Shown here one piece after another: positions 1 through 64,000 of a stretch of 64,000 bases of DNA (positions within the stretch are counted from its first letter, which is position 1; every line of letters starts with the position of its first letter). The notes beneath the pieces were generated by a model. The model made no database searches, was not told the origin of the DNA, and saw only the letters and a program-made list of their open reading frames with translations. A program made the position numbers and the translations under genes. Source of the stretch: Carcharhinus longimanus (lineage: Eukaryota); contig JASCQW010000130.1 of the NCBI GenBank assembly GCA_030264375.1, positions 19,204,242 through 19,268,241 of the forward strand, read 5' to 3'.

Positions 1-1425
1 GTTGTTCCTTTGTTTAAGAAGGGTAGCAAGAATAATCCAGGTAATTACAGGCCAGTGAGCCTTACATCAGTGGTAGGGAAATTACTGGAGAGGATTCTTC
101 GAGACAGGATTTATTCCCACTTGGAAATAAGTGGACATATTAATCAGAGGCCACATGGTTTTGTGAAGGGGAGGTCGTGTCTCACGAATTTGATCGAATT
201 TTTCGAGGAAGTGACAATGATTGATGAGGGTAGGGCAGTGGATGTTGTCTTCATGGACTTCAGTAAGTCCTTTGACAAGATCCTTCATGGCAGATTGGTA
301 CAGAAGGGGAAGTCGCATGGGATCAGAGGTGGGCTGGCAAAGTGGATACAAAACTGGCTTGGTCAAAGAAGACGGAGGGTAGCAATGGAAGGGTGTGTTT
401 CTGAATGGAGGGTGATGACAAGTGGTGTTCCTTAGGGATCAGTGATAGGACTTTGGCTGTTAGTAATATATCTATTGGAGGAAAACATATCTGGATTGAT
501 TACTAAATTTGCAGACGACACAAAGGTTGGTGGATTTGCGCGTAGCGACGAGGACTATCAGAGGATACAGCAGGATATCGATCAGTTGGAGACTTGGACG
601 GATAGGTGGCAGATGGAGTTTAATCCAGACAAATGTGAGGTAATGCATTTTGGAAGGTCTAATACAGATGGGAAATGTACAGTAAATGGCAGAACCCTTA
701 ACAGTATTGATAGGCAAAGGGATCTGGGTGTACGGGTACACAAGTCGCTGAAAGTGGCAATGCAGTTGAAGGTAGTCAAGAAGGCATGTGGCATGCTCGA
801 CTTCATTGGCCAGGGTATTGAGTTGAAAAATTGGCAGGCCATGTCGCAGCTTTAGAACCTTAGGTTGCAGTTGGAATATAGTGTTCAATTCTGGTTGCCC
901 CACTACCAGAAGGATGTGGAGGCTTTAGAGAGGGTACGGAAAAGATTTACCAGGATGTTGCCTGGTATGAAGGGCATTAGCTATGAGAAAAGATTGGAGA
1001 AACTTGCTTTGCTCTCACTGGAGCGATGGAGGTTGAGGGGAGACCTGAAAGAAGTCTACAAGGTTGAGAGGCATGGATAAAGTGGATCGTCAGAAGCTTT
1101 TTCCCCACAGTTGAAGAGTCAGTTAATAGGGGGGAAATGTTTAAGGTACAAGGCGCAAGGTTTAAAGGAGATATACGAGGCAGATTTTTTTACAGAGGGT
1201 CGTGGGTGCCTGGAACTCGTTGCCGGGGGGAGACAGTGGAAGCGGATACCGTAGTGACTTTTAAGGGGTGTCTTGACAAGTACACGAATAGGATGGGAGT
1301 TGAGGGATATGTTGCCCGGAAGGGTAGGGGTTTTTGTTAGGTCAGGCAGCATGGTTGGTGCAGGCTTGGAGGGCTGAAGGACCTGTTCTTGTGCTGTAAT
1401 TTTTTTTTTTGTTCTTTTGTTCTTT
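1..1425 (+). mobile_element. CR1-clade LINE (HER1-like): RT region and 3' UTR, disabled, cut by the window start
   Basis: ORFs 10..435, 442..855 and 865..1080 carry NYRPVSLTSVVGK, HGF, DFSKSFD, GVP*GS, KFADD and YSVQFW motifs, with stops and frameshifts. Ends in a T-rich (ttttgttc) tail. Confidence 0.95.
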
Positions 1426-1427
1426 GA

Positions 1428-1822
1428 AGTTGCCTGGATTGCAAGTGCTTACTAATGAGGGAAGACTGAAGAGGCTAGGCTTGTTTTCTTAGGAACAAAA
1501 GAGGCTGAGGGGAGACCAAGCTGAAGTGCATCAAATTCTGAGGGGTTTTGATTGAAGTGCCCACTCCTTTAGCTTGAAGGATGCACAGATTTAAAGCAAG
1601 AAATAGGAGACTTAGAAGAGATTTGAGGGTTTTCTTTCATCCAAATCATGACAAGGATCTGGACCTCGCTGCGTGAAAGGGGGCAGTCGAAGCAGAAACC
1701 CTCAAGTACAAGGCTACAGCACAAGACTAGAAAGTGGGATGAGGCTGGATTGCACCTTGTCGATCACCATGGACATGATGGGCTGAACAGCCTCTTTCCA
1801 GCCTGTATATTTGTATGATTCT
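1428..1822 (+). mobile_element. Older CR1 LINE 3' fragment directly after the first copy
   Basis: Degenerate RLxxLGLFSLExRRLRGD-type sequence, ending in a gatgggctgaacagcct...tatgattct tail. Confidence 0.75.
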
Positions 1823-2596
1823 CTGCAAGAACAGAAATTGGAAAAGCTCTTGCTGGAAAAAATATGTGACGTTTTTGGTGCCAATAATTCTCTATATAAA
1901 ATCTGTGAGAGGTGAATTTGGTTTGTAACATGTGTAACACTCCAATCTATTCCTCACTTAAAGAGGGTTCTTGATATGGAAGTAGAATTAATGAAAGAAA
2001 TTTAATGAGATACAACTCATGAGTAAGCACAGCTGTTCCTACCTGAAATAAGTGGCATACAACCAGTAACTTTGAACTTGATTTCAGTGCAAATTGTAAT
2101 CACTTGGATATTGGATTTTTTTAGTGGTAGCAAATGTGCTGATTTTGCAGTGGAATTAGACTTGATGTGTATGTGGGCATTTTTTAAGTGTTAGCATATA
2201 TATGTACATATGATGTGTGTCGTTTTTGACATGTGCTGATGAGCTAAACAAGCGCTTTGACATGCATGTTCTTTTGCTGGTAGGGAGGTTGAATTGATAA
2301 GGAATGTTTAATCAATATGATTTATTAATTTTTCACTCTTGGCGAAAAACAGTTTAAAATCTTCTGGCATTTAATTGAGTAAGATTCGTATTTAGAACCA
2401 TGATAACTGCAAGAAGAACAAATGGTGTGAAAATGGCCAATGCATATTTTTCTTTTGGGGTTGAGAATGGATCAATGATCCGACTCTCAAGGTTGGATTT
2501 CGTAGTATAATTAAATGGAGCCAGTGCATGGGTCCTTGCCTTCTACTGTCTGAACTAAACAACTATCAGTGTGCAAGTACCATAAAGAAACTAATG

Positions 2597-2670
2597 CAGG
2601 GATTCCCAAACTGGGCGTCACAATCCCTAATGAGGTGATGAGGTGAAATTTTGAGGTCATGAACTATGAG
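2597..2670. mobile_element. Probable hAT (Charlie-like) DNA transposon end
   Basis: cagggattcccaaactgggcgtcacaatccc resembles the CAGGGGTTCCCAAACT...GGGTCGCGACCC terminus. No partner end was found. Confidence 0.45.
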
Positions 2671-4789
2671 GCAGCAATTACGACTCCGAAGTTCAGATTA
2701 ATTTCTAGCAGTTACGAAGTTCCTTAACGTTCTTGCATTTTGTTTTTTTTTTGGTGGGCGTGGACTACCCTGGTCCAGTTGTAGCTGCAAAAAAAAATGC
2801 GGAAAATAGATACTTTTTGTAGAAACCCTGTCTTTTATTCAACTCTCCCACTCAACTCGGTTTGCCAACCAAACCCACCTTCCATCACCACCCCGTCATG
2901 TAATCAAGAAATAAAGTCCCCTTTTGCCCAGCAACTATAACTCTCTCTCTCTCTCTGCTGAACAACTGAAACCTTTTCTCCTTCCCCAGCCCAATACCGT
3001 CTAAAATTCCAATCCAAGCATGACATCAAGTCTGAGCCTTTAAAATGGGGCATATTGAAAAAAGTTTGGAAAGAACTAAACTGAAGCTTCAAGGACAGTT
3101 CTTTGATTAATGTTGCATTGATTCGAATGAAAGTTAGAGGATCTTTGTGTGTATCGGTTCCATTTTGATTCTGACGGTAACGATTCAAATGCGCAAGCTC
3201 TGGATTTACATGTTACGTCATTTCATGTAAAACGTTTCATCTGAACAACTTGTTTCATTAGCTCCCCAAGAGCAATTGTATGTAAGATGTCAGTATTGTA
3301 AATTGTTACTTGTGTTGTACAGTGTTTGTTACTTTTGCTGCTATCTTTGTCAATAGTCAAATTTTTTCTTGTTATGAACTTAAAATGTGATGTTTTGTCA
3401 TCTTAAATTATTGAATGTGTGGTGAAAATTTCAGGAGGGCAAACTGCTGAAACTGAGCTGAACTATTGCTGCCAGGCTTTTAGCGCTCACTACTTATTGT
3501 GCTGAATTGGAAACCACTCCCATAAATAAGTTCTTGCTTTCCAAGAAATCAGTGCGACTTTAAACGCACAACATCTTATAATGTATTGACTAGAGGTTGA
3601 ATCCAAGTCTTTGTTCTTGTAATTAGTTGACTGACTTGACATGACTCCTCTGTATTTATTTTTGGTCTTTTGGACAGTGAAAAAATAAACACTTCATCAC
3701 ATTATTCATTTGAGCATGATTTTAATTTATCAGATCTAACGACGCTTTGTTGAACACCAGTCAGATCCGAGGTGCAAATCTTTTCACAGTGATTTGCAAG
3801 CAAACACCTTTACTTTAATTACCTAATGTCAGAACAAGACAAGTGACCTGTCTCTCGAGAAATTGTACGGGGCCTCATTTACCAGGAGTGAGCCTGTTCC
3901 CTTCAGGCTGCCAACAGTGCTACTTTGCAGACAGGAATTCACTTGCAGTAAACACACAAAATTGCCAAAACCCACTTTGATTTCTCCATATCCATTGGGA
4001 GTAATAAAAACATATCCACGCTTAGTGGCCGCAGGATTTTTAAAAAAGTCTCTTATTTCAATCCACCTGTTCCTGTGAAGACAATTTTCATATCACAGCT
4101 GTGGTTCTAAAAGCTTGTTTTTCCTCACCAATTCGATGCTGATTTTGCTAGTTTCAAGATTTCTCAATGTTTACAAAGTTGCTGCTACTGGTTTTTTGTG
4201 GGAGCTGCGTCTATGGCTCCCAAATTTAAACCATCTTTGTCATGGCTGCAAACCATAGCCTTGTCCAGATGAACAGCCAATAGTATTGTGATTCCAAAAT
4301 GTGAGTTTTCCGATCAACTGAGAAGCTTCGGCTGAGTCCTGGATATGTCTTGATGACCTTGGACGCAACTGCATGAAGCAGAAAGGAAGGTCACCTGGCT
4401 GTTTTATTGATTCACTGTATTCATCTCTCCTGCAGTAAGGGTCTGGCATTATGGAGGCATGGTTACAAGGTGACTAAGGATGGGAAATAAAAAGTCCATC
4501 GTACTCAACATTTTGAAGAGACCTGCAGAATGTAATAGGAAGAGGGGTGGCCCTGATACTGAGGAAAATTTGCAAGGGCATGGAGTCATGTATGGCATTA
4601 AAGGAGACCACTTGGTCCACCCAAGTCCATGCCGCTTCTTCTGTGGCTCTGCAAGTTTGCTTTTCAAGTGTCCATGTTATTTCTTTCTGAAATCATTCAC
4701 GACAAAATATTTCTTCCCCGTATTGCCCCTCCATCTCCATTCAAAATCTAAAATGTGTGTCCCCTATTTGTATAATGAGCAAACGACAT

Positions 4790-7355
4790 TTGTGGGAAAG
4801 GATCTTGGCTCAAAAAATTGTGAAGTAGAACGGAGATTAGGAATAGCAAGAGTCAAAACACTGGTGGGGGTGGCAGTAGTTTATAAGCCACCCAGCAACG
4901 CTGACGGACAGAGCATTAAGCAAATTATTGGCGCATGGAACAAAGACATTGGAAATGATGTGGGTACTTTAATATTAATTTTGCTGGACCAATCAAATTA
5001 GTAAAGGTTGTCTGTGGTGGGAGTTTGTAGAATGCCTTTCTCAGAATTTCCTGGAGCAACATATTATGCAATGAATGAGGGATGAAACTATTTTACATTG
5101 ACTATTGCACAACGAGGAAGTGTTCATTCGTACTGTCATAAAAGATTTAATGGTGAATGGTTATCAGAACACAACTAAATTCTACGTTTTAAGTTTGAAA
5201 ATGACATGCTGCAATCACAAACCAGAATTTTAAACTTAAAGCCAATTGCGTAAGTGTGAGGGGTTGGGGGGTAATGGCTCAGGTTTGATTGGGTCAATAG
5301 ACTAAAGGTTATATCAGTAAATAAAAAGAGGGAAACATGTAAAGAAACAGTTTAAAATGTTTGAGACAAATACATTATATTGATAAAGAAACTCAATGAG
5401 AACGATAATGGCTTAGTAAGGAGAATAAGGACAGTATTAGGTTTTAAAAGATTAGGATTATATCTGTAATATTGACAAGAATAATGTTAAATCTGAGGAT
5501 TGGGAGTGTTTTAGAAATGAGTAAAAGGCCACCCAAAGGTTAGTGAAAAAGGAAAAATGGAATAAAAGTCAAGTAACCAGGAATATAAAGACTATTTATC
5601 GGAGCTTTTACAAGTACATAAAAAGGAAAAGAGCTGCTGAAGCCAATACTGGCCCCTTAGAAACAGGGTTGGGAGAAATTGTCATGAGGCATGAGGAAAT
5701 AGTGGAGATGTTAAACAGAAATTTTGTGTGTATCTCGTGGAAGACACAAGTTGCAAATCAGAAAGTGAAGCTAATTAAAGCATTTGGGGGAGTATAAGAA
5801 TGAGGAAAGTAAAGTTACCAATAAGAGCAAAGAAAAAGTACATGAGGAACTCTAGGGACCAGAATTTGACAAATCCCCAGAACCCAATGGCCTACATGCC
5901 AGTTTTCTAAAATGGATCACTGCACTGATAGTGGATTTGCTGGCTATGATTTTCCAAAATTCCCTATTTCTGGAATGGTCCCAGCAGATAGGAAGTCAGC
6001 ATGTGTAATTCTGCTATTCAAGAGAGAAAACTGGGAACTGCATACCAGTTTGCCTCACATCAGTAATTGTGAAAGTCCTGGAATGTATTATTAAGGAACT
6101 CTGAACAATGAATTTGGAAAAACATAGTATGGTCAGAAAAAGTTCATATGGCTTTACAGAAGGGGAATCCTGTTTGATCAAATTGTTGGAGCTTTTTGAG
6201 GATGTAATGAGTTGTGCAGAAAGGAGAACCAATGAATTGTTGCATGTTTGCGTTTCCAAAAGATAATTGATAACGTGCAGAACATAATGTTAATACGTAA
6301 GTATTCATGGAGTGGGGGTGATGCACTAGCATTGACAGAGGAGTGGTTAATGGAAAGCAAGCAGAGGGGAGGGATAATTTGGGCAGTTTCGAGTTGGCAG
6401 GTGTGCCACAAGGATCAGTATGAAGACTGCAGCTATTTACAGTCTGTATCGCTAACTTAGCTGAAGAGATAGTGAGAATAATGCGTCTAAAGTTTGTTGA
6501 TGATGTAAAGCTAAGTGGGAATGCAAGCTGTGAGGGGAGTCCTAAAAGACTAGAAAGAGTTATGGATCAGTGAGTGGGCAACAAGGTAGCAGAGGTCTAT
6601 AAGTAAATATAAGATCATCCACTTGGGTTATCCACTTGAGTCACAAGACTAGAAAAAGGAATTTTTTTTAAAAGGCATGCAACTTGGAAATATTGATGTT
6701 CTGAGAAACTTGGGTGCACAAGGAACACTAAGCGTGCAGGTACTGTAAGCAGTTAGGAAAGCTAATAGCATGTTGACCATTGTTGCCAGGGAATTGCAGT
6801 ACTAGAATAAAGAACTGTTGCAACAATTGTACAGGGCTTTAAGACTACACTTGAACACAATGTACAATTTTGGTCTCTGTATTTAAGTAAGGGTATACCT
6901 GCATTAGAGGCTATACAGCAAATGTTCATGAGAAAGGTCCCTGAGGTGAAAGGTTGCTCTGAAATGAGTGGCTGAATAAATTGTCTGGCGTGTCGAAGAA
7001 GAAGTGATTGAAGTTTATGAAAGGCCTTGACAGGTAGACACTAAAAGGTTGTTTCCCTTAGGAGGAGAATCTAGAACAAGGGTGGGGGGCCTGTTTCAGG
7101 ATAAGGAGCCAATCATTTAGGACTGGGATGAGGAGAAATTTCTTCACTTAAAGGGTTGTGAACCTTTGGAATTCTCTGCACCAGAACATTGTGGCTGCTC
7201 GATTGAGTTGTTTAAGGCTGAGATGGAGGTCTTTTGGCCTTGAGAATCAAGGGGTACAGGGAGTGGGTGGGAAAGTGGAACCAGCCTCGATCATGTCAAT
7301 GGTGGAGTAGGCTAATAGGCCAACCGGTCTTCTGCCACTTGTTTTTATGTTCTTC
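4790..7355 (+). mobile_element. Decayed CR1 LINE ORF2 (end of endonuclease through RT) with 3' UTR
   Basis: VVYKPP, FYKYIKRKR, KSPEPNG and PVCLTSVIVKVLE remnants, GESCLIKLLE and KFVDD motifs, and a CR1-type tail ending tttatgttctt. Confidence 0.88.
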
Positions 7356-10300
7356 TGTTGAAAAATTACTTGTGGGTACAGAGCATCAATTTTGTGGGCT
7401 ATTGATGAGAATGAACAGTCAGTTTGGGTTATTGGGTTCTCATGCGTTCCAAGGTCATGCTTCACCTGAGGCCTCTGAGCATCTTCACCTCAGATGATTC
7501 GTAGCAGCCTAACAGACCCATTTGCTCAGTAAAGTGAGCACGAAGCGTAGTGATTAAAGAATTGTCAACATGAGCTGTTTAAAGTTACAGGCAGCCAAGT
7601 TGTTTTGTTATGTTAAATTACAAGCTACAGACAGAGTAGTTTGTGCTATTTGTGATGTAGTCATCTATTGTGCTCTCATGATGCACTTGGCCCTTTGATT
7701 GTAGCTGGAATGGACAAGGTACCTCCAAGGTCTTCAGGCTGTCCATACACATGGAATCCAGTGGTTCTCCCCATGTATGGCTTGTGTTGGAATTGGATTT
7801 GCTAACATCTACAATAGTAGATCTGATTCTGGATACTGACTTCTTATATTTGGATGGCCAGAACAGAGTTTTTGTAGCTATTCATGTGTTTTCCTGAATC
7901 CAAGAATGTTAAGGAAAACTAACTTTGTGTGAACATACTCTAGCTGTGTCAAACCTTTTTGAAATCTTCGGGTTGTGATCAAACCTGAAAACCTGTTTGT
8001 GTTTGACTTGATTCAGCTGTTTAGGCTGCTATATTTCGATGCAGTTTTGATGTCTAATATTTGTTAGGTGAAGCTTCAAATTCACCCAACATCTTGTCAT
8101 ATCTAGAGATTTTAGATGATACTCGAATGTTTTGTTGGTGTTTATTTAAGATTGTGAACCTTGAACTTTTACTATCCTTTGAGTGCACTCCAATGCAGAC
8201 ATCAGCAGAGGTTAATCCTTTTTTCCCAATTGTTTTGCACATGACGCAGCTCATATGAAGGACTCTTTGGAGTATGGTGCTGAATCCCTTTCTCCAAATA
8301 TGTAGTGAAGACTGTTCTTCTGAAGTGAGTTATAATGCACTGGAGATTTACTTGACTACCTTCGGTCAGTTACTAGAAACTCTGAATTATCCTGTCAAGA
8401 GCTGCCCATAAGCTTACAACTATCGCATGTGGATTCATGCTGCCTTCTAGACAGGAACTTGGCACTAGAGTTGAATTAAATAATTTCTTGCCATTATCTC
8501 CAGTATATTAGCCTTGCATTATGGGTAGATTGATTGATTGTCTAACATTTGAAAAATAGGTATTTGATCAGATGTTTTTTCAACATTCGTAAGTTTGAAA
8601 GATATGGCTCACTTCACGCTTGCCATTTTGTTTTGCGTCAAATTTAACATATTTGCTTTGAGTTGTTCTGTGGGTTTGTTTTTCCTTTTTGAGAGGATCA
8701 ATGTATCTTTTTGCCCTCTTTTCCCAATATCATTTTTGAGCAAGAAATAAAAGATAACCTGCATAACTGCCATCAATGATACTTTGAAGTCTGCAAAAGC
8801 AAGCTGGAGATGATCGTATTTCCTCCTGCATTCCCAATGGAAAATGCCTGTCCAGCATGGTGGAAACTTCAACATTTGTTCCATTTGTCTACAACATCTC
8901 GGGTTTTTTTGAAGTTCACTTCTCGTTGTAATGGCAGTAATTGGTTTCAATTGTCATCTTGTTCTTTGCTTCCCTTGATTTGAAATCTCATTTCCAATTA
9001 AGACAAAATTACACTTGGGGTCTGCTGTAGATTTTGAAGACAAATGACTGTGCTATAATTATTAACCCAGTGAGGGGGTAGGTCTTCTGTGGCTTAATTT
9101 CCAAAGAATGTTTCAGAAATTGGTCCTATCAGGAAATTATATTTTTGGATTGATTCTTCATGCAATGGAGAAACATATAACATTAATTGTAAAGATTTTG
9201 CACATGTAGCAATTTGTTGGTATCTACTTGGCACGTTTACTTTTTGGCAGTGTGCAAGAACAAACTTTGTTTTTGAGAAGGGAAATGTTTTGCAAATGAT
9301 TGCACTTAGCACTGTTCCTACGCTCATAAATATGCTTTTCGATGCAGGCAAAGTTACAGATTTTCCTACCGAGGTGTTGAAATTGAAGCTGAAAGATCTA
9401 GGTGTATTAATTCAATAAGCACAGCATGTCTCATAATGTTGGAGCAGCAATCAGCCTAATAAAAGGAAGGCTACATAATATTGCTAAGGCAGAGGTGTTA
9501 GGATCCCCGTGAAGATGGAGAACAATAACTTAAATGAATCAAACAGCTCATCTGGAAAAAAACATGATGGATATGATTTCACCTTGAAAACCTTTACTGT
9601 ACCAATCAAACCAAAGTGAACATAAACATGAAGTAACAGGCAAATGGTGTATAAATTATGCTTGAAATAGTCGATACAACATAGATGGATCTCTCAGATT
9701 TCTTGAGTAATCCCTTTGGCGTAAATGGCATTAATTTTAGCTTCATGTAAAACTTGGTCTTTCCCAGGTAGAGATTCAGTTCTTTAATTCATGCAAAAGT
9801 TAAGCACCAAGTCTCATCCAATAGTAGCTTTCTTAGACCTGAGTTATATGGGTACAACGTCCAGCAAAAAGCGCACACCTTTCCCAATCCCCCTCATGTT
9901 GCTCACGGAATCAGCCTTTCTTGTCATCTTTTCCAAGACTCCCCTTCCTTGGCTGTCTCTCGCACATTCTTCCTCTGACATGTTCTGACCACTGCTGGAA
10001 GTGAGTTCCCAAGCCCTGTGTTATTCTGACCACTGTTCAGCTGGGTGCTTTTTACCCCCAGCCAACTTCCATTTCCCGAGCAACTGAAGGCCAGATGCTG
10101 ATTTCTCAGAAGTCAGATGTCACAGTCAGAAATTCAGAGCTACACCATTCTCCATACCCCCACCCCCACGCTTTTTTTTTCCAGGAACTTGGAGTTTTTA
10201 TTTCTTTTTCTGTTAGGGACTGTCTCAAAAAGTACAAACTTTGAACCACAGTCATTGCAGACAACTCTTGCAAACTAGATTTTATCATGGAGGGTGTTGG

Positions 10301-10439
10301 TGAAATGTCAGACTACATCTTCTATCTTTGATGTCCCAGATATCAGCCATTATGGTGGTACAGAGAATGGTGCGAATAGCCCTTAGTCTGACCTTTATTT
10401 GTGAGGTATGAAAATTGCTGGCTCGATGAGCAGTTACTG

Positions 10440-10660
10440 CTTATCCTAATAAGCCCTTGAGAAGATGATGGTGAGCCCCTTCTTGAACAGTCCATGTTGT
10501 GTCGGTATAGTCACAATGTTTTTGGAGAGAGAGTTCCAGAGTTTTGTTCCAGCCACAGTGAAGGAACAGTTTATAGTTCCAAGTCAGAATGCTGTCTGCT
10601 TTGGAGGGAACTTTCTGATGGTAGTGTATCATCGTGTATCTATGCCTTTGTTTTTCTCGT
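10440..10660 (-). mobile_element. LINE 3' end fragment (family with cttctcaagggc...aataaa tail)
   Basis: Reverse complement matches the + strand copy at 42590-42860 and the - strand copy at 32600-32790. Confidence 0.7.
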
Positions 10661-11666
10661 GGTGTTTGCAGTATGTTCCAACTACAAGATGCACTGAGGC
10701 AACACAAACCAAGGCTTCTCCAAACCCACTCCACATACTACTAGAAAAACCAAGACATAGATCCATGGGGACTCTCCCACCAGAAAACTTCCCCCNNNNN
10801 NNNNNNNNNNNNNNNNNNNNNNNNNNNNNNNNNNNNNNNNNNNNNNNNNNNNNNNNNNNNNNNNNNNNNNNNNNNNNNNNNNNNNNNNNNNNNNNCCCCC
10901 CAAAAAGCAATTTGTGCTTATTCAATTGAGCACTGACTTGAGGGAAGAAAACTTCCCTTTCCCTTTCAAAAAGAACAGTTTTTTAAAGTAATAAATTACT
11001 GGAAATAAATACCACAAAAGGCCATTGAAGTTAGTGTGAGGTGATAAGTGAATGCCGGGGCAGCATTGCCATTAACTTTAAGGCTGATAATGATGAGCAT
11101 TAATTTAGTTGATTCAAAAAGCACTTGGGGCATTTTCACAAAGCTGCTCCAGTTAATTGTGCTGCTGCCGGAAAACTCAATTTTTTATTGCAATTTGAAA
11201 TTATTTCCTCTCTTATCCTCTGTGGGTTATTGCAAATAAAAAAAACTCTAACAAATGGAATTTGGATAAATGAACACATCAAGGCAGTGAATTCACAGAA
11301 ATGTAAATATTTTCTGTCTTGCATGGCCTACTCTTTAGAAATGAGAATGCTGGGCTCAGAGAATATGACTTTAGTTTGAATGAGATTCAGGTTTAGTCCA
11401 ATGCACTGTGAAAGCCATAAACAGTGTCATTTCAAAAAAATGGTTATTTGTCGGGTGCTCATTCCCAGAAATCAAGGGACTGTTTCTTAGGTTTGGAGCT
11501 CTCAATTGTGGTGGATCCAGCATCCCTTCCCATGATAGAAAAAATTTGCACACAGGCACTTGTGCANNNNNNNNNNNNNNNNNNNNNNNNNNNNNNNNNN
11601 NNNNNNNNNNNNNNNNNNNNNNNNNNNNNNNNNNNNNNNNNNNNNNNNNNNNNNNNNNNNNNNNNN

Positions 11667-12135
11667 CAATTAAGGTCTCTTGTCCTGCCACATTCAGCTG
11701 TCAGTGGTGGACAATAAAATAATTAACAGCAGGAGGAGTCCACAAATGTCCTTAAAAAATTGTAGAGCTCAGCACTTCAGTGCAAAAGTCAAGGCTGAAG
11801 CATTTGCAGTCATCTTCAACCAGACGTGCTGGGCAGGTGATCTATCTTGACCTCTTACGGTGCCCAGCATCATAGATGCCAATTTGATTCACTCTACATG
11901 AAAATAAGGCGGCACTGGATGCTACGAAGGCTTGAGGCCAAGGCAACAGTACTGAAGACTTGTGCACCAAATTTAGCTGTCCAAGCTGTTCTAGTGCATC
12001 TACAATATTGGCATCTATCTGGCAGTGTGAAAATTGCCCAAATATATTGTCCACAAAAAAGGACAAATCCAATTAGGCTAATTACTGTCCCATGAATCTA
12101 TACTCAATCACCAGCAATGGTGGAAAGGGTTGTTG
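11667..12135 (+). mobile_element. Non-LTR retrotransposon ORF2 fragment, region before the RT domain
   Basis: QWWTIK, KAEAFAVIF, VLKTCAP, KIAQI and KKDKSN..NYCP remnants. Confidence 0.75.
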
Positions 12136-12924
12136 AATTCTATTTCATTCATGACTTTAGAATACTGTCTGACCATTGCACAGCCCTGTCAATGCAGACC
12201 TAAATGCAATTAGTTGAGTTGATTTCTGCTGCAGTCATGAAATCATCAAATATTGCCTTTTCTATTGCTTTTGAACCCTTAGTAAAGTCTTTTATTTCCA
12301 GATTCCAAGTTCCAACATGGATGTGAATCTCATGAACAATGAATGTTTTAGATTCTTTGAGTGTGACCTAATCTAAAAGATTCAACAACAAATGGGACAT
12401 TCCAGAAATGTTTGTAGATTGCTGACATTGTGCAACAGCCATTGCCACATAGTTGATAAATGCACTAGAAAACTGCCTTCTGATAAATCAATCCAGTGTC
12501 TTGACATTGGCATTTTCTCGGATTCCTTGGTTATAACAGTCTTTTGTTGAGCAAGGTGCAACAAGTGCACAGCTTACGAGGCTCCTTTTGTGTGCAGTCA
12601 GTTGCACTGTTATAAAATTTCTGTCCACACCTTCCATTTCAGAAATCAAAGTTCCCTCTTACTCTGATACCAAACCCCAACCATTTGGTGAAAGCCAACG
12701 GTTTAAATTAACCACAGCAGTAACAGTGGATGGAACATGAAAGACATGGAGAACTAAACAGTGACTTTATCCACTTGACCTCATTGCCGTGAATTCATTA
12801 ATGTTGAAGACAGCCTCACTCTTCTCCTGAACCACTCACCAATGCCTCCCACTCCGCTGACACTGATTTATCAAGAAGATCTTTCCAGTCCACATCTTAG
12901 TTTAATTTGATCTTTTCCCTTTGA

Positions 12925-13213
12925 GTGGCAAGTGGTTAGTACTGCTGCCTCACAGTGCCAGGGACCTGGGTTTGATTTCCTCCTTGGGTCACTGCCTGTG
13001 CAGAATCTGCACATTCTCCCCGTGCCTGCGTTGGTTTCCTCAGGGTACTCCAGTTTCCTCCCACAGCCTGAAAGACGTGTTGGTTATGTGCATTGGCCAT
13101 ACTAAATTTTCTCTGTATACCTGAATAAGCACCAGAGTGTGGCGACTAACCTTATAATAACTTGATTGCAATGTTAATGTCAGCCTACTTGTGAATTAAT
13201 AAATAAACTTAAG
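12925..13213 (+). mobile_element. tRNA-derived V-SINE (HE1-like head) with alternative tail
   Basis: A/B-box head gtggttagtactgctgcctcacagtgccagggacctgggtttgatt, a V-domain, and the tail cctacttgtgaattaataaataaa. Confidence 0.85.
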
Positions 13214-13369
13214 CTTGAGGACTTTAACTCCTGATTTACGTTTGTTCTGCTAAATCTCACTGTATTATGACCACACAAGACTCTCTCACTGACAACCCCA
13301 TCCACATGCCCAGCTTTAGTCTCTAAAGCAATTCGGAACTTGCCTATCACATGTTGGGTTTGCTACATT

Positions 13370-14030
13370 CTTGCTAAACATTTTCTCCTAAATACAAAGA
13401 GTCCTGTGGTCTTGTACCTTTTTAGACTGATTCCTTCCCAGTTGATTGAAATTCCTTGCTATTACTACTCCATTGATATTGTACTTATCAGAAATTTGCC
13501 TGAGCATTTGCCCTTCTATTTCCATTTGTCTGTTTGGGTGCCTCTTATATTTTCCCAGCAGTGTGATTGCCTATATTTTTGCTATTCATTTCAACTCTCA
13601 TTTGATCCCTGCTCACAGCTGCAAGTGTTTCTTTAACAATATTATATCCCTACTCCTCTTTTTTTATCCCAATCTCGATCTCATCTGAAAGCCTAGCTAC
13701 CCAATGGGCTTCCTTTTCTGCTCTTAAAGCCATGTTTCAGTAATGTGTATAATATTATTCTTGTAAACAGCCATCTGTGACCTCAGCAAACCTACCTTTT
13801 TCACTAGGCTCATTGCATTGAAATATATAGCATATTGCAGCTGCCTAATTTCTTTGTCTATTTCCTAACCTTTGCTTCCTCTATTTTTTACACTCGCTTA
13901 TTAATTTTCTGCTTTCCATGTTCAACTTCGCTTCTTTCCCTTCTGAACCTGCATCCCATGTTTGCGTCTTCAGCTAGTTCAAACCTTTCCCAACAGTACG
14001 AGCAAACCTCATGTGCCAAGTGCATATCAC
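13370..14030 (-). mobile_element. Decayed CR1 LINE, AP-endonuclease region
   Basis: The reverse complement of about 13726-13745 encodes ITETWL, an APE motif. Confidence 0.6.
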
Positions 14031-14649
14031 ATTTGCAAAAGCATTGTTCATATTAAATGTCTGTCAAGCATATCTAATCTGTTCAATTAATAACACTCTA
14101 CACTTAATTGCTTATTACTTCAAATGATCTAATTTAAAATTTGTTAAACCAAATTTCCATCTCCTTGTGTTGGTTTAATTCATTTTTGTTTGAAAATTTT
14201 AGGAATTATGTAAAATTGCCTGTAGACTGCTTATATTTAGCAGATCATAGATTTGCTAAAATACATATGAATAGTACATTCTGAGAGTCGTGAAGGAACA
14301 AATTAAGAAAATGAAGCAACACGTGAGTGTTGAAATTTGAATAATTTCTTGAAGACTTGATTTTTCTGAGACCTTCAACCAGATATAAATCTAAAAATGC
14401 AATTTGTAACTTGAAAGTTAATCATATGCCTCTGGCTTGGATGGCTTGAGAAACTTATAATTCCAATCTCATTTTGCTGGCGTTGGTAAACTCTGCCCTG
14501 ATTGTGTGACCAACAGTTGCTTGGTCTATTACAAGATGAGATGAAAACTTAACATCTTATCAATCTGTGGTGTTGCAAAGGATGCAGCCACTTGCTTATT
14601 TGGGATATTTGTGTTTGTTTCTTTCTGGCTCTCCTCTCCTTTTCTGGTT

Positions 14650-15020
14650 TTGCTCCATATGACTTCAGAGTCAGAAGAATGGAGAGTTTGAATAGGAGTG
14701 GTGAGTGAGCTGTTGATTGATGCACTGCAGAAGGATTGAGATGGATTATACTGAGTGCCCAGGTCGCTGTATGTCAGCACGGAAAGTAGAATTCTGAGTG
14801 AACAATGGTGGATGAGGGCTACCAGGAATGTTAGATGAAGAGGTGGCAAGAGCATATTTGAGGATTTCAATAATGAATGGGTGAGATAGGAATGGCAGCT
14901 GATGTTGTGATGGAAGTGTAAGTTGGCCTTTATGATGGAAAGAAAATGGAAATGCAAACTTAGATCAGGATTAAAAAAGATGTGAAGGGTGGGAGAAGTC
15001 TTGTTCAGCCTAGGACAACC
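14650..15020 (-). mobile_element. Decayed L2-type LINE fragment
   Basis: Purine-rich + strand; the minus-strand translation is Ser/Leu/His/Pro-rich like L2 ORF2 and resembles 24620-25440. Confidence 0.5.
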
Positions 15021-15349
15021 CAGAAAAGAGGCTGAATTTCTCCACATCCCTTCCCTTTTTTCCCTCCTCTCAAGTTGTTTTTGATATTGATTAATTTAGA
15101 ATCAAANNNNNNNNNNNNNNNNNNNNNNNNNNNNNNNNNNNNNNNNNNNNNNNNNNNNNNNNNNNNNNNNNNNNNNNNNNNNNNNNNNNNNNNNNNNNNN
15201 NNNAGGCAACAGTGCTAACCACTGTGCCACCAGATTTGCATAGAATCAGGAACTTATCAACCAGCGATATATATCATGTTTTGGGCTGTTACTTAATTCA
15301 TTGCACTCTTGATTATGTTTTTAAGACAATGATCTTTGTTTTAATGCAG

Positions 15350-15420
15350 AAGAGTTGAGGAAGTTCAGCTGGTCTGGAATCCCAAGACAGGTTCGACCAA
15401 TTACTTGGAAACTTCTTTCA
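15350..15420 (+). CDS. TBC1D22A: TBC1 domain family member 22A (Rab GAP), internal exon, 71 nt, phase 1 to 0: (E)ELRKFSWSGIPRQVRPITWKLLS
   Basis: Acceptor tttgttttaatgcag| and donor |gtaagt. The translation matches the start of the TBC domain (human A recalled as EELRRLSWSGIPKPVRPMTWKLLS). SWSGIP and WKLLS favour paralog A over B. Confidence 0.93.
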
Positions 15421-16439
15421 GTAAGTGTATTTTCTTAATATCTAAGAGGTTGATCTAAAAGTAAGCACATTCAAGGAAAATGAATTGTCTATGATTTTTA
15501 ATTCTGAATCAAATTCTTTCTGCACACCATCCTTATAGTTTGTTTAAGATTCAAAGCTAATTTTTTTTGTGCAATACTGGCGATGCCTGTTCATGTCAGC
15601 TTGTGTTTAATTTCAGCTCAAAACTGGTGAGTTGAAATTCTCTTTTTGTTTAAAGTTAAATATAGGACAGTTGAAATTATCCAGACTTGCCACACTCATT
15701 ATCAAACATAGCGATCCGGGGCGGGGGGGAGGGAGGGAGCAGAAAGAGGAGTTGGGGAGGGGATGCATTAATATTGGACTTTCAAACTAAGCCGACCTTC
15801 TGTGGAAAGTGTTCTGTTTGAGCCAGACTTGACTCCAGAATATTTATATTGCCCAGACAGAGTGCTAACAGGACTTGGGGACCAGTTTTTCTGAACCTTG
15901 CAAACCAACCTTGATTAAGGTAAATGAGCAATATGAAGTTAATCAATGTAAACTGGTTAGGCTCTGTGGTTTTAGATGATTCAGCTCCGACAGCACCTTT
16001 GTACGTGCGAGAGGATTTGCATTTGGCATGTTGTAGCCTCACTTCACGCTCTATATATGAAACAAAAATACTGAGCAGAATCCTCCGGTCCCATCTGTGG
16101 CGGAAAATTTTGGCCACAATTTTTGATGTTTTTTTTTCGGTGGCTTGGTATCAAGTCTATTAAAAATGTTTTTTTTTACCTTAGCCAGGTAACAAACATG
16201 CGAATCGGATATGACACTATGGCACACAAATGCCCTCAGCTTGTCACTTAATTGGCAGCTTTGTCCTGTGAGTGCAACAGGGATCGTCCAGGAATTAAAA
16301 AATGTCATACGAGGAGATATTTTTGAGGTTAACGTGTTATTCCTTCCTGCAAGAGCTTAATTGGGTGCCTGAAATGCAACATACTCCATTTCTCAACAGT
16401 GACAGTCCAGAGTGATTATATTCTAGATTTCTTAGGACT

Positions 16440-16890
16440 GATTTGATTTATTATTGTCATATGTATTGAGATGAAGTGAACAGTATTGTTTCTTCCACGC
16501 TATACAGATAAAACATACTGTGCAGAATATAGTGTTGCAGTTACAGATAGGGTGAAGAAAAAGATCAATTTAGTATATGGTAGGTCCATTCAAAAGTCTG
16601 ATGGCAGCAGGGAAGAAGTTGTTCTTGAGTTGGCTGGTATTTGTTCTGTCTTTTGTATCTTTTTGCTGATGGAAGAAGGTAGAAAGGTGTGTGGGGTCCT
16701 TGCTTATGTTGGTTGATTTTCCAGGGTGGTGTGAATTGTAGATGGAGCCATTGGGTGTGAGGTTGGTTTGTGTGATGGACTGGGCTATGTTCACAACCCT
16801 TTGTAATTTCTTGCGATCTTGGGCAGAGCAGGAGCCACACCAAGCTGTGATAGATCCAGAAAGGATGCTTTCTGTGGTGTATCTGTAAAA
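16440..16890 (-). mobile_element. Rex1/Babar-clade LINE, 3' end
   Basis: ORF 16570..16923 encodes FYRYTTESILSGSITAW...LQRVVNIAQSIT...NNFFPAAIRLLN. Tail aataaatcaaat. Confidence 0.88.
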
Positions 16891-17199
16891 ATATGTAAAT
16901 AGGTCAGGAAGAGAATTATCCATTTAAAATCAAAGTTGATCTACACTTCACCCAGGTTTTAAACTTTACAGTGCAGGTGCCATTATTTTGTTGTTGGATT
17001 GTTGATGAAGAACAAAGTTTTGAAATTTGGCTTTTAGAAAACTCAACATTGGGTAACTGCTTTCTTTTAAGATCTTAAACTTTTTGCATTGATTCTATCA
17101 GGTTTTTGACATTTGGACACCTGCAATTTTTCTGGAATTTGCCACATATGTTGAGCAATCTTAATTTGATTTATTCAAGGTACTATCTGCATTTCCTTA

Positions 17200-18475
17200 A
17201 ACAGCTGTCATATCTCTTTTCCATTGCAAACTGCTTTCCTGTTTCCAACCTCCTTTACTCACCAAACTTTATGAATATGCTATCACCACCAAAATCTATG
17301 CCCATCTTCCCTGAACTTCATCTTTGAATGCCTCTAATCTGGTTTCCATCTTGTTGACAAAGGTAGACTATTCTCCTTCGTTCTTATCAACCTGTGATGA
17401 GATTGGGAACAGTATGCTCCTTAATTATAGCACCATGGTTGAGGCTGCTGATTCCATTGTATCCAATCATGTTTAATCTGCAATGGCTTCTCTTTCCACT
17501 CGCACAACATTGCCTCTGACATGTCTCAAGAATTTATCCTTGATCCTTTCTTATCTCTCATCGATATGTTGCTCCACAATGGCAACATCTGAAAACACAA
17601 CATTAGGTTTCACATGTACACTCATGATGCCCAGCTCTACCTCAGTCTCCTCTCCTCAAGTGCTCCATTTGTGCTTGTCTGACATTCAGTATTGAATGAA
17701 CAGAAATTTCTTCTCATGAAATGTAATTGTCTTCTATATTCTGTATCTGAGGACTTCATCTCCCTTCCTTGCAACTACACAAGGCTGAGTCAGACTGTTT
17801 GCCACCTTACTTTTATGTTTGACCATGATGTGAGCTTCTTGACAAAATATCCACGCCATCAACAAGACCATCTACATCCACCTCCATGACCATATCCAAC
17901 TTGTCCACTACCTAAACGCATTTACTTCCATGCCTTTGTTGCCCCTCAACTTGACTACTTGGAGGCACACTCAGCTGGCTTTTCATGTTCTATCTGCCCT
18001 AAGGTTGAGGTCATCAAAATCACTCCTTGCACCGAGTCTTGTTTGCCAATGAAACCTGTACTTGCTGACCTACATTGGTATCTGTTTAAACAAAACTCTC
18101 ACCCTTGCTTTCAAATTCCTCAATGACTTAAACCTCCCAGTCTCTAATTTCCTCCTTCCTCACAATCTGTGATATCTGTATTCCTCTAATTCTGGCCACT
18201 TGGACATTCCCAGTTCTAATTTGCTCCACCATTGATGGTTGTGCCTTCAGCTTTCATGGTCCTAAGGTCTGGAACTGCCTCCTTAAACCTCTGCAACGCT
18301 ATACACCACTTGCTTTGAGATGCTCCTTGATACCTATCTCTTTGACCAAAGATTTGGTATCCTGCCTTAATATTACTCTAGTTGGCTCTGTTTCAAATAT
18401 TGTGTTCTAATTTTCCTGTGAAGTACCTGGGAACATTTTATTACTTTGAAGGTTCTGTCTAATTATAAGTAGTTT
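17200..18475 (+). mobile_element. Decayed L2 LINE (RT C-terminal part and 3' UTR)
   Basis: Remnants of the FHMYxDDxQLY, AFVxxxLDY, VLADLHW and AFSxxGPxxWN motifs, and an L2-type tail tgtgaagtacctgggaacatttt. Confidence 0.8.
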
Positions 18476-18654
18476 CAGCATCACTGCTGTAACACAGTGA
18501 CACTTGCTGCTGCACATTTCTGCCAGTATAGCTTTCATAAATTCAAGTTGCACATCTTTATAGCCATCTCTACAACAGTGCGATTCAGATGGTCTCAGAC
18601 TCAGGTCACAGATAACACTGTTAAATAAAAGCAAAATACTGTGGATGCTGGAGA

Positions 18655-18933
18655 TCATAGAATCCTACAGTGCAGAAGGAGGCCATTCAGCCCATCGGGT
18701 CTGCACCAACCACAATCGCCCTATTTCCATAATGCCATGCATTTACCCCTGACACTAAGAGGCAGTTTAGCATAACCAATCCACACATCTCTGGAGTATG
18801 GGAGGAAACCAGAGCACCTAGAGAAAACCCATGCAGACACGGGGAGAATGTGCAAACTCCACACAGACCATGACCCAAGCCAGGAATTGAACCTGGGTCC
18901 CTGGTCCTGTGAGGCAGCAGTGCCACCATGCTG
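18655..18933 (-). mobile_element. HE1-type V-SINE inserted in a Penelope-like fragment (18620-18654 and 18940-19025)
   Basis: Head, V-domain and CR1-type tail are all present (catagaatcctacagtgcagaaggaggcc on the + strand). The flanks reassemble into aaatactgtggatgctgga...gcagcatttgtggagagagaaa. Confidence 0.88.
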
Positions 18934-19829
18934 CCTGCAAGACCTAAAATTAAAACCAAGTGCTGGAAAACTCCACAGGCCTGGCAGCATTTGTGGAGAG
19001 AGAAATGGAGTTAACATTTTGATACGCCTCTTCTTTGAAGTGCAATGTAGTGGTAATATTCTTAACTTCCTTTATCATTAACAACAAATTAGGATCACTT
19101 ATTCACCATTTTGTTAAATTTTTAATATTAAAAATTGCTCTAACTCTGTTGGGTAATATTAAGGGAAATCACTTTGAACCATCAGGTAAGCCTAATCAAT
19201 GTAAATTGGTGTGAATTTTCAGCCAATTAGCAAGCCATGGATTGTGTAGAATAATGCAAGCTTTCTCATTTGATCAGGTAGCAATTCTTTCCAATCCCAT
19301 GGCAGAAGTAAGTTTCATGTCTCGGCAATCCTTTCCTTTTTCCCATTTGATTTATTCTGCTTTTTATCCCCTGGACATTTTAGCCATCTGGTATCTAGTT
19401 GTGTCTTAATAAAACAGGCAAGATAAAGAATATATGAATATGCGTATTTGTTTTGCCTCACCATTTCTATGATCGCAAGTCCCACTACCCAACAGGTAGG
19501 TTTTTATTTAATTTGTGTGAAATTGCAAAACCTGAAATAAAATGTTATTTGGTGACCTGGGGGGTTGGGTGGGAGTTGAGGTCTGCTGGGATTCTGTTTT
19601 AGAGAGTCCTTGAAGTTTGTTTAGACGTTTACAAGTTAGGTTTTTAAGCTTCATTATTTGAAACAGATTATGTTGCTGAATCCAGAAACATAATGTTGAA
19701 TGGAGTAATGAGAACCAAATTAAAAAGCTCTCCAAGTATCCAAATGGAAAATCTGTATGTTGTTTGAAGTAGCTGATAGTATTGATGTAACACAAGGATT
19801 TCAGAGGTTCTCCAACATTTCTTGTGATG

Positions 19830-20420
19830 TGCAATGTTGTTTTCCATGTGATACTTTTGCCAGTCACCTTAAATATATATTCTATGGTTATTAACTCCCC
19901 TGTCCATGGTCACAGTTCTTCGCTGTATACTATGTTTAGACTCCTCATAATTTTGAACACCTCTGTCAAATCTGCTTTCAATCTTTTCGAAGGAGAACAA
20001 GCCTAGCTTCTTCAGTCAATTCAAAGAAATGAACCCTTCATCTCTGGAATCAGTCTCGCCATTCCTTTCTGGATCTTTTCCAAACCTTTCTCATTCTTCC
20101 TGAAGTGCGGTGGCTGTAATTGGACAGAACACTCAAGTGGAAGCTGCACCAGTGTTTCATTCAGGCCAATCAACTAACTTCGCTGCTTTGGCGCTCTGTA
20201 CATCTGCCGATTAAAACCCTGGATCCCCATATGCCTTTTGACCACTTTCTCATCCTGCCCTGCTTATTCTAATTATTTATGCACGTGTACCTCCCAGATC
20301 TTTCTGCTCCAGCACTCACTGTAGAATTTTAGACTTTATTGTCTCTCATTCTTCTTGCCAAAAATCTTCACTTTTCTCTGCATTAGCTTCATTTGCCATG
20401 GTCACCCAATTGTTCTGCAA
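19830..20420 (-). mobile_element. Decayed CR1 LINE, RT C-terminal part
   Basis: Reverse complement gives PLECSVQL..PHFRK, LGLFS and DLTEVFKIM remnants. Confidence 0.75.
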
Positions 20421-20439
20421 TTTTAACACCTACATTTTT

Positions 20440-20535
20440 CGGTTCTGATGAAAGCTTATGCCTGAAGTATTATTCTCTCCAGACATTCTTTTGTGTGCAG
20501 TCCAGCATTTTGTTTTCATTTCAGATTTCCATTAC
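20440..20535 (+). mobile_element. Penelope-like terminal repeat fragment with degenerate hammerhead core
   Basis: ttctgatgaaag...cctgaag...ccagcattttgttttcatttcagatttcca is the reverse-orientation relative of 18620-19025. Confidence 0.55.
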
Positions 20536-22514
20536 TTTGAATTTGTTTTTTTCCATAAATGTTGGATAGCTTTCTCTGGTGCTTTTGTCCTCGCACTTTG
20601 TCCATTCCCAGTAACCTACTAGTCTTTCTCATTGCCACAATGACTGAGGAAGGTTTGGAGGCATGGGTATGCAGGAGTGCATGTACTCAGCTTTTCTATT
20701 TGGATTCAGTTGTAAAGTCTAGAGTTAAACCAACTTCTAATTAAATTGCATTTGAGTGAAAGTATTTTTGTAAACAGATAACTTCATCAGGGGCTAATTT
20801 TGAAATCATATTTGAACTAATGAGGTAAACATTATTGAGCTTTCCTGTAACAGTACATATAATTTGTGCAATATATATTTTATATCTATTATATATATCC
20901 TGATGAATGAGCAAGTTTTTCTAAGCTTTGCACACTTTTTGCTGTCGTTCAATCACTGAATGGGTTGCAAAGCTGTTTAGGACATGGTATTTGATTTTTA
21001 AAATATATGGGGAGCAAATGCAGATACAAAAGCTTACCTAGATGCCATTGAAAGGCACCTTCAAGATGTGGATGTGAAAACATCTTACATTTGAAGAGCA
21101 TACTAGATGAATGCTCCATGTGCAGTGCCTTTCAAAGTTTCCTGCCTGCTTCATTTGAATGATGAATTCCACTAATATATCATGATGTATTGCAGTTTAT
21201 GTAGGTGCAGCTGTGAATTTCGATGCAGTAATTAAGAAGCACCTTATAACTTTGGTGTTTGAGAGCTGTGATAAAGGAAGACAGGTGGGTCTCGGGTGTC
21301 ATCTGTCAAAGTTGGAATCTGCCTTATCAAAGGAAGCGACAGTGTGCTGATAAATAATCATGTCAGATCCTAATTGGTAAAAGGACTAGGGGAGTTTTTA
21401 ATTTTTTCCAAACTCTCAATTGAACGAGGCAATTCAGAAGCCACATTAAAAGTTTGATAGGGCACTTTCACCTTCATTCATTATCTCATATGTAGTTGTC
21501 AGCTGTACTTTAAAATTTTGAACTTGATTCTCATTGATGGAAATTGGAACATTTATTCAAAAATTTCAGAATTGGATTACTTAATCACAAATAATTACTT
21601 CAGGGTAACTGGTAAGCCTGTTAACTCTACACTTAATATAACTGATGATATTTCTTCTGAAATGCACATACTTTCTTTGCTGCAATTTGGATAATTGGAT
21701 GCCATATCATTTTTGCCTGGCATTTTGAAAACAAAAAGGATCCTGATAAATCTGTCCCATACTGATGTTTACTATTGAGTGCCTGAATGAGCATTTGAAC
21801 AATTTTGTGTTAATGGACAAATTGAACCCCTCTTATCGTTAAATGTACAACATTTTGTGGTATTTAGTCATTCAGTTCAATTGGTGTTTCAGTTTCAATC
21901 CTTGATTTGTGCCATGTTGATAAACTGCTGGGAAAGTTAATCTGAGTGTAGCTGGAAGGGGAAGATGAAGCGGTCATCTTCGGTGGATACTTATCTGGCC
22001 ATCTGACGAACTCTGCTAGAAATTGTAATTGTAGCTGATATCGTATATGGACAGAATTTCACTTGTACGTGTGCATGCATGAAGCTGAGAAACGCAAGTG
22101 CCTGCCAACAGGAGAGAAGCCAGCTAAGAATTTAAGGACACTTGAAGTAGATTACAAAAATCATGTTTATTGGATCTTTCTTTGTGCACATTTGACTGAA
22201 TCTGCTGGCTGCTGATGCTAATAATTACCTGCTGCAGAAAGTTTTGGTGTCTGATGGAATGCTTGTTTTTTTTCTGGAATTCTATCTCAGTGGAGAAGGA
22301 AGTTATCTACGGCTCTTCAAAATTCATAGGTGGTAAAATGCAAATGGATATTTAAATTGGCCTGTGGGTGTGTCAGCAATATATGAATATGCAATTACTG
22401 TGCTTCAGACAAGACTTCAGATTAAAATGATTTAAAAAAATCCAGAACTGGATGTGCTCGGAAGACTGATGTGAAGTTAATTATTTCATTTTAAATTGAG
22501 AAGCTAAGATGAAT

Positions 22515-22684
22515 GCCCAAGATGTGCAGGTTAGGTTGATTGGCCATGCTAAATTGCCCCTTAGTGTCAGAGATATTAGCCGGGTAAATATGTGGGGTTA
22601 CGGGGATACAGCCTGGTTGGGATTGTTGTCAGCGCGGGCTTGATGGGCCAAATGGCCTCCTGCATTATAGGGATTCTATGAATC
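22515..22684 (+). mobile_element. 5'-truncated HE1-type SINE
   Basis: ggttaggttgattggccatgctaaattgccccttagtgtc...gggattctatga. Confidence 0.85.
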
Positions 22685-24434
22685 ACCAAGGAACATATTA
22701 CAAGGCACCACCAAAAGAAACAAATCACAAAAGAGAATAAGGTAAGTCAGAAGTGTTGCTTAATTAAGATCAGGGTTGGACTTTAAATGCCTCAAAATTT
22801 TAAGAGAAGCCAAAGATTGAGAGTGATAAGAAATTCCACAAATTTAAGTTCTTGGAGAAGTATCTTGAGGATAGTTATTGAAAATTAATTCCAAATAGTG
22901 GAATTCTGAAGAAGTGAGTTATGTCAGATAATGAGTTTAAATGGAGCAAAAGGACAATTCAGAGAAATATTGATCATAGTATTGATGGAGTAGTAAAAAA
23001 AAACACAAATTGTGCCAGAGTGGAAAATATTGAAAGTTTGAGTAAGAGAGAGATCTGCTGAGATAACAGGTTTCTTCTTGTGTCCTCCCAAGAAATGCAA
23101 GAGGGTCATTATGACCTTGATATATGGCAGCAAAATTCAAACCTGAGTTAGGTAAAGGTATTGTAGAGATGTAACAATTTTGCAGAGGCGAATATGCTTT
23201 TACAGAGCAGCAAAAATAGCTTGAATNNNNNNNNAAGTCTAAAAGGCAATTTTGCTAATGGAAAAGATGAGCTTCGGTGCCATCTTCCTTTTTGTCGTGG
23301 GCCTGGAGGCCAGACTGGATAAGGATGACAGGTTTCCTTCCCAAGTGAAGCAGATTGTTTTATAATGACAATCCTGTAATTTCATGATCACATGGTGCTG
23401 CAACACAAAGGCTATTTGTCAAAGGGCTTCACTTCAGTAAGGTTTCTTTATTTTCATGGTTGGCATCATGTTTGAATCTAAGACACCAGATTGAAAAAAA
23501 TCAACATGCATATTGCTATTCATTTTTAAATTGATGTTACCTGTGATATATAAAAGCTAGAACTTGATAAAGGTGGCAAAAGTGGATTTAACATTCCGAA
23601 TTGGTTAATCATCTCTAGAAGCAATAATATGTTAAGTGACTGGGAGTGGAAACTAATCACACAACCCCAGTGCTTAAGACACTGGGGGGAAAAAACTTTG
23701 CATTTCTGCAGAAAGGTTTTGCAAGATCTCGAACCAAATTTTGTGCAGAAGATATTCTACCTCATCAACAAGAAGAGTTTGCATTTGTATATTGGTCTGA
23801 ATTTTACATTTAGCAGTAATTGAATGGCTAATTCTATTCATTACGCTTACGATGGCTCTCAGAATTTTGAGCGACAACTGAAAGCCATTTGGTGTCTGCA
23901 GCTGCACACCACCCACGCCTGACTATTTGGGATTTACGAGAACAGGGCAAGCAACAGTGTGTCACCTTAACCAACTCAACTGAAGAATCTCCATGCAGAC
24001 ATGCAGTGCGTGTTGTATATACGCTAGAACATTTAATTCCATGTGAAATTCACATACAGAAAATGAAATGGAGGGAAAGAAATAACGGATTGAGCGGTGA
24101 GACAAAAGAGTGGAAAGTTTAATTTTGGGAACCTCCAACAATAAGTAGAATCTGAGAGAATGAGACTCTACCTTTGTGTAAAAAAAGATATAATTTCAGT
24201 ACCAATGAGGTTGCTTGGAAGAAATTAAGTCTTAATACACCATTAAAAAAATCACTTTGAATTGAATGGACAAGCTCTTTTATTTCCTGGTAAGTTTAGT
24301 GAATAACCAATGGGAAAGTACAGTAACTTTACATCCTTAAATTGATTTCAGTGCTTGCTCCAGGGCATAGTACCAGTAAAGCACGACTTGTGCAGGAACA
24401 CACAAATTGGACAGCAACATTTGGTTTCTATGTT

Positions 24435-25900
24435 TTAGAATAACTTATTTTTATATAGTGCCTTTTAACATCATGAAATCCAAGGGGTTTCACATAGGAT
24501 TATTAAACAAAGCATAACACTGGGCTACATGAGGAGATGTTCAATCAGATAACCAAGAGCTTGCATATATTTTCCTGGATATGATTTGATAGCTAAGAGT
24601 GGAACCTGGTGAGAGTTCTCCCAAAAGTTAGATGGTGATGGAGAGGTGTTTGAGGAGAGATGGTGAGGTCAAACATGTTTTAAAGTTATGGACAGGTCAA
24701 GAAGGATGAGGAGGGAAAATTTACTGATAGCATGCAATTTGTGACTTGGATAAGAAGAGTTTCTATATTGTGGCAAGGTCCGAATCCTCATTGGAGGAAT
24801 TCAAACATGAAATTCTGGGTAATGTGGGAGCAAATTTGGGAAGTGACAACATGTTTAAGGACTTTGAGAGGAAAGGGAGATGGAGATGTGATATTAGTTT
24901 GCCAGGAGGATGCATTTTTCTCTGAGGATTGTGGTGATGATGGCAGTTTTGAAGAAATGAGGGAAACAGCTGAAGAGAGAGAATCATTTACAGTGTTGAG
25001 CCAGGAAGGGAAGTTAGGGGGTCAGCAGTTTAGTGGGAATAGAACTGAGCAAACATGAGGGGTCTCATTTACAAGATGAGCTCAGAGTACTTGATGGGAG
25101 GTAGGACAGAAATTAGAAGATTGTGATTTCAGGACAGCGGCAGAAGAGAGTATAATGGAGATTTGGTTTGGTGGACTCCGAGAAAGGAGGGATGTGGCAC
25201 AGGCAGCTGCTCAGACTGTTTTGATTTTTGGACAAAGAAGTCCTTGAGTTCTTTAATGGTAGCGATGGAGGAGACAGAAAGGAGTTGAATAAGATGGTTT
25301 GCAGTGGAGGAAAGAAGATGGAGGTTATCTTTGCATTCCAAGATGATTCTGGAATAGTGAAGCATTTTAGCAGGGAAGACCAGGACTCTGATACTGTTTT
25401 GAGGAAGCTTGATGAATTGCTGCAGTGCATCTCACACTGCTGCCACCATGTGTCAGTGGTTGAGAATGAAAACTATGGTTGATGGATGGGATGCCAATCA
25501 GATGAGCTGTTTTAGCTTGGATGGTGTTGAGTTTGAGTGATGTTGGAACTACAATGTAAAGTTGCTTTACATTGTAATAACCTCTATGGCCTGACCAAGG
25601 CTGGTCGCCTCAACATTATTCTTAACACAATACCTTGGCTGTTGTCTTTCATATAAAGAAACATCCCAAGATGTAATGAAATGTCGCAAAGAGAGCAATT
25701 AGGAATCTCTGAACTGTGGTTGATAATCTGGCCATTAAATAAGCCTTGGAAGATGGGGTGACAAATGGCGTAGCAGAAAGTTTCAGTGGAAAATTTGAAT
25801 GAGGCAACTCCTAGTTTACAAGAATCAGTGAAGGCAAGGTATGTGCGGAATATTGGATTTGGAGGAACCAAGTTTTTGAGGGGAAGGTTAGGCTGGAGAA
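24435..25900 (-). mobile_element. Cluster of L2 and other LINE fragments
   Basis: L2 3' tail in reverse (ttatatagtgccttttaacat...cacatagg), purine-rich internal pieces, and a second LINE piece at about 25440-25550. Confidence 0.65.
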
Positions 25901-26633
25901 GGTGACATTAATTAGTTAGACCTTCCATTAGGAGAACAAGGGACGTTTGTTGACGATTGTTTTTACCTCTCTGCCTATGGGCGCTGATTGCTTCAATATT
26001 TGAGAAGTTGTGAAAGACCTTTATGTTGCTTGGGCTGATGAGTGACTTTTGTGTCACANNNNNNNNNNNNNNNNNNNNNNNNNNNNNNNNNNNNNNNNNN
26101 NNNNNNNNNNNNNNNNNNNNNNNNNNNNNNNNNNNNNNNNNNNNGAAAGAATTAAAACAAAACACGGGGCAAGGATTTGGAGGGACTTAGAGATAAATTT
26201 GATGTTTTGAAGGAAGGGAGCTCATGTTGATCAACGATGGGTGGGTGGCGTTAGGGCTTTGGGGGAGCTAACTTGTCTGCAAGCAGAAAGATAGTAATGG
26301 AACTCAACAAAGACAGTTACCTGCAGCAATGTCACAGAATGGAGAAATATTTTGAATCCACCACAGTTAATGTGCAAGCTACCATTCTCCCTGTTTTGGG
26401 CAGGAGGCTGGAGAATACAAAGGACTGTTGTTTTGAAACTGAGCCAGTCTGTTTTATTTAAGGGGATCTTGTGAACTTTTAAGGTTAAAATGTCTTGATC
26501 TGTTGGTTCTCCTTTCATGCTTTCCAAATGTTCATATATTTGGATCAAATTAATTTCTTGAACCTCAAAACAGTTAGATTGTGCAACCTGAAGTTCAGTT
26601 GATGTAAATGCACTCGTTCTGTTTTATTTCCAG

Positions 26634-26762
26634 GGTTACTTACCTGCCAATGCTGAAAGAAGAGAAAGCACACTACAGCGGAAACGAGCAGAGTACTTTG
26701 CTTTTATTGAACAATACTATGACTCTAGAAATGATGAACATCATCAAGACACATACAGACAG
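26634..26762 (+). CDS. TBC1D22A: TBC1D22A internal exon, 129 nt, phase 0 to 0: GYLPANAERRESTLQRKRAEYFAFIEQYYDSRNDEHHQDTYRQ
   Basis: Acceptor gttttatttccag| and donor |gtattt. It continues in frame from the previous exon (WKLLS|GYLPAN) and matches TBC1D22 family sequence. Confidence 0.95.
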
Positions 26763-26939
26763 GTATTTGGACTGAAATCTTTCCTGTACTGGCTTTGTTA
26801 CATCTCTTCCTATTGAAATATGCACCTTGTGTGTGAAGTTGAAGTCTCCACTTTTTTCATCATAAGGCCTCTGGAGTTAAAAGTTCTTGCTGTGGCAGAT
26901 GAATGTGCTAACTCATCAACAGCTTGCAATTATGCAATG

Positions 26940-27175
26940 CCTTCAATATAGGTAACATTGGTAAATTGGGAGCCAGTACTTGTCAGTGAGCCCAGCAATG
27001 ATGGGTGAACAAGACTTGGTACAGGTTTGGATATAAGCAGCTGTGTTTCGGATGAGCTCAGGATGATGAATTGGGAGGCCAGCTACGATGGTATAAATAG
27101 ACAGCCTTTGTGATTTAAGGGTATGGATTTGAAAGCTCAAGGCTAAGATTGTGAACAGTCTGCAGCAACCTGAGC
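26940..27175 (-). mobile_element. L2 LINE fragment between the TBC1D22A exon and the MIPEP exon
   Basis: ORF 26943..27140 encodes IRNTAAYIQTCTKSCSPIIAGLTDKYWLPI, matching the L2 motif QNxAAxxLxxT...ITPxLxxLHWLP. Confidence 0.75.
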
Positions 27176-28120
27176 TCTATTTTCATCCCTTCTGAGGCCC
27201 CATTCCCAACTTGGTAAAGTTGCCATTGTGTTTCCACTTGGTACTGATTTAAGATGTTTCGGGTGTACATTGATTGATAAAACAACCACATAACTCTATG
27301 GCTACGGCATAGTCTGACTTTGGAATGAATTAAACCGAACATGGAGGGATGCCTTCCAACTTTTCCTGTACCACTTGAGTTTTAGATCGTGCAGAATGTG
27401 GCTCAAGTTTCTGATGCAAACTAATGCTTGGTATAGTATCAATATGCCAGGCAAACACTTAGTAAGATACACACAACAGGCATGACAATGGGGTACGTTA
27501 TATGATTGCAAAAATGGTATTAAAATGAACATTTAAATTGTTTTGAACTATCAAATCACTGGCAATTCAATAGGCCCATCATTAAATTCAGAATGTTATC
27601 CTCATTTCCACATCCCAAACATGCACCATGCTGACTCTTCAAGTCTTGAAGCCCATATTCTATTTTGACTTTTGTTTATCTTGAAGGTTAGGTAACAAAA
27701 ATTGCATTGATGGTATGCACATCTTTCACTAGACAACTGTATGTACTTGAATTGAATAAATTATAACTGGCTTTTGTTTGTGGAATTGATTCATAACAAA
27801 TTAATTGACTCAAGTTTGCTTCTACTTTAACTTTTTTCCAGTTGCCTATTATACCACATAGTACCAGTGTTGGAGCTGTGGACAACCTCTGCATTCTAGA
27901 ACAGAAGTAATCATAAAATGATTTTAAAAACTGATACAATTAGACTCTGATGTCAATTTTATAAATTATTATCGCCATTGTTATCTGAGTTTTTGCCACA
28001 TCATCAACTGCGGTCAGCAATGTGTCCCATATATTGTCTTGTTAGGGATAATTTCTTGATGGTAGATACTATGAAGCATGCAAACAACATTGAACAAAAA
28101 TTATTTTGCATTAATTTAAG

Positions 28121-28325
28121 GACTGTCATTTTACAATCCGGGGTGGCCGATTGCTGGAGACTGGAGAGTATCAGCTTCCTGTTGTTGTGCTGATGCTCAG
28201 TCTGCCTCATCCGACAAAGTCCTCCCCAACGCTTCTAACCCCTGGGATGATGGAGAATCTCTTCCACGAAATGGGTCATGCGATGCATTCCATGTTGGGG
28301 CGAACCAGATATCAACATATAACAG
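28121..28325 (+). other. MIPEP: Isolated intact exon of mitochondrial intermediate peptidase (M3 family), 205 nt, phase 0 to 1: [68 protein letters not shown](G)
   Basis: Acceptor ttttgcattaatttaag| and donor |gtagat. Contains the HEXXH motif (HEMGH) and is near-identical to recalled vertebrate MIPEP sequence. No other MIPEP exon was found in the window. Identity is confident, but its genomic placement is uncertain. Confidence 0.9.
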
Positions 28326-29092
28326 GTAGATAATTCCCAATTCAATGGAGGATTGCCCTTCTACTTTTATCACTAAAAACAAAATTTATGCAGTAGATTT
28401 GAAATTAGTAATACTTAACATCATATTAATAATGTTAGGATTTTCTGATTTTTCAGGAAAGTTTGGAAAAATGAAGCTATCTACTAAGTTCTCTTTCAGT
28501 TCTCCAATGGCTTGTTGATTGTGGAACTTCTTCTGTATGTTTTTACTTCCTTTGACATATTCATGCAGGATGTTTTTATTGAATTACCTTAAACAGCTGG
28601 CCTCCNNNNNNNNNNNNNNNNNNNNNNNNNNNNNNNNNNNNNNNNNNNNNNNNNNNNNNNNNNNNNNNNNNNNNNNNNNNNNNNNNNNNNNNNNNNNNNN
28701 NNNNNTGCATTTCTTGGTACTGGGCTTAACACTTCATTTTAACTGAAGGCAAACTGTAATCCATTTTCTTTATCTTGTGAAATATTATGAAGAGGAAAAG
28801 TAACTGCATTATTTTAAAAGGCTGCATTAAATTGAGGAAAACAATTTGCCCAGAATGCCCTGCAGGGCACAATTTGAAAGAAGATGCCGTTTCTCTCTCT
28901 CAGTCTTAGTGGCAAACTTCAGCCAAAAAAAATTACAGAAATTTAAATATTTGCCTCATTTAATAGAGGAAGGACTTAGACTGTAAACTGGTGTTTAAAA
29001 GCATTGGTTTGTTATGGTTTTTGGGGTCAGAAAATGGAAAAATGTTTTAGACAACTTTTTCCTGAAACTTCATTGTTTTTCTAAACCATCAG

Positions 29093-29155
29093 ATTGCCAT
29101 AGATATACCTCGTATGACTCCTGAGAGTTTAATACTGCAACCAAAAGTAAAAGAG
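29093..29155 (+). CDS. TBC1D22A: TBC1D22A arginine-finger exon, variant 1, 63 nt, phase 0 to 0: IAIDIPRMTPESLILQPKVKE
   Basis: Acceptor ttctaaaccatcag| and donor |gtaaga. Carries the IxxDxxR motif and resembles human TBC1D22A IHIDIPRMSPEALILQPKVTE. It is too short to appear in the ORF track. Confidence 0.92.
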
Positions 29156-31360
29156 GTAAGAGCTTTGGGAATGAAGTAAAATACTATCTTTGCCCTGCCT
29201 CATCCACCAGTACCATAACTAAAGCTCCTGTGATTGGCTATATGGTTTGATTTTTGCAGAGCTGGGTTTCTCATTTGATCAATTCCAATTGCTTAAAATC
29301 CTTCCTGTGTATTTTCTTGAAATTGCTTCAATCAGTATTATTTGTGATGCCTTATGATTGTCATATCAACACCAATTACTTGTGTATTAATGATGAAACA
29401 TGGTTTGAGAGTCATCCACAGAATTAGTACATGACTGAGTATTGGGGCTTGATTTTTTTTATACAGGGCTTTTTTTACTCTCCGACAGCCATATGTGCCT
29501 GTAGAGGCTAAGCTATAGGTGAAAGGACAAGCACAAGAATCTATGCTTCTGCCAACACCAACTTATTTGTCAGTTAGGAAAATTGCCATTTATATTGGAA
29601 TTTGCAACAGCCCCTTCCACTTTGTCAAAGTTGCAACATCTTGTGCCACCTCATGCGTCATTGATAATTTTGGATTGCTATAAATGTCTACAACTTGACA
29701 ATTTCAATTAATGATGGACATTCCCATTGAACCGAGGGCAGAATCACAGTGCACTGGTGTGGTGTGAAGCTCAGACAAACCTCGCTGATGTTTTAGTTGT
29801 TTTCAGTGTTTTACATACATTCCTGTTCATAATCTCAGTTTGATGCTAATGGTTAGAATGCTATTTGGGGCCATGTTTGCTGACTAAACTTTTGTTGTAT
29901 TGACTCTTAAATAAAAGTAGGAAGTGAGATAAAGATTGTGACTAGCTCCCTGTTATGAATTGTGAAGGAAAAGAGAGAATTTGGGAGCTGTTTTGAGAGG
30001 TAAATCTTATCTAGTGGAGATTATCTAGGTTTTGATTTTGTTGTATTGGCACTGCAGCCACTGAAAATGTAATGATGACCCTCAGCTGTAAAGCAGTAGG
30101 AAGCTGTAGTTAAGTTGTGTCCTAGTTGCCAAGGAATGGAGAAAGCAGTTCTGGGTTTCTGCAGCATTCCAGCTATCTGTTTTCCGCAAGTGGTTGGGTC
30201 TACACAATGTGTAGAAATTGGGAGATGATCTCTTGTGCTATCAGAGGACCCTTTAAGGGGAAGAGACAGCTCATGTCAAAGGTTGGTTGATTGATGATGC
30301 AAGAGTAGTTATCTTCAAGCTGATCTTGTCCTTTTGTCACTGGTGAGCAAAGATACCACTCCTGCAGCAGAACTCTGCTTTTTAATGCAGTTGACTTGTG
30401 ACAAATGAATGGGTGGTAGCAAGTGAAAATTTAATGGTGTTTAATTAGGAAGTCAGTTTGCAAGCATAGCTTCTCAACATGACTATTGCCCTCAATTCCA
30501 ATAATTGATTTCAAGTGCTTCCTCCTATAGACATTTATCACTTAACTTCCCTTGCCGATACATGCGCCACTTTTGTCTAAACTGACTCATCTTGGCAGTT
30601 GAATAATACTCGATGCTGAAGTTCAGTATTAGTGTCAATGTGAAGTTAGAGGTTTCAGTCTTCAGAATGCAGCTATCGATCTGAGTTAGGCTAAACAAGG
30701 AAACGCTGAAAAAAGATTGCAAGTAAAACTGCCCAAAAACAGCTATTTTGCACTAAGACAGTCACATGCAAACATATGTTCTTAGGTTCTTATGTACATA
30801 CATTGCTGTTATCCATTGATCTGGTGAAGTAACTTATCCTTAGAATTTTTCGAATTGCATAACAATCACCATGATTTTTGCTGATTAAGCTATAAACTTT
30901 TGAGATAAGATTGGAGGTCAGTTTGCAAACAAGAAGCTTATATAGGATCAAAGATTGCTTAAAAATTTGTGCAGTAAATAAACTAAAAATGTGGATGGTT
31001 CTTAAGAATGTTTCATCTCTTCTAGATTTCTGTAAAACTGGAATATGGAAATGATAGTAAAACTGAATTATCTTTAAAGTATTGATATTATTGATTCACC
31101 CAGCTCTGCAAATACAGCAGGCATGGACAAAGCTAGGATTCAGAGTTGCAAAGTTGGTTCTGTTGCTAAATGTATTCAAGGAGCACTTAACCTTGAATTG
31201 TGACTCTTCAATACATTGAGTATACCTAAACAAATGGCACCGCACTCTGCAGCTGAGAAACTTGGCTTTGAGTCCCAGCTAAATGCTAGCAATCGTCTTG
31301 ACTGGCTGCACCACCAGGAATAATTTCGCCTCTGCTACTGTTTTCTTTCTTTATTTACAG

Positions 31361-31426
31361 ATTCATATTGATATTCCAAGAACTAATCCTCTTATTCCTC
31401 TCTTTCAACAAGCTTCTGTGCAAAAG
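31361..31426 (+). CDS. TBC1D22A: TBC1D22A arginine-finger exon, variant 2, 66 nt, phase 0 to 0: IHIDIPRTNPLIPLFQQASVQK
   Basis: Acceptor ttttctttctttatttacag| and donor |gtgaga. Carries the IxxDxxR motif and resembles TBC1D22B IHIDIPRTNPLIPLFQQPLVQE and yeast Gyp1. Visible within ORF 31283..31477. Confidence 0.92.
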
Positions 31427-32599
31427 GTGAGAGAACTAATAAATGATGGGCCAGCACTGCTTGAATGGTGTAACTAAAAACAAAACAGAAACGCTGATTT
31501 CAATGTATAATTCACTCAGTTTTAGCTGGATTATAAGAAGTTGATGCCTGCATGATAATTTGGCAATTATTGTTTACATGGAGTTCCATGGGGAAAGCTG
31601 AATCATGTTAACCTGCCATGTGCAGTTTCACCTTTGTTAGAGAATCAAGCAGATTTTCATGCACTTGTTCATGCACTGCTGGTCTATCAAGCTGCCTGAT
31701 GCACAATGTCAACTTAAATGAGCATTCTGTAATAAAGTTGCAAGAGTCTTAATGCATCATTGTTTCTAACTACCACTTGACCTCGTTGAACGAAATGACC
31801 GAGTTTAAGCTAATGTTTTTGGCTTGCATCACACAACTAATTTGATACTGACATTCAGTAGTTTTGCAGTTGAAAGTAAATCAGTATCTGTTTTTACGCT
31901 TAGTCTCTCACTTGTTTTTCTTTGAGTTTTCTTTCTATTGGCGGCTAATGATCATGTGAAGAAAATGTGCAGTGAGACGGTGGCGAAGCTGTTCTGTTGA
32001 AAATTTTCTTTTTTGTGGTGCTGCATCTGAAAGTTCTTTCAATCTGCCTTTTTACTGCGGCAGTAGGCTAATTAGAATGATTTCACTTGGAAATAAATCT
32101 GTATTCCAGTAACATTTCAGAATTAACCTGAGCAGTGGTTCTAATTAATTGTCTTTCTGCACCGAGCAAAGCTGAGGATTGAGGGAACTTGTCTCCCGAT
32201 ACTTTAATGAGACCAAGGAAAGATCCAAGTTGAAGTAATTGTGCATCTTTGTGTGAAGTTCATTTGGTATACTTGAAAATTTTTGGCTTGTTTTTGTACC
32301 ACTTAAAAGTGCTGCATTTGAAAAAGGATAACTTTTAACTGTTGTAATTTGCAACTGCTGAATGCTTGACCCTTTGTCATGATACTTGTATAATTGTTAA
32401 TTTTTATCCACCACTTCCTTTGATGCCCTTGTCTGTCGGAAAACATGTATTCTCATCATCTGGATTAGTCCCATTACTGTAGATCCCATGTTTTTCTCAC
32501 ACCCAAAGGACACAGACTTAACAAAATCTGGCACATTTTAGCCATTTGTCAGATCTGACTGAAATGCTAGAAGTGCTTATTTTGTACTCATGCATGGAA

Positions 32600-32790
32600 G
32601 GAGAATGTTGCTGGTGAAGCCATTATTTATTGCCCATTCCTTAATTGCCATTAAGAAGGTGACGGTGAACTGCCACCTTGAACTGCTGCAGTTAACTTGG
32701 TGTTACACACCCACAGTTGGGTAGGATTTTGATCCAGTGACAATGAAGGAATGATAAAGGTTTCCAAATCAAGATGGTGTGCGACTTGGT
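32600..32790 (-). mobile_element. LINE 3' end fragment
   Basis: atttattgcccattccttaattgccattaagaaggtgacggtg, same family as 10440 and 42590. Confidence 0.7.
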
Positions 32791-33079
32791 GGTGGGCCAC
32801 TATTGGGCTGCCTCCTTTTCTGCTAAGGCCGCCCACAGCTGTAGGATTGCCCCAGATAGGAAAGGTAATCCAGGGCATCATCTTTCATGAAATTCCTGAC
32901 ACTGGTCCTGGAAAACATTTCCTCCCAGATTTGTGTCCACTCTTTCTATAGCATTATCTGAGTCTTCCCAATTTCTGCCATGTTGAAATGTCCTTAAGCT
33001 AAATCACATCTGCCATCTCCTGTGATCTTTTCAAGCTCTGCAAACTTATCTGATGCTTCTACAGTTCTTGTGCGAGAGA

Positions 33080-33960
33080 AGCCATAGATCAATTTGGCTA
33101 ATATCTATCTGTTGTTGGGAAGTTGCTAGAGTCTGTAACAACTTCTCTGAATAACTAACTTGACCATTTTTGGCCGACCAGAGAAAGCCAGTATGGATTG
33201 TGATAAGGTCCGTTATGCTTGATGAGTCTGATTGGTTTTTTATTTCAATAAGTGAATGAGATAGTGGACAGGGGAATGTCTATGCATTGTTATTTGTATG
33301 GACTTACAGAGGAAGTGTTAGCTAAAACAGAATTGAATGTAAATTATTGACATAGTTATTTATTAACAACATAGAAGATGGAATAGAAAGCCCAAATGCA
33401 AATTTGTCAATGATACAAATGCCTTAAGCAGTGTAGGTTGAAACATAAAGTTAGAAAGAGATATTAATACATTAAGCAAATGGATTAGAGTGTATTTCAA
33501 TGTGAGGTCATCCACTTCAGATGGGATAGATCAGAAAATTTTCTAAATGATAAGCTGGAAACACTGGAGATCCAAAGAGATGAGAGGTCCGTATGCATAT
33601 ACCATTAAAACATCATGAACTGGTATGGGAATTAACCAAAAATATGATTGGGATACTGATGTTTACATAAAAGGTGAGAACACAGGGGGATAGAAACCAT
33701 TCAGCCTTAGGTGGAACATACTTGGAGCACTGCATTCCATTCTGGCCAGCAGACTGTAAGAAGATTCATTTGGAAAGAAATAGATTTGAGTTTCTCAAAA
33801 TGAGACACAGCTTTCTAGGGTTAAAGTACAAGAAAAGGTTCCTGAGAATTTAAAGCTTAAGGGATGATTTTGATCAATGGTTTCAAGCTTTAAGGGGAAC
33901 AGATAGGGTAGATAGAAGCTGTTTCAGCTGGCTGGGTATCGAGGACTACGGAACAAAACT
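33080..33960 (+). mobile_element. Highly decayed CR1 LINE RT
   Basis: SVVGKLLES, ESQYGL, YMDLQ, KFVNDT and LEHCIPFW remnants. Confidence 0.7.
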
Positions 33961-36159
33961 TTTGTGTCTTTAAAAAAAAGTCTTTTCTGGGGTCAGTGAT
34001 AGATAATTCCACACATTCTACTTCCATTTGTTGCTTCAGTGGCGCAGTGTTAGTTAAGCTCCAGGTGGCTAAAATTCACTGCTAGATCCTGCCTGAGATA
34101 CTCCACAACATCGTTGTCGGGTAGTTGTTTTTCAAGTTGCTGAGCTTGAAGCCTTGATCCACTGTTGCACCAAGATTTTAGAAAGGGTGACTGAAAACAT
34201 CCCATCACCTGGTGGTTGTGGATCAGAAATGGATATTACACTGCACCTTAGCTGGATTGGGAGATGGGGGCAGTCAAGGGGAAGAGGAGGTTGATGGACG
34301 TTTGCAATAATAGGATGATTGTGGAGCGAGATTCCACTGTGGACAGCTGGGGGTNNNNNNNNNNNNNNNNNNNNNNNNNNNNNNNNNNNNNNNNNNNNNN
34401 NNNNNNNNNNNNNNNNNNNNNNNNNNNNNNNNNNNNNNNNNNNNNNNNNNNNNNGTGGAGCAGAAGCAACTTTTGAATCCACTTGAAAAGTCAGATCAAA
34501 TAACTGAATAAACTAATATAATCACAACAATTCATTAAATTGACCATAAAATCAGGCCATTTAGCCCATATCTTTGCAAGATACTTGATCTGGATTTTCT
34601 ACAATAACCCCATTGCACTTTTTCTAAATTTCTATCATTCCACGTAATATCATTCTTTTAAATGATATCATTGTATAAACAGAACGTGAATTACAATTTC
34701 TTTCAGCCCCTACNNNNNNNNNNAGAAATCCCTCGTCAATGTTTATTCCTCTTGGCAATGATTTGATGTCTCTAAATTTATTGTGTATTGACGTATTGAG
34801 AGATTGTCTTCACTTCACACTTAATCTGTGCAGTTTATTTTTCTTATTACAATGCACAGACTGGCATTCTAATTACACAAAACGACTTTCAGGAAGATCA
34901 AGAGCTGTAATGAATAACAAATCACTGCTGACCACTAACTTGTTTTCTGGCTTCCCTCGTAACTGGTAACAGTTGTTAGCTTGGCTTGGGTACTACCCCT
35001 TTGCTTTTCAAAACTTATCCCACCCTATAAAATTCCCCCCTCAACCCCACAGTTGTTGCAAATCAGCATCTCATCTCATCTCATCTCCCACCTCCCTTTT
35101 CTCCTTCAAATTCTTAAAACTATTGACTGTCGAATCCATGCCCAACTTTGTCAGAACTCTTGATTGGATAGATTCAAACAAATGAAAAACCCTAATCTAA
35201 TCTTAAATGCCAAGCTTTGTGATTTGGAATAATATCCTATCTGTAAAGGTGACCATCGAGCTATTTGCTTAGATTAAAAATCCAACAAGTTTACCAATGT
35301 CTTGGGAAGGAAAACTGATGCCCTCACCTGATCTGGTCTATTTGTTAAAATCATTTTTTTTGTCAGTGTGTTATGTAAGCAAGCAGTGATGGAGAGTGAC
35401 AATTTTTGAATTGGAGATTCCAATATTTAAAACATTGTTTTGGCTGGTGCATTTCAATCTGCTAAGACACACTGGTGGGACTCAGTTGAGGGTTTTTCAT
35501 AGGTCATTTAGTAATTCAAGGGTCAGTAGACATCAGTTAGACAGAGACTTAGTCAGGAGCAAGTGAAGCAGAAGGTGGCTGGTTCCGTTCATGTTAGCTT
35601 GAGAAGTTTGAAGCCCAGAGAAGCCCCAGTAGCTGTCACATTGCCCTGTATATTTGGGGCAGGGAAAACTCCACTGGGGGCTAAGACGATGGTTGAAGGT
35701 TACTGGCTCCATGTTGCTGGGCAGTTGGAGCAAAGGAACATCCTTGAGTACTGGTGTTCTCAATGGTTATAAAGCTGGAACTGTGTTGAATGTAACCTTG
35801 TGAATTGTGTGGGATGCGATCTCAGAAGAAGAGATTGAACAACTGGGAGGCAAACAGTCATTGAAGCAATCTGAATTGGAGAGCCTTTTAAGGGAAATAG
35901 AGGCCAGATCTTAGAAAGAGAGAAGCTGAAATCCCTCATGAGGGAAAAACAGAGTTTGAAATTCTTTTTTGTCATGCTGTGGGGTGGGGAGGGGTCACAA
36001 AAAATTGTGGGCTCTATTTTAATTGTCTGCCATCTGATATGCAGTTTTGTGCTGTATTCAACTGGAGTTTACCTGTTAATTCATGTTTACCTCATGTTAA
36101 TTCTGGATTAAAAAAAAATAATTATTGAGAGCTGTGCATTGCTGGCGAGGCCAGCATTT

Positions 36160-38230
36160 ATGATCAGAGACAGGATTGTCTTAGGAATAAACAATCCCAC
36201 TGTGAGAACATGTCTGCTTTCAGGAAAGCTATTGACACATACAGTAGTTCTGAGATGGTTAATCATCAGCTGCAGAGTATGGATGTGGTAACTGATGAGG
36301 CTCTGCACTCTGCTCAGGCCTTCCAAGTGGAGAAAAGGAAGAAATATTTACAGGAGGGCAAACAGAATGACCAAGCCCAGGGTACATCGTCATTGCTGTA
36401 TCCAGTGCATTTTGCCATTGTAATGCTTCAGCTCAAATATGCCAACACTGGCGTCTCTGTCCTTGAGATCTACTATCCCATTTGCAGCCTCCCTTTCTTC
36501 TCAAGTCCAAGACCATGTGTTGCCTCACAAATCCACACTCATTTTTTCACACTTTTATTTCAATCTCATCAAATATTCTATCCCATCATAGTACTGAAAT
36601 GGCTTTGGTGTGTGTTACACATGAGATCTGACATAATGGCAATGCAGTCAGCTATACCTAAATCCTTCTCAATCTGTCGTGAGCCTTAGACACAGCTGAC
36701 CATATCTACATCTTCCAACACCTCTCCATCCATCATCACCCTGACAATGTCCTGACTGAATACTAGTACTCGAGAACTAACCACTGCAAATCAAGTTGTT
36801 CAAGATCTGCCACATCTTTGGCAGCTGCCCGACAAAGAAGGAAGTTGCCCAGGTGTTTAGTCTGCAAAAGAGCAGAACAAACACAGTCTGGCCATTATTG
36901 CACCATTATCCTCCTCCCAATCATCAGCAAAGTGATGGAGGGTGTCATTGAAAGTTCTGTCAAGCAACATTTACTCACCAGTAACCTACTCATTGCTCAG
37001 TTGGAATTCCACAATTTCAACTTTGCATTGCCTCAAACATGGATGGAAGGGAGCTCAATTCTAGAGGTGAAGTGAGGGGTAATACTATTGAGCATCAGAG
37101 GAGGTGATTCTGTCTTGCTGGAGCCATCCATTACCTGGTACTTGATGAGCATGATGTTATTAGCACAACACCCAAGTTTTGATGTTGTTCAGGTCTTGCT
37201 GCATGGAGGCAAGGATTTCTTCATTATAAGAAATTGCAGTGGAACTGAACACTTCGCACTCACATCCCTACTTGTGACCAAATGACGGAGGAAAGATCGT
37301 CTGAAAATCGTGAGCCTGAAAGTGTTGCTGTGAGGAACTCCTGTAATGATGCTGTGATGTGAGATGATGGACCATAGCTGCAAGAACCACAGCTGTTTTC
37401 CTTGGTGATGTGGTATAATTGCAGCCAATGGGGCTTTATCCTGATCAGTTTGACTTGTGCTCCTTGGTGCCACACTCAGTCGAATATGACCTTTGTGCGA
37501 AGGGCAATCACACTTCCCTCACCTCTGGACATAAGATTTTGTGCAATATTATGGCTTCATTTATTTATTAGTCACAAGTAAGGCTTATGTTAACACTGCA
37601 ACAAAGTTACTGTGAAATTCCCCTAGTCGCCACAGTCCAGTACCTGTTCAGGTCAATGCACCTAATCGGCATGTCTTTGAGAATATGGGGGGAAACCAGA
37701 ACACCTCGAGGAAACCCGGGGTCAACGTGCAGACTCCGCACAGACAATGACCCAAACTGGGAATCAAACCCGGGTCCCTGGCACTTTGAAGCATCAGTGC
37801 TAACCACTATGCTACCATATGAAGGCTATATTGAGGTTTGGGGTCTAGTAATCCTTGGGGAGTGCAAATTGAGCACTAGGGAGCAGGCTGTTGGTAAGTG
37901 CTGCGTCAGGTGTTGGTGGGAACATAGGAGGAGGCAGAGATGGATCATTCAGTACTTTTGGCTAGAAACGATTGTAAACACTGAAATGTCCTCTCTTTTT
38001 GCACTCGCATTCTGGCCTCTTGCCTTCCAGCACTCAGAATGGAAATATTTATGGAGTCTCCTCTTTGTTAATTTGGTCATGGAATCACTTGGCTCTGTTT
38101 GTAGAATGCCACATTCATTATTTAACATTGACATAATCTGTGTTTATAGCTTCACAAAGTTGACATCTCATTTTCAGGTATGCCTGGCACTGCTCTCTGC
38201 ATACTCTTAGATTTATTATTCCACCAGGCG
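36160..38230. mobile_element. Patchwork of LINE fragments (+ strand about 36790-37075; - strand about 37090-37550 and 37820-38230)
   Basis: ORF 36818..37075 encodes HYCTIILLPIISKVMEGVIESSVKQHLLTSNLL. The adjacent minus-strand piece encodes DIRLSVAPR/GVPxS-type RT remnants. Confidence 0.65.
37558..37816 (-). mobile_element. V-SINE with alternative tail (same subfamily as 12925-13213)
   Basis: ttatttattagtcacaagtaaggctt...ccctggcactttgaagcatcagtgctaaccact. Confidence 0.85.
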
Positions 38231-40044
38231 TGGTCATTGAGGTTGATGGTTTCGAGTTGTTCTCCTTTGTAGCCTTGACACCTCAGTACATCTGTAATGT
38301 CGCCGAGTTCAACAAATCCCCACTCTGCCATCAGAATTCTCTTTCCATGATCTTTGCTTCCCCATCGTTTGGCTCTGAACTCTGCAATTCCCTACTTCAC
38401 ATTTAAAATCTAACCGAGGAATTGTGTTTTTGATGACCCCCAGAATACCTTACTTGATTTGACAAAAATTTTACCCAGACATGACCTCCATGAAGTAAAT
38501 TAGGATGTTTTTTGACAGGAGAGATACATTATAAGTACAACAAGTTGCAAGTGCTGGAGGTAGATAGGCATTGCTATGCTCTTGTAGGTGCTTCCCTTTA
38601 CTCATCTGATTCATGGACATGGAATCAGTTTGCACATGTATTCTAATGACACCTAGCCCTCTCCTGCCCTACCACCTGTCTTTCTCCTGTAACTGTATTG
38701 TCAGACTGATTGTCTGACATTCAGTCTTGGCTGAGGCACAGTTCCCTCCAGCTAAATATTATTTGACTGAAACTATTAATTATTTTAGACAAAGATGAAC
38801 AGGGTAACATTTATTATTATTTCAGTTTCTATAATTATATTCACAGCGATATAATTCTGGAACACAGGAAACAATACAACACAATCCCTGGACTAAATAT
38901 TTTCTTCTGTCTCAAACTAGTTGGCACAGACTTAAATGATTGTTCAGGTGTAAGAAGAAATGCTCTGGTCTTGCTTTGAGGAAGAGCAAAGGGGCCCTTC
39001 CAGCTTGAGCCAATTTGTGTTTTTAAATCAAATACACCAGAACTGATGATTCGTCTCACTGCTGTTTTCTCAAACTTGTTTAAAAATTGCTTTCCATGTT
39101 TGCCAACATAACAAAACTTCTAAAATGAATTCATTTGCTGTGAGGCACTTTGGGACCTCCTTAAAAAGTGCCCTTGTTAAAGCAAGTGTTTTGACGGGAA
39201 CTGCCATATCAGCCTCCCAGACTTGGTTCCTTTATTTTTTTATTTGCGAGGCAAGATGCCAAAATTCGATTTCTGACTCTATCTTAGCTCTCATTGCTCA
39301 CTGATTGACCAGTAGGGTTATTGATTAAGCTGACTACTGCCTCACCCCTCATTACAGTCCAGTAGTTCCATCTCATGCGAACGTGCCAATGTTGCAGAGG
39401 AAACTTGTAAACATGACAAATTTTACTTTTTTCTTTCTTTTTTAAACCATTTCCCTGGTAAATTTATCTTACAAATTTATTTGAAATAGTTTTTATTGCC
39501 TTGGATCCATTTTACATGTAAAATTCTCGGCCAGCTGGAACCTATCTGATTGACTCCCATTGTAAAGTATGTTTATTGTTTGTGGTTTTACTGTTCATGA
39601 GCTTTCATGGGAATGTAACCCCTGTGAATGACAGGACTTTATGGTTTAACTAATGTATTATATAGCACCTTAAATGCTGATTAAACACAAGGTACCCACC
39701 ATATAGGTTGGATCAATCTTGACTGATTGAAGTGACAACTTTGGCTATCTTTGTGAAGATTAATATTCTAACAAATTGGTGAGCCAAAATAATTAAAATT
39801 TGCAAAATGTGACACATTATTATGCAGCAATGACATGACCTGTTCAAGGTTTGGGGTAGGGGGAGAGCTTGAAATTTTCCACCATGTATTTCTTGATGAG
39901 CTTGTCGAGTGAAATTTGGACATAAAATTTCCTTAAAGTGTCTTTGAAATTGGTTACCAACTTTTTTGGTCCAACTAATTAACCTCAATTAATATTTTAT
40001 GGATATAATATTCAAAACTTAATTTGTTTTATGTTCTTCCTCAA

Positions 40045-40420
40045 TAAAGCCTGCGCCGATCACGCTTACCTCTCGAGACCAACCACTTATATCCCTGTAT
40101 TCCCTGTCTGCTTATGTGTCTATCCAGATAAGTCTTAAATGGCGCTAACGTGTCTGCCTGAATCACCTCACTTGGCACTGCATTCCAGGCCCCCACCACC
40201 CTCTGTGTGGGGGAAAAAAAAACTTCACCCACACATCTCTACTGAACCTTTTCCTCTCTTATCTTGTACTTGAGCCCCCTTGTAATTGTTATTTCTGCCC
40301 TGGAAGCTTTCAACTGTCCACCCTATCCATACCCTTCATAATTTTATAGATGTCTATCAGGTCACCCCTCAGCCTCTGTCTTTCCAGGGGGAACAATCCC
40401 AGTTTATTCAATCTCTCTTC
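40045..40420 (-). mobile_element. CR1 LINE 3' end
   Basis: ORF 40041..40232 encodes TQRVVGAWNAVPSEVIQADTLAPFKTYLDRH, with [14 protein letters not shown] upstream. Confidence 0.88.
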
Positions 40421-41129
40421 TGTTCTGTATTTGGGACAAAAAGGTGTTCCTCATCTCCCAACCCTTGTCACTGTGAATGCAGCACTGAAGATTATCATTT
40501 TGCCTATCATACTTGTGCCAGCTCTTCAAAAGTGCTCTTTGTTAGTTCCACTCCTTTGCTCTTTCTCCATTGCACTACAAAGTTATTATTTCTGCTTCTA
40601 TTACCCTTTCTGGTAGTGCCATGTGCCCTCTTGAAGGACTTGATATTGTGTGGTGTTCAGAAAAGGCCATTATGCTGAGCCGTGTTAGTATATTTTCCTT
40701 GCTTACAAATTAAGGATCGGCGTGCCTTTTCAACATCCTCATCAATGTCCTGTGCTATCTCAAGGTCTGCACATTCCACACCAGTCTCTTTTCTTGCACC
40801 TCCTTTAAAATGTACCATTTTGTTCATATTGCCTTTCATCATTTTTCTTATCAAAATGGATTGCTGCGCATTCTTTGGATTTCAACAGTTGATGTGGCTT
40901 CCTGAAGTCTGTTATTATCCTCTTCACTGTTGGCAGCTTTGTCTTTTACTATTTCGTGCAAGCTCCCCCCATCTTTGAGGATAGGGATGTTCATGGAACT
41001 GCCTCTGTGTTAGTTTTTTTGTCCATAAATTGCAAAGAAATGTTAATGGACTGCTGAACTTTGATCTGATCTGTTGGCTGTGGGATCACTTAGCTGGTCC
41101 TATGATTTAGCTGCGTTGGCTTGACACCT

Positions 41130-41990
41130 CATTTATAGATGCACATGGTGCTGATCCTGGCATGTGCTTCTACATGAATTCAGCCTGGGTTTGTTCCCTG
41201 GCTTGATGCAAATGATGAAGGATACAATGGCTATGAGATTGTTGGAATGCAATTCTACTGCTGTTTGGCCACAGTACCTCGTGGGTGCTAAGTTTTGAGC
41301 TGCTAGATCTGCTATGAATCTGTCCATTTAGCTGGGAGTCGGGCCATTCAGCACTATAAATGTTGTCCTCAGCATACGCATCTGCACAAGAATTTTATAG
41401 TTGTCACTCCTAATGTTGTCATGGACAGATGCTCTGCAGCAGGTGAATTGGTGAGGATAAGGTCATGCAGATTTTTTTCCTTGTCAGTGATCTCACCACC
41501 TGCTGCAGGCCCAGTCTGGCTGATTTGGTCAGTTCAGTCAGAGTGTTGCTGATGAGCCAATCTTGGCAATGGACATTAACAGCATATTCTGTGCCCTTGC
41601 TACCCTCAGCATTTGTTCTAGGTCTTGTTCAGCATAGCGGAGCAATGATTCATTCGTTGAAGGTTGGTTGGCAGAGAAAATCAGCAGGATCTTTCTTCTC
41701 CCACGTTTGAATTGATACCTTGACTCGTTATGGGGTATGGAGTCAATGTTGTGCACGCCCAGAGCCAGTCTCTCCTGCCTGTATGCCACTATACAGCCAC
41801 ATCTAGTTGGTCTATCCTGCTGGTTGGACAGGACATCCGTAGTGATAGTGATGGAATAGTGTGAGACGTTGCCTATCGGTATGATTCTGAATCTGATCAA
41901 GCATTTCCTTGACCAGTCTGTGGACAAAGCTCCCAATTTTTGTGCAAGTTCCCACATGTTTGTTTGGAAGATTGTGCAAAGTTGTTAGAA
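41130..41990 (-). mobile_element. LINE endonuclease-region fragment
   Basis: ORF 41538..41957 encodes QQDRPTRCGCIVAYRQERLALGVHNIDS, an APE-domain RxDR..GGGV remnant. Confidence 0.7.
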
Positions 41991-42589
41991 GAGCCGAGAT
42001 CACTGGTGATTGATCCATCCATTTCATTTTTTTCAGTGGTAATTGAATCAGAAGTCGTCAAATCTTGTACCCGCCAAGAGAAGCAGTTCAAGTCACACTT
42101 GAACTACACTCTGGAAGGTGAAATGCCAAATTCAAATGCACACCATGAATGGTTAATTTTAACTCTGCAATGTGTAAATGCTGTTCTTGGCTTATCATTG
42201 TGGGGCCAGGGTAACACTGCCATTTTTTTAATACTGTCAAAATTCCAAATCCTTGGTATGGAAAGAGTTAAGTGGTTTGTAAATTTTCCGATTGAACCTT
42301 AAACATCTGCGTTCTGAGTTTCCCAGGTGGCGCAAGATAAATAACTAATGTTTGAAACAATAAATCTGTGTGAGTGAAATAATGAGATTAATACGAAACG
42401 TTTCTGGTTGGACCATAATTTATCTTCTTAATTTATTCATGAGAATATAAATCTGCAGTAGCAATTTGTTCACTGTGTGAGCTCTGCGTTTGTTTAAGAA
42501 TGACAGGAACCCAACTAAAATCTTAAATTAAAACAGCAAATGATAGAAATACACAACAGCTCCATCAGAACGTGAAAAGTCGGGAGGTC

Positions 42590-42860
42590 AGCACTATTAA
42601 CCACCTGGAAGGATAAGGCAGCAATTGCAGGGGAATGCCGCCTCCTGCAAGTTTCTCTCAAACTCGCACACCATCCTGACTTGGAAATATATTGTCATTC
42701 TCTCATTGTCACTGGGTCAGAATCCTGGAGCTCCCTTGTGAGCAATACTGTGGATGGATCTGCACGCCACACTGCAGTTCAAGGAGGTGCTTCATGGCTT
42801 GGGATGGGAATAAGTGCTGCACTTGGTGGTGATGCCCACGTTCTATGAACAAATAAAATA
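42590..42860 (+). mobile_element. LINE 3' end
   Basis: TILTWKYIVILSLSLGQNPG-type remnant and the tail gggatgggaataagtgctg...tgaacaaataaaa. Confidence 0.72.
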
Positions 42861-43324
42861 TTTCCACTGCTTAAACAGGTCATGTTTCAATTGGGCAATC
42901 ATTTAAATTAAGCAAAGAGCACAAATAATTTTCTGCTGCCAAGATTGCCAATTACAAAGTTGCCGTTCATGTGTTTTTGAGCGTTAGCACTTTTTTTGGC
43001 AAATAAGGTTTCTTGTTAAGATGCGATTATCTTATCTACCTTAATTACCTAGAACTGGTGGTGGGTTACAGCCGCAGGACTCAGCACTGAGTAATAAAGT
43101 TGTTCAGGGAATGGTTTGCATCTTCATGTTGTAATGAATTTGCCCACAATCCCCTCCAAGTGAAAAGTGATTTATTGATGATCCAAGCTCGCCTTGAAAG
43201 AGCAATTTGCATTTTCAGGTATCGTGGAATCTTGTAAAGCTTAATGGTTTGTACAGACAAAAATTTTGAATGTGACTAGAGCTGACCAGTCTGACTAAAA
43301 TCATCCAGTGCATATAGCAGGAAA

Positions 43325-44240
43325 GCCACAGATCACAATCAGTAAGGTTAGGCAACAGCTCCTCCATGATCATTCTCAACATTGGTGCACCACATGGTTG
43401 TGTCCTCAGCCCCCAATGACTGTGTGGCCAAATTCCCCTCCGACTCTTTGAAGTTTGCTGATAACACCATCGTAGTGCGCCGGATTTCAAAAAATGACGA
43501 GACGGAGTACAGGAATGACGTTGAGAATTTGGTGAACACGTGCAATGACAATCTCTCCCTCGATGTGAACAAAACGGAGAAGATAATCATCGANNNNNNN
43601 NNNNNNNNNNNNNNNNNNNNNNNNNNNNNNNNNNNNNNNNNNNNNNNNNNNNNNNNNNNNNNNNNNNNNNNNNNNNNNNNNNNNNNNNNNNNNNNNNNNN
43701 NNNNNNNNNNNNNNNNNCTACAACTTTCTCCAACTTTGACTGATGTACCATAGAAAGCATTCTTTCTGGCTGTATCACAGCTTGGTATGGCTCCTGCTCT
43801 GTCCAAGTCCACAAGGAACTACAAAAGGTCTTGAATGTAGCCCAATCCATCACACAAACCAGCTTCCCATCCACTGACTCACTGACTCTGTCTGCACTTC
43901 CCGCTGCCTCAGCAAAGCAGCCGACATAATTAAGGACCCCATGCACCCTGGACATTCACTCTTCCACTTTCTTCCTTTGGGACAAAGATACAAAAGTCTG
44001 AAGTCACATACCAACGGACTCAAGAACAGCTTCTTTCCTGCTGCTGTCAGACTTTTGAATGGACTTACCTTGTGTTAAGTTGATCTTTCTCTACACTCTC
44101 TAGCTATGACAAACGCTACATTCTGCACTCCCTTGTTTCCTTCTCTAAGAATGGTATGATTTGTCTACATAGCATGCAAGAAACAATAGCTTCCATTGTA
44201 TCCTAATTCATGTGGCAGTAATAAATCAAATCAAAATCAA
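43325..44240 (+). mobile_element. Rex1/Babar LINE (RT to 3' UTR), interrupted by a gap
   Basis: GAPHGCVLSP, KFADNT, NLSLDVNKTEKII, ESILSGCITAWYG and NSFFPAAVRLLN motifs. Tail aataaatcaaatcaaaatc. Confidence 0.9.
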
Positions 44241-45452
44241 ATTGGTATGAACATACCTGCTATGAGTGGATGTTGTACTTGTGTGCACATATATCTGTAT
44301 AAGTCAATGCATCTGTCTGCCTATATGTACATTGTTTGTTAGCATCTTTTCCACCAACATGTCTCCTTTCATTCCTCCACACAATCCTTTGTCAAACTCC
44401 CTTTACCATCCAGCACCCTGCTTTAGTTTAAGATGCTTAACTGAATGAATCTTCCAATTGAAAGAAAAAGTGATAGCCACCACAGAATTTTGCTGGAGAG
44501 GAGGATCTAATGTAACAAAAAAAAACCTGTTAAATTAGTCTCAATCAGTCAAAGTTGCTGTTGTGGCTACAGGGTATGTTTGGGAAATGGGGACCTGTGA
44601 ATTAGGTCATGTAGCAGGCAATTACCGGTTTAAAAAATATGCAATTGGGAGCAGAGTTAGAGTTGGATAACAGGAGAAGAAAAAAAACCTAAGCCCTGAA
44701 TTTGTGGGAGTTTGCAATCTAATAGTGGACCCCATTAGACCTTTTGTTTCACCCTTGAGCACAAAAGTGATGTTTTTGCCGACCTATCGGGGCAGCGTAA
44801 ATTGGCCGGCAAATTGTGATGATGTGCTATTTGTGAGATAACTCTTATCTCTTATCGTAGGTTGCTGGCCTGTTTGCATTCCATCATTTTTTTCAAATTC
44901 TGGGCCATATTTGTGGGCAAATTGTGCACATTTTTAAAAACATACTGTTCAGCAGTGAGGGAACAGCACTTGTTTCTCATCACTGAGAGCTACCCACAGA
45001 CCTTTTGTAGGACTTTGAGCAGCAACATGGAACTGTCAGGCATCTGGATCAGCCTGTGCCTTAAAGAGGAGACCTGGTGTGCTTGTGAACAGGGTAGGCA
45101 TTCTCACAAAGAGAACCAGATTCTAAACCAGGATATATAAACCAGATTTAATTCATTGTAAAACAGAAAACAAAATACAGAGGGAAAGGAAGATGATAAT
45201 GCGAGAGAAATGAAAATCCAAGAATAAATAAAAGCAATTTTTTTTTGTACATATCCAACATTTCCAGTTCTGAAGACATGTTCCTTTGAACTGAAAAAAG
45301 ATGTCCAGTGTGAGAAGTATTTGTTTGTCAGTAATATGACTTACAAATTGCAAATTTACTTGTGCGTGAATGTGTCAGTCCTTACTGTTCTGCCTTGTTT
45401 TGTGTGTCGGTGATGGGTAAGTGCAACAATTTCATCCCCTTACATTGATTTC

Positions 45453-45522
45453 ATAAGAACATAAGAAATAGGAGCAGGAGTAGGCCATCTGGCCCTTCGA
45501 GCCTGCCCCGCCATTCAATAAG
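45453..45522 (-). mobile_element. CR1 LINE 3' tail next to a gap
   Basis: cataagaacataagaaataggagcaggagtaggccatctggccc. Confidence 0.8.
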
Positions 45523-46058
45523 NNNNNNNNNNNNNNNNNNNNNNNNNNNNNNNNNNNNNNNNNNNNNNNNNNNNNNNNNNNNNNNNNNNNNNNNNNNNNN
45601 NNNNNNNNNNNNNNNNNNNNNNAAGGACAGTGTCAATACCCTTCACCCCACTATCCCCAATCACTACTACGTTCCTTTTCTCACCAACCTCACCTGCCTT
45701 GTCCTCTTCCTGAATCCATCAAACAGTATTAAAGCAAAGACTTTGGGGGAGCAATTTGCTGATCTTGGTCAGTTGTAGACTCCAAAGGTTCATGTCCAAT
45801 TTAGTCCGTAATAACGGTGAGCCTGGGCGATCTCACCAATATTGCCAGTGCAAATGCAGGCCCAAAGATTGAGGATAAAATAAATATACAATACTAAGTG
45901 TAACAGGTTAAATCAAATTAATTTGCCCACATAACTATATTCATAAGAATTGGATGTAAAGTGCTTTGGAATATCCAGGGATCATGAAATGAGGCATGTA
46001 AATGCAAATTCTTTCAATTGCACCAGAACCCCACCTAGTGGTCAGAGAATTGCAAATA

Positions 46059-46200
46059 CAGGCAGTCCTCAACTTTATGCCGTTTGAGTTGCGACGAGCT
46101 CGCACTGAATGACATTTATAAACTGGCATCTTGTTTAGCTTTATAATGCTGGTTTTGACTTTACGACGTCATGCCAGCAAACACGTTCAAACGTTCATAC
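46059..46200. mobile_element. Tigger/pogo-type DNA transposon end
   Basis: TA|caggcagtcctcaacttta, a Tigger-like TIR after a TA target, followed by internal gactttacgac sub-repeats. Confidence 0.6.
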
Positions 46201-47364
46201 GTGCACTTCTGTGTTCTGTGCTGCCCATCGTTTTTAAAATATATATTTGGTTGTTGATACTGGATGAGCCCAGGGAAGTGGAGAGACCTTCCCCTCAATA
46301 TCTGGCCCCCAAAATCCTTCAGCCCGACGGAACTGGAGGCCAAAAACCATTTTCTGAAAAATGATTTTGGCGTATCACACCTGAACGGTTCACTGCGTGG
46401 AGCCAGGCTCTGCCAATGGTGAACAGCCCCAAAAGCAAATCGCCTTTTAGCAGAGGTCTGAGTGCATTGGGAGGAATGTCTCAAACCTGCAGGATATGAG
46501 ATCACCTTTTGCCAATGAAAAAGTGGTCTCGTTCCGCTGACAGTTTTCTCAATGATTACAATCCTGCCTGTGTTCTGACACCTTTTGCCTGAGAACCACG
46601 TTTCTGATTCATGTTGTGCTCATCACATGGCCCCTGACACCCTTCATTGGAGAATAAGATAAACAAGACCCTTATTATCTGATTAATAATCTCCAAAACA
46701 GACTAAAACATTAACCAAAATCTCAAATGTAAATTCGTGAAATCAAGTCAGAAAGGGGAAATCGTTAACAAGCAAATCGGGTGTGGGCCTTGGTTCATGA
46801 ACCAATTCCCCAATTATAACATTGTTCCTTTGGAAAATTGATTCTCACCTGAGACATATCGACTTGAGACACGGTTTCCAGAAACCAATTGCATCTTAGG
46901 TCCAAGAACTGCCTGCATGAAACTGGCTGGATTTTGCTGCACAAATAATGCTGTGGCTAACAATACTCATTATGAATTCTGTGGAATCAAACAGCAACTT
47001 CTGTCCATTTGCAATTGAAACACATTGAATGCAGAAAGTTCCTCCATTAACTTCCCATAAAGCACATCTCACTGTCTGATGCACCATTCAAATACACTGA
47101 ATGAGGTGAGATTGCTGCATTTAATCCATAACTACCAATTAANNNNNNNNNNNNNNNNTAGAACTTGTCCATTATAGTGTAAGTATTGTTTTAATGGCAA
47201 ATTCAGATTAATTACTGCTAAGTAACACTGACACTGAACATTTGCAAGTGTGAAGTCACATTTCTTTCAATTTTGATTCTTGTTAATTTTAAAAATGCAT
47301 TTTTTCTAGTTCTCTGATCTCTCTTTCAACCCCATGTTTCTTTCTTTCATTTTCACTGTCTGAT

Positions 47365-48290
47365 TTCACAGAATCACAGATTTGTTACAGTTCAGAAGGA
47401 TTTGCACTGGCTCTCCTAATGACTAATTTACCTCGAGATTTCCTCTCGCAGCCTCTTTCGCGTTATCCTGCAAATTCTTCCTTTTCAGATAACAACCTAA
47501 CTCCCTTTCGAAAATCTCAATTTAATCTGCCTCCACCATACTCTCCAACAGTGCATTCGAGATGCCAATCAACTGTTAGAATGATGGAATTCAGAACTTC
47601 TCCAGTGCAGAAGGAAGCCATTTGGCTCATCAAACCTGCACGGCAACAATCCCACCCTATCCTGCAGCCTGATGTTTACCCTGTTAATCTCACTGACACT
47701 AAGGGGCAATTTAGCATAGCCAATCCACCTAATCCACACACCTTTGGAGTGTGGAGGAAGCTGGGGGACTCAGAGAAAACATGTGCAACATGGGGAGAAC
47801 ATGCAAACTCCATGCAGTCACCTAACGCTAGAAAAGAACCTGGATCCCTGATGCTGAGAGGCAGCAGTGCTAACCACTGTGCCACTGTGTCAGCCCTCTT
47901 CTTGGGTGAAAAAAGTTTTTCCCTCCTATCAATTTAGCTTATTTTGCCATTACTTTAAATCTGTGCCCTCTCGTGTTTGTGGGAACAGTTTTTCCATACT
48001 TGCTCTGTCCTGACACTCGTGAATTTGAAGACCTGTTTCAAATCTCCCCTCATTTTTTTTCTTCAAGCAAAACAGTCCTAACTTCTCTATTCTGTTTTCC
48101 TAATCTGAAATTCCTAACCCCTGGAGCCATTCTCATGATTCTTTTCTGCACTCTGTCCAATGCCTTCATTTCGTTCCAAAGCACTGTGCCCACAACTAGA
48201 CACACTACTGCTGCTGAGGCCAAGCTTATACAGGCCTTAGACAAGTTTAACGTAACCTCCTTGCTCTTGTACTCTATGCCCCTATTAATT
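47365..48290 (-). mobile_element. CR1 LINE 3' region with a nested HE1-type SINE (about 47575-47890)
   Basis: cacagaatcacag tail; ORF 48050..48244 encodes MKALDRVQKRIMRMAPG. The SINE head at 47850-47890 splits the LINE. Confidence 0.85.
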
Positions 48291-48985
48291 TAGTTTCTGT
48301 AGAAGATGCTGCACTTTCTGGATGTCTGTCTGCCTGGCAGGAGTTTGCATTTTAAAGCCCCTAGAGTGCTGTGGATAAGAGCAAGAGTAATGAATAGCTG
48401 GCATCACTGATTCAGTGCTCAGCGCAGCGTTCTTTGTTAGCCAACTTTTTAATTTTGGAACAGTGATTATAAATGCATATGTTTCCATGTTGTGTTTGCA
48501 AAGATCATGATAACAGGAACTAAGTTTTGGCAATGGGAAATGTGTGCCATTTGCATGATTTTTAGTATTTAGATATTTTACTTTGTTCTGTATCAGCAGT
48601 GTTGCTTTTACAGTATTGGACAGGCAAGTTAAATCATAAGACATCTGATAGTTTTGATCACAAAAATGAAAATATATCTCTTTAAAAGGCTAGTTATAAT
48701 GTATCCTTGAAGTAGCAAGCAACTCGAAGCACAGAATCAAATCCAACACTGATTTAGTTTTGCCCTGATTTATTAATGCAAGCTGATGAACTTCCCCATA
48801 GGCCAGTGCTTTTGAGGTGACAAAGAAATGGGATTGGCTTTGAAATTGTTATTGTTCAGGTACAGTGATATGTGCACATTGCCCTTGAGACACAATTTGT
48901 GTTGCCATTCATTTTCAAAAATTGAATATATCTGCTACACCTGAACGAATTTCCTTCATTGTAGTTTCTTAAAATTATTTTCCAG

Positions 48986-49100
48986 ATCTTTGAACGCATT
49001 CTTTTCATTTGGGCGATAAGGCACCCAGCCAGTGGATATGTTCAAGGGATAAATGACCTTGTTACGCCTTTCTTTGTAGTCTTCGTTTTTGAATACATTG
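48986..49100 (+). CDS. TBC1D22A: TBC1D22A internal exon, 115 nt, phase 0 to 1: IFERILFIWAIRHPASGYVQGINDLVTPFFVVFVFEYI (glutamine finger YxQ)
   Basis: Acceptor ttattttccag| and donor |gtaagt. Contains the GYVQG TBC motif and is in frame with either arginine-finger exon. Confidence 0.96.
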
Positions 49101-50774
49101 GTAAGTCACAAGAACAGATTATGCCATCTTATTTCTATTTTTAAAGGTCTTCAGTTGTTAGTCATGCAGCAGNNNNNNNNNNTCTGATCTTTTGAGTTTG
49201 TTAGGCAAAAAATCCTTTGTCCCTAATGTCATAAGCTCATCATTATGTACTTAAATAAAGTAGCCTTATTTATTTGCATACTGTGAAAGCATCTTTTCAA
49301 GTATTTTGAAGCGTAGATTAAAATTGGGGTGTTGCGTATAAGCCCAATTTCTTTTAAAGCTCCCTCTGCCGCTGCCGCCTTCATCATTTTGCGTTATTAG
49401 AGTTAACAGAAAAGGACGAGGTGCCCTTGGGTACCTGGAAAGAGGATTTCTCATTTACTGATTTATAGGATGCTTCTTCTCCCTTGTTTCCTTTCATTTC
49501 TGACATCGTGGGAGACCTTAAATTGCTTTGCAACTAATGATGGCTTCTGGCTAATCATCTATTCAGTGGGGAAGGGCCTGACTCTGGAGGACCTCTACAT
49601 TTCTCACTCCAACTTTCATTTATGTGTGAAAATGTTCCTAATGAGTCTGCATTAATTGATTCTATCAAATCGTATTGTACTTGTTGAAATGTAATTAAAA
49701 ATGTCAGACCACTTAAATTTCATGTAAAATAGGTTTTTAAAATGGGAATGTAAAGGGTGTTTCTATCTAAAGTTGAAGAAAGTGATACTTACCAGTTCTT
49801 AGTATTAAGTCATGCCTGTATTATTTTGAGATTTCCCTTAGTAAAACTGATTTTAACTTAAATGGTTCAGTACTTTCCATGGTACATCAGGCAGTTCCTC
49901 AGCCCTTGCACATTCTAGTCCGTTCAGCTTAAAGCCTAAAGTACAAACGGTTTATAGCACGGAACAAGACCAATCAGATCAAAGTGATTTTTTTAATCTA
50001 TGGAAGGGCTTCAAACTAATTTTTAATTGGGTTGCTGAAGTTGCATTGATAAATTTTTGCACGTGCCGTTGAATACAATAATACGTAAAAGTGGAGTTTG
50101 TTGAACTTGTGTTGGTTTACTGTTGAGAATAAAGTGAACTTAAAAATGAAGTGTAGTATTTAGCCAAGTAATTAAGTGACAGACTATTTGAGTGTAAATT
50201 CCACATTGGCTGGGCTGCACCAACCTTGCATTGAATAACCCCTTTCTGTCACTAGTTTGAAAGATGTATTCATTGCCATTCTCAGTTTGCATGCGATTAT
50301 AGCTATTTTAAACTGAAAGCACAGTATTTCTGCATGGAATAGAAATATATAGGATCAGCAGGAACTGTTATCTCCTTTTTTTTAAAGTTTTTAAGATTTC
50401 AAGTTCAAAGAAAATGTATTGGTGGCACTCAGTTATTCAGTACAATGCCTCCCATTAGCAGAGGTGTGCTTACACTGTTATCCTACCAGCTTGTAGCTTT
50501 GGTGAGCAGGCAAACGATAAATATGCGCATAATCATCCAACACACAAAAAAAAGGCATGGCGTTTTCACAAGGATTTCCATTAGCTATTCAAGTTTTTGA
50601 TGATGGAAATGAACTGGGCGGTTCCTCCTTTGATCTTCCGAAATGGGAATGAAATAATAGTGAGGAAGATGAAGCAGAAATGTCAAAATCTGATTTTTAA
50701 AATATCTGGACGCCTCTGCAGGCTACACTTAAGTTCAGTGGAATCAGGATATTTTTATCCCCCAAGAGGTTTTT

Positions 50775-52165
50775 GATTTAATTTGATTATTATTGTCATA
50801 TGTATTAACATAGACTGAAAAGTGTTGTTTCTTGCGCGCTATGCAGACAAGACATACTGTTCATTGAGAAGGAAACGCAAGAGTGCAGAATGTAGTCTTA
50901 GAGTCATAGCTAGGGTGTAGAGAAAGATCAACTTAATGCAAGGTAGGTCCAATCAAAAGTCTGACAGCAGCAGGAAAGAAGCGGTTCTTGAGAGGGTTGG
51001 TATGTAACCTCAGACTTTTGTATCTTTTTCCCGATGGATATTGAGGGTGCGTGGGGTCCTTAATTATGCTGGATGCTTTGCTGAGGCAGTGGTAAGTGTA
51101 GACAGAGTCAATGGATGGGAGACTGGTTTGCGTGATGGATTTGGTTACAAAGAACAAAGAACAAAATCAGCCTGGGAAACAGGCCCTTCGGCCCAACGAG
51201 CCCACGCTGCCATCCCAACACCACCTCTCCACCCATGACCCCTATCTAATGTTTTATGGCCATCCAGATTGAGGGAAAACTGATTTAGGGACAATTTATT
51301 CCTGCCANNNNNNNNNNNNNNNNNNNNNNNNNNNNNNNNNNNNNNNNNNNNNNNNNNNNNNNNNNNNNNNNNNNNNNNNNNNNNNNNNNNNNNNNNNNNN
51401 NNNNNNNACTACCCTCTGTGTGAAAAACCTCCCTCTAATATCTGTGTTGTACCTCTCCCCCCTCACCTTAAGCCCATGGCCCCTCGTACTGTGTGTCTCT
51501 AACATAGGAAATAGTTTACCTCTGTTTACTCTATCTATACCCTTCATAATCTTATATACCTCTATTAGATCCCCCCTCAGTTACATTCACGACTTTTTGC
51601 AGTTCCTTGCAGTCTTGGGCAGAGCAGGAGGCATATGAAGCTATGATACAACCAGAAAGAATGCTTTGTGTGGTGCATCTGTAAAAGTTGGTGAGAGTCG
51701 TAGCTGATATGCCAAATTTCCTTAGTCTTCTGAGAAGGTAAAGGCGTTGGTGGGTGATAATGTGGACATCTAAAAACATGAAGCTCTCGATCATTTCCAC
51801 TTCGTTTCTGTTAATGTAGACAGGAGTATATTCTTCTTTATGCTTCCTGAAGTTGGTGACAATCTCCTTTATTTTGTTGACATTTGAGGGAGAGATTATT
51901 GTTGCCGCACTAGTTCACCAGATCCTCTATCTCTTGCCTGTACCCTGTCTTGTCATTGTTTGAGATCCAGCCCACTACGGTTGTGTCATCAGCAAACTTG
52001 AAAATTGAATTGGAGAGGAATTTGGCTACGCAGTTATAGGTGTATAAGGAGTTTAGTAGGGGGCTGAGAACACAGCCTTGTGGGACACTAGTGTTGAGGT
52101 TGATCGTGGAGGAGGCGTTGTTCCCAATCCTTACTGATTGTGATCTGTGAGTTAGGAAGTTCAGG
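50775..52165 (-). mobile_element. Rex1/Babar LINE interrupted by a CR1 3' fragment (51150-51579)
   Basis: ORFs 50933..51157 and 51552..51800 (QRLYLLRRLRKFG...FYRCTTQSILSG), with KFADDT near 52000. The CR1 insert is flanked by gttaca direct repeats. Confidence 0.9.
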
Positions 52166-53949
52166 TTAGGTGTTCCAAGTTAGCAGACCTTTACTGTATT
52201 GCAGTGATTTTGTTTTTAAAACAATTGTTGCTCCAATGCTGGACATGCATTTTTTTTGAATCAGGAGTGATCGCATTCAACTAGTCACCATTGTATGAAA
52301 CTAATACAGTATGTCAAAGACGTGAAAGAGAGGCTGGCATTTATATTGTATATCATTTCTTCCAGAAATAACCCAATGCATTTTGCATTCAAAAAATTGT
52401 TTGGAAGCAGAGGGATTGATACATTAATAAAGTTCATGCATTCTCAACTTGAGTTAAAACATTTTAGATTTTTTTCTTAATTATTTTATTGTCTTGCTGT
52501 ACATCTAATCCTAAATTTGCCATTGCTTGTATTCAAACAACCTGTGGCATGGTGGTTCCACCCCTTTTGTAGTGGTTTGTCTTGAGTTTCTGGTTTTCTT
52601 TAAGTTAAATGCTTGACTTGAAATGCTTGATCTTTATCTTTTAAAAAAATGTTTCAAATGATTATTTGAAATCGGTGAAAAAGGTTGACGTTCAAAGTTT
52701 TATTCAGTGTGAAATTTTAGTGTCAAAATTTGTAAGGCTCACTAAAGTGTCTGTTCATAAACAGTAAATTGAGAAAAATGTGAAAGCTGCTTGCTTTGAT
52801 GGTCAAAGTCTGATATGATTGTGGATTTAATATGGATGATGAAAGGATGGTTCATAATATCCATACATCATCATAATATCATTGGCTATTAAATAGTTGT
52901 TACACCATATGAAAAAGATGATCACAAAAAGCCCGCCAAGCTTCAGAAGAGGGAATCAAAATTGAACCGGAAAGAGATAAGTGGAATAATGCTTTCTAAA
53001 GTAGACAAATTGTGGGGAACTGAAATCCTGGAACAAGGAAATAGAGATATGAAAAAAAAACCTAACTTCTACATTTACTTGGGTAAAGGAGTATTTCTGT
53101 CATCAGTTTCTTTGTTTGGAATAAATCCCTCAAATCACCTCCCCATCTGAGCATTTTGCAGTCCTCCCATAACTGCTGCCAAATGTTCTGCCTCAGAATC
53201 TGGCCTTCAGTTCATCCTCCTCCATTCCACCATTGGGTGTCAATCTTGAGTCGTGCTCCTTCTTGTGGAGCTATCTTGAGAGGATTTGGCCTTTTCACTT
53301 ATGTACCCCTCTTCATGAGAAAAATATTCAAATCTATCTCTGCAACCATGTTTTTCACTCCAGTTCATGTTCTTTTCCTGACTGTGTTAATACACTGGTG
53401 CTATTTGTGAAGGAGCTTCGTATGTTTACTGTATTAAAGAAGTTAACTAAAGTAAAGTTTGTTGAGTGGCAGAGAAAGAGCCAGTTTGGGACCTACCCAA
53501 AATTGAAGTCATATTTTTGAGTAATGTTCTTTTGTGAATCACATGGCTGAACTCTAAGTATCTGACTTGCTCCCCTGAGTGATTAAAATATTTCCCCAAC
53601 TCCTCCTCCCATGGATTGATTGCACAGTTGCTCATGTTTCTAATTTGCCTGAATTTCTGAGATTGCAGCCAATAGATTGCTTCATTTTTTCTCCTCCCAT
53701 GTTCCTTCTCCAGTGGTGCCCGGAAGTTTCTGCTTTCCTTTTATCTTTGGATGGGCAACATGTTTTATCCTTCAAACACAATCACTCACTCGGATGTTGT
53801 TCATGCTAATAATCAGCAAATTATATAGAAATTACACACATTTGCATTTTCAGTTTTCACTGTCCTTCAGGAGATGCAGCTGATCCATTGCATCCTGTCA
53901 TATTGCAGTTCTTGGGGAAACTGAGCTCTTATTCAGTGCTTTTCCTGTT

Positions 53950-55550
53950 ACCTTCGATCTCGATGTGTATATAAACATAGTGGATAAGATGTCGCCATTT
54001 GTTTGGCACCAAAATCTCTTTCATGATGTCTAAGTTTAACTCCGCCCGTTCTGCTAAGAAATACTTTACTCATATTTGAAGTTGGCCTCAATTTTTCACC
54101 TCAGAAACACATGTTTTTCTCAACTTATAAACTGGTGGATGGGATCAAACAGGCGATATGGGCCATGTTGCCAAGATGATGCTTGGGAGTAAATGATACG
54201 CCCACACAGAGCAGGTCGCAGATGGCATCTAACAAATGGAAATCAGTTCTCTGCCAAAAATAGAAGGAGGAATCCACCCTGAAGAAGATGCTTGAGAAAA
54301 GGGATCTGCCACTGGCCTGATCTTGAAGATGTGTTGGAACGGGTCCTCAGAAATGATCAAAATAGTTACATTGTCACCAGAAATGCAAACCATGTCTATG
54401 TATTTAAGCGTGCCAAATCAAACTGTATGGCCAGCAAAGATTTTGGAGCAACAGCTACTTGGTGTATCGAATTCTGGAACAGCAGTGTCTCATGTTGTGG
54501 CAGAAGACAAATATCACTCAGATCAAAATTGATGCTAAAATTGCCAGTTTCCAGAATTCCTTAATCAGACTGAAGCAAAAACAGTGTACCATTAAATCAC
54601 ACCGGCAACATGGATGAACTGCCTAGGCATTTTGCTATTCCCAGCAACTGAATTCTGGAGTGGGAAGGTTTGAAAACAGTGCTAGTGAAAATGATGGGAT
54701 GTGAGAAGGTTAAATTCTCTCTGGTACTTGCCTGTGTGGCCGACAGAATAAAATTAAAGCGCGTGGTAACGGTCAAATGCCAAATCAGATGAAAAATCCG
54801 TGTGGCTGTTGGAGTTATGTACAAGTCCATGACAACGATTGGATAGATGAGAATGGAATGAATTTTCTATTAATGATGTGTGGAAATGGCCGATGCAAAG
54901 AGTTTAACTTATTTGTGTAGGACATGTTCAGCTGCTGTATAATCAGTGAGATCAAGATATGCCTGCGAATAATGCCCACATTACAGTTATACCAGAGGGT
55001 CAAGTGTCCGGAGTTGAACCTTGCACTGTGTGCCTGAACACACTATTCAAGCATAATGTTTGAGCCAAATGGAATCGGTGTTTGGTTGATGGAGAAAAAA
55101 ACTTCCATAAAGAGTAGAATGCGTGCTGAGTATTTGATGTTTTGTCATCAAATCATGGGATGCTAATTATGCACAAACTGTCAAATCGTTCAAAAATTGG
55201 ATGGAAAGGAATATTTGTTGTGGAGGAGATGTTTCTGAAACAAAAAGTGCCAAATTTGATCCAAAGCAGACCCTTACCATGATGCCGAAGCAAAAGTGGC
55301 TCAATGAATTTGATTAATTCTGCCTCGAATGCTAAAGGCAATGAACTTATTCATTTTAAAACTTTGTGGTTGGAGGTATCCTTGTAAAATTAATTCAAAC
55401 AAGTGTGTCGTATTGATTTTATTTCAAAATGACAACCACCTAGACCAACACTGCTGGTTCACGTATCATACTCTGCATACAAGTTGATTTTCATTTTTGG
55501 AAGGGTTTTTTGAGGCTTCAGAGGTTGACTTGTGTGCTGTGAACTGCAGT
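53950..55550 (+). mobile_element. Fossil pogo-family (POGK-like) DNA transposon; CENP-B-type HTH plus DDE transposase pseudogene
   Basis: WPDLEDVLERVL..QNSYIVTRN (ORF 54292), GNMDE (54604), VLACVADRIKL, VHDNDWIDE, V*DMF, VIPEG and VCLN occur in the expected order, with many stops and frameshifts. Confidence 0.82.
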
Positions 55551-58500
55551 AAATTCAAGTCTGCCTTTGGTCCTGAATTTGGATTTATTAAACAAGTTCA
55601 GTTTATCTTCCATTTTGATTTTCATCTTCATAAGAATGCAATAGTTAACAGAATTCCAAATGTTAATTTATTTTTGAAATTCATGAATTAATTTTGCATT
55701 GTGGTATTATAATAAATTTCCCTTACATTTTTTCAGGTGATCAGACTCTCCACCTCACTGCAGCATGCCATTCTTGGTAATTAACATGGGGACCATAGCG
55801 ATGCATAAATTTCGCACCTGGCTGCAAAAACACTGGCTAGATTTATAATTGACTACAGTAAAACCAATTCCATCTCAACAGACATCTCTCCGAATAAATA
55901 TTTCTTCCAGTCTGAGGATGTTTTATTCGTTTGCTTGTTCAAAGAAGTTGTCATTTTTTTTTTTGCTGCAAGCAGAAATCTTGAGTGAAGCGGATTGACT
56001 TGTAGATGAAAGTTTCATGGGAGAATAGATACTGGCATGAAATGTGCGAAGGCTCCTGTTGGCTAACAGTGTGCAAAGATTGCCACACAGCTGAATATTA
56101 TGCCAGTGGCAGTGGCTATATATGTGATGGCAAACAAAGTTTGATAATAAAGGCAGAGCAATTAGCCCAGATTACTTGTCACTTTTGAGTTGTGAAGGAA
56201 ATGGGAGATGACGTAAATGAAACTTGAGCTGTAGAATTGGGAATCCACATTGTTAAAAGAGCTTTGGAAAGATTGCAAAATGTTTACCTTAATGAAATAT
56301 TTAAAAACTATTGAAAAGGAACAGCTGGAAACTGAAGACCAGCCGGTTTGACATCCATTGTTTGGATCCTTGAAAAGTTAATAACAGATCTGAGTAAACA
56401 TTTCAAGCAAGAAAACATTTAAGTGGAATCTGGATGGGTTCAGGAAGAAAATGCTACGCTGAATCAATCTGCTAGATTTTCATCTAGCAAAGTTTTAAAT
56501 GCGGCATAATAACATCACCTCAAAGCCAGATGCTTAATTTCTCTACATTGCCTGTGACCACATCTCAAAATGTTTGAATTGAAACATATTGTATTTAATG
56601 TTTGATACAATATCTTTTTGCTTTGGTACTTGTGAAACAGGCTGAATACATTTTGACTTTTCTCTGTTGAAGATACAAGTGTGTTTCAGCATGCCTTCAG
56701 GTTTGATTCCATTCCTACTGTAAAAAGGGTGGCAGGGAGAGAGCTTCCTTTGTGAAAAGTTCTTGTATTTCCAAAATAAATGAAAAGGGCACTGAAATGC
56801 CCCAACTTCAAGATTGGATTCAACAGCAATAAAAAACTTTCTGTGCATCGTTTTAAAGATTTGGGAACGAACACAAGAATTGTGAGCAGACTTAGTAATT
56901 TTCTTTCTTTTATATTTCTGTCTTATCAAATACATACGTGTGCTGCATATTAAATCCATGTTGGAAATTAATTACCAAAGCTTGTTTAAAAGCCAAGACT
57001 GCTATTGTTATGGCAACTAAAAAGACATTACTGCCGCATTCTGTACTGAGTAGAATGTAGTTGCACCAAGGCTCAATAAGGGTTTGGTTGCTGTTTCAGA
57101 GCTGCATTATCACAAAAGCAAACAATCATTTACCTGTTATTGCAGCAGTTATGAGATTATGCTGTTAATACTTAGTTTGCTTAATTTTTCTTTGCGAAAA
57201 AATGGAAATTAATCATGACATTGGAAGTTGAAATTCATCAGCCACATCTGATAATCAGAAACTTTTGGGGTTAGTTGTATCAGTTCTTGTTTTACGGAGT
57301 GTTAGGATGGAGACATTGTTGGAAATTCTTCTCCTGGTCTGTCTTATTTTTGTCACCACCTGGGATGATGCACAGGAACAGGTGAAAACCATTCTGGTTA
57401 GGCACCTCTTATCTCCCTATCTCCTGAGACAATTTATGATGGTTAATAAATAAAGTTAATTTTGTTGGCTGATCCTTTCAAAAAAAAACTAGCAGTCTGA
57501 ACTGTGCGAAATAGATCCCCTTTTGCCTTCATTAAGGGGAAGGTGAAGGCCAAGTTCTTAATAATTATATATATTTTCACTTGTAGCTTGGAGCATGTTT
57601 TTGTACTTAATGCACAGAGATTCAATTTCTGCAAGGATAGTGAGTAATTAGTGGGGCAGTTGGAATAAAGTTACACAGGCTTTACAGAGCAGAAGAATTA
57701 TTAATGCATGGAGTATATTATTGTTTATTGCAAATATGTCGCACTTGACCTTCCACTTAAGTGTTGGCGAAGAAACAAAATATTTAGTTGATAAAACCAT
57801 GTTTGAAATGACTCCTTCACACCAGTCTTAGATTTGAAATGTAAATTTTTTATCAGTCTCTTGTTAGTTATTCGTGCTCATTTCAAGGTGAGGGATATGT
57901 TCTGCTCTGGCAGGCTTTTCTGCTTCCCTGGATGTGAGCTTTTTAAGTGTTGTAACCAAAATGTTTAAATTTAAAATGATTAGGCGTGTATCAACACATG
58001 GCTGGAATTTTCTGACCGTTTCTGCCGATGGGATTTTCCCATCCCGTTGCAGTGAACAGAGATTTGGCTTGTCACCAAATTCTCTGCCTTCGCTGCAGCA
58101 GGAGAGTGGTGTGGCGTAGTGGTAAGATTGCACCCAAAAAACTTTGGAACTGTTTTTGAGTTTATTTGTGATGAGTTGAAGAAGCTTCAAGTTGTGAATT
58201 TGATGTGTTGTTTGGCACTAGATCTGAACTGGAATGGAGCTACAAAATAAATGTTCAGCTTCCTCCTAAAGGGGCACATGAGCAGAAGGAAATATATCTC
58301 ATCAAGAATCCGATAAAAAATGTGTAATATTCTGCACAAAACACTAGTTGGAATTTTACCCACCGTGGGAATTGGAGCAGGCGAGGGATGGACCTTGGGT
58401 GGGATTTTATGGTTTTGGGACGAGCGAGGCTATAAAATCACACCCATTATCCTCTGATTCCCAGGTAGATTTGTCTGCTTCAGGTTACCTGAGAAAATCA

Positions 58501-58641
58501 GTCAAAAAGATGTATTAATATGGGTGGAGTTGAATGAAATATGTGTTTGGAGAGAATTACTCTAACTTGAGGTTTAGAGTTACAGAACAAACATGTGACA
58601 ATCTTAGCTTAAAACTCACCGTCCTTCAGCTAGAATAAAGG

Positions 58642-59012
58642 AGGCAGTGGCGCAGTGGTATTGTCACAGGACTAGTAATCCAGAGACACAGGCAAGATCT
58701 GGAGTTCAAATCCCACCAGGGCAGATGGTGAAATTTGAATTCAATAAAAATATAGAATTAAAAGAAAGTCTAATGATGACCATGAAACCATTGTCAATTG
58801 TTGTTTTTTAAAAAAAATCAATCTGGTTCACTAATGTCCTTTAGAGAGGGAAATCTGCCATTCATACTTGATGATGGCCTACGTGTGACTCCAGACCCAC
58901 AGCAATATGGTTGACTTTTAAATGCCCTGTGAAATGGAGGGCAGTTAGGGATGGGCAATAAATGCTGGCCCAGCCACCAGCACCCAAATCCTGTGAAAGA
59001 ATTAGAAAAAAA
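58642..59012 (+). mobile_element. Near full-length tRNA-derived SINE (second family)
   Basis: Head ggcgcagtggtattg...ggagttcaaatccc (A and B boxes), central ctggttcactaatgtcctttag domain, and tail gggatgggcaataaatgctggcc. Partial copies lie at about 23300, 35250 and 60405. Confidence 0.85.
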
Positions 59013-59604
59013 TAGAATTGAATTGGGTGCATTAATTTGAAATTATTCTTTTCAGTTAGATTGCAGTGGCATAAAAAGTTTCTGAAAATAGTTCATTTGT
59101 TTGACATGACAGGAAAGGTTCACTATGCTCATCAGTCACTGATGGTTAGCATAAACAGAGGGCACTTCGGTTTATATATAATCATTAAGTGAAATGACAC
59201 ACTCAGTGAGCAAGTATAACTACAGGTTTTTTTTAAACAACAAAAATACTTTGTCTAATTTTCAGGATATAGAATAGAGCAAACTAAGGAAACCAGGCCA
59301 TTAGTGATGTTCCCTGTGGTCAGTTCTCTCATTAAAAGTAACACCCCATATTATCATTTCCTCTCGTTTGGATTGTCTGCAGGGTGTGCCAGTTGGAAGG
59401 CTCATCAATTGTGGTTGGCCTCCCTGGTCTGTTCATGATGCAAAGAATTGCAAGATTTTTTAAAAACTTGGCAAAATGGGGGAAAGAATCTGACTTCAAC
59501 TTCATGCTATTCAGAGATTAGTATCCACGCTGGTCCCAAATTCCTCCCATCTTCACCACCATCCCCTTGCTGAGTATTTATATCTGTTCCAATGTTGCAG
59601 AAAA

Positions 59605-59918
59605 TTGAATCATACAATCTCTGCAGTGCAGGAGGAGGCCATTTGGCCCACCGAGCCTGCACTGACGATAATCCCACCCAGTCCCTATCTGTGTAATCTC
59701 ATTTATCCTCCTAATCCCCCGACACTAAGCGGCAATTTAGCAAAGACAATCAACCTAACCTGCACATCTTTGGACTGTGGGAGGAAACCATGCATCGGGA
59801 GGAAACCCATGCAGACACAAGAAGAAGATGCAAACTCCACATAGACAGTGACCCGGGGCTGGAATTGAACCCAGGTCCCTGGCACTGAGAAGCAGCAGTG
59901 CTAACCACTGTGCTGCCC
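59605..59918 (-). mobile_element. HE1-type V-SINE
   Basis: Same head, V-domain and CR1-type tail as 18655-18933. Confidence 0.88.
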
Positions 59919-60404
59919 TTGTTCAGTTTATGTTTGGACGTTTCAATCTGGTCTGCAACATCTGCATCGGGATAGCACGGGTTTGTAAAAGAGGAGTTTT
60001 TATTTATGAAGATTGGCATGCTGACTGTTTTCGAGTACTTCACAAAATGGGAAAAATAAAGTGGGACAGTCACTAAGCCATGGAAAGAGACATTGGAATG
60101 AAAGACCAAAAGCTTGACAGTAAATGTGTTTTGTGCTTTTTTATTTAAAGTTAACAAGAAAGGTTGAAAACTTCAACAGGTTCATGAGGCAAAGATAATC
60201 CAAAGTTTTACCTCCGATGAAATGTTCAAAAGAAATGCACAAAAGTCTGAATCATAAAATTCAGAGGTGGGGAGGAAAAAGAAAGCTGGAGGTTGGAGAA
60301 GAGGGATAATACTTTGTTTAATGCAGACAGTGATTTTTGATGGAATACTTCAGATCAGTAATGAGCATAGGTTAGCAAAGGCAAAGTGGTGAGTGAATGA
60401 GACT

Positions 60405-60710
60405 GGTATTTTTTTTCTCCTTTCATGAGATATGGGCATTGCTGGCAAGGCCAGCATTTACTCATCCCTAATTAGTCTTTGAATTTAGTGGCTTGCTAAG
60501 CCACTTCAGAGGGCAGTTAAAATTCAACTACATTGCTCTGGAGTCGCATGTCAGCCAGACCAGGTAAGGATGGGAGATTTCTTTCCCTAAGGGACATTTA
60601 GTGAACCAGATAGATTTTTTTTTTACAGCATGTGATGTTTCTAAGATTAACTTTATGTTCCTATTTTATTAATTAAAATTGATTTTAGCTGCCATTGTGG
60701 GATTTGCACC
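60405..60710 (-). mobile_element. SINE, same family as 58642-59012
   Basis: ggccagcattta...gggcagttaaaattcaactacattg...ggacatttagtgaaccagat. Confidence 0.8.
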
Positions 60711-60779
60711 CATATACATGAAAAAAACCTTCCTCTCACTTGCCACTTTAACACACCATCCTACTGTCATGCCCACATG

Positions 60780-60900
60780 TTTCAATGTTCTAGTGAAGCC
60801 CAACGCAAACTGGAGGAACAGCACCTTATTTTCCAATTAGGCACTTTATAGCCTCCTGGATTTAATGTTGAGTTCAACAACTTAAGATCATGAACTCCCT
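60780..60900 (+). mobile_element. Penelope-like element, C-terminus of the GIY-YIG ORF
   Basis: Encodes EAQRKLEEQHLIFQLGTL*PPGFNVEFNNLR, matching the typical ExxxIxxLxTxxPxGLN end. Confidence 0.8.
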
Positions 60901-60989
60901 CCTCCACTGTCACCCCATTTTCATCAATTTATATTATTTATTTTCATTTCTTCCACTATTTTAATTTCCTAGTGACTCATCTTAAACTA

Positions 60990-61330
60990 ATTGGTCTATA
61001 GTTTGCTACATTTCCTCGCTCCCTTTTTCAAAAGGGTGTTAGATTAGCATTTTTCCAGTTCATTGGAACCTTTTCTGCATCCAGGGAATTTTGGTATATT
61101 GTAACCAATGGATTCACTATCTCTAATGCCACCCCCCTTTTAAGACCCTAGGATGTAGGCTGCCAAGCCCTGTGGATTTGCCTTGCTTTAATTCCAATAG
61201 TTAGCTCAGTACTTTTTCCCTGATGACGATGGTCATTCTAAGTTTCTTCCTTTCTATAATCTCTGCATTTTATGTTATTGGGATGGTACTCATATCCTCC
61301 ATTTTGAAAATTGAGGCAAATGTTAATTTA
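60990..61330 (-). mobile_element. CR1 LINE fragment, region before the RT domain
   Basis: Reverse complement gives KSTGLGSLHPRVLK, YQNSLDAEKVPMNW and TPFEKG..NYRPISL remnants. Confidence 0.78.
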
Positions 61331-63594
61331 GCCTTTGGGTTGTTTTACTATATTTAAGGTGTTTTATTACTATAGGTTGTCACTGAATCTGAACAGTGGT
61401 CTTTGAAAGAGAGGGATATGAATCTGGAAGGTGCCAACGTGTCAGCTTCTTCCTTGAAGTTCTCTGAGTTAACTAGTGTGTTGAGTTTTAAATGTGATCA
61501 CTGTGCTCTTGGGAGGGAATGCATGCATTTGCAAGTGGAAGAAGAAAACCAGCAAGAAGGAGGTATAGAAGGTATGAAGTTGTAAGCAAAGATTTGAGAA
61601 ACACAAACTTTATCATTTCATCGGAGAAATATTTGGGAGGTTTGAGATGGAGGACACAGGAAGCTTCTAGAAGCTTTTAATTGTTAGATAGTATTGACAG
61701 GAGCCAAGAATATTTAACAAAGTCAGCCCAGTTAGAGTAGAAGACAGAAATTTAAATTAATGAGAAGTAAATTTAAAATCTGTGTTACAAAGCATTTGTT
61801 GAATCATAATATTTGGAACAATTTCCAAGTAAGGTGGTCGAGGAAGATAAGTAATTCAGTGTCTATCTGAGAATTTGAAACAGACTACTGGAGAGGTCCA
61901 GACTGTTATTGCACTCCATCTCAATTCCCAGTGTGCAATTAGTTGTAATTATTCAGTTCCTTTAGTTCCCTTCTGCCTTCAGCACAGAGTATAAAATGCA
62001 AAGCTCAGCTTAGCAGCAGATATATAGGGAACTTATTTTTATAATGTAAGGTAAGGTTGGAGAGGAGAGAGGTCCAGGTTTCTAAATGCTTTGAATTGAT
62101 GATGAAGATATCAGAATGTCATTTTTGTTTGAGTTCAGCGCAGTATTGAAGGGCGTATGAGTACAAAATGTACAGGTCTGGTGGATGACCTATGCAATAT
62201 AATAGGTCCTCCCTTGGGAATGAGGCTACCATTTTCTTTCTTAAATTTAGTCTATTAAGACACAAACTTGTAATAATGTTATAATGTGCCATGTCACATC
62301 CTCAGGACAAACTCTCACATTTCATGACTATTCAAATCTTTTTGAAGTGCAGTTTTATTGACTCTGCTGAGGAAGTCTGGAATAATAGTTCTGTCAACTG
62401 TACTGGAGAGGGGGTGTGGCCCTTAGCACAAAGTTGTCTTTGATTTGACATAAATTGGAAATCTCACTCATGCAGGTCACATGCTGGCTGCTGTGAAGTT
62501 TCTTTGGGAGCGGCGTAAGTATTTGGTATCCATTGTTTGAAAATTAAATCTCTCCTGCATGATGTTGACAGGTGTTTATGCCAAACAGCTACGCTGTGGT
62601 TTGCTTGTATGGTGAATAATTTGTAAACGTATGATACAGGCACTTGGAGCAGTGTAAGACATTGGCTGACTAACACTGCGCTGCAGAAAAGCTTTAGAAA
62701 GTGGCAAATAAAATGGGAAGTGGGTGTGGAGTTAGTAAGAAAGTACTCCAGGGTTCAGAAGCAACGGACACGTTCCAAAATAGCAGTTGTTGTAGCATTC
62801 ACTCCAGTTTTGATGGTACATGTTCTCGTCTGCAGGGAGTGATATTGGCTTTGTTTTTAAACCCGCATTCTGCTTTGCACCAATGAAAAAGCGTCTTGTG
62901 TAAAGCTTGAAAACCAATCCATCTCTGATTTTCTTTCTTTACAGAAGATTGTGATCTGTCTGATTATCTTCCTTGATGCTGTTGTCCCATTTAGATTTGC
63001 CGGACTGTCAGCAGCTAATAGAGAATGTCTTCTGCTGCATTGTTTGCTGTCATTTGCGAGGTAGCTGATTACTTACTTATAAAAAAGACAGGTTTTGCTA
63101 ACATAGAATGGAAGCTCAGGACAGGAAGGCACAGAGAGCACTTGGGGCTTTGTGAGCAACCTGGAGTCTGTTGTCTGAGTTGATGATTATGGAGGACAAG
63201 GATTCAGAAAAGTGGGTGGTGATGTGTTATTCTCAAGTATGTCTCCCTCTCGGAACTCAGTATATTTCTTTTCTATTGATCACTTCTTTCCGTGGCATTG
63301 TGCATCTATTTGCAATTTACGGTATTAACCTGCATTGATGAAATTATTGAACATGTTTTCTTCTCGTCTCTTATGGGGTGGTTGGAGAATTGCTGTGTTT
63401 TTCATAAGTTGCAGGTGATTCAAAGTATGAAGTTGGGTTTTAACTAGGGTGATTATGTAACTTTTTTCTTGCATCTGAAGCCTTGAATTGTATTGCTCAG
63501 CACTATACCTTCTCAAGGAAAGGAATATACTTGGGAGGGTCGTTGAGAGTCCTAGATCTGTACACAACTGTAGGTGTGGTTTAAAAAAAAAGCT

Positions 63595-63730
63595 GCTTGT
63601 ACTTGCATTTACGAAACACTTTCACGTAAAACATGTCTCATAGTGCTTCACAGTGGGGAAGTAGAAGATGAGCAACAGATGACCAAAAGAATATTGGAAA
63701 AATTATGATGAGGCTTTTTAAGGCCAAGGG
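63595..63730 (-). mobile_element. L2 LINE 3' tail remnant
   Basis: acttgcattta...cactttcacgtaaaacatgtctcatagtgcttcacag, similar to 24435. Confidence 0.55.
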
Positions 63731-64000
63731 CCCAAGCGCTTCTCTTCAGAACTTAGGCAGATGCTTAAGAATAAAAGTGAAAATTTATTCTTGTACAGCT
63801 GCAGTTAGAACATAAAGTTGCAAATAAGTTTTAAAAAAAAATGCCAGAATAGACACTCGGTTTCTTGCAAACCTATCGCCCAAAAAAATAAGTAAGATGA
63901 ATTAGGCATTGCAGATCTCAAAGCCAGCCTTGGATGATATCCCAAGTTTATGAAAAGAAACAAATTTTAACTGTGACAGAAGACCAAAATTTGACAGCAG

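Follow-up and report, generated by a model that had tools for sequence, protein, structure and literature searches.

The DNA analysed here (the window) is a stretch of 64 kb from the genome of the shark Carcharhinus longimanus, and the gene to which it belongs is TBC1D22A, which encodes a trafficking regulator, a Rab-GAP of the Gyp1 type, and extends over approximately 356 kb of contig C130. Two TBC1D22 loci can be distinguished in this genome: (i) the gene on C130; and (ii) one paralogue, TBC1D22B, on contig C142, whose exon reads VVFLSE, as in the TBC1D22B structure 6D0S. Since the exons of the gene on C130 match named TBC1D22A proteins (for the upstream exon, identity with those of several sharks reaches 100%) and a separate TBC1D22B lies on C142, the gene of the window is identified as TBC1D22A. 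The features discussed below are collected in Table 1.

Table 1. Features of the TBC1D22A locus (positions in the 64-kb window)
Feature	Position	Strand	Remarks
TBC1D22A coding exon, start of the TBC domain, ends ...RPITWKLLS	15350..15420	+	tblastn with the Mustelus X1 protein model; AG/GT ends
TBC1D22A exon preceding A and B (129 nt, phase 0-0), last residues ...QDTYRQ	26634..26762	+	Spliced contigs in 8/8 runs
MIPEP-like M3 peptidase exon, HEMGH motif, foreign to TBC1D22A	28121..28325	+	Contig piece 26145-28605; single-copy; AG/GT ends
Exon A, 63 nt, IAIDIPRMTPESLILQPKVKE	29093..29155	+	TBC1D22A form kept in amniotes; IxxDxxR arginine codon 29111-29113
Exon B, 66 nt, IHIDIPRTNPLIPLFQQASVQK	31361..31426	+	TBC1D22B/Gyp1-like; IxxDxxR arginine codon 31379-31381
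ACTAAT word, QKI-like, downstream of exon B	31435	+	Chance about 0.12 per 300 nt
TGCATG word, RBFOX-like, downstream of exon B	31549	+	Chance about 0.08 per 300 nt
Downstream TBC1D22A exon, IFERIL...GYVQG...	48986..49100	+	YxQ glutamine finger, codon 49043-49045

A sequence-only reading of the window had described two homologous exons, here called A and B, as alternative carriers of the arginine finger of this protein. Both exons are sound: they have AG/GT ends, are phase 0-0, contain no stops, lie in the ungapped stretch 28706-34354 and encode the peptides given in that reading. They follow an exon that encodes the helix leading into the arginine finger. Spliced RNA was followed by mapping assembled contigs on 26600-31500, which was done for 8 of 10 runs presumed to be RNA (3 coded organisms, 4 studies); the RNA nature of the runs is shown by their spliced joints, and expression levels and tissue bias are unreadable from contigs of this kind. 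The 3' end of the exon at 15350..15420 is matched by loose ends of RNA preceding 26634, and the first 28-30 bases of the exon at 48986..49100 correspond to loose ends found after exon A or exon B.

The upstream flank called for two corrections: the exon before A spans 26634-26762, and the upstream intron (2330 nt) is unreliable, as it contains a gap of 100 N and an exon that belongs to a different gene; exons A and B are unaffected by this. This foreign exon, which we take to be part of MIPEP, is spliced in the RNA contigs of 8/8 runs to sequence reading ...DFFHRSDKPH and TRCPTDFAEV..., and the exons that flank it are found on contig C98, where two N gaps lie between them. Most likely, it was misplaced into the TBC1D22A intron as part of a chimeric assembly piece. 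Two further observations concern repeats: (i) the 38 bases at 26982-27019 are matched by unrelated contigs from four runs at approximately 87% identity and are probably a repeat remnant; and (ii) residues 1-41 of the Mustelus X1 protein model match dozens of scattered sites in the genome, many of them with stops, and are probably repeat-derived.

TBC domains have an arginine finger, IxxDxxR, and a glutamine finger, YxQ, as described in the accessible part of PMC4230784. Both motifs are present in the shark gene, IxxDxxR in each of exons A and B and YxQ in 48986-49100, and the residues D78, R81, Y135 and Q137 are invariant in an alignment of 134 sequences. The two exons are adjacent, of the same phase, similar in length (63 and 66 nt) and homologous, that is, they have the characteristics of tandem homologous exons. 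Their nucleotide alignment scores 32, versus a mean of 6.8 (sd 6.3) after shuffling, and 1 of 2000 shuffles scored as high. Exon A was found as a single copy in the genome, and no third copy of the exon was found in 26763-48985, a span with N gaps in which the best other score was 32, versus 103 and 113 for the two exons. The pair is real and arose by an ancient tandem duplication of the exon that encodes the catalytic arginine finger.

Compared by sequence only, the shark protein resembles the solved structures 2QFZ, 6D0S, 1FKM and 2G77, with which it shares the TBC domain and both finger motifs (E values of 4e-169 to 2QFZ and 2e-177 to 6D0S). The assignment of exon A to the human TBC1D22A form and of exon B to the TBC1D22B/yeast Gyp1 form was borne out, as among solved structures the former matches only PDB 2QFZ and the latter matches 6D0S and 1FKM/2G77. 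But while the four solved relatives found hold one finger segment each, the fish gene encodes two and can place both of them in one chain.

Of the proposed splice junctions, the following were recovered in the RNA contigs. Junction 26762-29093, from the upstream exon to exon A, is present in 8/8 runs; junction 29155-48986, in which exon A continues to the downstream exon within one contig and exon B is skipped, is present in 7/8; and junction 29155-31361, which joins A to B without mismatches and then leads on to 48986, is present in 1/8 (run X1). The contig of run X1 that contains A+B is 122 nt long, with a depth of 13.1 versus 20.7 for the shared contig (about 60%). Since it agrees exactly, both in length and in starting point, with a bubble arm at k=31, the A-only and A+B forms coexist in run X1. 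The junction from the upstream exon to exon B was seen in 0/8 runs, which, given that assembled contigs drop rare forms, means only that this junction is no main form in these runs; neither did the assembled contigs of the 8 runs, which lose rare forms, contain a joint that skips both exons. Both exons are spliced into mRNA, A in 8/8 runs and B in 1/8 runs as well as in zebrafish records. As for each exon alone with both flanks, A is so found in 7/8 runs and B in 0/8, though B alone is present in four shark models, in AAH85412.1 and in full-length Logan proteins.

Downstream of exon B, the two short words at 31435..31554 offer a weak lead as putative splicing enhancers, each being common enough to occur by chance. 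We take ACTAAT to be a QKI-like and TGCATG an RBFOX-like enhancer word; exon inclusion in muscle or nerve would be in keeping with them. Separately, an internal GT at 29147 in exon A would yield an 18-residue form ending in ...LQPK, and models of this type exist in Chiloscyllium, Hemiscyllium and Varanus.

Database records were selected by the upstream exon alone, with 120 matches listed of 964 (4 genomic fragments were dropped), and the rows counted are isoform clusters, not independent species. The sequence-only reading had left it as a question whether predicted isoforms of other vertebrates show the exon pair, and they do: fish models exist with A only, with B only, with A+B and with neither exon. 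Among the rows listed, the 43 of cartilaginous fishes comprise A+B in 21, A in 14, B in 4 and skip-both in 4, and the 73 of ray-finned fishes comprise A in 32, B in 22, A+B in 13, skip-both in 4 and other forms in 2; A+B forms number 34 among the 120. All four forms (A, B, A+B and skip-both) are annotated in the spotted gar, as models X1-X4 in an order not implied here, and the models of Mustelus include A, B and A+B. For zebrafish, NP_999964.1/AAS92640.1, a curated RefSeq form, is A+B and AAH85412.1 is B-only; judging by accession type, we take these records to be cDNA-based. Logan proteins of at least 500 residues on contigs of 1.8-3.5 kb must derive from spliced RNA. In two skate-like clusters and one shorter singleton, 18 contigs encode such proteins with A and 8 encode them with A+B, counts that are biased because the clusters were hand-picked. 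The reading that one gene can encode either an A-type or a B-type finger segment is supported.

In-frame models without any finger exon, which would lack the catalytic arginine, account for 8 of the 120 fish rows listed and for 4 amniote rows. As skip-both models also occur in amniotes, some of the forms may be splicing noise.

The proposal that the two exons are mutually exclusive is not supported. They are co-included in run X1 and in zebrafish NP_999964.1/AAS92640.1, and in cartilaginous fishes A+B is the commonest model that contains B. Exons A and B behave as two frame-neutral cassettes, not as a strict either/or pair. It is quite improbable that they form a true mutually exclusive pair whose A+B product is a leak or the result of incompletely regulated splicing: such pairs usually have similar lengths, the same phase and homology, B-only is common in ray-finned models (more so than A+B), and among the Logan-only entries of the zebrafish cluster, 7 contigs are B-only and 1 is A-only (the cluster having been picked by a B-type representative), but the A+B arm of run X1 reaches about 60% of the depth of the shared contig, the curated zebrafish RefSeq form is itself A+B, and a frameshift or a too-short intron is ruled out as the mechanism of exclusion, as both exon lengths are multiples of three and the intron between them measures 2205 nt.

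Nor is exon B an assembly artefact, a piece of TBC1D22B placed into TBC1D22A, an idea that a gappy assembly with another gene's exon misplaced in the neighbouring intron might invite and that we hold to be next to impossible. It is refuted by (i) the RNA that joins exon A to exon B without mismatches; (ii) the separate and different B exon that the paralogue has on C142 (58/66 nt alike); and (iii) the same A+B order across fishes.

Both exons are conserved in chimaera, sharks, rays, bichir, sturgeon, bowfin, gar and teleosts, and the pair has been kept for more than 400 million years in fishes. Exon B is the more uniform of the two in fishes, with 4 variants among 59 segments and a mean identity of 97%, versus 19 variants among 79 segments and 87% for exon A; between sharks and teleosts, one residue of the 22 in exon B differs. 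When the bowfin A+B segment served as query, 983 matches were obtained, of which the 120 listed are all from fishes, chimaera to teleosts, with no names of lobe-finned fishes or tetrapods among them. In amniote TBC1D22A, exon B was found in 0/80 new named representatives retrieved with a bird upstream exon (the same search returned it in 23/35 fish rows) and in 0/107 listed members of nine amniote clusters (752 members in all). From these protein records, in which the taxa sampled are fishes and amniotes, it is likely that exon B was lost before the amniote ancestor.

This near-invariance bears on the idea that the A, B and A+B products are nearly equivalent and that B has no effect on Rab choice and hence could be lost in amniotes. 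The IxxDxxR motif is kept in both segments, amniote records are without B, eukaryote homologues differ widely in the residues that follow the arginine, and RabGAPs are described as promiscuous in the accessible passages of PMC12631847. Nevertheless, a dispensable exon would not stay near-invariant from sharks to teleosts, and we find near-equivalence very doubtful.

Regarding the origin of the pair, its distribution suggests that the exon was duplicated before cartilaginous and bony fishes separated. In shark TBC1D22B, the B-type exon lies behind a 461-nt ungapped intron that follows its upstream exon, and no A-like exon above noise was found in that intron or in the downstream intron, which has 8 gaps. 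Gene conversion was considered as a cause of the likeness of the two B exons and is unsupported (synonymous change in 6/20 codons of exon B versus 35/70 of the flanking exons, p = 0.13). The claim that the B type is ancestral was upheld in part. The segment length and the C-terminal half agree with it, as the spacing of B to the next helix is found in 109/118 parsable representatives of eukaryote homologues from a wide search (149 new rows) and A is one residue shorter; the A-like RM[SC]P start of several invertebrates speaks against it. In horseshoe crab and dragonfly, RMSP precedes a B-like L.[AP]LFQQ, and a cnidarian has RTNP. Because of these mixed patterns, each of the two fish exons appears to keep part of the pattern present outside vertebrates.

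The simplest history would be one duplication within the 22A line before jawed vertebrates diversified. The invertebrate RM[SC]P starts are a hint of another, namely an older exon pair from which A may later have been lost in 22B. A quick tree built from 117 homologues, the finger segment being omitted, most rows unnamed and the single TBC1D22B row excluded by length, has an animal part without resolution. The data fit a duplication within the 22A line with late loss of B and also a pre-existing pair that was partitioned. The earlier proposal that the mammalian difference between 22A and 22B at this segment goes back to exon duplication followed by loss is supported by the fact that amniote TBC1D22A proteins carry only A.

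The human paralogues give an indication of what the two segments may do. According to the passages available from one study, human TBC1D22B is pulled down with RAB1B-GTPgammaS and binding of TBC1D22A is negligible, ER-to-Golgi transport is sped by silencing 22B and not 22A, and the two proteins differ in their effects on the growth of tumour spheroids (PMC12631847). TBC1D22A blocks ER export of GPCRs, an effect in which Rab33 is probably not the intermediary (PMC6639060, consulted as excerpts), and yeast Gyp1 acts on Ypt1, the Rab1 homologue (PMC13090580, likewise). Human 22A and 22B also differ outside the segment and in their N-termini, as seen by comparing their sequences. From the RAB1B binding of human 22B versus 22A, we infer that Rab binding would change between the A and B isoforms. 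It is a reasonable inference that TBC1D22A of fishes would gain a Rab1-competent site through exon B, and that the A+B form would be a hybrid or damped state.

The structure of the A+B form was predicted with AF2. For the TBC domain of the shark A+B protein, with the 134-sequence alignment, the mean pLDDT is 90 and the pTM is 0.88, and only residues 83-101, that is, the second half of A and the finger of B, fall below a pLDDT of 50; the arginine of A follows helix 66-78, and the second half of B leads into the next helix. The register of this model is biased, since the aligner put most single-segment homologues on the first half of A and the second half of B, and the model therefore shows that the insert can loop out, not that it does. 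A shallow alignment of 30 sequences gave a pLDDT of 36.

The predicted loop lies directly after the catalytic arginine, and it might be thought that in cartilaginous fishes exon B is mainly an insert that damps GAP activity, the loop blocking the Rab and the A+B product being inactive or effector-like. The predominance of A+B over B-only in the rows of these fishes (21 to 4) agrees with this, as does the drift of the finger half of B in two rays, Narcine and Pristis. We consider it unlikely, as exon B retains I, D and R at the motif positions in all 155 segments tallied, B-only models exist in four shark rows, and the fold is predicted to be intact. In the two rays, the drifted half reads IHIDISRANP (Narcine) and IHIDIARTNP (Pristis), the second half is unchanged, and the B rows seen there are all A+B.

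The reading that we favour, and consider probable, is that shark TBC1D22A contains two tandem homologous, frame-neutral arginine-finger exons, used as separate cassettes, which likely tune Rab binding or GAP performance. Four products are predicted: (i) A-only would have a site of the human 22A type; (ii) B-only would have a site of the 22B/Gyp1 type, which would restore RAB1 binding; (iii) A+B would keep the TBC fold, with the arginine of A in place, some 20 residues looped out and the C-terminal half of B as a cap, a hybrid third state; and (iv) skip-both would be without an arginine finger. Exon B probably disappeared on the way to amniotes.

The pair belongs to a known class. Like the tandem homologous exons described in the consulted parts of three studies (PMC8373072, PMC5740500, PMC4494069), its members are adjacent, similar in length and equal in phase, undergo alternative splicing and predate the divergence of fishes and tetrapods. 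Of 236 human cases of tandem exon duplication, over 90% go back to fish, as stated in the text available from PMC8373072. Unlike catalogued mutually exclusive exons, those of TBC1D22A are also co-included, can both be skipped and apparently no longer exist as a pair in amniotes, and because of this human-centred catalogues miss them. The accessible text of PMC4494069 counts 11 events in which, once a gene had been duplicated, its splice isoforms were divided among the paralogues. What amniotes have in the end, A in TBC1D22A and a B-type exon in TBC1D22B, resembles such a separation; the case differs from it in that both exons persist in TBC1D22A of fishes and shark TBC1D22B yielded no A.

Automatic annotation already includes the isoforms, and no paper describing the exon pair was found in full-text searches, which covered titles and abstract openings and lay mostly outside subscription journals. 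As for the catalogues, TBC1D22 has 0 matches in the supplements of Martinez Gomez 2021 (PMC8373072), in which the control CACNA1C was found, in the 10 files of Hatje 2017 (PMC5740500), among them the tables of 1,400 rows and two large files excepted, of which a large table could list the pair as an unvalidated candidate, and in the searchable supplements of Abascal 2015 (PMC4494069) and Zea 2021, file 1 of each excepted. TBC1D likewise has 0 matches in one file of Martinez Gomez 2022 (searched without a control) and in the main text of the ASPRING preprint.

In practical terms, zebrafish tbc1d22a can serve as a clean model of its human counterpart TBC1D22A only if the isoform is specified. More generally, a duplicate exon with a catalytic residue that is alternatively spliced, kept in fishes and apparently dropped in amniotes, represents a class hidden from human-centred catalogues. 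Fishes hold a natural swap, two forms of a single gene whose sole difference is the 21-22 residues including the catalytic arginine, and this makes the determinant of the Rab choice of a TBC GAP directly testable; the passages available from PMC12631847 name no residues behind the difference between human 22A and 22B. Tentatively, and as a possibility that we would not put at even chances, the short exon may be what switches Rab selectivity in the TBC1D22 family: fishes would flip 22A by tissue among a 22A-type form, a RAB1-competent 22B-type form and a double-finger hybrid, amniotes would have frozen the choice into two genes, and the pair may predate the gene duplication. If this is true, swapping 21-22 residues would convert human 22A into a RAB1B GAP.
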